Source of the DNA: Mytilus edulis
Lineage: Eukaryota
Length of the DNA stretch: 64,000 nt
Assembly (NCBI RefSeq): GCF_963676685.1
Contig: NC_092352.1
Location: 18,972,001 to 19,036,000, forward strand
Reading direction: 5' to 3'
The position numbers were made by a program, and so were the translations under genes. Shown in pieces: positions 1 through 64,000 of this stretch (position 1 is its first letter; every line of letters begins with the position of its first letter). The notes under the pieces are model-generated. The model was not told the DNA's origin. It did not search any database and saw only the letters and a list, made by a program, of their open reading frames with translations.

Positions 1-186
1 CAAAATCAGTTAAAATAAAACATCTAAAAACTTATTTCAACTCTCTTCTTTCATTTCCACCTTATAAAAGCTAAGAAATGTTTGAGAAAAGGAAAGAAAA
101 AAATTTAAGAAGAAATACACTTAAATTAAAGGGAACTATATTCGTGAACAACGAAAAGCGGGGTCATTAATTGTGGTCTTGGGCCT
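1..186. mobile_element. Right part of a MITE, second copy of the element at 1481-1933
   Basis: 1-186 is a near-identical direct repeat of 1748-1933 (offset 1747) and ends in the same TIR ATTAATTGTGGTCTTGGGCCT. Confidence 0.8.
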
Positions 187-1480
187 ATTAGGGGCCAAAA
201 ACTTGACCAATTCCAATAAAACTTGGCATGATTTAAGCTTAGTGTATTATGAGTCAGTTTACAAAGTTTCAAAGCCATATGATACATATTATAGAAAATG
301 TGGCATTTTTTATATCTCAACTTTGGTTGCTGAATTGTGACGTTGAAATAGAAAAATTTCAACTTTCAAATTTTCGCTTCAAAAATCCCCCGAAACACCA
401 AATTCCACTTTTTTATGTCTCAATGCATAAGATATTATATATTCAAAGTTAATGATAGCATACTTAATGTATGAGACTTATAAAAATTTGACAAAAGTTA
501 ATTTTATATGTGCCTATGCCAAAAAATAGAGGTTTTCAAATGAAGCGAGGCCTTATATGAAATGTAATATTTTCCACTTACAACAATTTTCTGAAGTTTC
601 TAAGTTAAAACAAAACATTTAACATATCATAAATGTTCTTTTCATGTAAATATAAGTTTCAAAAAGCATAACACATGAGTTTTACATGGTATTAAGCAAT
701 GTCAAGCTTAAAATAACAAGTTGTCAATTTTGGCCGTTCCCTATATTTCCATATTTAATTGCATATAAATGATATTGGAGATGAAAATATGCTTCTTTTT
801 GCCAAAATTCTTGCTGAGATATGATCAAATTTGAAGCCTGGATGTAACAAGACTGTTGCTTTTAATTGTATATGTAGAAAGTATGGTCTGATGCAAAGTT
901 TTTTCAATTTACTGTTTAAAACCTGCATGGAATTTCAGTCTTAAAATGCCAATATTTTAACCACCAGCCATCCAACAGAAGAAAATAAAGGTATTCTGTG
1001 AAACAGACAAGTTTAAACAACCAGTAATAAGTGCTTTTCATATAGATTCAGTGCAATCTGTTTAAAGAAATACAATTTTAAAGTGCATAGAACTTCATAT
1101 TTCACTTGCTTCGTACGGACCGCTAGACCTAGACTATTAAAACAGCTTATTTTATACTCTTTTTATGCTTTTATCCACTTTTCTTTGTGTTCAGAGTTCA
1201 CAAATGAGTAAAGCACATGAAATAAATACCACAAACACAAATAGATATCAGAAAAAAATTGTCAGAGAAAAATTAAGGATGCTGATTTTGCAAAAATATT
1301 GAAAAAAGTGAAAAAGCTACTTTTTGGGCATATTGGCTGAAAAGTGACTTTTTTTTACAAATTTCTATCAAATAAAAGTGGAAATCATTTCTTCTCCTAT
1401 AGTTTGACAAATCAATACCAATAGATCATTCAGAGAAGTTGTCAAAATATAAATTCAAAATTTGCTGAAATGCACCTCTT

Positions 1481-1933
1481 AGGCCCGAGACCACAATTAA
1501 TTCCTCTATTAGTTCTTTATAACGTTTTGTCTCATAAAAAAAAATTGAACTGTTCTTTTTGGCAGATCTTTTGTGTGTGTAAGGTACAGTACAAGTCCAA
1601 AAATATGTCCAAGTTTCAGAAACATTGCATGTTTACAACTTACAAATTTAGCCAATACACATCCATACCCCTATGGACAAGTCAAGAGATGTTCCGAAAA
1701 CTGTAAATATCACCTTTTTGCACCTGACCTAATCACTCTTTCCATATCAAAATCAGTTAAAATAAAACATCTAAAAACTTATTTCAACTCTCTTCTTTCA
1801 TTTCCACCTTATAAAAGCTAAGAAATGTTTGAGAAAAGGAAAGAAAAAAATTTAAGAAGAAATACACTTAAATTAAAGGGAACTATATTCGTGAACAACG
1901 AAAAGTGGGGTCATTAATTGTGGTCTTGGGCCT
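1481..1933. mobile_element. ~450-bp MITE with 21-bp TIRs (GGCCC termini, PIF/Harbinger-like)
   Basis: Left AGGCCCGAGACCACAATTAAT and right ATTAATTGTGGTCTTGGGCCT (1 mismatch). Superfamily inferred from termini only. Confidence 0.75.
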
Positions 1934-2510
1934 TTTACCGTTCAGGAGTTATGGTTCTTGAAAGATTGAAAAATGGAGTTTCCAGTCGTGTCCGTGCATT
2001 TACGCATGAACTGTTCTACCTAAGCTTCCCAAATTTTAATATGTTGTTACTGATGACAAAATGGAGGTCAAGTTCAATAATGACGATTTTGACTTTTACC
2101 GTTCTGGAGTTATGGTTCTTGAAAGATTGAAAAATGGTGTTTCCAGTCGTGTCCGTGCATTTTCTCATGAACCATTCAACCAAAGCTTTTGAAATTTTTA
2201 TATGTTGTTACTGATGGCAAATTAAAAGTCAAGTTCAATTATGACGATTTTGACTTTTACTGTTCAGGAGTTATGGTTCTTGAAAGATTGTGAAATGGCG
2301 TTTCCATTCACGTTGTTGCATTTACTAATGAACCATTCAATCTAAGCTTTTCAAATTTTAAGATGTTGATACTGATGACAAAATGGAGGTCAAATTTGAT
2401 ATTGACGATTTTCACTTTCACCATTCATCAGTAATGGTTCTTGTGATATTGCCAGGACACAAATAAATATTAATAAATCCGGTTTGCTGTCGTTGTGACA
2501 GCCTCTTGTT
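1934..2510 (+). repeat. 161-bp tandem core (~3.3 copies) ending in a short palindrome; 3' part of a Helentron-like non-autonomous element
   Basis: TTTTACCGTTCAGGAGTTATGGTTCTTGAAAGATTG recurs at ~1933, 2094 and 2255. Terminal hairpin GCTGTCGTTGTGACAGC followed by CTCTTGTT. Confidence 0.7.
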
Positions 2511-3777
2511 ATACATATATACTAAGATGATATAATAAAATAAAGAAAACCGTAACTACGTAAATTGACATTCATATACATGCTTTTTATGGCAGTTACA
2601 TTGAGTATTCTTTAACTATTTTATTGGTTAAACGGTTCCATCATTACACAATTTTAAAGCCCAAACTTTTTCTAACTCAAGCAAAACGCTGGTCTTGAAA
2701 ACATTAAAAATGTTTTTGAAACTGATATTCTGAATTGAAATCAAATCAATATAAATTTCTAGATATTTCAACATTTTGATACGCCTCCACTTTTTTGTAA
2801 GTCGGCTTATGGTAGAATAGACTGAATTTTCAAAAATGTCTAAAAGCATGATAGTTAGCGTCGCTGTGACTGAAACAAATACTTTTAAACATCACTTAGC
2901 CTTTATTGTCATTTACCAGAATGGATTGAATACATGTTATATCTGAATTTAGAAAAGGAATAAACTCGATCCCTGAATTTATACCTGATAAATTTAAATA
3001 ATGAACTTCTTTGTTTTCGCTTTGTAACTTCTATAAAGATTTTCATTCAATACGTACAATCCATTAGATACCAGCGAAAACATTTAATCCAGAGGGAAAA
3101 AAGAAAAAAATATACAATCATACCGTTCATACGTACTCATTATTGCAAATTTACCGATGGAAAATACTAATCTATCTTTTTTTGAGACCATCAGAAATGT
3201 ATTTTTAAAACAAATATTTATCTGTCAGTTTCACTGTGTACTTCCGATTAACAATGTTATGTATTGTCCACTCTAATTTTTCTATCTAAAAAAGCCAGTT
3301 CATTAATAAATCTCGTATACTTCCAATCACTTTCATAAAATGGATTATCTGCAGTCAGAATTTTAGTACAATTATATTGACATTACTGTAATTGAAAATG
3401 ACGATAATTGCTTTAGCATGATTTATTATTTTAGATTTTTTTTTATAAACTCGTCTTCTGTGATTATGATGGAGAGTGTTCTCTGTTTAATTTACTATCA
3501 GGTTACAACTATGGTGTATGGAACTTAACTTTTAGAAAGAAATACCCAATCGATGACAAAGAGACCGGCATTCAAGTCAAATCTGTGGATTTCTTTGATT
3601 TTCTTTTTCTTATTTTTCATGTTCCCCAGAAGAATAAATACTAGTAGTATCTTATAATAACCAACATGCTGTTGTCTCGCATAACTGTTAAAAAATTGTA
3701 AACGCGAATGCAGATGTGTTTTAACTAAATATCTCAACATTCAAGTCAATTCTGTGGATTTCTTGGATTTTTGTTGG

Positions 3778-5711
3778 TTTTTGTCGAGCCGGCGACTTTT
3801 GTCGCAGAAAGCTCGACATAGGGATAGTGATCCGGCGGCGTTAGCTAACTTCTTAAAAGCTTTATATTTTAGAAGGTGGAAGACCTGGATGCTTCATACT
3901 TTGTATATGGATGCCTCATGTTACGAAGTTTCCGTCAGTCACATGTCCAATGTCCTTCACCTCATTTTCAGGGTTCAGGTACTACTTGAAAAAAAAGTTA
4001 AGATTTTTTGTAAATTTAAATTCTCTCTTATTATAAGAAATAGGATAACTATATTTGATATGTGCGTACCTTGCAAGATCCTCATGCCCGTCAGACAGTT
4101 TTCACTTGACCTCGACCTCTTTTCGTGGATCAGTGAACAAGGTTAAGTTTTGGTGGTCAAGTCCATATCTCAAATACTATAAGCAATAGGTCTAGTATAT
4201 TTGATGTATGGAAGGACTGTAAGGTGTACATATAGCAAACTGGCAGGTGTCATCTGACCTTGACCTCATGTTCATGGTTCAGTGGTTATAGTTAAGTTTT
4301 TGTGTTTTGGTCTGTTTTTCTTATACTGTATGCAATAGGTCTATTATATTTGGTGTATGGAATGATTGTAAGGTGTACATGTCTAGCTGGCAGGTGTCAT
4401 CTGACCTTGACCTCATTTTCATGGTTCAGGAGTCAAAGTTAAGTTTTTGAGTTTTAGTCTTTTGTCGAGCCTTCGACTTTAGTCGAAAAAGCGAGACTAA
4501 GCGATCCTACATTCCGTCGTCGTCGGCGGCGTCCACAAATATTCACTCTGTGGTTAAAGTTTTTGAAATTTTAATAACTTTCTTAAACTATACTGGATTT
4601 CTACCAAACTTGGACAGAAGCTTGTTTATGATCATAAGATAGTATCCAGAAGTAAACTTTGTAAAAATAAAATTCCATTTTTTCCGTATTTTACTTATAA
4701 ATGGACTTAGTTTTTTTCTGCGGGGAAACATTACATTCACTCTGTGGTTAAAGTTTTTAGAATTTTAATAACTTTCTTCAACTATCCTTGGTTTATACCA
4801 AACTTGGACAGAAGCTTGTTTATGATCATAAGATAGTATCCAAAGGTAAATTTAAAAAAAAAAAAAATCCGTTTTTTCCGTATTTTACTTATAAATGGAC
4901 TTAGTTTTTCTGCGGGGAAACATTACATTCACTCTGTGGTTAAAGTTTTTAAAATGTTAATAACTTTCTTAAACTATCCTGGGTTTGTACCAAACTTGGA
5001 CAGAAGCTTATTTATGATCATAAGATAGTATCAAGAAGTAAATTTTGTAAGAAAGATAGCTCCATTTTTTCTGAATGGACTTAGATTTTCTTCCAGTTAA
5101 CATTACATACAGTCTGCAGTTAAAGTTTTCAAAACATTTAGAATCTATTAGATTCATTAACTATCCTAGATTTTTACCAAACTTGGACAGAAGCTTCTTA
5201 CAATCATAAGATAGTATCAAGAGGAATATTTTTATTGATATTTTTCCTCATTTTTGTTGAGCCTGCGATTTACAGCAAAAGTAGGCGAGACACTGGGTTC
5301 CGCGGAACCCTTACAAATTTTTTCTAATACTACATGCAATAGGTCAACTATATTTGGTGTGTTGAAATTTTTTATGATCTATATGTCACTCGCGCAGGTT
5401 TTATTTGACCTTGACCTCATTTTCACGGTTATTGCTCAGTGTTAAGTTCTTGTGTTTTGGTCTGTTTTTCTTAAACTATAAATAATAGGTCAACTGTATT
5501 TGTTGCATGAAAGAATTGTTAGCTGTACATGCCTGCCTGCCATTGTTCATCTGACCTTGACCTCATTTTCATGGTTCAATGGTCAATGTTTAGTTTTCTT
5601 GGTTAATGTTAAGTTTGTGTGACAGTTTTAATAAACCTTTATATTTCGGACTATCAACATAATATCAATGATTTTAAAGAAGGCGAGACATTTCAGCGTG
5701 TGCACACTTGT
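3778..5711 (+). mobile_element. Helentron-like (HINE) non-autonomous element with ~148-bp internal tandem cores
   Basis: 5' TTTTGTCGAGC...GCTCGACA subterminal inverted repeat. Core motif TGACCTTGACCTCAT recurs at ~4255, 4403, 5407 and 5552. 3' GGCGAGACA...CTTGT end. Interrupts a ~170-bp local duplication (3568/3738). Confidence 0.7.
4460..5318 (+). mobile_element. Second Helentron-like element nested in the first, ~192-bp cores
   Basis: Starts TTTTGTCGAGCC, then a (GTC)n/GGC microsatellite, cores at ~4540, 4734, 4926 and 5105, and a 3' palindrome GGGTTCCGCGGAACCC (5295-5310). Inserted in a T-run that splits an outer core. Confidence 0.75.
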
Positions 5712-5841
5712 GTTTTGTACCCAGAAGAATGCTTACTATTTAATAATAAACCTGTTCGCTGTTGTCTCACATAACTGTTCGTGAATATAAACTTAATAAA
5801 TTTTAGGAGCAAGAATAAACGCGAATGCAGATGTGATTTTA

Positions 5842-5989
5842 CAGTGGCGGATAAAGAAATTTTTGTAAGGGGGGCCTGCTGACTGATCTAAAAGGGTGGG
5901 CTCCAGTCACGCTTCAGTGATTCCCTATATAATCAACCAAATTTTGCCCACGAAAAGGGGATCCAGGCTCTCCTCTGGATCCGCCTATG
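5842..5989. mobile_element. Short MITE (CAGTGGCGGAT...GGATCCGCCTATG)
   Basis: Imperfect TIRs. Absent from the paralogous local copy at ~3712-3735. Related copy at 34054-34165. Confidence 0.6.
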
Positions 5990-7848
5990 CTTTACTAAAT
6001 ATCTCATTATTACAGATAGTCTTTGTTTTTTGTATCTATGAATTTTTTTAAAGAATGATATCACAATATAGATTTTATTAACACTAAACTTGAACATATC
6101 TTTTTTAACTTGAGCTATTTAAAGTAGTACCAAAGAATAGCCCGTGACAAAAAGACTAATTGTGATATCAGTATGTGTTTTACTGATACCAAATACATTC
6201 TTAACCCGTTTATGTTGAAATTGTGATGGACTTTATCCACTATCAATCATGGCTACTGTCAATACTAAAAATATATATGAATTGGAAAAATCCATATGAT
6301 AAAATATAAAAAGATTTCATAGTCCAGCTGTAGATTTAGCTATACACAGTCTTGTCTTATGTTAGTTGCGCTCTACATCTGCTCTATATAAAGGTAATAC
6401 ATAATTATTTTCCCATTTTCTCTTGTGCTATAAAGAGCAATCTTTTAGAAGATCGTTTTGGATTTGGAATACAATCTTAATTGTTGTCTTTTTCTGCCTT
6501 AAATTGATACCCTTTTCATTGCTTTTGCATGGCAATATGAATCACTATACTATCTTATCTATTTCTAGTTTTATTGACAGACCTGACATTTTTTATGATA
6601 AATGATAAAACCTCTAAATATATATATATGATTTAATACTTTACTCGCCATACCACCCCACTGAGAGGTAACAGATTTACCATATTAAGACTTACTACTT
6701 TTCCTGGATTTCTCATCAATCAAAAATATTGAACCATACAATTTTACAATAGAATAAAGGAAAGGCATATTTGAAGTACAATAAAAATAAGAAAATAAAA
6801 TACTCTGCACGGTACTGTTTCAACTGAAACACTAATTTGGTTTTAAAGCATACGTTTACACGACATTAATCAGAAATGGTATATTGATATAAAAACTTCC
6901 TTAGACAATCCTTTCATGTACAATATTTGAACACACATGAAAATGATCACTTTTATTGAAGTATAATATTAACTTATTGTTGAAACATTACAGCTATCGT
7001 TATTTACAGATTTACGTCGGGAACATACTGTTGAACCAGATGTTACAAACATTTTTGCAAATGACGTTTTCTTTGCTTTGAGAAAAAGACCTATTGCTAT
7101 ATGAACTTATTGCATGTCGATATCATATGCAGCATGCGACACAGAGGACAAAAGTGTAATCACCCGTTAACATTCTACTCTTTGGAATAAAAACAACCAC
7201 AGTGGCAGATACTGTTCAATATTATTGTTTCTTTTATTCACCGAATATTTACACAAAAGAAGTCGAAGGAGAGAATACAAAAAAACACACGGAAAAAAAA
7301 TATATTTTAAGTTTTCACACTCCGAACTTTATCAACGTTGATCAAGCATTCATACTCAGCTGGGAATTGAGTTTCCAACAGAAAGAAATGTTTTAAAAAG
7401 TCATTTAGCGTTATTAATTAAGTGCACTGGAACGCGATTGATCGCGACAGTATAATTATAGTATTACAGATTCCAAACGTGTCACGGATCTGGTAATAAA
7501 TAAAGTTCTAATGATGACAATTCCACACTAAACAAATATTTGAAATGGTTGGTCTTTTTGAATTATTAGACTTTTAGAAGGATATCTTGTTATGGAAACA
7601 GTGAATATTATTTAGAAAAAAGGTTGTGATTCAGTCGTTTCATTTTGTACGATATATTTTATTGGAGAACATTTAGGAAAGGATTAAATAAGCATTCACG
7701 CAATTTTTAAATTTAATTATCCAATCAGATGTCAGCCATATTCAGTGACCAAATGATTGGGTGAGCGGTGATACTCAAAGCAGAGAATCAAGAGCTTCCT
7801 ATATAGTCGGTCAAGGAAAGGAAAAGAGAAAAAACAGGATTTACACAT

Positions 7849-8042
7849 ATGAAGCCGTTTTTTAATATTGTGAAGGCCATTATGGTCCGGCTGGTTTTGT
7901 TGGTACATAGTTTACTAGCTATATGGAGAGTTGTCAACATTGCAAATGATATGAATTTTTGGTACCTAGCTATTGCGGACGGAGCTTTCCTTATAGAGGG
8001 ATTGATTACAATAATAGCCAGGAAAGGAATGGAATATAAATG
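7849..8042 (+). CDS. TMEM26: TMEM26-like transmembrane protein, coding exon 1
   Basis: ATG 7849, MKPFFNIVKAIMVRLVLLVHSLLAIWRVV...KGMEYK(W), donor TG|GTAAG at 8043. Resembles the TMEM26 N-terminus. Confidence 0.9.
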
Positions 8043-8253
8043 GTAAGAAAATACCATTCCTTATTGTCACTTTTGCCATCGTTTTAGAAAAAACATGACT
8101 GGGCTCATTTTCTCTCTTTCTGATGTTCTAAAACAGCTCTCTTTCTCTCTCATTCATTCCTTCTCGTTATTGTTTCAAGCAAACGATCAGGCATATTGAT
8201 TTAAAAAAACTTTGAAAACAATATTTAAAAGGATTTATTGTTTTTGATTGCAG

Positions 8254-8410
8254 GTTCTGCCCTTGCTTTTTCTTTTACCTGTGTAGCACTATTCCTGCAA
8301 TATGGCTATTAGAATTAGACAGGCGTGATCGGTTTGTAAAGGAAGAGAATGCAACCCATACGACTGACACCAATTCTACTAACACTGTTGGATTACCTAA
8401 CTTCTATGGG
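8254..8410 (+). CDS. TMEM26: TMEM26-like, coding exon 2
   Basis: Acceptor TTGCAG|G completes the Trp codon. FCPCFFFYLCSTIPAIWLLELDR...NATHTTDTNSTNTVGLPNFYG matches the family motif WF.P..F.YL...P..WLLEL. Donor GTATGT at 8411, phase 0. Confidence 0.9.
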
Positions 8411-9268
8411 GTATGTAAGATGCTTTTTAATGTCCCTTTTGTTTTCATGTCATTTCATTTAATTTTAAGTTTTCTGAAAAGATGGTACAAAATGCCTCCC
8501 ACCCTTTATCCTGCGAAATGACTATACAATCAAATGTATGTTTAATATGTACAAGTTGTAAATACTGCATTGGCGATGATTTGTACATAGTTGAAAAGTT
8601 GAGAAGTCTGTGCTTGCTGTAAAAATGACCATACTCAAAACGTCTGTACAAGTGATGATAAATTTTGTACACATTTACAACTTGTAATAGAAGTGTTTTC
8701 TTATTAAAAATACGAAGATGTGGTATGCTTGTGTCAATGCCTATGAGACAACTCTCCACGGGAGACCAAATGACACTGAAATTAACAACTTACTATATTT
8801 TACATGCATACATTACTCATATCATCCAGCTAAATCTAGAGTTGAGTACACGTAAGAATCAATCGGAAATATTGAAATTATGTTTCAAAAGCAACTATTA
8901 TCGTCAAAAATGAGAGAAAACGTTATTCCCATATTATTGTATTTGTCTCCTGTACATTTATTATATGTGTCGTCCCTTATATATATATATGTTCTTATTT
9001 CATTGTGGTTAATATTCATGCAAGTACATGACATCCTTGTTTGTCAGATACAGTTCTTTTTAATTAAGTTATTAAGTTTAAAGGTTATTATATATGGTAA
9101 GCGAAATTACTCTGTTGAGAATAACTTATCAATTATTAATATCATGATAAAAAAACGTTAAAGAAGCAATTACAAAAATAATTATTTTTCATCAGGCTTT
9201 AGTATCGCCGATCAATTTTTCCTTTTAGTTATACTTGAAATAGAAAGAAGTGGATGGACCTTTGTTTA

Positions 9269-9692
9269 TAGAATGAAATTCAAAACAGTGTGGCTGTGGC
9301 CATTGATTGACACATTAAATTCATCCATTGACTGGGACAATTTAGGTGAACGTTTGTATGTAACGACCACTGCTCACTCTGTACTTTTTAAAGGCACTTG
9401 AACTATGGGGTCACCAAAGGTTCTCAACACCTTAATAAAGTAATTCGATGTTTTGATTTATATCAATTATATAAATCAAAACATAAAGGTTATTCCTGAT
9501 TAATTTTTCGAATTATTTTATAATTAAAGGCGTTAATAAACCTTTGGTGACCCCACAGTTTAAATGTCTATCGTAGGTACGTCGTGAACAGTGATCGTTA
9601 CAGACAAACGTTCACGTAAATTGTCCCAGTCAATGGATGAATTTAATGTGTCAATCAATGGCCACAGCCACACTGTTTTGAATTTCATTCTA
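9269..9692. mobile_element. MITE with ~110-bp TIRs and TA ends, containing an inner MITE (9401-9560)
   Basis: TAGAATGAAATTCAAAACAGTGTGGCTGTGGCC... and its reverse complement ending 9692. Inner TIRs AACTATGGGGTCACCAAAGGTT / AACCTTTGGTGACCCCACAGTT. Confidence 0.85.
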
Positions 9693-12648
9693 ATAACTTT
9701 GTCTGTTTTGTCTGTTATTTTTGATTGGTTTGTTTGCTTGTTAAGCTTTTTTGCTCTTTGATGTGACAGTGTACACATTTAGTTTATGAGTTAATTTTTA
9801 AAACCGTTGCGATTACAACCTATTTTGTAGTGTCTTATTGAGAAAGGCAAATGATGACTGTTCAAGATATGCCACCTGTTCATTATTCCGTTTTATACAT
9901 ATCTTGGTGCACATAACATATGTTTTCTGGAATAATCTGCATCATGCAGATACGGTTAATTGTTTCTTAGGCAATTTGTCAATAGAATAAAGGATGTAGT
10001 GTATTCCAAATTCATTACATTACATCTCAGCACATACGTAACAAACCACTAAGTAAATTAATAGAGCTTTTATTGTTGTACCAAATCTCAAAGTCACAGT
10101 AAGCCTTTCAGCACGGAGAAATATGTATGTTTTCTGTAACTTGAATGGGTGTTTAAATACACTTACAAGATATAGAATAGTTTGATTAACATTTGATTAA
10201 CCGCAGTTGGTGTCCCTGAAAATGTAGCTTGGCTTCCTGATTCAATTTACACTTTGTCTGACGGCGTCAACAATCAGTCAGCCAGACAGGACCACAGGCT
10301 TCCAATTGACTGATTGATTAGTTGTTAACAAAATAACAATAAATATAGTAGGTTGGTCTGTAATTGGGTACGTTCGAGAAGTTCGGCAAAAAATTGGACT
10401 GCCACTGGAAAGTGATGGTATATTGGCACATACACTTGTCTCAGATTTGTTTTCCTTATATTTCAACGTCCTCATTCTGACTGGAAGTGGCTCTGTATTT
10501 ATGCATTCCGCACAGCCGAAACGAACACCCTAATTTTGCAAGGGATTTTACTAAGAGTAAGAGTGACCATATTTGTATTCCCAAGTTAGGCCCTCTTTGG
10601 GGATCAATGCTACCGGAAGTGCACTCGTGTTTGGTATATATTTTGCAAGCGCATAGAGCGTGACATTCTTATAAAATTTAGTTTCTATCGAAACACCTAC
10701 TAGATTGTCTTTGACCTAATTTATACCCTTTATGAACGCTCAACCCTTTGAATTGATAGATCATGAACATTAGATGTGTTACATATTCCAGGTCTATATC
10801 AGGTTCACCTTAAATTCTAGAATGGTCACGACTGAGGATTTTTGATATTCTGTAATATTATTAATATCATAATTACCGGTACGAACGTAGAGGGTGTTAT
10901 CTGTATAGCCTGCCGCTCAAGGGACGATAGTTATATCAGAAACACCGAAAATAATCAATGTTGATGTCAAAATTACACTATCCTAAGAGGAGTTTATATA
11001 TATGACGATAAGACCCACTTCATACGTTGGCATAGGTTACTATCATGTTCATCTCATTACGAAAAAAAAGATGAAGAACTTTTAGACAAATGCGTTTGTT
11101 ATAATAGATTGAAAATGAAATCAAGCAATAAAACAGTCGGCGTCAGCCAACACATGTTGACAAATGACGACATCAAATAATACTAGTAGTACATATTTTG
11201 AAAACAGCATCAAATGATAGCAAATACCTCATGCTTGTACGTTAACAACAAACGGAGGTAAATGATGACAAACATGGTTCTTGCTTCTGACAATAATAAA
11301 ATGGCCCACTTTACAATAAACAGTTCATAATAAATAAACAATCGAGGATGAATAACAAATATGAAAATAAGAAGATGTGCTAATTTAAAAATCATGAATC
11401 TAAGACTAAAATATCAATCAGTTCACATTCAACATCCATTGGATTTAGTGCAAAGACGTCAAAAACAATAGATAAAGGTATCGACAGATTGAAGAACCAT
11501 GAATGTGGATATGTATATAAGGATAACATTTATTTGAATTTGAATTTACTGATATACAAAATCAATAGCAATTAAAAAAAAAACCAAACAATATTTCAAT
11601 ATCTAATTACAGTGTTGAATCTGTAACATTTTAGAATAGGATTTTATGGATCGATAAGTTTACCTGGTTCGTTTCCAAATTTCCGTGCTCGCTAAACACC
11701 ATCTCCGTAAAAATGAGTATCATGTGCTATCCCATTTGAAATAAGTTTTCTACAGGTACAACCAAACATCAAAACCAAATCTTTATATTAACGGCAGAAT
11801 TTAGAAAAGGTTTAAGTAATTTGTGGTAACGTAATTCCCGACTTAATGATTTTCCAGTTATACATAGAAAACGTTCAAACGTTACAACAGACACAGGCAT
11901 AGCGAACGAGCTGTGATATATAAACACTGTAACATGTAAGATAAGATGGTTCCAAAGGACATCGCCGTGAAAAAGGAAAATACAATAGAGAACGAAAAAA
12001 AAAAGTCTGTGAAAATATGAAGGACATAGAAGTAACTGTCCTAGTACCCATGAGTTTTCCCGTTGATACATTTTGAAAGTTTTAATGATCTACATCATTA
12101 TGTAATACGAACTGAATGTTTTTCATTATTTGTACTGAAGAAGATGTTTGTACATATTTTTGTTTGAATTTTGTTATTTGTTTTTAAACCAGAATTTACA
12201 AAATTATTGTTAATCAGGCCGTACTATAGCAATATAATTACAATATTATACTACGATGCAGGAACTTCAGCTGATATATAAAGTATTTGATATATATATT
12301 ATATGTTTACAGAGCGCTGTTTGTGTTATATGTAGGCGATCTTCAAATCGTACAAGAAATTCTGCTATCCTAGAATTTGCAATACATCGACAAAATCTGA
12401 AGTATTTTACCAAATTTTAATGACATATAAACATACATGATACAAAGATCTTTTTTACAAATGCTATCTTCAAAAAGCAATCTGTATCTTATAATTATGT
12501 ATTATAACATTGACTATTATCCACAGATAAGTATATCATAAGTATTTGTTCATGCCAAACTTTATGGTGTTACATAGCATGCCATATCACGAGCACAATT
12601 GTCAAAGCAATTTTCAAGAGACCTTTCCATTATTATATATTTTTTTCA

Positions 12649-15600
12649 TTTTTTATATGTGATTATATCACTCAATAATTTAAAAGTTGTGGCACTTAAA
12701 TTGAAAGAAAATTGTGAACTAATTTCAGAGCTAGTTCACATAATCTCAAAATCAAGAAAGAAAGATATTACAACGTGGATACTATCGAAAGAAACTTTTA
12801 TTTTATGTAAAAAAAAATATCCTGTTGAAGATGAAATTCCTCTCTTAAATAAATGAATAAATGTCTTTGCTTAACAACAGGTTGCAAATCTATATACTAA
12901 TGATAATAATTTTAGTAAACTTTCTGATGAAAACAAATTAATTTGGATGGTAAGCAATGAAGACATATATATGTCATATGTATAATCCACAACTCTTAAT
13001 TAAAAGCAACTGTCCAAAGAAAGAGATGCACACAGAAATTATTGACGTATATAAGACCTCTACCCCTTGTAATATGAACTTTTGTATTGCAAGTGGAATC
13101 CATATTTGCTGTATTTTGATTTTGTAAACCCGCATATAATATGCATTCCTTTTCATTTAAGCAATATATATTTAAGATTTTAATTTATTTAATCAATGAA
13201 ATCATGTTTAGTTTTGTACTTTCTGTCTTTAAGTGATAATAACACTGTAATTATTCTACTCCCATGATGGCAATTAAATGAGTCAATAAAATTATTGTAC
13301 TATACTGCATCACTATCCCACACGTATTGACGTTCTTGGCTCATAAACTCGAGTCTCAATGGATTGACACAGAAAAGGTGATGCTTTCAACTGCATCAAC
13401 AGCATGTCAAACACCAATGGTCTTGTTAGTCACGTCTTTGGGGCGGGGGAGGAATGGGTTATGATAGCAAAAGTTTATTTTTTTTCTCTCTGTTCCATTT
13501 ATATATAGTTATAGGCAAATAAAGATTGCAAAATAAGTATGAAATTTTCACCTATTTTTTTTCTTAACTTCTGAGTCCGATTATCCTTCTAGAGTATTAA
13601 GTGTTTCATGATGTTCTCGAATTTAGCCATGCTCAAATAGGAACTATGATATTTACTTCTTCCCTAGAACTCTAGAAACAGGGTTTCAAGGTATTAAGTA
13701 ACGGCAACAGTAGTATACCGCTGTCCGAAACTCATAAATCGATAGAAAAAAAATCCGGGTAACAAACTAAAACTGAGGGAAATCGATAATTAAAATTGAA
13801 TAGTTTCTTTCAATGTGTAGAGCGATCTATTTTTATTTGAGCTTGGCATTTTATGTCTCATTTTTAAGAATTTATTTTATAAGTATCGATTGTGCTTGAT
13901 TTTTTGTTTTGCGTATCTACTAGTATTTGATTTTGTTGCTTTTTATTTGCATCGATTTGGTATTTCCTTGAGGTTTAATTTTTTTTATATGTGATTATAT
14001 CACTAAATAACTTTCAATACTGTTAAATGGAGAGCAACTTATTTGCTAAACAAAATTAAAAAATAGTTTTCAAAACACACCCTTTAATGTTGTACAAGTA
14101 AGTAGGAAGCACTTGATTACTCTGCTCGATCACAAAAGCTTTTCAAATAACATAAAATTTAAGTTGTGGCACTTAAATTGAAAGAAAATTGTGAACTAAT
14201 TTCAGAGCTAGTTCACATAATCTCAAAATCAAGAAAGAAAGATATTACAACGTGGATACTATCGAAAGAAACTTTGATTTTATGTAAAAACAAAATATCC
14301 TGTTGAAGATGAAATTCCTCTCTTAAATAAATGAATAAATGTCTTTGCTTAACAACAGGTTGCAAATCTATATACTAATGATAATAATTTTAGTAAACTT
14401 TCTGATGAAAACAAATTAATTTGGATGGTAAGCAATGAAGACACATATATGTCATATGTATAATCCACAACTCTTAATTAAAAGCAACTGTCCAAAGAAA
14501 GAGATACACACATACATTATTGACGTATATAAGACCTCTACCCCTTGTAATATGAACTTTTGTATTGCAAGTGGAATCCATATTTGGTGTATTTTGATTT
14601 TGTAAACCCGCATATAATATGCATTCCTTTTCATTTAAGAAATATATATTTAAGATTTTAATTTATTTAATCAATGAAATCATGTTTAGTTTTGTACTTT
14701 CTGTCTTTAAGTGATAATTACACTGTAATTATTCTACTCCCATGATGGCAATTAAATTAGTCAATAAAATTATTGTACTATATTGCATCACTATCCCACA
14801 CGTATTGACGTTCTTGGCTCATAAACTCGAGTCTCAATGGATTGACACAGAAAAGGTGATGCTTTCAACTGCATCAACAGCATGTCAAACACCAATGGTC
14901 TTGTTAGTCACGTCTTTGGGGCGGGGGAGGAATGGGTTATGATAGCAAAAGTTTATTTTTTTTCTCTCTGTTCCATTTATATATAGTTATAGGCAAATAA
15001 AGACTGCAAAATAAGTATGAAATTTTCACCTATTTTTTTCTTAACTTCTGAGTCCGATTATCCTTCTAGAGTATTAAGTGTTTCATGATGTTCTCGAATT
15101 TAGCCATGCTCAAATAGCAACTATGTTATTTACTTCTTCCCTAGAACTCTAGAAACAGGGTTTCAAGGTATTAAGTAAAGGCAACAGTAGTATACTGCTG
15201 TCCGAAACTCATAAATCGATAGGAAAAAAATCCGGGTAACAAACTAAAACTGAGGGAAATCGATAATTAAAATTGTATAGTTTCTTTCAATGTGTAGAGC
15301 GATCTATTTTTATTTGAGCTTGGCATTTTATGTCTCATTTTTAAGAATTTATTTTATAAGTATCGATTGTGCTTGATTTTTTTTTTTTTGCGTATCTACT
15401 AGTATTTGATTTTGTTGCTTCTCATTTGCATCGATTTGGTTTTCCTTGATTTTTTAATTTTTTTATATGTGATTATATTACTAAATAACTTTCAATACTG
15501 GTAAATGGAGAGCAACTTGTTCGCTCAACGAAATTAAAAAATAGTTTTCAAAACACACCCTTTAATGTTGTACAAGTAAGTAGGAAGCACTTGATTACTC

Positions 15601-18401
15601 TGCTCGATGATAAAAGCTTTTCAAAAACAAAATATTTAAGTTGTGGCACTTAAATTGAAAGAAAATTGTGAACTAATTTCAGAGCTAGTTCACATTATCT
15701 CAAAATCAAGAAAGAAAGATATTATAACGTGGATACTATCGAAAGAAACTTTGATTTTCTGTAAAAAAAAATATCCTGTTGAAGATGAAATTCCTCTCTT
15801 AAATAAATGAATAAATGTCTTTGCTTAACAACCGGTCGCAAATCTATATACTAATGATAATAATTTTAGTAAGTTTTCTGATAAAAACAAATTAATTTGG
15901 ATGGTAAGCAATGAAGACACATATATGTCATATGTATAATCCACAACTCTTAATTAAAAGCAACTGTCCAAAGAAAGAGATGCACACATACATTATTGAC
16001 GTATATAAGACCTCTACCCCTTGTAATATGAACTTTTGTATTGCAAGTGGAATCCATATTTGCTGTATTTTGATTTTGTAAACCCGCATATAATATGCAT
16101 TCCTTTTCATTTAAGAAATATATATTTAAGATTTTAATTTATGTAATCAATGAAATCATGTTTAGTTTTGTACTTTCTGTCTTTAAGTGATAATTACACT
16201 GTAATTATTCTACTCCCATGATGACAATTAAATTAGTCAATAAAATTATTGTATTATATTGCATCACTATCCCACACGTATTGACGTTCTTGGCTCATAA
16301 ACTCGAGTCTCAATGGATTGACACAGAAAAAGGTGATGCTTTTTACTGCATCAACAGCATGTAAACACCAATGGTCATGTAAGTCACGTCTTTGGGGAGG
16401 GGGGGGGGGGGGTATGATAGCAAAAGTTTATTTTTTTCTCACTGTTCCATTTATATATAGTTATAGGCAAATAAAGACTGCAAAATAAGTATGAAATTTT
16501 CACCTCATTTTTTTTCTTAACTTCTGAGTCCGATTATCCTTCTAGAGTATTAAGTGTTTCATGATGTTCTCGAATTTAGCCATGCTCAAATAGCAACTAT
16601 GTTATTTACTTCTTCCCTAGAACTCTAGAAACAGGGTTTCAAGGTATTAAGTAAAGGCAACAGTAGTATACTGCTGTCCGAAACTCATAAATCGATAGGA
16701 AAAAAATCCGGGTAACAAACTAAAACTGAGGGAAATCGATAATTAAAATTGTATAGTTTCTTTCAATGTGTAGAGCGATCTATTTTTATTTGAGCTTGGC
16801 ATTTTATGTCTCATTTTTAAGAATTTATTTTATAAGTATCGATTGTGCTTGATTTTTTGTTTTGCGTATCTACTAGTATTTGATTTTGTTGCTTTTTATT
16901 TGCATCGATTTGGTATTTCCTTGAGGTTTAATTTTTTTTATATGTGATTATATCACTAAATAACTTTCAATACTGTTAAATGGAGAGCAACTTATTTGCT
17001 AAACAAAATTAAAAAATAGTTTTCAAAACACACCCTTTAATGTTGTACAAGTAAGTAGGAAGCACTTGATTACTCTGCTCGATGATAAAAGCTTTTCAAA
17101 AACAAAATATTTAAGTTGTGGCACTTAAATTGAAAGAAAATTGTGAACTAATTTCAGAGCTAGTTCACATTATCTCAAAATCAAGAAAGAAAGATATTAT
17201 AACGTGGATACTATCGAAAGAAACTTTGATTTTCTGTAAAAAAAAATATCCTGTTGAAGATGAAATTCCTCTCTTAAATAAATGAATAAATGTCTTTGCT
17301 TAACAACCGGTCGCAAATCTATATACTAATGATAATAATTTTAGTAAGTTTTCTGATAAAAACAAATTAATTTGGATGGTAAGCAATGAAGACACATATA
17401 TGTCATATGTATAATCCACAACTCTTAATTAAAAGCAACTGTCCAAAGAAAGAGATGCACACATACATTATTGACGTATATAAGACCTCTACCCCTTGTA
17501 ATATGAACTTTTGTATTGCAAGTGGAATCCATATTTGCTGTATTTTGATTTTGTAAACCCGCATATAATATGCATTCCTTTTCATTTAAGAAATATATAT
17601 TTAAGATTTTAATTTATGTAATCAATGAAATCATGTTTAGTTTTGTACTTTCTGTCTTTAAGTGATAATTACACTGTAATTATTCTACTCCCATGATGAC
17701 AATTAAATTAGTCAATAAAATTATTGTATTATATTGCATCACTATCCCACACGTATTGACGTTCTTGGCTCATAAACTCGAGTCTCAATGGATTGACACA
17801 GAAAAAGGTGATGCTTTTTACTGCATCAACAGCATGTAAACACCAATGGTCATGTAAGTCACGTCTTTGGGGAGGGGGGGGGGGTATGATAGCAAAAGTT
17901 TATTTTTTTCTCACTGTTCCATTTATATATAGTTATAGGCAAATAAAGACTGCAAAATAAGTATGAAATTTTCACCTCATTTTTTTTCTTAACTTCTGAG
18001 TCCGATTATCCTTCTAGAGTATTAAGTGTTTCATGATGTTCTCGAATTTAGCCATGCTCAAATAGCAACTATGTTATTTACTTCTTCCCTAGAACTCTAG
18101 AAACAGGGTTTCAAGGTATTAAGTAAAGGCAACAGTAGTATACTGCTGTCCGAAACTCATTAATACGATGAAAAAAAATCCGGGTAACAAACCAAAACTG
18201 AGGGAAATCGATAATTAAAATTGTATAGTTTCTTTCAATGTGTAGAGCGATCTATTTTTATTTGAGCTTGGCATTTTATGTCTCATTTTTAAGAATTTAT
18301 TTTATAAGTATCGATTGTGCTTGATTTTTTGTTTAGCGTATCTACTAGTATTTGATTTTGTTGCTTTTTATTTGCATCGATTTGGTATTTCCTTGAGGTT
18401 T
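12649..18401. repeat. ~1476-bp tandem array, ~3.9 copies, inside TMEM26 intron 2
   Basis: The same 60-aa spurious ORF recurs at 12974, 14452, 15928 and 17403 (spacing 1478/1476/1475). Units are highly similar. Confidence 0.95.
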
Positions 18402-19093
18402 TCAATTTTTGACTTCCATCTAATACTCAATACATTGGCAATCTTTTACAAATACATGTATACAATACGTACTGATAGAGGACACCGAAGAAAAGAATCA
18501 TGTTACTGACAAAAACTTCATCGAAAGCGATTGGTCTGTCTCCTTTTTAGAGATTTGTGTGATTTCGTTTTCTGTGGCTACGTGTAATATAGAAAATAGT
18601 TATGGCATATACCATTTGACGTAACAGTCTGTTATTGATGGGAAGTTGTATTCCAATGACTGAAGTGTAATATATAGATATATTTTTAATGTATTTGCTA
18701 GTTGTTTAAATAAGCATGTCTTTTTTTGGTTCCCGTAGTTATTGGACTAGTACTTTGTCTATAGGGATGGAAGGGAAAAGCAAATTCATATTGACATAAT
18801 GTTTTTCTTGATGATGTCAATATTTGCTAATTTTAAATATTCATCACTATATTTGATTTTGGTTAGATTAATTAAACACCGATAATGCTTAAAAGTTATT
18901 CCAACTGTTTAAACATGGTGCTACATGTGCAGATTAAAGACCCATAATTGGTTTCACTTAGTAAGTTTAATAATGAAATATCAATTCAAAAACATCTTTT
19001 GATATCAAAATTTGTACGTCAAGGGAAACCATTTACTAAGAATGTTTTCAGGACAGACTTCTTTTTGATTCCTCGTCCTTCTATTGACTAAAT

Positions 19094-19152
19094 GGAGCCT
19101 CGGTGGCCGAGTGGTCCAAGTAGTTCAACTACTGTATCACAAGCTAGTCAAT
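19094..19152 (+). mobile_element. Truncated tRNA-derived SINE head
   Basis: GGAGCCTCGGTGGCCGAGTGGTCCAAG contains a Pol III A-box (TGGCCGAGTGG). Interrupted before a B-box by the next element. Confidence 0.55.
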
Positions 19153-19155
19153 AGT

Positions 19156-19480
19156 TATCAAAGGTACCAGGATTATAATTTAGTACGCCAGACGCGCGTT
19201 TCGTCTACATAAGACTCATCAGTGACGCTTATATCAAAATATTTATAAATCCAAACAAGTACGAAATTGAAGAGCATTGAGGGTCCAAAATTCCAAAAAA
19301 TTGTGCTAAATACGGCTAAGGTAATCTTTTCCTGGGATAAGAAAATCCTTAGTTTTCGGTAAATTCAATGTTTTGTCAACAGGAAATTTATAAAAATGAC
19401 CACATAATTGATATTCATTTAAACACCGAAGTGCTGACTACTGGGCTGGTGATACCCTTTGGGACGAAACGTCCACCAGT
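19156..19480 (-). mobile_element. ~325-bp dispersed hammerhead-containing element (retrozyme or Penelope pLTR-like)
   Basis: Second copy at 55855-56181 and a degenerate partial copy at ~49378-49490. Carries a hammerhead motif on the minus strand. Confidence 0.75.
19185..19228 (-). ncRNA. Minimal type I hammerhead ribozyme
   Basis: Minus strand reads GCGUCA-CUGAUGA-GUCU(UAUGU)AGAC-GAAA-CGCGCG-UC^-UGGCGU: full conserved core, stem I (GCGUCA/UGGCGU), stem II, palindromic short stem III and a GUC cleavage triplet. Confidence 0.85.
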
Positions 19481-19501
19481 GATACTGTGAATTTGATGTT
19501 A

Positions 19502-19642
19502 ACTAGCCTCTGCCTCTACAGTTCTTCTCCTTGTCATTTTGAGTCTTCCTCTCTTTCTTTTACCTTCTGTGGTCCAGTGGATAGCTGTCTTTGTGATATC
19601 CTCCTGGTCATTCCGTAGGACATGTCCAATCCAACTCCAGCG
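19502..19642 (-). mobile_element. RTE-clade LINE ORF C-terminal fragment
   Basis: Minus-strand translation RWSWIGHVLRNDQEDITKTAIHWTTEGKRKRGRLKMTRRRTVEAE matches the W.GHV.R...W..EGKR.RGRP end motif of RTE LINEs. Confidence 0.8.
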
Positions 19643-20607
19643 TTATAAACTTCATGCTTCTGAAGCGCTCCCAATGATATACTTTCACCAGGAACACTCA
19701 AAGCCGAATGTTTTAAAGTCAATGATGTTTTCAACTCTATGGTCGTTTATTATCCTTCAATATTCGGGTTATACATATATTGTATCATATTCGAGAAAAA
19801 TAACATATAAAACTTATTTTCATATTTTTAATTCGATTCCAACATCTCAGGAGAACTGATAAATGAAATAGATAGCAACATCAAACGAAAATATACTGTA
19901 TGTGCAGTATATGGACTATATGTTTTGTTGACACAATTTTGATTGGAATGATCCTATTATCAAATGGAGTGGCGTTTTTGTCACTTAAACTGCAAATGTA
20001 GGCGTCTTCTGTTGACATTTCATGAACATAGTCATTGTACGTGAAAACATTAATTATAACATCAAATAGAGAGTGATTTTTATCGTAACATGAAATATTG
20101 CGATTATTTCATACACTGATAGAAAATATATTGTAAAATATAAAATGTATTATGCATTAGGGATTAAAACATTTATTTTGCAGACGATCTGCAGTTATCA
20201 TTGCGCATTTTCTCCTTATAATAGATATTGATATGGTAATTTCTACGTTTTTTCTTGATGATATATGTACAAATGTGGAAAATACTGACATTTTGCTTTT
20301 GATTTGTATTATTGGCATATCATTTACATACTTAGCATTCTAAATATGAAATGATTATAACTATATGCTGAAGAGATAAAAATGTCATCAATCCTTCATT
20401 TTCTTCGCTTTAAAAAAACATTTTTGTATGAATCAAAAGACAATTTAGGTAAACGCCCATGCGAAATCAAAATAATAATATGTAAAACAATTACACGTCA
20501 ATTCAGAAGTGACAAAAAAAACCCATAAGTTAAATAAAACAGACAAAGCAAAACACAGAAAAGAACCCACACAGTCACTGTATACAAAACCTACATCGTC
20601 ACGAGTC

Positions 20608-20759
20608 CTGGCCTTGCGGTCATAAAACTTTCGAGCACGATTTTTGTGCTCCGAGCATTAAAAACCATGCTAGAAACATGATATCCAGCAATTTGATTGG
20701 TTGATTTTAGAGTATGAGTACAAAAAACTGACTTGAAAGTTTTATGACTACAAGGCCTG
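20608..20759. mobile_element. ~150-bp MITE
   Basis: TIRs GGCCTTGCGGTCATAAAACTTTC / GAAAGTTTTATGACTACAAGGCC. A diverged reverse copy lies at ~63820-63960. Confidence 0.65.
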
Positions 20760-21273
20760 AAAGCTGTACCAAAATCAAGAAGTGATGACCAAACACTTCA
20801 CAGTACAGTTAGGTAGTTTGTTTTGTCATCATTGTGCGAGACTCTAATCACACTCTATAGTCGATTCTCTGTTCGATGGATGCACAAGGTAATACAGCTC
20901 AAACTCGGCTGTACTCGATTGTAAAATACCATTGTATTGCAATGGTTATTGCAAAAAGCAAACACAAATCAACTTACACGATATCCATAACAATTGTTTT
21001 ATGTAATAGCAATCGTGAACACAGATCATATTGAATATGTCGTCCCAATTATAACAAGTACTGGGTTGTGCTCATGGGCCATTAAAAACGAAAAAACGTC
21101 CATAGTAATATATTTTTATAAATCGAATATACCAAAAAAAAAAATGAACAGGTTTTGTTGTCACTATATTTTTCTGTCATTAATTATATCGTAATGCTAT
21201 ACATCATTTATTACAATGACCTTTGTTTGGTGGATAGTTTCAAAATCATTTATAATAGGTTTATACATTTCAG

Positions 21274-22038
21274 GTTTCCATTTCTATTCAGTTGGAACCT
21301 GATACCTGGGTGGTTATCATTGAACAATTGTTGTTGTACTTCATGATCATTGGTCGATGGCTTTTACCACGAGGGAACATCTCAAGAAATGAATTGTCAC
21401 AACTTCTGTTCGTGTTTATTGGAATGGCATCCGACATTACCGAGCTGTTTACTTTGTTTGACGAGAAAGAAGTACGGGAAAATTTACATCTAACGTTCGC
21501 AGTTCTGATTATTTGGACATTAAGTTTACTTCAGTTCTGTTTTGTTCTGACAGCTACCAGAAATGTTAAACGAGGCCGCGTTGCACTGCAATCTCCACCA
21601 AGGAAATCATGTGGCTGTTCGTGTTGTTCAACGGAAGTATGGAGCATATTGGTTGCCATGTTGATGCAAGATATTCCATTTGTTACCGTTCGTCTTTACA
21701 CTATAGCAACATATAACCTCATCAATTATAGCATCATATTTTTTACCGCCAAAAATCTCCTCGTTGTGATGTTATTGCTTTATCGTTTTGCGGTTATTTT
21801 AGGGAGCAAGAAAAAGGACGATGGCAATAAAAGTTTAGATTCATTCATGGAACTTGGTGACATGGAACTAAAAGTGGACGCTCCGAAACGAGTTTCAGTG
21901 GTATCTGATATGTATCAAAGCAAACCGTATCCAAACACGGGTAAACATAATGGAAACGGAAATGGCACGAGAAACGGCAATTCTCAAAGACCTCAGAAAC
22001 AAATGTGTAGTTATGAAAACAAAATTGGAGGATTGTAA
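21274..22038 (+). CDS. TMEM26: TMEM26-like, terminal coding exon
   Basis: Acceptor TTTCAG|GTT is in frame with the 248-aa ORF. Motifs IIGRWLLPRG.ISR.ELSQLLFVFIGMASDI.E, QD.PF..VRL and FF.AKN.LV..L.LYR are diagnostic of TMEM26. Spliced CDS is 1116 nt (371 aa). AATAAA at 22165. Confidence 0.93.
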   Translation, partial: VSISIQLEPDTWVVIIEQLLLYFMIIGRWLLPRGNISRNELSQLLFVFIGMASDITELFTLFDEKEVRENLHLTFAVLIIWTLSLLQFCFVLTATRNVKRGRVALQSPPRKSCGCSCCSTEVWSILVAMLMQDIPFVTVRLYTIATYNLINYSIIFFTAKNLLVVMLLLYRFAVILGSKKKDDGNKSLDSFMELGDMELKVDAPKRVSVVSDMYQSKPYPNTGKHNGNGNGTRNGNSQRPQKQMCSYENKIGGL

Positions 22039-22685
22039 TCAAAATTTTATTTCCGAGGGCCAAAAAGGAATGATAACTATTGATAAAACCAGTAGTTCTA
22101 TAAATGACATAATAGCAAATTTTACAAACTAAATATTTAAACAAATAGTAACGTTGACAACAAAAATAAATATAGATTGTAAATGGAAGCTCATATTACC
22201 CAATTTACTATATTAAATGAAAACAATTACTAACATTTGTATACTGACGAATATTATCTGAATACATAAAAGGGGCATTGAATGTCAAATTCATTTTTCA
22301 CCGATTGACTCAAATTCTCATATTTGATTTATAATATACTAAAACGTATATCCAAATGACGATAAGTCTGAAATAAACAATTAACATTACATGGACTCCC
22401 TTATATATATCCGAATTTCGTGTGTATTTTAATCGAGACCATCTAATTAAGCGTTTAAACAATTTACTACAATAATTAAACAATAATTGCATAGAATTGT
22501 CAGTTAATTGTTTTGGACAACCTATTGTTAATACATAAAACTTCATATTTTGCAAACAAAATGCATCGAAAAAGACAGGTTACAATTAAAAAGGCTTTGT
22601 CGAAAATAAGTTTGGACATTGAAAATGTACTGATAAAAGATCATTTACCATGGAGTAAAACATGTATTGTATCAATTAATTACAA

Positions 22686-22918
22686 AACAAGAATGTGTCC
22701 ATAGTACACGGATGCCCAACTCGCACTATCATTTTCCATGTTCAGTGGACCGTGAAATTGGGATAAAAAGTTTAATTTGGAATTTAAATCAGAAAGATCA
22801 TATCATAGGGAACATGTGTACCAAGTTTCAAGTTGATGTGACTTCAACTTCATCAAAAACTACCTTGACCAAAAACTTTAACCTGAAGCGGGACGAACGA
22901 ACGGACGGACGAACGAGT
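22686..22918. mobile_element. Helentron-like non-autonomous element fragment with a (GGAC/GAAC)n tail
   Basis: AACAAGAATGTGTCCATAGTACACGGATGCCC start, also seen at 34378-34513. Microsatellite end. Not present in duplication copy B. Confidence 0.6.
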
Positions 22919-23263
22919 GAACCGAGAGAGTCCAATTTGTCTGACATATTCAAGCAATTGTCCTAAAGATATACACACACAAGTTAAAAGACAATAATTG
23001 ATCAGTACACAAGAATGGACATTTGTGCTAAAAACATACATTTCTCCCTACAAAAAGGCAATTTTGAGGCATACACAGGTCAAAGCGTTTTTTTTACTTT
23101 TCAATAGTTAATTTGATACATTGCTTTGATATTACAAATACAACTTGTTTATAAGATATCTGTACAATCAGCAATATAATATAAATATTTCAAACGCAAC
23201 ACGTACACAAATGGATATAGATACTTTTCAATCAAATTTGTAAGCCACGGCAGATCAGAATGT

Positions 23264-23341
23264 TTATAAAAGTTTTGCCAGTGCCTCTCCTACAGGTGTT
23301 GCTGAGGCAGGATTTTGTCCAGTGATGAGGCGACCGTCAAC
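23264..23341 (-). CDS. DJ-1/PfpI Hsp31-like, copy A, last exon
   Basis: TTTTAG|VDGRLITGQNPASATPVGEALAKLL*, the family C-terminal motif. Spliced CDS is 681 nt (226 aa). Confidence 0.92.
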   Translation of the reverse strand, partial: VDGRLITGQNPASATPVGEALAKLL

Positions 23342-23599
23342 CTAAAACATAAATGTTTGATAAAGTAAATTCAACACATTATTTAAACATGATTCTAAAC
23401 TGATGAAGTAATAAAATTTAAGGCTTCATATCTGTAATCTAAACAATTCAATCTTATAGGATTAAACATTTTTTTAAGGAATTTATTGGTGTATAAACTG
23501 GACCAATTCACTCACAAACAAATAAAAGCCTTAAGGAATTTTATGATATGTTTGTGAGTGACTTGGTCCAGTTTATACAGCAATAAATTCCTTTCAAAT

Positions 23600-26500
23600 T
23601 TTTTTTTTTTTTACCAAATTGCAACAATGTTTTAGTAGATTTTCTATTATTGTATCTTGATACATATACATTTAAGTTAATAATTCCAAAAGGATATAAA
23701 AAAGCATAAAGAAACAAAAAAGTTCTGAAACTTTATTAAAAGAAACCAATAAAAAAAAACTAAATCAAGTATATCTTTTGGGAATATGATTTCAGACAAA
23801 CACTATCAAATATTAAATATTTTTTTCACCCCATTTGATTGCAGAAATCCAAATATTACTTTTAATGCAAAAATTAATAATCTCATCTTTGATTATAATT
23901 TTTTTCAATGTTTTTGGCTATTTTTTGTATCAATTCATTTAAAGTTGATTGAAAAATTTTTGATTAAAAAATAATTAATCAATAAGTTGATAAAAAACCT
24001 TCTGATTATTAAAATTAACCCTTTTTAAAATTCACTGAGGAAAAAAAATGATAGATAAATCTTTTAATAAAAAAGATATATCAAATAGAAAATACATCCA
24101 ATTTCCCCTGTTTTTGTTGCACTCCTGACATACATGACATATTATACACACAACTTAAATACAGAAACTAGAACAAAATGCTCATGATTTTTTTAAATTT
24201 TAATCATTGGTTGTTTATAAAGACCTAAATCTGTCATTTGAATCTAATTTCTGTTTTAACTTATGCATCTTATGCACTTCAGATCATATTTAAATTGATT
24301 TTTCTGACACATTCTTATACAATTGAGGGTAAGTTACCAAACTATGAACTTAATTCCATTAAATATTCATTAGAATTGCTGTTTGACAACTTAAAAAGAG
24401 ATCTGCAATGTTCAAAGTTTTTTCTGAACTCTTATTTTTTTAAAAATTATTACCTATATAAGGTACTTTATTTCCCCAATCTTGTTGCACTCCTGACATT
24501 CAATATATATCATATCAAAACAGTTTATACATCATCAAAACATACCATGATTTCTAGAGTAAGTGTTTATATACATATATGCCTTTCAGATTTGACATTT
24601 TATTTTCATTTAAACAATATTATTTTAGCTATATATCATACATTTCACTTATTGTATACATAAATTCACATCTCATCAAATTTCGCTACTAATTTTTGTA
24701 AATGGCAGTCTTTGCAATGTTAAAATGGGCTTAATTTTGTGGCTTGATGTGTAGAATAATCCTGCTAAATATCTTTGGAAAATTTCAAGCATTAGAAAAA
24801 TTACATTAAAAAAAGATGCTAAAATTGTCAGGAGTGCAACAGTTTTTCTTGACATTTTGAAAAAAAAGTTTTATTTGAAAGACACGGCAACTTGTAATAT
24901 GATGACATGTGCCATAGATTCTTATGTATATTATAATTAGTATGTCTTAGTTATGATTTCAGCTCAGAATGAAGCTTGTCCATTGAACCGTTTTGATACA
25001 GATTTGTTTTGAAAAAAATGTGTGCCATGTCAGGAGTGCAACGCAAAAATTAACATTAGTGAGAAATAGAATGATTTTTGCTTAAATGACTCGTACCTAA
25101 ACATAAACAAGTCAATCCTGGAAAACAAACATGTCCTTTCTAGAATAAGTAGTTCATTTACCTGATTATTAATATAAATAATGTGTGAGAGTCAAGTAAA
25201 TAAGGCCTCCCTATGAGTGTTCGGAGTGCAACTTTGAAGTTTAAAGACTTACACTGAAAAAATACAAAAGCCAATATATGGTTCTGTTTTATTTTTCAAA
25301 AGATACTATAATAGATACAAGATTACACCCAAAGAGTAGTCTGATAGACAAGGATTTTTTCTTTAAGAATCATATCTTGTGATGTCAGGAGTGGAACAGT
25401 TTTTAAATGACATTTTCTTGGACTTACATTTTAAGATAATCTCAGCTCCTAGTGACTTATTTGCATCTTAACATGTTTTCTTAACTATTTTGGTTACTTG
25501 TAGGAGTTATAATAAATTCTTAATTGTAACTTTCAAAGCAGGACTTTGATCCAAGAACTATAGTTTGTCCCGAGCAAAAATTCTTGAATGACAATTTTTT
25601 ACATAATTTTAGAATTTATGAATCTGATTGTCATAAACTGTGCATTTTATGAGAAATAACCATATTTCAGTTTCAAAAGTTTTATAATGGTTTCGTTTAA
25701 TACTTATTAAATTATTATAACTGTAAAAACAAACAATTATTTTTGTTGAACTCCTGACAAGAATTTACCGCAATAAGAAGTTTTGCACATATTCAATATT
25801 TTCATCTTTGAAAGTTTCGCAAATTTTGAGTTCATCTTGCAGATCCAATCTCAAAATAAATGAAAGATGGGAAAGATAGTTGATGAAAACTAAACTTACT
25901 AAACTTACCTGATTATAGACAGACTAAGGGATCAAAACAACTATCAAAGTCAACATCGACTATAACTTTGATGAGCAGAAAATTGAGAAAAAACTCTGAA
26001 AGAAGATCCACCTCAAGGACACACTAGACAAATATAACCAAAGAAAGAACAAGAAATGTAAAACGTAATTACAAAGACTTAAACCTGAAAACAAAAACAT
26101 AGATATCAAAAATGAAAAAAAACCCAGAGAGATTGGCAACAGAAGAGCAAAAATAAATTTACAAAAGCCAGAAAAAAAATGCAAATCCACAGAAAAATAT
26201 CCAGTCGATAAGTAAAGGTACAGACACACTATCTAGAGAAATCAGAAGGAGAAGACTAAGTATAGGGCAAATTTGTCCTGACAAAGCCAAATCTTGCCCT
26301 AAAACAATGGAATACATCATAGCCACAGCTAAACAAAGGTAGTTGTAAGAAATAATCAGTATTGATGGAAGTGTGCTAGAAATTGATGGGTGCAGAAGTG
26401 AAAAAAAAAAATATGGCATTTTCAAAAAGAACAGGCTACCTAAAAACAACTTAGACTTACAACTTAATAATGAACTCTTTGAGAATTTCATTTTCTTTTC

Positions 26501-28140
26501 AACAGTTTTCAGATCTTTAAGGGGTTCCTCAATTTTGTTTATACTTCAACATGTTCAACATGTTTAAGACTCATCAATTTCTTGTATGCAGCTGCCATCA
26601 GTTCTCATTAACTGAATTTAACTCTGACAACCACCTTGGTGTAGCTGTGGATATGATGTGCTCAATTGTTTAAGCACAAGATTTGGGATGGTCAGGCAGA
26701 TAATGTCTTTTTCTTTCTGATTTCTCTAGGTGTTTTAATTCTGGTCAAAGTCTTTTGAATTAAGTGTTACATTGTTTTGTTTTCTTTGTTCTTTCTTTGT
26801 TTATATTTGTCTAGATTGTCCTTCAGATTTGGATCTTCTTCTTCTTTTTCTCAATTTTTACTCCTCAAAGTTGAGGTTGTTGTTGACTTTGTATGCACTT
26901 ACCCTTAATGATTTTACTCTAAAGTTGGGTTTCACAACCATCTTTCCCATCTTTCATTCATTGAAAGGTTGGGTCTTAAAATTAAACTCAAAATGTGCTA
27001 GATGGTTTGTTATGGTAAATCCATGTCAGGAGTGCAACACAATTAATTGTTTGTTATAACAATTATAATAGTCTAAAAAGTATTACATGAAACCATTCTA
27101 AAACTTCTAAATTGAAATATGGTTATTTTCCAATCAAATGACAAAGTTTAAGACAATTAGCTTCAATAATTTGAAAATCATATGAAAATTTAGCATTAAA
27201 ATATGTTTACTTGTGACAAAAAACAATTCTTGGATCTAAGTCCTACTTTTAAGTTTACCTTTAAGAATTTATTATAGCTCATACATTCAACCTAAATAGT
27301 TAGAAAACATGTGTTGATGCAAATAAGTCACTAGGAGCTGAGATTATCTTAAAAAGTCCAAGAAAATGTCTTTCTCATTTTAAAACTGTTGCACTCCTGA
27401 CATCAAAGAAATGGTTCTAAAAGAAAAACTCCTAGTCTATCAGACTACTCTTTGGGTGCAATCTTGTATCTATCATAGTATCTTTTGAAAAATAAATATA
27501 CAGAACCATATATTGGCTTTTGTATATTTTCAGTGTAAGTCTTTAAACATCAAAGTTGCACTCCGAACACTCATAGGGAGGCCTTATTTACTTGACTCTC
27601 ATACATTATTTATATTAATAATCAGGTAAATGAACTACTTATTCTAGAAAGGACATGTTTGTTTTACAGGATTGACTTTAGTTTATGTTAAGGTGTGAGT
27701 CATTTGAAGAAAACTCATTCCATTCCTCAGTAATACTAATGTTTGTGTTGCACTCCTGACATGGCACAATTATTTTTTTTAAAACACATCTGTATCAAAA
27801 CGGTTCAAAAGAAAAGCTTCATTTTCAGCTAAAATCATTACTAAGATATAACAGTTTTAAAACAAAAAAGAATGTAAGGCATATCACTCCATTAAACAAT
27901 TTGCTGTGTCTTAAAAAAAAAAGTATTGTTTTAAAATGTCACAAAAAAGTGTTGCACTCCTGAAAATTTTGGCATCTTTTTTTAACATAATTTTTTTAAT
28001 ACTTGAGATTTTCCGAAGATGTTTTGCAGGAATATTTTACACATAAAGCCACATCATTTGAAATCAAATTATCCAATCAAATTATCATCATAGTTGATAA
28101 ATATTGCTATATATGCAAGGAACCATTTATTTTTACTTTG
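23600..28140. mobile_element. Large foldback-type insertion in the last intron of copy A
   Basis: Absent from copy B. Diverged inverted arms ~24737-26250 and ~26710-28053. 12 copies of a GTTGCACTCCTGACA-like motif in both orientations. Confidence 0.75.
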
Positions 28141-28902
28141 CCCATCTCGTAAACTCTATCACACGTAAATTGTATAATTGTGTCATTGAGTATGCCTGGC
28201 GCATTAATATATTTGTTGGTTAACACAAAAATATGATCGCCATGAAATGTCCTACTAGTATCTGATAAAAAAAAATAAACTACAAAAACTCGTATTATCA
28301 TCCAAACAACTGTTTTGTGTTTATTATTTGATTTAACGAGTATCGTGAAGTGAAAATAAATTTTCTTAACGTTGATGTTATTATCGCCGCCATCTTGTTT
28401 ACATTGGTTACGAAAAGAAGTGCGGTCAACGTCGTCTATCGAAAAATAAACAACGTTAAGATCAACTACAGGAAGTCCTCTCGACCAATCATATCAAAGT
28501 ATTTCCTAATATGCAAATCATGTAAGAATTATAACAGTCTATTTTCCTTTTTAAGAGTTTGATAGTATACGTGTGGAAAATATCTTCTCGCTTGCATCAA
28601 ATATAAGGATTGTAAAGACAAAAAAAAACCAATCTAAACCAGAAACAAACAAAAAAATATAATTTTATTAAATATTTTCCCTATAACGTCTCATATATCA
28701 AAACGATAGATGTGCTCTAATATGTCTGATTAGACTTACTTTTGACAAGATATACTTTTACTTTATATCATTTAGCCATAAACCTTTGTTCATTTTTTCT
28801 TTGTTTTTATGTTATTGAAGTATACACATATCTCAGGATTATTTCGAACTTTCTTTCAACAATCGAAATCTAAAATCGTGATGATTGTAGTACAATACCA
28901 AC

Positions 28903-29087
28903 CTGGACATTTGGTTTCCACATGTCAGCTGCTACAAAAGTTCCACCGAGTTCTTTAAGTTTAGTTTCTAAAGGAAATGGCATGACTGACGTCAGTTGTA
29001 CGCCGTCTTCTTCTTCATTTGTGAATGCTGTTACTTTCTTGCCCTTTATTAAATGGTCACCATTGGAGAGTTTCAATGGAACTAGTC
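28903..29087 (-). CDS. DJ-1/PfpI Hsp31-like, copy A, coding exon 4
   Basis: GLVPLKLSNGDHLIKGKKVTAFTNEEE...PFPLETKLKELGG.F...W.PNVQ. AG/GT boundaries. Confidence 0.92.
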
Positions 29088-29733
29088 CTAAAATACAAAA
29101 TTTCTATTTACACAAACTGAAAAATTTGTGCAACTTTAAACTGAATCTTAGGGCCTAATAAAAAAATTGAGAAAAAATGCAATATAAAAGAAATGAAATG
29201 CCACTGATTTATTTTAAAATTTGAGAATAGAAAGCATGCTTCCGCAAGATTAATATAACACGACTATCTAGTAACCAAATAATGAATTCGCCATGTCCCA
29301 GTAACACTTTTAAAATATACATAACCTGTGTAATGTGTACATCTGTTTATGTCCTATTTGGTCATTTAGCTCCTAACATTTCAGCGTATCTACGTATCCC
29401 TGGACTTTAAATGATTACGTTTGATCGTTCAAGACGTAGAATAATAATAAACAGCTTGCGCTTCGGACGCGTGAAATTCATAAAGTGTTTATTTGAAGCT
29501 GGTTTGGTCAACAAGAGTTTGTTTAACGTTTAACAGCTTGATTAAGATCCAAAACAAAAAGCTTCATTTTTTAGCTTCATCTTTATACTTAATTTCGAAG
29601 TTGTCTTGATATCATAATTCTCTAATACCATCACGACTCATCATTATAAATCGTTAGATTTAAATTATGAGAGATGCTTTTAAAATGAAACGAAAGTTCT
29701 CAATAAAACTGCTATAATAAAAAATATACCTAC

Positions 29734-29870
29734 CTACTGGTCCGTGACATACGGCACTGACAATTCCTCCGTTTTCATAAATACCCACACCTATTTTTGC
29801 TATCTCCTGGTTTTCAGGAAGATCAAACATAGGACCATGTCCTCCAGCATAAAATATAGCTTTAAAATCA
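29734..29870 (-). CDS. DJ-1/PfpI Hsp31-like, copy A, coding exon 3
   Basis: DFKAIFYAGGHGPMFDLP...GGIVSAVCHGPV with the nucleophile elbow Cys135-His136. AG/GT boundaries. Confidence 0.93.
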
Positions 29871-30441
29871 CTGCAAATAAAGACCAAGACATCTTCCTTT
29901 TTTATATGGTTATAAAAAACTGTATAGATTGTAAAAGTTGCTTCTAGTATGAATGATTGAATAATTTCTTAGAAAAATGCCTCTAAATACCGGAATAACA
30001 TGACAGAAATCGCTTGTGTGAGATCAATGTGTTTCCGAGTAACATTATGTCATCTCAAACTAATTCACTACATGTTCTTCTGATACACATAAGATATTTC
30101 ATTACTATAAACAAAATAGAATATCCAAATTCAACATGACATCGATATTATATAGCCATACACGAAAGTCTTGTCCATTGTAATTGCCAATAACTTTTGA
30201 CAAGATTTATAGTTCGCACACGTTGTTTTTGGATGATAACTCTTGCCCCCCATTATGAATTATATCATATTTACATAGATAGGATACACATTACTGGTAA
30301 TAGTAAAGTTTTTACCGATTTTTGTCTCTTGTAGCGTACTATTTCGAACCTTTGAAATAAAGTCGTATCACGCCCATGCGCTCACTTTTGTTTCCCACTA
30401 ATAAGTAGTGCGCTTCGATCCTCTTACTAAACAATGATTAC

Positions 30442-30557
30442 CTTGCTTTAATTTCTGAGGGTTTGCGTGTGTTATCAATTGCGGACATTGCCTCTTTGTT
30501 TGCTAGAAGATCCTTACAGATTTGGTCATCTTTAAAGGCTTCGCCACTACCTGGATC
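30442..30557 (-). CDS. DJ-1/PfpI Hsp31-like, copy A, coding exon 2
   Basis: TTTCAG|DPGSGEAFKDDQICKDLLANKEAMSAIDNTRKPSEIKA|GTAATC. 116 nt, phases consistent. Confidence 0.9.
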
Positions 30558-30683
30558 CTGAAACATAAAATACGAAATGTACAATGTACGCATCAAAGAT
30601 ACTTGATGTCAGCACCAACATCTAAAACAAATGAAATGATTGTGTTTTATGAATATCTGAATATATATACATATATATATTAC

Positions 30684-30848
30684 CATTGGCGCCTTCCCTC
30701 CTTTTGGACTTAGGAATGTGATTTTATGTCCCTTTGCTTTTAGTGCGTGGTAAGGATGAGCTACCTCCGGTAAATACCAACCGGTCTTGTGGTCCGTAGC
30801 TCCCAATTTATCATGACTGGTTAGAACAAATAACACTTTGGCTGGCAT
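30684..30848 (-). CDS. DJ-1/PfpI Hsp31-like glyoxalase III, copy A, coding exon 1
   Basis: MPAKVLFVLTSHDKLGATDHKTGWYLPEVAHPY...SPKGGKAPM. Acceptor TTAG| before 30853, donor GTAATA. The TG....E..HP motif carries the catalytic Glu28. Confidence 0.92.
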
Positions 30849-32651
30849 TTTCACTAATAATAAAAAGAAAATGTAATGACTGTTATTGTTTTCCTGAAGA
30901 TATCTTATTTGAGTTTTGAATCGAAAATATCAAAAGATTACCAAGCTGACAGTATAATATCATAATTCAGGCAAAAAACAGAAAAAAAGAACGAACTGAC
31001 TAATAACAATTGACAAACCGTAAACAATCGGAGCTAACACAGTCTGAACAACTAGAACTTAACATAAATGTTTAGGTCATGCGCAAAGTAAGCAGTTTCT
31101 ACACGACTAGTATTTATATAGCCAATTACATGTTAAATACCTGGTCAAAAGTAGATCAATGTGCCTACGAAAATTCGATCATATCCTTGCCATGTCAAAT
31201 AAATATTATTGTATGATAAATCGAGCCAATATTGTTTCGGTTAAATATTAAAAGGAATACTTTTTTTTGACCATTTAGAACCATTGGTTCCGCAACTTCT
31301 AAAAAGCAACTATCTTTCAATGTTATTTTCATAAGAATACACAAGCTCTTTGCATTACTTTAGAAAAATATTCTACACATAAATGTGTCGATGGAATATT
31401 GTTACATAATAACTAAACGCTTGTACATTTAATTGGGAAATTGAGACCCTATCTTTTATCGCATAGGTTTGTTTTCCTATGCGCCTCTGTAACTATAAAG
31501 TCACATTTTAATGGAATTTTACAAGGTTTTCAGATAATTGAATATACATGAAAACTGAATATTAAAAATTTGGTTAATAGATTATAACAAATTGGAACAT
31601 AGTTTGAAGTCTGTCTATGACCTAGGAATCTTATAGGAAAATAGGAATTATGTACAGGGCGTTGATATCAAAATCAAATGTGAGAACATTGTTATAACAA
31701 AAATACTCTCAACTAGTATAATAATATTGGTAACTTTTCACATATAGGATGAGAATATCTAGACTTCCATCCTTTCTAGAATTAGAAGGTTCATGTTTTA
31801 TTCCTTATTAGACCATCTTCATGAACCTTTATCCCACTCATTATGTAGTAAATCAGGTACTAACCCTCCGTTCATTTGAATCAGCAACAAAAAAACAGAA
31901 TGATGGGCAAATATTGCATTTAATATGTTTATTATATCCATTAACTCTCTTTATAGTAATCGAGCGGCCAAAATATGTTAAAGTCCAAAATCTACTACAA
32001 GCATTGAAACCAAAAAGGAGCTAATGAAAAGACAAAGCCAGACGAGGAGTCAAACCTATGAAAGAAGAGTTCTCATTGGCACTCATACCACATCTTCTAA
32101 AATCTATGAAGGTGATACAGAAATTCGAATCCGTTGCGTTACCACTTATATGTTTGTTTTACATAATGATAAATAAAATTAGCAAAATATAAACCATTCG
32201 AAGTTAACAAAAAGAAGAAAAAGACATTTAACCTCAGTAACGGAATTATACCCAGTAAGCAACATACACAAATTATAATTTAACATAACCAGGACTAGGT
32301 CTCCATTAACCGAAAGACAATGGAATATGTGTATAGGTATTTACAATGTTTCAATAGGTTTATTAGGGAAAATCCACCAAACATATCATACTTCCTACTG
32401 CATAGAGGGATACTGCATAACGATATGCACATTATACATTCGTATATATATGACGAACAAACCAAAACTTAAAGTTGGCAGCCATTAATGGTATAATAGT
32501 TAAACATTTAAAACTGCATCTGATTTACTATATAAATGTTATGGTAAAATCTAAATATAAGTTTAAAAAACTGAAGCTTTTTTCTTGTTACCAGCTTGCC
32601 TATCCTTTCTACAAAAAAAACAAATTTGAAATCGTAATAAACGTGACATAC

Positions 32652-32698
32652 CTGAAACTCGTGTCTAATTATGAAGATTCTGCTAATAATGTTTAAAC
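32652..32698 (-). other. Putative 5' non-coding exon of DJ-1/PfpI copy A (paralog 51779-51828)
   Basis: TTTCAG acceptor and CAG|GTATGT donor are both conserved in the two copies. The first coding exon begins with an acceptor 5 nt before the ATG, so an upstream exon is expected. Confidence 0.45.
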
Positions 32699-32754
32699 CT
32701 GAAATTATTTACAAAGCGGTCATGATATAAGAAATTTATAGGTTCAAACTTAAA

Positions 32755-35246
32755 CACAGTGTACAAGTGGACAGTGACACAAAACGGAAGTTGCTGATCT
32801 GTCCGACGGCGATCGGCTCGTTGTTTTTCAAAAAAATATAGAATATCAACACAAAGTGTCCCATAATGGATTGTTCAGCAGCTCAAGGTAAGTGAATAAC
32901 TACAATGATGTATTTTTGACCATTTAAAGCTTATTTTATGCTTTTAGCATCAACCGTCTTTTTAAAATAACTCCTGATCATGAAGAGGGGTCAAAATTTT
33001 GCGATTTTTCGAGTCATAAATCTTAACAAAACTCCGAAAATTCAAACATTTTCAAGATTTTTAATCGATACATAGTTGAATAATCATATTCCGCATACAC
33101 ACACAAAAGTTTGGTTCATTTTTTTTTATTATATTGTCACAATTGAATCTTTTCTATTCAAAGTGTACTGTCCGCCTCGTTACCACCGTATGTTTTCATA
33201 CTGTCCGATTCGTTGGTCATATTCATGATCGATATCTTAAGCAAAAGTAAGATTGAAACATGCAATTTATCCACATTCATGACCGATTTCCTAGGAAATA
33301 TCAACATTTATAAAATGTTACTGATTATTACATATAAAAAGCATTGTTAATGCATGCACATGAACATTTAATATACGTTTCTCTAGTTTGTTTTAGGAAA
33401 ATGGGGCACGTAGGTGATTTTTATGGTATATTTATTCATACATTCATGTGGAACATTGTTATTATATCACTTAAAAACATAAATAGGGGTAATAACTTTT
33501 CATGAAAAATACAACCATGCAACAAAAGTTATTTCTAGGCCTTTTATAGCTGACTATGCGGTATGGGCTTTGCTCATTGTTGAAGGCCGTACGGTGACCT
33601 ATAGTTGTTCATTTCTGTGTCATTTAATTTGTTCTCTTGTTGAGAGTTGTCTCATTGGCAATTACACCAAATCTTCTTTTTTATATTTATAAACGTTTGA
33701 CACAGAAAATCAAAACAATAGTTTTTTACACCCAGTTTGCGTCTTATTTCACCAATAATCAAACAAATCTCATGGCTTGGAATTCAAGTCAAAAAGAATC
33801 AATTGAAAAGTTACGGTGTACTTGAATGGTCCATGAGTTTGTTTTCCTATTGCCTTAGTAGAGGTAAGAATACTTATATACACACATTTAACATGAAGTA
33901 TGCGGTGAAGCCTTTCTTGTTAAATTTTTTATCATAACTTGCATTTATTCTGTATGAGTTATTATTCAATTCTTATATGTACAAATCATCGATTAAATAA
34001 ATTAATATGAATACATTCACGTTACTTAATACATGTATTTGTAATCGCTTAGGCAGTTGCGGATCCAGGCGGTCGGGGGTCCGGGGTTGGGAACCCTAGT
34101 TACTTTTTTTTTAATCTTTCATCTGGGTATGAATTCTCTCTTAACAATTTCTGGATCCGCTCCTGAATTATATTTTTGTAAGTTTAAAAAACACGAATAT
34201 CAGTGAAATTAACAAATATGGAAAATATGGGGCAAAAAATACCCGTCCCCATGTACCTACGATTACATCTATGTTATAGTATACATTATGATCGAAATGT
34301 TAAAGTCTGATCACGGATGCAAAGTAAGAGCGCTGCATCACTCACTATCATCTACTGTTGTTTTAAAATAACTTTTAAACAAGAATGTGACCATAGTACA
34401 CGGATGCCCCACTCGCACTATCGTTTTCTATGTTCATTAGGCCGTAAAATTGGATCAAAACTCTAATTTTGCATTAAATTAGAAAGATCATGTCATAGGG
34501 AACATGTGTACTGAATTCACCATGCATTTATTAGAATATTATATCGGTAGAGAATCTAACAACAAGGTCCGCAAACGATGAATACGAGCAGCAGACATGA
34601 GTAAAGGTTCTGGAAGAGTGATCAATGTCCCCCTTTAATTGACACGAGATCCAAGCTGAATATATAATCTATAAATATTTTCCATATATAATCATAGACA
34701 GTATCTGTGTTGAATAAAGTTTAAATGTGGATAAATTGCATGTTTCAATCTTACTTTTGCTTAAGATATCGATCATGAATATGACCAACGAATCGGACAG
34801 TATGAAAACATACGGTGGCAACGAGGCGGACAGTACACTTTGAATAGAAAAGATTCAATTGTGACAATATAATAAAAAAAAATGAACCAAACTTTTGTGT
34901 GTGTATGCGGAATATGATTATTCAACTATGTATCGATTAAAAATCTTGAAAATGTTTGAATTTTCGGAGTTTTGTTAAGATTTATGACTCGAAAAATCGC
35001 AAAATTTTGACCCCTCTTCATGATCAGGAGTTATTTTAAAAAGACGGTTGATGCTAAAAGCATAAAATAAGCTTTAAATGGTCAAAAATACACCATTGTA
35101 GTTATTCACTTACCTTGAGCTGCTGAACAATCCATTATGGGACACTTTGTGTTGATATTCTATATTTTTTTGAAAAACAACGAGCCGATCGCCGTCGGAC
35201 AGATCAGCAACTTCCGTTTTGTGTCACTGTCCGCTTGTACACTGTG
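32755..35246. mobile_element. Transib/RAG-superfamily-like non-autonomous DNA transposon, 523-bp TIRs, CACAGTG ends, 5-bp TSD TTAAA
   Basis: TTAAA|CACAGTG...CACTGTG|TTAAA. TIRs 32755-33277 and 34724-35246 with ~3 mismatches. Empty site CAAAC-TTAAA-GGG at 51877-51881. Confidence 0.85.
33537..33685. mobile_element. Abundant SINE-like repeat fragment
   Basis: GGCCTTTTATAGCTGACTATGCGGTATGGGCTTTGCTCATTG...GAGAGTTGTCTCATTGG. Copies at 63295-63480 and, reversed, at ~54660-54930, ~52965-53300 and ~8710-8790. Confidence 0.7.
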
Positions 35247-38200
35247 TTAAAGGGCCAGTTAAGCGTGCAATATTGATTTCAGGTGTATAAGTGACTTAGC
35301 AATTTACCTGTTATATGTCTCTAAATAATAAACCGGACAATTCCTTATTCTTAAGATACTGGATAGGGCAGTTTGGCTCTTGAAAAAATCTAAGGCACTT
35401 GTAATAAGATTTACAGAGTGTATGTTGTATTGGTATTTGTATATACATGACTATAAATAAATCATAACGCAGGGGAATATCGTTCACTTGCAAGAACAAA
35501 AAATCCGTACTATATGATGTTAGATTTGTAGAAAAGATAGGAAACGAAACTTTTAGAATGAGTTATATTTTTTAAGTTTTGGAGACATAGTGTGATGAAA
35601 TATGCTATATCATGATTTATGTTCATTCTGTCTCAAAAGTCAGTTTGATCGACAGATGTGATCAACTTATTAAACTTATTAAAGTTTCAAAATCCACATT
35701 AAAATGAAGATTTATAAACCAAATATCTCCGTTTCCAAAATATTTTTTTTGTAGAAATCAAAATTTTAACTAGGAGATAGTAGAATGTAGTATATGACCA
35801 CGTATTTGGCCCCGAGAATCAAACAGTATTATTGATCTACCCAAATACCATCCTTCAGATGTTAATAAGACATTAGTCTGAGGGACATCAGTGTTTATAA
35901 TTTAGGATTTTATCTTATATATTTACTTAAAAATCTTAAGGGCTCTTTACTTCTCGCATAAAATTCAAAACAACTTAAAAGCAAACACTGCAAACAAAGC
36001 CCACTTTTAATTGTCATTGGTATTAAGATATGAGCAACAGCTTTTAATACCAAAAAAAGAATTTTTGCTACAAAATTTATTTTACAAAGAAGTTATAAAT
36101 GTGTGTAAAATATCTATCTTTATCGCTATTTTGTGCATTTTTCCTTTGATCTTTTTCTCTAAAATAGCGATAAACAGATTATCATTGGCCATCTCAACTC
36201 GATTGCTTTTCTCGCTTTCGCCATCCCGGCTCAAACGAGAAAATCAATCATGTTGAGATGATCGACGATCATCTATAAGTATTTGACAGTTGCTATATAT
36301 ATATTTTGATCAATAACTGTACGTTAAATGGCCGTTTAAGGCCAAAATACCCATATTTCGCCATGTTAACCAAGACATATTGACATTGCCGGTACCTTTC
36401 TGTAAATAAAGTGATTAGATTGTATTAATCTATCATTCTGGTTTTTTTTTTAACAAAAACAATTTTCATTTGTTTTATCGACTAACTTTGGATACATTTT
36501 AGAGTCTAAACTTTGTTATTTTTAACTTGGTTGTTCCCAATCAAGACGTATCTGATAAACTAATTGTGCGCACGTTGATATTCATAAACCATGTTACAAG
36601 AACGGAAGATCATTATTCTTTTTGGTTAAGGTAAAAAGGGGGGATTTCGGGGAATTCAATTAGGATGATAAAAATATATTTTATGGCTGCCATTTCAAAA
36701 TGAACAGTTGCACACATTGTATATATATGTGATAAGAATATCGGACTATGATCGAACTTTTTCTGTACCTTGGAAGGGTAGGGGGCTTTCCCAGTTAGCA
36801 GTGGTAAATATTGTGATCTATAACAAGTGTTAGATTGTGCATGGAGTCGCATTTTTAAATGAATTATTTCAAATTCTAAACGTTATATAATATTTTATTC
36901 TATTATATAAATGGAAAAATATAATCCAGTTTTGACAGTTATTCAAAGGTAAAATCAATAAAGATAAATGGGTTTAAAACAGGATATTGCTTAAAACTTT
37001 TCCATTGATTTATCTCAAAGTATTTTGTTCTTCTTTACAAGTGTGGACACAGATCAGTGTGGATAGTATGTTTGGGTGTTTGACAGTGTTTTGTATGACA
37101 AAAGAAGTTCTATGTTTTTCCCATATTACTAACTGTGTTGCACAAATTTATTATACTATTGAAAAACTATCTTCCACTTTTCACAGTTCTCCTGCAATAG
37201 GTGAAAAAATAGAAAAAAATGGAACCATTTCAACAACTTATTTTATGATACAAGAAAGATAACTCATACTTGACTGAAAATAAATGTGTAACACAACTGG
37301 ATGCACATCACAATTGGACAGTGGTTAGTGTGTATCCTATAGATAGTATATATATGTATGTATGGAAGAATTAAATATGTGTTACTATGCTATGATAATA
37401 GGAGTTAAAATACTGTTTTTTTTATATATGATTTCCAGATATTGTTGGGAGAGAAAATAACAACAAAATATAAATGAATGTCACTATATATATATATATA
37501 TTTATTTTTTTGCTTTTGTTTATGAGTACATGTATGAATAGAATAATTAGGTTGCATTAATAATAATTATAATCGTTAAATATCAATTTAATCGGATATG
37601 AATTTAGTCAATGATTTTTTATATTTATTTTATTTATTTTTTGTTTGTTTGTTTGTTTTTTGTACTTTTTGTTTAGTTTTTGTTTTGTTTTTTGTTTTTT
37701 TGTTTTTTTTTTGTATGGGGAGGGGATGTTCATATAAGCACTGACACTGACAGGTCAAAATGAATAAACATGTTTTGTATTTTTCTTTGATAAAAAATTG
37801 TATGAGATGAAGAAGTACAAAATAAAGAATTATAAAAAAAACCTGTGTTGCACAAAATGACAACCAACCTGAGCACTAAGAGAGTTATTTATTTAATATT
37901 TAGTTTTTTTATGTTCAAAACCGGCATGGAAGAGACACTAATTGCATTAATTGTCAAATGATTATGATAAAATATGTTCCACATCTTTGATTTTGGATAC
38001 ATTTTGAAGCTAGGAGAGGAATTATTTTACTCAGTTTAGAAGACATTAGTAATGACAATGCCTGACATGATGGTTGGGACTAGATGAGCTAGAGAGTAAA
38101 CTTCTGTTTTATTTTATATTAATTATATGAAAGTAGGGTCAAATCCAAAAAAAAAAATTGGCCAGTATGAAAATGATAGCATCTAAAGAACCTTTGTGAG

Positions 38201-40834
38201 CATGCTTCAAAGACTCATAAAAAATATAACTGCTACAGAAGTCATCTCATAAAATTTCAAGTGGATATGAACATCTACTTAATATGTCTAAAGATCTAAA
38301 AGGTTATAGTATTCAATATGAAAAAGGTATTGCAAAAATATTCTCTTTTCAATTCATTTTTGTGATATGGATAAAAAATATAGGTAATACCAATACAGTA
38401 AGGCAGTTTTGTTGTGGTATGAAAGTGTATTTTAGTAATTGATAATTGCTGTTAATTCACAAAAATTAAGAAATAAACAAATGAATGATAAATGTTGAAC
38501 ATGTACAATGAAATATAGTTTTAGAATTCAATTAGGCCAAATAGGCCTTATAAATTTTTAATTTTTTTTAACATACTGGATGACCATTTACACTCAGGAC
38601 TAAGGTGTCATGTAGGCAGTATAGATGTATAAAATAAAGTGTAACATAACAATCAGGCTTCATATTGCTAGTAGCTAGAGTAGCGTTGTTTGGTAATTTT
38701 TTTTTTTTTATAAATTTGGCTAATGGACAAAAATGTTTGATTCAAATCTAAATAAAATGCTATTATCTCCCTATTACTTACATTGTACATAAAATGGATA
38801 CAACTTTGATAATTCCTTGTACATGAGAGTTGTCTGTCAAATCTTTATTTCCCAATGAATGAATTGCATAACAATGAACTGAGCTCAAAACAAAGCACTT
38901 TCATAATACACTGGACAAAGAGCTCAATCCAGTGATATACTTTGTACTACGTATATACAGGTCCTTTATATCCATCCATCGACCAAAACCATATCTCAAT
39001 TACCATGCCATACTACATATACATGATTGGATCAGAAGTCCTGAAGTGAAAGACATGAATTTTATTATTGTATTTTAAGTACAAATACCGGTTCAAACTT
39101 TCACAAATTTGTGGTAAAAGCATTCAGCATCTATCAAATATCAATCACTTCATGCACACATTGATATAGATTGAGTGCCCCTCTATTGGAAATAAGAACA
39201 TATCTCCACCTAATTTTAGTTAACTGATGAAGGAACATTCAAAACTATAAAATTTTATCTTAGACATGTGAGTTTCTATTTACCATCACCACTGAATCAA
39301 TAATATATGTAAACATACATGTATATAAGAGTAAAATTGACAAACATATATAAGACTAAAACTGACATTCGGGCTTTACTCCATCTTCATTTCTCAAGTC
39401 CATGTTCAAATCTGACTTCATGAAACCTAAATTTTAAACGATATATTCTAAATATTGTTAATACATTTCATAATAATTCTTCTCAAAACTTAATATAACA
39501 ACTATTCCTTAAAATTTAAATAAAATGGATGCAAGAAATTAAAAGTCATCCATAGGCATTCTACTTTAAATAACCAGCTGGACCATGAGTGCTTGATAAG
39601 CTTGTCACATGTACTAAGAATAAAATTACTTCTCAATGTCATATTAGAAATTGTTGAAAATCAAACAGGGATTTTACATCAATAGATATAAACAATGCAC
39701 CAAAGTTTAATGAGAATTGTTGATAACATTATCAGAAACTTGAAAATTCCCCCTTTTTAATATATTAAACCACCATAACTTGGAAATGTAAAATTTGTAA
39801 GATTCTATCTAAAGGCAGCAGCTCACATCACTAGATATCAACAATTCACCAATGTTTCAAGAGAACTGCTGAAAGCATTTTTGATTTAAAGTTTGAAAAC
39901 TGGAATATTCCCCTTTTTTTAGAACTCGGAAACATAAATTCTAAAATTAGTAAAATAAAAACGAAAGGGAGTCCACGTCGATAGATATAAACAATTCACC
40001 AAAGTTTTATGCAGTTTTATCAAAGCCTTTTAAAGTTAATGTCTGACATGTTTACAACGGACGGACAGACAGACTGACAACAGTATTCCATTATACATCC
40101 TGTAAACAGGCCTATACAAATGAGAAAACCTTATACTGTATATTCTGCTGTAGAAGAGCCCAACATGTTCATATTGGGATACTGTTAATATATCATGTAT
40201 ATTGATATAAAGATTAGAGATTTATAAAAAAGAACTTTCATGGCATCAAAACTATAAGTATTTGCATTTGTTCTGTTGATTAATAGCTATAGTGGTACAT
40301 GTACATGAGGACTGGGATGAAATCAATTATAAATGTATACATGTATAGTTCAATTCTGATCAATTGTTTCATGGTAAAAAAAGTTAAAAAAATAAAACCA
40401 GTAGTTCTATAAATGACATAATAGCAAATTTTACAAACTGAATATTTAAACAAATAGTAACGTTGACATCAAAAATACATATAGATTTTAAATGGGAGCT
40501 CATATTACCCAATTTACTTATATTCAATGAAAACAATTATTAACATTTGTATACTAACGAATATTATCTGAATACATAAAAGGGAGATTAACTGTCAAAT
40601 TCATTTTTCACCGATTTAACTCAAATTCTCATATTTGATTTATAATATACTAAAACGTATATCCAAATGACGACATACGTCTGAGTCAGTGACAACTCTA
40701 CAACAGATGTATTCATCGGATCGCCATCAATGATGGTGATACATGGCTGTGTACATAATGTATATACAACTCGTCTAAACATCAACCCAACAATGTTAGA
40801 TCTGTAAATTTGCTTTCGCAATATATATATTATG

Positions 40835-42600
40835 TATATACATTATGTACACAGCCATGTATCACCATCATTGATGGCGATCCGATGGATACATCTGTTG
40901 TAGGGTTGTCACTGACTCAGACGTACTTATGAATATAATTATTTTCTGTGACTGTATCTTACATTAATTTGTAGGATCCTTTACTATAGATAATTTAGCT
41001 GATCTGTAACAATAACATCTTCATGCCTTATATATCATGTACTGTAGTACGCCGCTAGATTAAAACTGACGTGGAAAGGTAACATATGGCCACCGAAAGC
41101 TCTTTATTGAGAGCCCAGGTGGTCGTGTGGTCTAGCGGGACGGCTGCAGTGCAGGCGATTTGGTGTCACGATATCACAGTAGCATGGGTTCGAATCCCGG
41201 CGAGGGAAGAACCAAAAATTTGCGAAAGCAAATTTACAGATCTAACATTGTTGGGTTGATGTTTAGACGAGTTGTATATACATTATGTACACAGCCATGT
41301 ATCACCATCATTGATGGCGATCCGATGGATACATCTGTTGTAGGGTTGTCACTGACTCAGACGTACTTATGAATATAATTATTTTCTGTGACTGTATCTT
41401 ACATTAATTTGTAGGATCCTTTACTATAGATAATTTAGCTGATCTGTAACAATAACATCTTCATGCCTTATATATCATGTACTGTAGTACGCCGCTAGAT
41501 TAAAACTGACGTGGAAAGGTAACATATGGCCACCGAAAGCTCTTTATTGAGAGCCCAGGTGGTCGTGTGGTCTAGCGGGACGGCTGCAGTGCAGGCGATT
41601 TGGTGTCACGATATCACAGTAGCATGGGTTCGAATCCCGGCGAGGGAAGAACCAAAAATTTGCGAAAGCAAATTTACAGATCTAACATTGTTGGGTTGAT
41701 GTTTAGACGAGTTGTATATACATTATGTACACAGCCATGTATCACCATCATTGATGGCGATCCGATGGATACATCTGTTGTAGGGTTGTCACTGACTCAG
41801 ACGTACTTATGAATATAATTATTTTCTGTGACTGTATCTTACATTAATTTGTAGGATCCTTTACTATAGATAATTTAGCTGATCTGTAACAATAACATCT
41901 TCATGCCTCATATATCATGTACTGTAGTACGCCGCTAGATTAAAACTGACGTGGAAAGGTAACATATGGCCACCGAAAGCTCTTTATTGAGAGCCCAGGT
42001 GGTCGTGTGGTCTAGCGGGACGGCTGCAGTGCAGGCGATTTGGTGTCACGATATCACAGTAGCATGGGTTCGAATCCCGGCGAGGGAAGAACCAAAAATT
42101 TGCGAAAGCAAATTTACAGATCTAACATTGTTGGGTTGATGTTTAGACGAGTTGTATATACATTATGTACACAGCCATGTATCACCATCATTGATGGCGA
42201 TCCGATGGATACATCTGTTGTAGGGTTGTCACTGACTCAGACGTACTTATGAATATAATTATTTTCTGTGACTGTATCTTACATTAATTTGTAGGATCCT
42301 TTACTATAGATAATTTAGCTGATCTGTAACAATAACATCTTCATGCCTTATATATCATGTACTGTAGTACGCCGCTAGATTAAAACTGACGTGGAAAGGT
42401 AACATATGGCCACCGAAAGCTCTTTATTGAGAGCCCAGGTGGTCGTGTGGTCTAGCGGGACGGCTGCAGTGCAGGCGATTTGGTGTCACGATATCACAGT
42501 AGCATGGGTTCGAATCCCGGCGAGGGAAGAACCAAAAATTTGCGAAAGCAAATTTACAGATCTAACATTGTTGGGTTGATGTTTAGACGAGTTGTATATA
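40835..42600 (+). repeat. 4 x 440-bp head-to-tail array with a tRNA-like Pol III head in each unit, preceded by an inverted 150-bp piece (40674-40822)
   Basis: Units start at 40835, 41275, 41715 and 42155, with one visible difference (41909). A-box TGGTCGTGTGG at 41120 and B-box GGTTCGAATCC at 41187. Flanked by (TA)n. Absent from copy A. Confidence 0.92.
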
Positions 42601-42804
42601 TATATATATATCCGAATTTCGTGTGTATTTTAGTCGAGCCATCTAATTCAGCATCGATGTGACCTCCGAAGACTGCAGACGGTCACATAACCCGATATAA
42701 ACATAAACATAACCATAAATAGATAGCGACCTCGTGCGATTTAGGTATACAAGTCTAAATTGAAAACAACGTTAAAACCTATGATTGCGTTGGATAAAAA
42801 CCGC

Positions 42805-42909
42805 AAGTTAACAGTTCCATTCTATCGATTTCATCCTACCATTGGGACTCTTCACTATAACTGTAGTCCCAATGGAAGGATGAACTTGATAGAATGGAAC
42901 TGTTAACTT
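42805..42909. mobile_element. ~105-bp hairpin/foldback MITE
   Basis: AAGTTAACAGTTCCATTCTATC...GATAGAATGGAACTGTTAACTT, almost entirely palindromic. Confidence 0.7.
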
Positions 42910-43364
42910 TTTACTTATTTTACTCTTTTATTTAATGAATATATATATATCTACACATGTGAGAATTATTTTTTACGTCTATAAATATATATATATAGCA
43001 CTGGTTTGAGTTAAGGTAGATTCATGGTATACCGCCATCTTGGATTGTAACATCGCAGTACAAAATCGGTCTAGTTATTTACCTAAATCTGCAAATTTGG
43101 AGACCTATCTTCTGATAAAAAATTCTGTCTCAATTTTTTTTTTATAATTTGCCAAAATGAAGATTTTATTATACTCTTTTCAAAAATGTAATAAAAAGCA
43201 TGGGTCACCGTGCTATTTTTCAAGCTATGAGTCATTGAAAATTGCCAAAATCTGGTAAGTTTGTTCATGAAAAAAACACATTAGTGTGCATAAAAAAAAA
43301 TCTATGAGATAGAATTTTAAAATAAATTGTCAGAAGATAGGTTTTATTATATGTTTTAAGAAAA

Positions 43365-43707
43365 TACCCAATTTCACCATTTTCCCGCCAAACTTTTAGG
43401 TTTCAGGTCAATTATTTTTTTTCTATATCGGTGACCTATGTTTTTATTTGCTCATTCTTTGAAGCAATAAGTTTCTATCAGAAGTGCGGTATTTTTTGTT
43501 ATTTTAATCTTTATAGAGAGTGAATCAAATTGATCGAAAAGAAATAGGGGGTCCCGGACCATATCAGCTCAAAATATTACTTTTAAAGATGTATGTAAAA
43601 GGGATCTTTTTTCAATGAAATGATAGGGAAAATAGAGGTGTTGATGTATTTTTATAGAAATATAAAAAAAAAAAAAACATTTGGCAGGAAAATGGTGAAA
43701 TTGGGTA
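43365..43707. mobile_element. MITE with 28-bp TIRs and TA ends
   Basis: TACCCAATTTCACCATTTTCCCGCCAAA / TTTGGCAGGAAAATGGTGAAATTGGGTA. Confidence 0.8.
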
Positions 43708-44824
43708 AACTGTCATTTTGAGTCTTTCCAGATACACATAACAATAATAATTTGTTAAGGACAAAAGTTCTATAATTTAACATTTTTAATCAATCAAAAA
43801 TTAAAAACAAATAAAAGTGAAATTACAACACAAACTTTTCGTGCGCATGCGTGAAAGTATGCGCAGTTGAATAGTCCCGAGCCATTACTGAGGGGGCCCC
43901 ATTACTAAACCAAATCTAACACAAGTTGGCCGAACATTTTACTGCAAACAACTCATATATTTAGACAATTACAGGGTACATCACGATATAGGAAATTTCT
44001 TAAGAATAAACACTGTTAAAATACACCTCAAGCAGGAGAAATAATATAAATTTACTACCTTCACACATCACGCCAGACAAACTGTGTAAATATAATGGAT
44101 AGGAGAGGATATGAAATCACTACAAGCTCATGAATAAACAAAAAGTATAAAAACAAGGCACATCTTTATTTCTTTTCTTAATCTAAAAGACACAGTGAGT
44201 TTTTGTCCTTGTATTGGTTTCATACTTCTGAGAACTTACGATTCGATATTTAGCAATGTCCGATTTAAATGACTCTTTTTGTTCCATATACATATATCAA
44301 ATCTCAAAGGGTAGGAAATGAACTATTCAAAGCGCTCTATTTATACAACAAACATTCTAAGTCACATCTTTTTATAGGTACCTGTTCACTGAAGACATCT
44401 GTGTTTTTAATCTATGGTAAAAGACACACAGGTTAAAGCTTAAAAAAACACGTTGACACTTTAAGGGAAAATGAGGAGTGAACAGAGAGAGTCCAATTTG
44501 TCTGACATATTCAAGCAATTTTCCTAAAGATATACACACAAGTTAAAGACAATAATTGATCAGTACACAAGAATGAACATTTGTGCTAAAAAATACATTT
44601 CACCCTACAAAAAAGGCAATTTTGAGGCATAAACAGGTCAAAGCGTTTTTTACTTTTAAATAGTTTATTGAATACACTGCTTTGATATTACAAATACAAC
44701 TTGTATATAAAATATATGTAAAATCAGCAATATAATATAAATATTTCAAACGCAACACGTACACAAATGAAATGGATATAGATACTTTTCAGTCAAATTT
44801 GTAAGCAACGGCAGATCAGAATGT

Positions 44825-44902
44825 TTATAACAGTTTTGCCAGTGCCTCTCCTACAGGCGTTGCTGAGGCAGGATTTTGTCCAGTGATGAGGCGACCGTCA
44901 AC
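44825..44902 (-). CDS. DJ-1/PfpI Hsp31-like, copy B, last exon
   Basis: TTTCAG|VDGRLITGQNPASATPVGEALAKLL*. Confidence 0.92.
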   Translation of the reverse strand, partial: VDGRLITGQNPASATPVGEALAKLL

Positions 44903-45015
44903 CTGAAACATAAATGTTTGATAAAGTAAATTCAACACATTATTTCAACATGATTCTAAACTGATGAAGGAAAAATTAAGGCTTCATATTTGTAATCTAA
45001 ACAATTCCAATCTTA

Positions 45016-45174
45016 TAGGATTAAACATTTTTTAAAGGAATTTACTGGTGTATAAAATCGACCAATTCACTCACAAACAAATAAAAGCCTGAAGGACTTT
45101 TATGATATGTTTGTGAGTGACTTGGTCCAGTTTATACACCAATAAATTCCTTTCAAAAGGCGTTTAATCCTTAT
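45016..45174. mobile_element. Foldback MITE shared by both paralogs (copy A 23455-23598, right end truncated)
   Basis: AGGATTAAAC...GGAATTTA.TGGTGTATAAA / TTTATACACCAATAAATTCC...GTTTAATCCT inverted arms. Confidence 0.7.
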
Positions 45175-45903
45175 AATCTTTTATAATTAGAGATAAGGAA
45201 TATATTTTCCCTACTCGTAAACTCTATCACACGTAAGTTGTATATTTGTGTCATTGTCATATATTTGTTGGTTAACACAAAAATATGATCTCTATGAAAT
45301 GTCCTACTAGTATCTGATAAAAAATAAACTACAAAAACTCGTATTATCATCCAAATAAATATTTTGTGTTTATTATTTGATTTCACGAGTATCGTGAAGT
45401 GAAAATAAATTTTCTTAACGTTGATGTTATTATCGCCGCAACATTGGTAACTAAAAGAAGTGCGGTCAACGTCGTCAATCGAAAAATAAACAACGTTAAG
45501 ATCAACTACCGGAAGTCCTCTCGACCAATCATATCAACGGATTCCCTAATATGCAAATTTGTAAGAATTATAACAGTTTATATTCCTTTCTTAGAGTTTT
45601 ATAGTATACGTGTGGAAAATATCTTCTCACTTGCATCAAATATAAGGATTGTAAAGACCAATCTAAACCAGAAACAAAGACCTATATCGTCTCATATATT
45701 AAAACGATAGATGTGCTCTAATATGTCTGATTAGATTTACTTTTGACAAGATATACTTTTACTTTATACCATTTAGCCATAAACATTTGTTCATTTTTTC
45801 TTTGTTTTTATGTTATTGAAGTATACACATATCCCAGGATTATTCCGAACTTTCTTTCAACAATTGAAATCTAAAATCGTGATGATTGTAGTACAATACC
45901 AAC

Positions 45904-46088
45904 CTGGACATTTGGTTTCCACATGTCAACTGCTACAAAAGTTCCACCGAGTTCTTTAAGTTTAGTTTCTAAAGGAAATGGCATGACTGACGTCAGTTGT
46001 ACGCCGTCTTCTTCTTCGTTTGTGAATGCTGTTACTTTCTTGCCCTTTATTAAATGGTCACCATTGGAGAGTTTCAATGGAACTAGTC
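45904..46088 (-). CDS. DJ-1/PfpI Hsp31-like, copy B, coding exon 4
   Basis: 185 nt, ...KKVTAFTNEEE...VAVDMWKPNVQ. Confidence 0.92.
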
Positions 46089-46189
46089 CTAAAATACACA
46101 AAATTTCTATTTACACAAACTGAAAACTTTGTGCAACTTTAAACTGAATCCTAGGGCCCGATAAAAAATTGAGAAAAAATGCAATATAA

Positions 46190-46360
46190 AAAGTAAAATC
46201 ACAAAAATACTGAACTTAGAGGAAGATCAATTGGGAAAGTCCATAATCACATGGCAAAATCAAATAACAAAACGCATCAAAAACGAATGGACAAGAACTG
46301 TCATATTCCTGACTTGGTACAGGCATTTTCAAATGTAGAAAATGGTGGATTAAACCTGGT
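46190..46360. mobile_element. ~170-bp insertion in copy B intron 3
   Basis: Absent at the paralogous position 29180-29195. Family not determined. Confidence 0.55.
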
Positions 46361-46920
46361 TAAACATAAAAGACATATTTTGCATGAAATGCCACTAATT
46401 TATTTTAAAATTTGAGAATAGAAAGCATGCTTCCGCAAGATTAAAATAACACGACTATCTAGTAACCAAATCATGAATTCCATGTCCCAGTAACACTAAA
46501 TATACATAACCTGTGTAATGTGTACATCTGTTTATGTCCTATTTGGTCATTTAGCTCCTAACATTTCAGCGTACCTACGTATCCCTGGATTTTAAATGAT
46601 TACGTTTGAGCGTTCAAGACGTAGATTAATAATAAACAGCTTGCGCTTCGGACGCGTGAAATTCATAAAGTGTTTATTTGAAGCTGGTTTGGTCAACAAG
46701 AGTTTGTTTAACGTTTAACAGCTTGATTAAGATCCAAAACAATTAGCTTCATTTTTTAGCTTCATCTTTATACATAATTTCGAAGTTGTCTTGATATCAT
46801 AATTCTCTAATACCATCACGACTCATCATTATAAATCGTTAGATTTAAATTATGAGAGATGCTTTTAAAATGAAACGAAAGTTCTTAATAAAACTACTAT
46901 GATAAAAAAAATATACCTAC

Positions 46921-47057
46921 CAACTGGTCCGTGACATACGGCACTGACAATTCCTCCGTTTTCATAAATACCCACACCTATTTTTGCTATCTCCTGGTTT
47001 TCAGGTAGATCAAACATAGGACCATGTCCTCCAGCATAAAATATAGCTTTAAAGTCA
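46921..47057 (-). CDS. DJ-1/PfpI Hsp31-like, copy B, coding exon 3
   Basis: 137 nt with GGHGPMFD and VCHGP motifs. Only synonymous differences from copy A. Confidence 0.93.
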
Positions 47058-47185
47058 CTGCAAATAAAGACCAAGACATCTTCCTTTTTTATATGGTTAT
47101 AAAAAAAACGTATAGATTGTAAAAGTTGCTTCCAGTATGTATGATTGAATAATTCCTTAGAAAAATGCCTCTAAATACCAGAATA

Positions 47186-48130
47186 AAAGAGGGACGAAAG
47201 ATAACAAAGGGACAGTCAAACTCATAAATCTAAAACAAACTGACAACGCCATGGCTAAAAATGAAAAAGACAAACAGAAAAACAATAGTACACATGACAC
47301 AACATAGAAAACTAAAGAATAAACAACACGAACCCCACCAAAAACTAGGGGTGATCTCAGGTGCTCCGGAAGGGTAAGCAGATCCTGCTCCACATGTGGC
47401 ACCCGTCGTGTTGCTTATGTGATTACAAATCCGGTAAATAGTCTAATTCGGTAGGTCACATTCATGAAAGGGAAGGAGATTGTAGTTACGACGTAAGGAA
47501 CATATCCGATATCATTTGTGAAACGGTTATTCCATAACGGTCAACTAACTCGTGATGGCGTCCGTAAAATTTACGAAGGGATGATTTCAACTTCACCATT
47601 TGGAACTCTTGGTTTAATAGCTTCCTTGTGAGCAGTAACCCTCTATCAAGAAAATCATGATAGGAAATGCAAGCACGGGAATATCGTATCAATTGGGAGA
47701 TATATACCCCGTATGCAGGTGCTGCTGGAATGTTGCTACTTAGAAATGGAAAGTTCACAATTGGAAAGCTGAAATCATCTCTTTTTTCGTAAAGTTTTGT
47801 TTTCAACCGACCCTCATTGTCAATTTCTAGATGTAAGTCAAGATATGAAGCCGACTTAACTGTATCTGTAGTATCCTTTATCTCCAATTCGATGGGATAG
47901 ATGCGTTCCACATAGTCACCAAATTTTGAATTGTTTTGTGAAAGAACGTCATCTATATAGCGGAAAGAAGAGTTAAAGGATATTGCTAACTTCTTATCTT
48001 TCTTCCTAAGAAGTTCCTGCATGAAGTCAGCCTCATAATAATAAAGAAACAAGTTGGCAAGTAGAGGGGCACAGTTTGTTCCCATTGGGATGCCGACAGT
48101 CTGTTGAAAAACACGTCCTCCGAACGTTAC
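47186..48130 (-). mobile_element. 5'-truncated Penelope-like retroelement (RT C-terminal half plus 3' UTR)
   Basis: ORF with QQTVGIPMGTNCAPLLANLFL, FRYIDDVL, SYLDL and KRDDFSFPIVNFPFLSSNIP...GVYISQLIRYSRAC (PLE-type RT and thumb). Stop at 47486. Absent from copy A. The same 3' end recurs at 50071-50220. Confidence 0.85.
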
Positions 48131-48505
48131 AACATGAATAACACCGAAAAGTATTCCCCCTTGAAACAATTTCTATAAATACACTTCATGTTGAACCCCT
48201 CTGTTGACACAAACATATACATAAACGAAAGTTTTGTCCATTGTAATTGTTAATAACTTTTGACAAGATTTATAGTTTTGCACAAGTTGTTTTTGGATGA
48301 TAACTCTTGCACCCCATTATGAATTATATCATATTTACATAGATAGGATACACAATACTGGTAATAGTAAAGTTTTTACCTATTTTTGTCTCTTGTAGCG
48401 TACTATTTCGAACCATTGAAATAAAGTGGTGTCACGCCCATGCGCTCACTTTTGTTTCCCACTAACAAGTAGTGCCCTTCGATCCTCTTACTAAACAATG
48501 ATTAC

Positions 48506-48621
48506 CTTGCTTTAATTTCCGAGGGCTTGCGTGTGTTATCAATTGCGGCCATTGCCTCTTTGTTTGCTAGAAGATCCTTACAGATTTGGTCATCTTTAAA
48601 GGCTTCGCCACTACCTGGATC
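48506..48621 (-). CDS. DJ-1/PfpI Hsp31-like, copy B, coding exon 2
   Basis: 116 nt, DPGSGEAFKDD...EAMAAIDNTRKPSEIKA, AG/GT intact. Confidence 0.9.
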
Positions 48622-49699
48622 CTGCAACAGAAAATACGAAACGTACACTCTTTATGTGTGGTTTTGAGTACACAATATACTGTTTTCATATTATTGACTT
48701 TGCACTCCGGTGTAAAAAAAAATCGACTAGTTAGCTACTTTGTTGTATGATATTCTATTACTCGGTTAAGTTAGAGCGACGAACACAAGTAAAATCAAGA
48801 TTATAATCGATGTAACTTAGAGAAAAATTTACTGAGTACCAGAATATTCTACCCACGAAAAAGACGATAATATGTAAATAGTCTAACTTCTATGTAATTT
48901 CGAGACCGTGTAAAAAGGTCAGTATCCAGACAACATCAACATACAACTTTCGAGTTCGATGCATTTCCGTCAAAAACTTTGGTTTCAGTGAACATAATTA
49001 GCGCGTTTAGGGGCGTCGTCACTTCCGTTGCAATGTTGAGCAAGTGGTTGGAAAACTATAAAGCTATATTGCACGAATTTGTCGGCAAATTGATTCTCAT
49101 AATTGTCTTTCAGTACTGCTGTCATCAGGGAAGTGTGATCAAGTACCTAAAGAACAAATTTTAGTTCTAGTTGATGCTGCACAATGACGAGGAACGTTTA
49201 TATTCGAAATTGTTAGTGTATATAGTCAGGCGATCCTCTATATCTGGTAAATGACGTCATAAAGGCGTGCATAATTGACGAGTTTTTGCCGGTGACGGAC
49301 AAACTGGAAAATGGTCTAAACAATTAGCGATGTATGAAAGCAGCAAAGTAACCTGTCATTCGCCAGTGACTGAAATCATCAAAGTTACCAGGCTTATAAT
49401 TTAAAATGCAAGACGCGCGTTTTTAAGACTCATAAGTGGTGATGATTAAAACAGTTTGAAGGCTAAATTGATGGTAGTTAAGAGCATTGTAAACAAAACA
49501 AAATCGACATACATGTTGTAGCTTAAATTGGATGGGGTAGGGAAAAATCTGTTATGGTTTCGAATAATTATTTATTCTTAATTTTGTAACAATGCAACAA
49601 TGTACGCATCAAAGATACCTGATGTAAGCACCAACATCTAAAACAAATGAAATGATTGTGTTTTATGAATATCTGAATATATATATATATATATATTAC

Positions 49700-49864
49700 C
49701 ATTGGCGCTTTCCCTCCTTTTGGACTTACGAATGTGATTGCATGTCCCTTTGCTTTTAGTACGTGGTAAGGATGAGCTACCTCCGGTAAATACCAACCGG
49801 TCTTGTGGTCCGTAACTCCCAATTTATCATGACTGGTTAGAACAAATAACACTTTGGCTGGCAT
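49700..49864 (-). CDS. DJ-1/PfpI Hsp31-like glyoxalase III, copy B, coding exon 1
   Basis: MPAKVLFVLTSHDKLGVTDHKTGWYLPEVAHPYHVLKAKGHAITFVSPKGGKAPM, same boundaries as copy A. Confidence 0.92.
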
Positions 49865-50070
49865 TTTCACTAATAATAAAAAGAAAATATAATGACTGAT
49901 ATTGTTTTCCTGTGGATATCTAATTTGAGTTTTGAATCGAAAATATTAAAAGAATACCAAGGTGACAGTATAATATCATAATTCAGGCAAAAAAACAAAA
50001 CGAAAAAAAGAACGAACTAACTAATAACAATTGACAAACCTTAAACAATCGGAGCTAACACACAACTAGA

Positions 50071-50220
50071 AAAGAGAGGGACAAAAGATACCAAAGGGAC
50101 AGTCAAACTCATAAATCTAAAACAAACTGACAACGCCATGGCTAAAAATGAAAAAGACAAACAAACAACAGCACACACGACACAACATAGAAAACTAAAT
50201 AATAAACAACACGAACCCCA
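50071..50220 (-). mobile_element. 3'-terminal fragment of the same Penelope-like family
   Basis: Near-identical to 47186-47338. Absent at the paralogous site ~31055. Confidence 0.8.
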
Positions 50221-51946
50221 TCTGACATAAATGTTTAGGTGATGCGCAGAGTAAGCAACTTCTACACGACTAGTATTTATATAGCCAATTACATGTTTAA
50301 TACCTGGTCCAAAGTAGATCAATGTGCCTACGAAAATTCGATCATATCCTTGCCACGTCAAATAAATATTATTGTATGAACAATCGAGCCAATATTGTTT
50401 CGGTTAAATATTAGAAGGAATACTTCTTTTTTACCATTTAGAACCATTGGATCCGCAACTTCTAAAAAGCAACTATATTTCAATGTTATTTTCATAAGAA
50501 TACACAAGCTCTTTGCATTACATTAGAAAAATATTCTACCCATAAAGGTGTCGATGGAATATTGTTACATGATAACTAAACGCTTGTACATTTAATTGGG
50601 AAATTGAGACCCTATCTTTTATCGCATAGGTTTGTACTATAAAAGTCACATTTTAATGGAATTTTACAAGGTTTTCAGATAATTGAATATACATGAAAAC
50701 TGAATATCAAAAATTTGGTTAATAGATTATAACAAATTGGAACATAGTTTGAAGTCTGTCTATGACCTAGGAATCTTATAGGAAAATAGGAACTATGTGC
50801 AGGGCGTTGATATCAAAATCAAATGAGAGAAAATTGTTATAACAAAAATACTCTCAACTAGTATAATAATATTGGTAACTTTTCACATATAGGATGAGAA
50901 TATCTAGACTTCCATCCTTTTTAGAATTAGAAGGTTCATGTTTTATTTCTTATTAAACCATCTTCATGATATGAACCTTTATCCCACTCATCATGTAGTA
51001 AATCAGGTACTAACCCTCCGTTCATTTGAATCAGCAACAAAAAACAGAATGATGGACAAATATTGCATTTAATATGTTTATTATATCCATTAATTCTCTT
51101 CATAGTAATCAAGCGGCCGAAATATGTGAAGTCCAAAATCTACTACAAGCATTGAAACCAAAAAGGAGCTAATGAAAAGACAAAGCCGGACGAGGAGTCA
51201 AACCTATGAAAGAAGAGTTCTCATTGGCACTCATACCACATCTTCTATAATATATGAAGGTAATACAGAAATTCGAATCCGTTGCGTTACCACTTATATG
51301 TTTGTTTTATATAATGATAAATAAAATTAGCAAAATATAAACCATTTGAAGTTAACAAAAAGAAGAAGAAGACATTTAACCTCAGTAACGGAATTATACC
51401 CAGTAAAAAAAGCAACATACACAAATTATAATTTAACATAACCAGGACTAGGGCTCCATTAACCGAAAGACAATGGCATATGTGTCATCAGGTTACTTAG
51501 GGAAAATCCACCAAACATATCATACTTCCTACTGCATAGAGAGATACTGCATAACGATATGCACATTATATATTCATGACGAACAAACCAAAACTTAAAG
51601 TTGGCAGCCATTAATGGTATAATGGTTAAACATTTTAAAAAACTGCATCTGATTTACTATATAAATGTTATGGTAAAATCTAAATATAAGTTAAAAAACT
51701 GAAGCTTTTTTCTTGTTACCAGCTTGGTTATCATTTCTACAAACAAACAAATTTGCAATCGTTATAAAAATGACATACCTGAAACTCGTGTAGTATAATT
51801 AGGAAGATTCTGCTAATAATGTTTAAACCTGAAATTATTTAAGCGGTCATAATATAGGACATTTATAGGTTCAAACTTAAAGGGTCAGTTAAGCGTGCAA
51901 TATTGATTCCAGGTGTATATGTGACTTAGCAATTTACCTGTTATGT

Positions 51947-54900
51947 CACCCCGTATAACCCCGATACAAATGAATCCGGGCGTTGACGCGTTCGAAGCGA
52001 TAATCAGAACAACATTTGGTATGACACTGAACAATTTCGAATGCCTCTCCAGAACTTATTTGAGTATATATAACAAGTATGGACACAGACGCAAATTGTC
52101 AGTGGGGTTAAAGGTCGTTACAAATGTATTGAAAGCTAGACTGGAAATGTGTATTAACAAATTGAGTTGATGTGTACATGTCTTCATTCAAATGCATTGA
52201 CTGATAAAAAAAAAAAGGGGGGCTTCAACTTCCACCCCTCTCTGTGAATTAGTTGTTTGAGTATATATAAATATGTCAATGTGAATGTTAGTTTATTTAT
52301 TCAATTATACAGTTGTTGTAAGTTTTAGATATTGCATAGAACGTTTGATAAAACTGCTAGATGCAAAACGCACAGACATGGTGCAATTTTATACGTTTTA
52401 TGAGGTAAACAATGCTGAATATCTTTTCGTGCATACACTAAATAAATTTTCTCTTTAATACTGTATTGTTCGTTCAATCAAATGTGTCGCGTTCGTTGTA
52501 AGTTCGTTGACAAAATCCGTCACAAATCACTTTCTTGTCAAGGTATTCGAGACCCTTTTTCTGTATTTTATTGTAAATGTTTATCTGTTAACTTAGTCAA
52601 AGTAGTTTAACTTAAAATATCTGTCATCCAAAGCCAAAATTGCAATATTTATCTAGCGTGAAATCTGATAGGAATGCTTCTATTGAAAATTGGGACTTTC
52701 AACGTTATTTCAGGTGAAATGAACAGACAATAAATATATTCCAGTAGAAATAAAGTTTCAAAAAGTATAGTAGTACAGTCAATAAAACTTTAATGACTTA
52801 CTTTTCACAATTTGAGACTCTTTCAAATACCGATGTTGGTCCAAATTCGCCTAGACGAAAGCAGACATAGGAACTAGTTGAACTTTTAAATTTGCCGAAT
52901 GCCATAGATGGCATTCCAACTGCTTTAATTTTTTAATTTATTTTTATATATTAAGCTTTGTAGATGTGATGTGGTGGCCAGTGAGACAACTTTCCAACAA
53001 AGTTTAAATGAAGTGGGTGTATACAGCAATTATTATAGTCCAATGTACATTTAACAATGAGGAAAACCTGTACCATAAAGTCGGCTAAAAAAGGCCCCGA
53101 TATAAAAAAAAAATTAAAACGATGAAACTAACGGTTATATTTTTATAACTTATGAATTATCTATTAAAGATGAAGAAAAAATGACAGATCTATATAACCA
53201 ATGTACTACAGGCTCCTGGCGTTGGACCGACCCCAAAAAGATTGCGGCGGGATTAAACACGTGAGCCCCCAACTCTCTCCTTAACCTGGAACACTGGTGT
53301 AACAGCACAACGTGATAAAAAAAAAACCTGTAAGTTGCAATTGGCTCAACTCAAAATGTCGGTACAGGACACAAAAAGTATGTATCAGCATATATCCAAC
53401 CGAACGCTTTTAGGTAAAGACGTAATAAAACGCATGAACTTGTGCAATGCCAAATATAAACAGTATCGAGAGGATGTACGGTATTATGAGTTCTCATAAG
53501 TGTGCATATATTGTAATAATGTAAAGTGATTAACCGGTACAGCATAACTTTCTATATTGTAGCCAAATTTTTTTTTCATGAAAGTATTTGGTAAAGAGTG
53601 ACTGGGAAATATACTATTAGATATGGTCACTTTGTTTTTTTCCCGACCGGCAGTAAAACCTGACCGAAGTTGGCCAACCATTTAGTTGTGTGGGATGTAA
53701 AAGTACGCAGTCACGTCCAGTCCGAATGTTAATATCAGTTGAATGACGTGTGTAAAGAGAGTACTACGCTTACTACACTGTACGAACCCCTGCAAACACT
53801 TTATGAGAGGTCCATAATGACCTGTTGAAAGGCAACATTTGTGTCCTTATTCAATATACCTCATTTTATCCAGTGTCAGTCCAAATGTCCCCAACGTAAT
53901 TCCAGAGGGCCTCCTTCCTGGACCTACATGTAGTATGTGTTGCTACTTTGCGCCTATCCTGAACATGAATGACAAATTTGCAAGTGAACGTTAAGCAACT
54001 AACAATCAACCATTACGTACACGTGTCATAAACAAATAAAAGGGTCCAGAAATTGTTCAGTATACCAACTGCAAAACGTTTCATTTTTTATTGATAACTA
54101 TTAAGACATGAAAGAAGAAACACAGCAAATGTCTAAGGTTAGATTGATGATTGATGCTTTGCTAATCTGCATAATTTACCCATGACGCCAATTAAGGTTA
54201 ACTAGGGAATATAGATATGGTCCCTTTGGTCTTCTCCGAAATAAGTAAAAATTTGAATGAAATGCATATGGGTGGGTATAGACTATAATGTGCTTATAAT
54301 AACCAGAATGACCAATGATTTAGATTTTGGCACCACAGTAGAAAAACTGTAATATTCGAGGAAATTAAGCATAATCTTTTATACCTTAAAAATTAAAAAA
54401 AAAAAAAAAAAACATAATTGAAAAAGCAAACCAGTTAATATGATGAATTATCTCTTCATCTATATATCTTCACATAAAAGTAACTATTGATGGCTATTAG
54501 TTACATGTTTATTGTATACAAATATTATTTAGCCTTAATGTAACTCTATTGTAATCTGTGACCCATAGAACCCGCCTCTGAGATTCAGGCCAAAAGGCTT
54601 AACCTAAAATCCATTGATTGTTTTTGATTGCTGTCTATACAAAAAAAAAATGTAGTACTGAAACAACTCTTCACAAGAGACCAAACGAAACAAAAATGAA
54701 CAACTATAGGTCACCGTACGGCTTTCAACAATAAACAAAGCCCATGCCGCATAGTCAGCTATAAAACACACCGAAATGACAAATGAGAAAACTACCGGCC
54801 CAATTTATGCACAAAACAGTGAACAAAAAAAATATATATAACCACTGAATTACACGCTCCTTGCTTTGGACAGGCACATACAGAATATGGCGGGATTAAA

Positions 54901-55757
54901 CATGTTAGCAGACACCCAACCCACCACCTAACCGTACATTAAATGTCGTATGGTAAACACTTTCGAAAATACTATCAAATTAGAAATCGGACAAGTGTAT
55001 CTGTATGCTTAGCCATATTTGCACCTGTCGAGTTATTGTATTTTCCTACACATTTAATAACTATTCCTACCACTTACACTTTCGAATTTCGTATACATAA
55101 GGATTTTTTTACATGTACTAATTTCCTCCAAGAGTGTTTCGACAAAATAACGGATATTATGTGTTGCTGTCTGCATGTTATGGTGGTAAATTATTTTTTT
55201 CAAACATGCATATTGGCTATGATCATACCAAAGCATAATTTAATACATGCAAAATTCATTGACAAACGCAATGTTGTGTCAACGAAGCGTACATTATAAA
55301 AAGGTGTAACGACAACGAAGCGTACACAACATGAAAATAAAGACACTTTAAAGCGTGTATTTTTTAGTTTCTAGAAACAACATAAACAAACGATCTTTAT
55401 AATTTTGTTAAGTTATACTATGAAATTTTCAAAAATGTATTTTATAAAAACTATGAGGTACGAGAAACATTAAGCTATGAATATTTAAAAATACCAAGCA
55501 CGTTTTATCATTGATATCGTCGTGCGTTTTTTTATGTTTGTATATAAAAATGTCACACATCTAAAAAAAAAAAAAACCTTTTAGTAACTATTGAGTATTA
55601 TGGCAAAGAATATATTGGAGCAAAATATCCGAAGAATAGATATTGGATTTTTAAAAGTATTAATTCCTTACTGTCTGAACTCAGTGTTACACGGTGTGTT
55701 CTATTCGTACGCGTCAACGTCCGGTTTCATCTGCATGTATCTGGGTTATACAGGGTG
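51947..55757. mobile_element. 3.8-kb non-autonomous DNA transposon, CAC..GTG ends, ~50-bp TIRs, 5-bp TSD (Transib-like)
   Basis: CACCCCGTATAACCCCGATAC...GTTGACGCG / CGCGTCAAC...GTATCTGGGTTATACAGGGTG. Flanks TATGT and TATAT versus a single TATAT at the empty site 35312-35316. Confidence 0.7.
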
Positions 55758-55854
55758 TATATGTCTGTAATAAACCGGATAATTCCTTATTCTTAAAATA
55801 CTGGATAGGGCAGTTTGGAGATTGAAAAAATCTAAGGCACTTGTAATAATATTT

Positions 55855-56181
55855 ATCAAAGGTACCAGGATTATAATTTAGTACACCAGACGCGCGTTTA
55901 GTCTACATAATACTCATCAGTGACGCTCATATCAAAATATTTATAAAGCCAAACAATTACAAAGTTGAAGAGCATTGACGACTCAAAATTCCATAAAGTT
56001 GTGCCAAATATGGCTATGGTAATCTATGCCTGGGATAAGAAAATGCTTAGTTTATTTTAAAAATTCAAAGTTTTGTAAGCAGGAAATTTATAAAAATGAC
56101 CACATTATTGATACTGTTGTCAACACCGACGTGTTGACTACTTGGCTGGTGATACCCTCGGGGACGAAACGTCCACCAGCA
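55855..56181 (-). mobile_element. Second copy of the hammerhead-containing element; core mutated (GAAA>UAAA)
   Basis: Aligns with 19156-19480. Hammerhead at 55883-55926. Replaces ~580 bp present in copy A (~35410-35990). Confidence 0.75.
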
Positions 56182-56214
56182 GACAAACAAAGCCCACTTT
56201 TAATTGTCATTGGT

Positions 56215-56521
56215 CATTGAGTTCACACGTAATTCGAATTCGATTCACATTAACTAATTCGAATTAGTTTAATTCACATTCGAAACGTTTTACGTCCTAA
56301 CGTCAAGTTTAATTCGAATTGCAATGCGCGTCAAATTCGCTAACTGTCCAAACGACGATAACTTTTAATTCGTATAAACAAAAGTGTATTCCTAATGCGA
56401 ATTGGATAATTCGAATAAGCCAATTCGAATCAATTCGAATTAAAAAAAGAAGAGTGTGTGAACGTGATTAGCGAATTTGATTCGAATTCAATTTGAATTA
56501 AATATACGTGTGAACGAGGCA
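56215..56521. mobile_element. MITE with GTTCACACGTA TIRs and internal AATTCG repeats
   Basis: GTTCACACGTA / TACGTGTGAAC. Absent from copy A at ~36020. Confidence 0.7.
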
Positions 56522-56606
56522 TAAGATATGAGCAACAGCTTTTAATACCAAAAAAAGAATTTTTGCTACACAATTTATTTTACAAATAAGTTATAAATGT
56601 GTGTAG

Positions 56607-58096
56607 TATAACGGGGCTTTCTTGTGTGTGTTTTAGAACTTTGTCATTATTTCGGATCTACGTATCCGGGATCGTAACTCCATCTTGCCCGTTAATATAG
56701 GGAACTAGCTATTGTATATATGCCACAATAAAGTAACTGTTAGAATTGAACGAAGTCTCCTTAATGTTCACATGTTTAATCGTCAAAAAGTACATGTAGA
56801 TATAATATATATTTGAAGGTTCACAACTATAACTTCCAATACAAAACGTTACTAAATTCCAGCTCTATAAAACAACATGTTACTTCAAGCTACTACTCCA
56901 ATATCTCTGACCAATACATAAAGTTTCTCACAAGATTCAGCTATAAACACATGTTCTTAATTTATGTCAGCAAAGGCATTGATTAATGGTCTTAGATTAT
57001 TTGGATAAACTATTGCAGTTCAACTGTGCAATTAATGTATCGTATAAAGTGTCACATTTTAAACAAGATGAAAGATCATTAAACTGATTAAGAACTGACC
57101 ATCAAATCTTAGATGTAAATGACCACGCCACATCACTCCCCGCTAAACAAAATTCGTTTTCACTCGAATTAAAAAAAATCATACCAAAAATATTACACAA
57201 AGTAAAAAGATAAGGGGAGGAAATGTGAACATTAAAAAATAAACTTTTTCTTTGACTAAAACTACTTAAAAAAATCTAAACTAATAATAATAAAAAAAAA
57301 TAATGATAATTGCTATACCATGTAATTTATCAATTTACGTCGTGAATAGTTGTGGAAAAATTGCAAAAAGATTAATACTCTTAAAGTCTAAATTTAACAA
57401 TTATCCTTTCAACTTCAAACTCTTGATACTTATAACTACAAAAGAGGCACTAAACAAAAATCATAAAAATATATAACACAAGTTTGACAATTATTAATCT
57501 ATTCAAATACATTATGGTAAAGTCTAATCGCGAATTTTGACCGTTAATCCAAGCGTAAATAAAATGATAAAATAATTAAAAGCATCAATTAAAATCAACT
57601 AATCATTATATCTGGGCAATCCAATTCAGAAAATCAGCATCTCATTAGCTGCAATTTTCACTTCTATGTAAAATTGAGAATGGAAAATGGGGAATGTGTC
57701 AAAGAGACAACAACCCGACCAAATAAAAAACAACAGCAGAGGGTCACCAACAGGTCTTCAATGTAGCGAGAAATATATGTGACCGTATCACCATAGAACT
57801 ACCAACACTGTAAATCATCTTCACATGGACACTCCCATGAACATGTTACTTCAAGCTACTACTCCAATATCTCTGACCAATACATAAAGTTTCTCACAAG
57901 ATTCAGCTATAAACACATGTTCTTAATTTATGTCAGCAAAGGCATTGATTAATGGTCTTAGATTATTTGGATAAACTATTGCAGTTCAACTGTGCAACTA
58001 ATGTATCGTATAAAGTGTCACATTAAACAAGATGAAAGATCATTAAACTGATTAAGAACTGACCATCAAATCTTAGATGTAAATGACCACGCCACA
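56607..58096 (-). mobile_element. Internally deleted LTR retrotransposon remnant
   Basis: 4-bp TSD GTAG on both sides. Direct repeat 56874-57132 / 57840-58096. On the minus strand the LTR starts TGTGGCG directly after a polypurine tract AGCGGGGAGTGA. Absent from copy A. Confidence 0.75.
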
Positions 58097-58573
58097 GTAG
58101 AATATCTATTTTTATCGCTATTTCGTGCATTTTTCCTTTGATCTTTTTCTCTAAAATAGCGATAAACAGATTATCATTGGCCGTCTCAACTCGATTGCTT
58201 TTCTCGCTTGAGCCGGGACGGCTCAAGCGAGAAAATCAATCTCGTTTAGATGATCAACGATACTCTTTAAGTATTTGACAGTATATATATTTTGAGCATT
58301 AACTGTACGTTAAATGTCCGTTTAAGGCCAAAATACCCATATTTAATAATGTGATTTGATTGTATTAATCTATCATTCTGGTTTTTTTTTTTACCAAAAG
58401 CAATTTTCATTTGTTTTATCGACTAACTTTGGATACATTTTAGAGTCTAAACTTCGTTATTTTTAATTTGGTTGTTCCTAATCAAGATGTATCTGATAAA
58501 CTAATTGTGCACACGTTGATATTCATAAACCATGTTCCAAGAACGGAAGATCATTATTCTTTTCGGTTAAGGT

Positions 58574-60862
58574 AACTAGAGGCTCTAAAGAGCCTGTGTC
58601 GCTCACCTTGGTCTATGTGAATATCAAAGGAAGCAGATGGATTCATGACAAAATTGTGTTTTGGTGATGGTGATGTGTTTGTACATCTTACTTTACTGAA
58701 CATTCTTGCTGCTTAAAATTATCTTTATCTATAATGAACTTGGCCCATTGGTTTCAGTGGAAAATGTTAGTAAAAATTTACAAATTTTATGAAAATTGTT
58801 AAAAATTGACTATAAAGAACAATAACTCCTAAGGGGGTCAATTGACCATTTCGGTCATGTTGACTTATTTGTAAATCTTACTTTGCTGAACATTATTGTT
58901 GTTTACATTTTATCTCTATCAATAATAATATTCAAGATAATGACCAAAAACAGCAAAATTTCCTTAAAACTAACAATTCAGGGTCAGCAACCCAACAACG
59001 GGTTGTCCGATTCATCTAAAAATTTCAGAGCAGATAAATGTTGACCTGATAAACAATTTTACCCCGTGTCAGATTTGCTCTAAATGCTTTGGGTTTTGAG
59101 TTATAAGCCAAAAACTGCATTTTACCCCATGTTCTATTTTTAGCCATGGCGGCCATCTTGGTTTGATGGCCGGGTCACCGGACACATTTTCAAACTACTA
59201 AGCCAAAAGATGATTGTGGACAAGTTTGGATTAATTTGGCCCAGTAGTTTCAGAGGAGAAGATTTTTGTAAAATATTACTAAGATTTACGAAAAATGGTT
59301 AAAAATTGACTATAAAGGGCAATAACTCCTAAAGGGGTCAACTGACCATTTCAGTCATTTTAACTTATTTGGAAATCTTACTTTGCTGAACATTATTGCT
59401 GTTTATAGTTTATCTCTATCAATAATAATATTCAAGATAATAACCAAAAAGAGAAAAATTTCCTTAAAATTACTAATTCAGGGCCAGCAACCCAACAACG
59501 GGTTATCCGATTCATCTGAAAATTTCAGGGCAGATAGATCTTGAACTGATAAACAATTTTTCCCCGTGTCAGATTTGCTCTAAATGCTTTGGGTTTTGAG
59601 TTATAAGCCAAAAACTGCATTTTACCCCATGTTCTATTTTTAGCCATGGCGGCCATCTTGGTTTGATGGCCGGGTCACTGGACACATTTTCAAACTACTA
59701 ACCCAAAAGATGATTGTGGACAAGTTTGAAATAATTTGGCCCAGTAGTTTCAGAGGAGAAGATTTTTGTAAAATATTACTAAGATTTACGAAAAATGGTT
59801 AAAAATTTACTATAAAGGGCAATAACTCCTAAAGGGGTCAACTGACCATTTCAGTCATGTTAACTTATTTGGAAATCTTACTTTGCTGAACATTATTGCT
59901 GTTTATAGTTTATCTCTATCAATAATAATATTCAAGATAATAACCAAAAAGAGCAAAATTTCCTTACAATTACTAATTCAGGGCCAGCAACCCAACAACG
60001 GGTTATCCGATTCATCTGAAAATTTCAGGGCAGATAGATCTTCACCTGTTTAACAATTCTACCCCTGTCAGATTTGCTCTAAATGCTTTGGGCTTTGAGT
60101 TATAAGCCAAAAACTGCATTTTACCTCATGTTCTATTTTTAGCCATGACGGCCATCTTGGTCTGATGGCCGGATCACCGGACACATTTTTCAAACTACTA
60201 ACCCAAAAGATGATTGTGGCCAAGTTTGGATTAATTTGGCCAAGTAGTTTCAAAGGAGAAGATTTTTGTAAAATATTACTAAGATTTACGAAAAATGGTT
60301 AAAAATTGACTATAAAGGGCAATAACTCCTAAAGGGGTCAACTGACTATTTCAGTCATGTTGACTTATTTGTAAATCTTACTTTGCTGAACATTATTGCT
60401 GTTTACTGTTTATCTCTATCTATAATAATATTCAAGATAATAACCAAAAACAGCAAAATTTCCTTAAAAGTACTTATTCAGGGGCAGCAACCCAACAACG
60501 GGTTATCCGATTCATCTGAAAATTTCAGGGCAGATAGATCTTCACCTGTTTAACAATTCTACCCCATGTCAGATTTGCTCTAAATGCTTTGGTTTTTGAG
60601 TTATAAGCCAAAAACTGCATTTTACCCCTATGTTCTATTTTTAGCCATGGCGGCCATCTTGGATGGTTGGCCGGGTCACTGGACACATTTTTAAACTAGA
60701 TACCCCAATGATGATTGTGGCCAAGTTTGGTGTAATTTGGTCCAGTAGTTTCAGAGGAGAAGATTTTTGTAAAAGTTAACGACGACGACGACGGACGACG
60801 ACGGACGACGGACGACAAGTGATGAGAAAAGCTCACTTGGCCTTTTAGGCCAGGTGAGCTAA
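58574..60862 (-). mobile_element. Helentron-like element with 4 x 500-bp tandem cores
   Basis: Cores at 58801, 59301, 59801 and 60301. (GAC/GGAC)n microsatellite at 60781-60816. AGCTCAC...GTGAGCT subterminal IR and terminal palindrome GAGGCTCTAAAGAGCC. Inserted in an A-run without TSD (empty site GGTAAAAAGGG at ~36630). Confidence 0.85.
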
Positions 60863-61818
60863 AAAGGGGGATTTCGGAGAATTCAATTATGATGATAAAA
60901 AAAATTTTATGGCTGCCATTTCAAAATAAACAGTTGCACCCATTGTATATCTATGTGATAAGAATATCGAACTATAATCGAACTTTTTCTGTACCTTGGA
61001 AGGGTAGGGGGCTTTCCCAGTTAACAGTGATACATATTGTGATCTATAATCATATTTGCATCAATATACATTTAAATATATGTGCAGTTTAATTGATTAT
61101 TTAATTAACATGATTAAACTGGTTGTTTATCATGAATGATATCCGCCTTTTCTACTTAAGAGATATTTAATTTTTAAAATGAGCCATTGTTAAGTAAATA
61201 TTATTCTGATATCCAAGACGAACTGACGTCACTGGATTGTCGGATAACTATTAATATAACTTTACGAGTATATCTATTAAAAGATATTACACCGGTATAT
61301 TTAATATCGAACATTATTTTGATCTGAGAATAACACATCAAAAAGACTTGAGTGTGAGTATATTATTAAGCTTATTATATGTCGAATATTTTTCCTCAAT
61401 AATAAATTTTACCATATATATATATGTGATCTATACGGATGGGTATATATATATATATATATATATAGTTGCTAAATTAAAAGTCTTGTGAAAGTGTAAT
61501 GGAAACTAATGAGAATATATTTGAATGGGTGAAGGATTTACTATACAAATCCTTGAATGGGTATCCATTATACATACGTAATACGTACAAAGACGGATGG
61601 GTAGTATGTTTGACAACTGATAAATGAAGACTAGTTATTCATAATTAAAGAAAATCTGATTTTATAGTGCTGCTTTATTCAGATTTTCTACAAATTTATT
61701 TAGCTCTCTGAAATTATTACAAGCTTTAAAATGAATCACTTAATCTTTATCTTCTTATAGACAACCTGCAAGTTCATCTAACGAAGGATCCTTATACGTC
61801 TTGTAGGTGTATAGGAAG

Positions 61819-61942
61819 ATGGCATCAAATGGAGCACAGGTGAAATGTTCCTACATTAACTGTGACCAGAGAAAAGTTATAGATCCTGAGTCTGATAGAG
61901 CAGATGTCCGAGGTTTTCATGTTTCTAAGTCTGGAAGAAAAG
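61819..61942 (+). CDS. Possible first coding exon of an unidentified gene
   Basis: Acceptor-like CTTCTTATAG at 61760, AAGATGG start context, open frame MASNGAQVKCSYINCDQRKVIDPESDRADVRGFHVSKSGRK, donor AAG|GTACGT. No family recognised. Confidence 0.4.
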
Positions 61943-64000
61943 GTACGTAAGTTAGATTAGGATGTCAATACTGTGTTAATTGACCGGGACGTAGGGTGGG
62001 TAATTTACACAGCCATTGGAAAATACGTCTATATGCTGGATATGGGCAGGATTTTCACCTATGAAAAACCGTCTACGAATATTTCAAGGGTTCGACGTAT
62101 CTACGTATTATACCTACCGTATAATAAATGCAATACACCCAAATGGCCACTTTTAGAGGGGTAGTCGTACGACTCAGACGGAGAAAGTGGTAAAGTTTCA
62201 CTGACACACAGGGGTATAATATCGTGATAAAAAGGTCTTGGAAATCCAAAAAAATATGATTCTATAGATATACATGATTTAGTTTGAAAAGGATTCAATC
62301 TGACAATTTCATTTGGTCGACGGAAAACATTGAAAATTGTGTTATTCCAAGGCATACTTGATTGAAACAGAGGTAATTAAAGTTTGAATATGTTTCATAA
62401 TGACACTTTTTTCCAAACGCAAATACAGCTTATAGGATACATACACATAATAATGATAATTTTATATGCACCAAATATAACAATTTCTACAAAATATTTT
62501 TGAGCTACATAATATATAAATATAAAGGTGTACATGAAATAAGATATGATACATAAAACTATATTCGATATACGAGATGAGAATGGTATACATTTGTACA
62601 TGTGTATGGTCAGAAATTTTTAACAAATATGAAATGCAAATGATTGTGCAATCTTTCAAATGCACTTACTAGAAAACCTAACAGAAAGTAGATATCCGTT
62701 TCTGTGGAAAGTGGGAATCGGTTAAAAGATTGAGAAAACAAAAAGGGAGGTGAAACTTAATGATCCCCTGGTATCAATGGATCCCATAAGTTTACACGGG
62801 TTCCACCTAAATCCTTTATTTTTACACTTTATATAAACATGATCGAAATCTGATCTTAAGGAAAGGAATTGTGGAATTATTGACATCCACACCTTGTCCA
62901 CCACCCTAAATATATACTAGAATATGAAAATAATATCAAAATGCCTTCTTTAGGGATTTCCAATGTATAAGTCGTTGATCTTGTCGTTTCCTCAAATTAA
63001 TAGAGCGATAATTAGGTTTAAAAATTTCACATTTTCTTTATTCTCATTATAATAAAGAATAAATATATAACAGGACAGAAAGAAAGAAAGAATCAATATA
63101 AATATTAACAAATTTATGAATAAAAAAATTGAGAATGGAAATAGGGACAACAACATGATCAAGAACAGAAACCAATCTAAAGCCAACAATGGGTCTTCCA
63201 TACATCGAGAAACCTGCAACCGGAGTCGGGCTGCTGCTGTCATCTAAACACTATAGTATGTACAAGTTCAGTGATAATAGACGTACATAAATAAGGCCCT
63301 TAGTTTTCTCGTTTAAATTGTTTTACTTTGTCATTTAGGGGCCTTTTATAGCTGACTATGCGGTATTGGCTTTGCTCATTGTTTAAGGCCATACGGTGAC
63401 TTATAGTTGTTAATTTCAGTGTCATTTTGGTCTCTTGTGGAGAGTTGTCTCATTGGAAATCATACCACATCTTCTTTTTCATAGTCACGCTAAAGTCCGA
63501 AACGTATAAGTGAACTAAAAATTAAAAAAAAACCACCACAAGGCCGCGGGGAAATGTTAAACATTTCCGGTAAGTTCCAAAACATGGTCCTTTGACCTCA
63601 AAATCACATGCGAAATGCTGTTGCAACCGTTTAGAACAATTTAGATGGACACAGTTATATTACAATTTCATGTAACTGTGTGTTTTTGTTTACAGTTATT
63701 TTCAACAAATACTCAAATACGTTATTGTGTTACAAAATTGCTATTGGAATTCTGTCTAGATAACTTATGTGTGAAGTTCTTTTCTTTCAAGAAAGTTTGA
63801 TATACTAAACAGTTCACTGCAGGCTTATGGTCAACATTTTTATAGTATGATTATCGTACTCAGACTCTGAAATCAACCAATCAAAATACTGGATTTGGTG
63901 TTTCGAGCAAAAATATTGTTCTCCGAGTACACAGTAATGTTTTATGGCTTAAGGCCAGGCATTGCAATCAGAAACATTTCGAACACGAGGATCGTACTAA

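What the first reader, a model, noticed from the sequence alone, without database searches (positions are those of the whole stretch)
40674..42610. 440-nt tandem monomer that looks like a structured RNA (retrozyme/circRNA-like) with Pol III boxes and a variant hammerhead-like junction
Seen: four almost identical 440-bp head-to-tail units. The + strand of each unit pairs extensively: two 11-bp helices (41038-41048/41143-41153 and 41052-41062/41128-41138) with five G-U pairs and no A-C mismatches, which points to RNA-level and strand-specific constraint; an 8-bp stem capped by a GAAA tetraloop (41216-41235); AUCUUACA/UGUAGGAU (40956-40977); CCAUCA/UGAUGG; and a 9-bp long-range pair (41001-41009/41234-41242). 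The long helix encloses CUGACGU-GG..CC-GAAA-GCUCU/AGAGC-CC (41066-41116), which has hammerhead topology but two core deviations (A9>U, U16.1>C) and a weak proximal stem I. Pol III A/B boxes overlap the 3' arm. The paralog shows the target was a short (TA)n tract (22402-22410), and the 5' end carries an inverted piece spanning the monomer junction. Known: non-LTR retrozymes are ribozyme-bearing tandem monomers that yield circRNAs, and Penelope-type insertions often show tandem plus inverted 5' structure. Inference: a (TA)n-targeting, RNA-templated mobile element copied from a circular or multimeric RNA, possibly with a non-canonical self-cleaving motif. Caveat: a T4 run in each unit could terminate Pol III.
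Basis: partly seen in the sequence, partly recalled or inferred. Interest (0 to 1): 0.85.

Follow-up and report, generated by a model that had tools for sequence, protein, structure and literature searches.

The report
Tandem structured retroelement targeting TA repeats
This is a young 440-base mussel jumping element that is copied through RNA into TA-repeats as head-to-tail arrays; it carries a tRNA-like promoter piece and a conserved RNA fold, but its hammerhead look-alike shows no sign of being a working ribozyme.

Summary
Window 40833-42592 holds four 440-bp units (99.8-100% identical). An inverted junction-spanning piece (40676-40821) precedes them and (TA)n follows.

This scan met the same family twice before on other DNA (s1-832274, s1-834038); my independent tests agree with those follow-ups.

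- **Insertion pattern:** the family sits at well over 100 loci on all 14 large contigs. Of 68 arrays, 55 end at unit positions 437-440 and 54 have (TA)n just beyond the 3' end. The 5' ends are variable and head-to-head inverted arms recur. This fits target-primed reverse transcription of the Penelope-like kind.
- **RNA:** the + strand is abundant, reads head-to-tail and has no preferred ends.
- **Structure:** a roughly 125-nt rod pairs upstream sequence with the 5' half of the tRNA-like module. It is kept, with compensatory changes, in two sister families.
- **Hammerhead:** not supported. Older copies have CUGA(C/U)GA, but the young active subfamily has CUGACGU. U16.1 and a proximal stem I are missing, sister families lack the core, and reads show no cleavage-site pile-up.
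- **Open questions:** whether the RNA is circular, which polymerase makes it, and which reverse transcriptase copies it.

It is a new variant of a known kind.

The parts
40676..40821 (-). Inverted, 5'-truncated partial copy. It is the reverse complement of unit positions 388-440 followed by 1-93, so it spans a unit junction. It carries the subfamily variant 72A, which the direct array lacks.
   Evidence: BLAST of the unit against the window; sequence read; variant table.
40822..40832 (.). TA-rich spacer between the inverted piece and the direct array.
   Evidence: Sequence read.
40833..42592 (+). Four head-to-tail 440-bp units: 40833-41272, 41273-41712, 41713-42152 and 42153-42592. GC content is 41%, and the longest stop-free frame is 78 codons.
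   Evidence: TRF; BLAST; composition and ORF check.
42593..42610 (.). 3' junction. The first 8 bases of a further unit (TGTATATA) run into (TA)n, the target microsatellite.
   Evidence: The same junction is found at 55 of 68 arrays elsewhere in the genome.
41038..41153 (+). Conserved rod-like RNA domain (coordinates of unit 1). Helix 1 is 41038-48/41143-53 and helix 2 is 41052-62/41128-38. The inner helix is 41084-94/41118-28. The hairpin is 41099-41104/41109-41114 with a U-rich loop.
   Evidence: MFE fold. Covariance model R1 finds sister families. 16 of 36 pairs change on both sides.
41066..41116 (+). Hammerhead look-alike: CUGACGU, a weak stem II, GAAA, a 5-bp stem III, then C16.1 and C17. 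It is judged a degenerate core with no evidence of activity.
   Evidence: Alignment of young and old copies; Rfam scans; folding the segment alone gives no hammerhead fold; no read ends at the site.
41113..41214 (+). tRNA-derived module. The A-box region is 41120-41138 and the perfect B box is 41187-41197. It does not fold as a cloverleaf on its own (z -0.4).
   Evidence: Sequence; ARAGORN and the Rfam tRNA model find nothing; fold.
41216..41235 (+). 8-bp stem capped by a GAAA tetraloop. It is near-palindromic, is a hot spot of 5' ends, and is the usual site of head-to-head inversion junctions.
   Evidence: Older subfamily: 17 of 44 5' ends fall at unit positions 389-400.
41236..41280 (+). 3' tail motif ending in TTTAGACGAGTTG-TATATA. 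This is the usual 3' end and priming site on (TA)n targets.
   Evidence: 3' junction table. The YAGAC-N-(TA)n tail is shared with other repeat families.
40913..40945 (+). A second, tail-like motif (CTCAGACGTACTTATGAATATA), used as an alternative 3' end in about 10% of arrays. It is followed by the T4 run at 40942-40945.
   Evidence: Arrays ending near unit position 105.
22083..22452 (+). Paralogous empty site. The flanks match up to 40673 and from 42603. It has (TA)4 plus about 39 bp that are absent from the filled site.
   Evidence: BLAST of the flanks.

Best explanation
The array is one insertion of a young, non-autonomous retroelement family of a Mytilus-type genome.

Shown:
- Copies lie at well over 100 loci.
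- Most arrays share a constant 3' end that melts into (TA)n.
- The 5' ends are variable, and arrays hold 0.1 to 16 units.
- Head-to-head inverted arms are frequent.
- The + strand is abundantly transcribed as head-to-tail RNA.
- A rod-like domain that pairs upstream sequence with the 5' half of a tRNA-derived module is conserved in sister families.

Inferred:
- An endonuclease-bearing reverse transcriptase of the Penelope-like kind (Naiad or Neptune type) nicks (TA)n.
- The TA-ended DNA primes on the UAUAUA that follows the ...AGACGAGUUG tail, or less often on a second tail-like site near unit position 105.
- The enzyme then copies a multimeric RNA, a circular RNA, or successive RNAs joined by template jumps at their UA-rich ends. 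It stops at variable points.
- The other DNA end can prime as well, which gives the inverted arm.

The hammerhead-like core is a decayed relic or a chance resemblance, not the processing device. The tRNA-like piece probably supplies promoter boxes, but most of the RNA seen is not a Pol III start-to-terminator unit.
For: Dispersal:
- At least 181 unit matches at 98-100% identity.
- 150 top covariance-model hits on all 14 large contigs.
- An older subfamily with 2714 first-look candidates.

Junctions:
- 55 of 68 arrays end at unit positions 437-440.
- 54 of 68 have (TA)4 or more within 20 nt of the 3' end, against 0.6% of window bins.
- 43 of 68 have TA repeats at the 5' flank.
- 5' ends range from position 15 to 415, with clusters at 270-310 (P 0.009) and 380-416 (P 4e-4).

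Inverted arms:
- Seen in the window and in L035, L036, L043, L045, L062 and L063.
- Both arms of L063 share two private variants.

RNA:
- Depth is 840-1950 on one strand against 12-96 on the other.
- 1394 reads cross head-to-tail.
- No place has piled-up ends.
- Only 7% of reads run on into unlike sequence.

Structure.

Literature (PMC8557442):
- Naiads prefer (TA)n, lack canonical hammerheads, and show 5' truncation, partial tandems and inverted 5' copies.
- Non-autonomous Chlamys elements make multicopy head-to-tail insertions.
Against: - No autonomous partner with the same tail was found. The Naiad 3' fragment in the window (47498-48130, minus strand) has a different tail without (TA)n. The C-terminal-endonuclease Penelope-like copies in L073, L074 and L077 end in (TA)n but lack the AGAC tail.
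- A (TA)n-specific LINE cannot be excluded.
- Short reads cannot separate circular from multimeric RNA, because the DNA itself is tandem.
- The type of the RNA library is unknown, so Pol III products may be under-represented.
- The covariation alignment was fitted to the model. Sister-family 5' arms could in principle have been renewed by repeated inverted duplication rather than kept by selection.
Confidence: 0.72

Rival explanations
1. It is a true retrozyme. A non-canonical self-cleaving motif (the hammerhead look-alike or another motif in the rod) cuts multimeric transcripts into 440-nt monomers. A host ligase circularises these, and a Penelope-like reverse transcriptase copies the circle by rolling around it.
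For: - Tandem units of retrozyme size and GC content.
- Abundant + strand head-to-tail RNA without ends and with few flank reads.
- Older copies carry CUGA(C/U)GA ... GAAA, and the L035 lineage also has U16.1 followed by C.
- A cluster of 5' ends at unit positions 276-284 coincides with the predicted cut after position 284.
- Mussel retrozyme circRNAs are known (PMC7229834).
Against: - The most active subfamily has lost A9.
- Position 16.1 is C in almost all copies.
- There is no helix I next to the core.
- In the predicted fold, the would-be 3' strands of stems II and I pair with each other, and that inner helix shows a compensatory change in L035.
- The sister families keep the fold but not the core.
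- Rfam reports no hammerhead, twister or other ribozyme at E up to 10.
- The 5' cluster at positions 276-284 is explained just as well by a Pol III start site.
Confidence: 0.13
2. It is an ordinary tRNA-derived SINE mobilised by a (TA)n-specific LINE. The tandem arrays arise from read-through Pol III transcripts or from later DNA-level amplification.
For: - A and B boxes are present.
- Several insertions are exactly head plus tail, covering unit positions 276-284 to 440, about 160 nt.
- A non-tandem 289-nt sister SINE exists.
- L040 shows a 3-unit higher-order pattern typical of unequal exchange.
Against: - The head is not at the 5' end of the unit.
- The expressed RNA contains T4 and T6-7 runs internally, and reads cross them.
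- Multi-unit arrays with shared private variants, and multi-unit inverted arms, are the signature of Penelope-like elements rather than LINEs (PMC8557442).
- No LINE with this tail was seen.
Confidence: 0.1
3. It is a plain satellite or a repeat carried by a DNA transposon or Helitron, with no RNA intermediate.
For: Tandem arrays of up to 16 units, and a higher-order pattern in one array.
Against: - Truncation is polar: the 3' end is fixed and the 5' end is free.
- Both flanks are (TA)n.
- There are hundreds of short dispersed arrays at 98-100% identity.
- No terminal inverted repeats or Helitron ends are present.
Confidence: 0.03

Closest known systems
Metazoan non-LTR retrozymes (Cervera and de la Pena 2020, PMC7229834), including the 350-390-bp Mytilus galloprovincialis retrozymes
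   Same: Short AT-rich tandem units, strongly expressed as one strand. The predicted RNA is highly self-paired. The host group is the same, and mobilisation by Penelope-like enzymes is presumed.
   Different: The unit is 440 bp. It has no canonical type I hammerhead: the core is degenerate and stem I is absent. It carries a tRNA-derived module. Circular RNA has not been shown here.
Naiad and Neptune Penelope-like elements, and non-autonomous Chlamys elements such as MRC1 (Craig et al. 2021, PMC8557442)
   Same: (TA)n insertion bias, 5' truncation, head-to-tail multicopy insertions, inverted 5' copies, no canonical hammerhead but an 'HHR_core'-like string.
   Different: No reverse transcriptase gene. 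No tail shared with an autonomous element was demonstrated. A tRNA-like promoter piece is not described for such elements in that paper.
tRNA-derived SINEs with conserved central domains (for example the mollusc SINEs of PMC4758252)
   Same: Promoter boxes of tRNA origin, a conserved internal domain shared by several families, and a tail with a terminal simple repeat.
   Different: The tRNA part lies in the last third of the unit and is base-paired to upstream sequence. Copies form phased tandem arrays and inverted arms. The unit is not bounded by a Pol III start and terminator.
Twin priming of L1 insertions (from my own knowledge)
   Same: An inverted 5' segment joined head-to-head to the direct copy. 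Target deletion at a microhomology, as at 40674-40676.
   Different: Here both arms can be several units long, and the junctions favour a palindromic GAAA hairpin.

Membership tests
Hammerhead ribozyme, type I | Conserved box CUGANGA (C3 to A9) | tested here: not met
   The window copy and all young copies have CUGACGU. Older copies (L076, L049a, L035, L065b, L053, L048a, L039) have CUGACGA or CUGAUGA. No CUGANGA occurs on either strand of the window unit.
Hammerhead ribozyme, type I | GAAA followed by helix III closed by A15.1-U16.1, then H17 | tested here: not met
   GAAA and a 5-bp helix III are present, and the helix covaries C-G to U-A. Position 16.1 is C in all copies except the two L035 units.
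Hammerhead ribozyme, type I | Helix I adjoining the core, and a stable helix II | tested here: not met
   There are no pairs next to the core: 3 nt lie opposite about 11 nt before the distal helix. Stem II is only 2+2 bp. The segment folded alone does not give a hammerhead.
Hammerhead ribozyme, type I | Match to the curated covariance models | tested here: not met
   No hammerhead hit at E up to 10 in 40000-43200 or in the L035 copies. The same scan finds Hammerhead_1 at window 19185-19228. It misses the minimal hammerhead of the Penelope-like element in L073, so this negative result is weak.
Hammerhead ribozyme, type I | Self-cleavage | not testable with these tools
   The only indirect evidence is that no read ends pile up at 41116/41117.
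Non-LTR retrozyme | Tandem units of 150-450 bp with low GC | tested here: met
   440 bp, GC 41%.
Non-LTR retrozyme | A self-cleaving ribozyme in every unit | tested here: not met
   See the hammerhead rows. No other Rfam ribozyme was found.
Non-LTR retrozyme | Expressed as monomeric circular RNA | tested here: inconclusive
   + strand reads cross head-to-tail, show no ends and seldom reach flanks. Tandem DNA gives the same joints.
Non-autonomous element dependent on a Penelope-like element | Microsatellite target, for Naiads (TA)n | tested here: met
   54 of 68 3' flanks and 43 of 68 5' flanks are TA repeats.
Non-autonomous element dependent on a Penelope-like element | 5' truncation, head-to-tail copies, adjacent inverted 5'-truncated copy | tested here: met
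   The window itself shows both features.
Non-autonomous element dependent on a Penelope-like element | 3' end shared with an autonomous element | tested here: inconclusive
   No shared tail was found in the roughly 250 kb held. Further fetching was not possible.
tRNA-derived SINE | tRNA-related head with A and B boxes | tested here: inconclusive
   The B box is perfect and the A-box region is close. ARAGORN and the Rfam tRNA model find nothing, and there is no cloverleaf.
tRNA-derived SINE | Unit equals a Pol III transcript, with the head at the 5' end and a terminator at the 3' end | tested here: not met
   The head lies at unit positions 281-382 of 440. 3' ends fall at positions 440 or 105, not at T runs. 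Reads cross the T4 and T6-7 runs.

The most novel reading that the evidence does not exclude
This is a ribozyme-free counterpart of a retrozyme. A 440-nt circular or endlessly concatenated + strand RNA would be made without any self-cleaving motif, for example through host processing or ligation acting on the conserved rod and tRNA-like domain. A (TA)n-specific Penelope-like reverse transcriptase would then copy it by rolling around it. The conserved rod would be the handle that the enzyme recognises.
Probability: 0.15. Interest if true: 0.8.

Novelty: new variant of a known kind. Interest (0 to 1): 0.5.

Why it matters
Penelope-like elements dominate bivalve genomes, yet how they build tandem and inverted insertions, and what RNA they copy, is unsettled. 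This family is a compact, currently active test case:
- It has a fixed priming site on (TA)n.
- It is transcribed as one strand.
- It shares a conserved RNA domain with sister families.
- Its hammerhead core has decayed while the family kept spreading.

That last point bears on whether ribozymes are needed at all for this kind of retrotransposition. It also shows that a tRNA-derived promoter piece can be part of a Penelope-style element, which blurs the line between SINEs and retrozymes.

Tried and rejected
- **Rfam scans:** E-value scans of the region, the whole window, the L035 copies and three further loci gave only palindrome-driven microRNA look-alikes and no ribozyme or tRNA.
- **Twister lead:** earlier notes report a twister-like motif in Naiad tails. 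A Twister-P5 search of the genome found nothing, and its control rang nowhere, so it is uninformative. There is no twister hit in the unit.
- **Partner hunt:** I searched GIY-YIG loci, compared tails and ran Naiad proteins against all held DNA. No element with the same tail was found.
- **'Family B' tail:** it looked like the end of a Penelope-like element but proved to be a separate foldback repeat.
- **Covariation within the family:** this was too weak to decide anything (3 pairs). It became informative only after sister families were added.
- **Coding:** there is no coding potential; the longest stop-free frame is 78 codons.
- **Literature:** the exact sequence strings were not found in the paper library, and no retrozyme sequences were available in the supplement for comparison.
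- **Helitron or DNA-transposon carriage:** rejected on the junction data.
Full report
**What is in the window**

TRF reports one array at 40833-42600 with period 440, 4.0 copies and 99% matches. BLAST of the first unit finds 40833-41272, 41273-41712 and 42153-42592 at 100% and 41713-42152 at 99.8%. It also finds an inverted piece at 40676-40821, which is the reverse complement of unit positions 388-440 followed by 1-93. The array ends in TGTATATA plus (TA)n at 42593-42610.

The flanks have a paralogue at 22083-22362 and 22402-22452, about 94.5% identical. It carries (TA)4 and about 39 bp that the filled site lacks. The insertion therefore came with a small target deletion. The left junction sits at a short similarity: TCAGAC..TA in the target against CTCAGACGTA in the element.

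**Genome and distribution**

The assembly has 1.37 Gb and 14 large contigs. A protein from a nearby repeat is 99% identical to a Mytilus trossulus entry, so this is a Mytilus-type mussel; that identification is my inference.

- The unit matches at least 181 places at 98-100% identity.
- A covariance model of its central domain gives 150 near-maximal hits on all 14 large contigs.
- An older subfamily, about 92% identical to ours and 90-96% among its own copies, has 2714 first-look candidates.

**Junction statistics**

I fetched 38 loci and tabulated 68 arrays.

- 3' ends: 55 arrays end at unit positions 437-440, and a further 8 end between positions 93 and 112 at a second, similar motif.
- 3' flanks: 54 arrays have (TA)4 or more within 20 nt of the 3' end, against 0.6% of 20-nt bins in the window.
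- 5' flanks: 43 have TA repeats at the 5' flank.
- 5' ends: these range from position 15 to 415.
- Array length: 0.1 to 16 units, with a median of 1.5.
- 5'-end clusters: positions 270-310 (13 of 68, P 0.009) and 380-416 (15 of 68, P 4e-4). In the older subfamily, 17 of 44 ends fall at positions 389-400, inside the GAAA-capped hairpin (P 1e-15).
- Inverted arms: head-to-head arms occur at several loci besides the window, often joined at that near-palindromic hairpin.
- Shared variants: in L063 a 10-unit arm and a 3.8-unit arm share two private variants, so they come from one source. In the window, the inverted piece carries variant 72A that the direct array lacks, so two templates or two events were involved.

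A fixed 3' end, free 5' ends, microsatellite targets and tandem plus inverted copies are what Craig et al. describe for Naiad and other endonuclease-bearing Penelope-like elements. Their non-autonomous relatives also make multicopy head-to-tail insertions (PMC8557442).

**RNA**

One raw stranded RNA run (X24) was laid on a permuted single unit, window 41032-41471.

- Depth is 840-1950 with first mates on the minus strand and 12-96 on the plus strand. By the usual library convention, the RNA is therefore the + strand, the sense of the tRNA-like piece.
- 1394 reads cross the permutation point head-to-tail.
- No position has piled-up read starts or ends.
- Only 7% of laid reads run on into unlike sequence.
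- 35 reads leave the unit at 41280 into (TA)n.

If transcription were passive read-through of genomic arrays averaging 2.4 units, I estimate that about 17% of reads would reach flanks. The RNA is therefore enriched in unit-to-unit sequence. That fits long multimers or circles, but it cannot tell them apart.

Most expressed copies have a T6-7 run in the hairpin loop at 41103-41108, and reads cross it. Most of this RNA is therefore not a Pol III start-to-terminator product. The library type is not on record, so Pol III transcripts may be under-sampled.

**Structure**

| Sequence | + strand MFE (kcal/mol) | + strand z | - strand MFE (kcal/mol) | - strand z |
|---|---|---|---|---|
| Window unit | -143.1 | -4.9 | -109.4 | -2.1 |
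| Older copy (L076) | -130.5 | -3.5 | -103.6 | -1.7 |
| 289-nt non-tandem sister element (L059:890-1178) | -80.5 | -4.2 | -61.5 | -2.4 |

The core of all three folds is the same. Two long helices and an inner helix pair upstream sequence with the 5' half of the tRNA-like module, and they enclose a hairpin with a U-rich loop.

Within the family, covariation is too sparse to decide anything. A covariance model of unit positions 198-330 finds the sister element at 40-49 bits and a third family (L045:2347-2479) at 21 bits. On that alignment:

- 16 of 36 pairs change on both sides, against 7.0 +/- 1.8 in shuffles (0 of 500).
- 94.9% of cells pair, against 86% in shuffles.
- Slid controls give 2-6 pairs.

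There are caveats. The alignment is fitted to the model, two of its rows are a palindromic insertion junction, and three are copies of one sister family. By eye the compensation is clear all the same. Helix 1 is UGUACUGUAGU/GCUGCAGUGCA here and UUUCAUGUC/GACAUGAGG in the sister. Helix 2 differs by G-C to U-A.

The 5' arm is the reverse complement of the 3' arm with only C-to-U differences, which gives G-U pairs and never A-C, in both families. Its likely origin is an inverted duplication of the tRNA-like half, kept as an RNA helix afterwards.

**The hammerhead question**

- The window unit has CUGACGU. Ten older or divergent copies have CUGACGA or CUGAUGA, so A9>U is derived in the youngest subfamily.
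- Position 16.1 is U only in the two L035 units.
- No helix I adjoins the core, and stem II is 2+2 bp.
- In the predicted fold, the 3' strands of the would-be stems II and I pair with each other. That helix has a compensatory C-G to G-C change in L035.
- The two sister families keep the fold, the string AAGGUAACAC and a GAA(A) before the hairpin, but not CUGANGA.
- Rfam gives no ribozyme at E up to 10. It does find a Hammerhead_1 at 19185-19228, but it misses the minimal hammerhead of a Penelope-like element in L073, so this negative result is weak.

Craig et al. note 'HHR_core' strings in Naiads that fit no hammerhead descriptor, and this looks like the same thing. I conclude that it is a relic or a coincidence, not a working ribozyme.

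**The tRNA-like piece**

It has a perfect B box and a near-consensus A-box region. ARAGORN and the Rfam tRNA model do not detect it. Alone it folds no better than shuffled sequence.

The 5' ends at unit positions 276-284, and insertions that are exactly head plus tail (about 160 nt), fit some transcripts that start at a Pol III site just upstream of the A box. The same position is also the predicted hammerhead cut, so these ends do not discriminate between the two.

**How arrays form**

- Some arrays are uniform, with private variants shared by every unit (L059, L063, L042, L054).
- One array has a three-unit higher-order pattern (L040).
- Some arrays mix subfamily types (L051, L062, L065).

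The first pattern fits one-step copying of a homogeneous multimer or circle. The others show later DNA-level exchange or template switching between RNAs. Because the unit begins and ends in UAUAUA-like sequence, serial template jumps would also give in-phase arrays.

**Partner**

The partner was not identified. The Naiad 3' fragment in the window (47498-48130, minus strand) has another tail. The C-terminal-endonuclease elements in L073, L074, L077 and L080 end in (TA)n about 200 bp after the endonuclease and carry a minimal hammerhead, but they have no AGAC tail. Several unrelated short families share YAGAC-N-(TA)n ends.

**Earlier notes and verdict**

Earlier notes of this scan describe the same family on other DNA (s1-832274, s1-834038) and reach the same reading. 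I tested their claims independently here.

This is a real, active and structured Penelope-style tandem retroelement with a tRNA-derived module. It is a new variant of a known kind.

Noticed in passing
window 19185-19228 (-): Hammerhead_1 match of 33 bits, just under the gathering score of 34 (E 2.4e-4). It served as a positive control for the ribozyme scan.
   Followed up: partly
window 47486-48169 (-): 227-codon open frame, 58-62% identical to the C-terminal 210 residues of Naiad-type Penelope-like proteins. Its 3' UTR is rich in short palindromes (CCACATGTGG, AGCAGGATCTGCT) and does not end in (TA)n.
   Followed up: partly
window 42805-42909: About 105-bp near-perfect hairpin (84% arm identity) just right of the array. 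It gives microRNA-model look-alike hits and is probably a small foldback repeat.
   Followed up: no
window 42745-42810 (-); also L039, L040, L054, L068: Another short repeat family ending in ...GTTTTCAATTTAGACTCGTT(TA)n. Several unrelated families share a YAGAC-N-(TA)n 3' end.
   Followed up: partly
L045:2560-2640 (-); also L035:170-290 (+) and L050 (-) near 2589: A repeat with a canonical-looking hammerhead core (CUGAUGA, a GCUAA/UUAGC stem, GAAA) about 65 nt before a TAGACATT(TA)n end. Rfam did not report it at E 0.1.
   Followed up: partly
L073:1700-1985, L074, L077 (-): Penelope-like elements with a C-terminal endonuclease. They carry a minimal type I hammerhead (GUCGC-CUGAAGA-...-GAAA-GCGC-UA/GUGAC) about 110 nt before a (TA)n end.
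   Followed up: partly
L043:1201-2208 and flanks: A head-to-head pair of arrays whose outer flanks are also inverted copies of each other. This is either a larger palindrome or an assembly artefact.
   Followed up: no
L040:1201-8240: A 16-unit array with a three-unit higher-order pattern of single-base variants (390T, 231T, 262T) repeated about 3.5 times.
   Followed up: partly
window 41122-41271, antisense reads: Minus-strand RNA signal rises from about 1.5% to about 7% of the depth over the tRNA-like piece and tail. This may be read-through into inverted arms.
   Followed up: no
window 22083-23043 and 40392-44600: Segmental duplication, about 94.5% identical. It predates the insertion and supplies the empty site.
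   Followed up: partly
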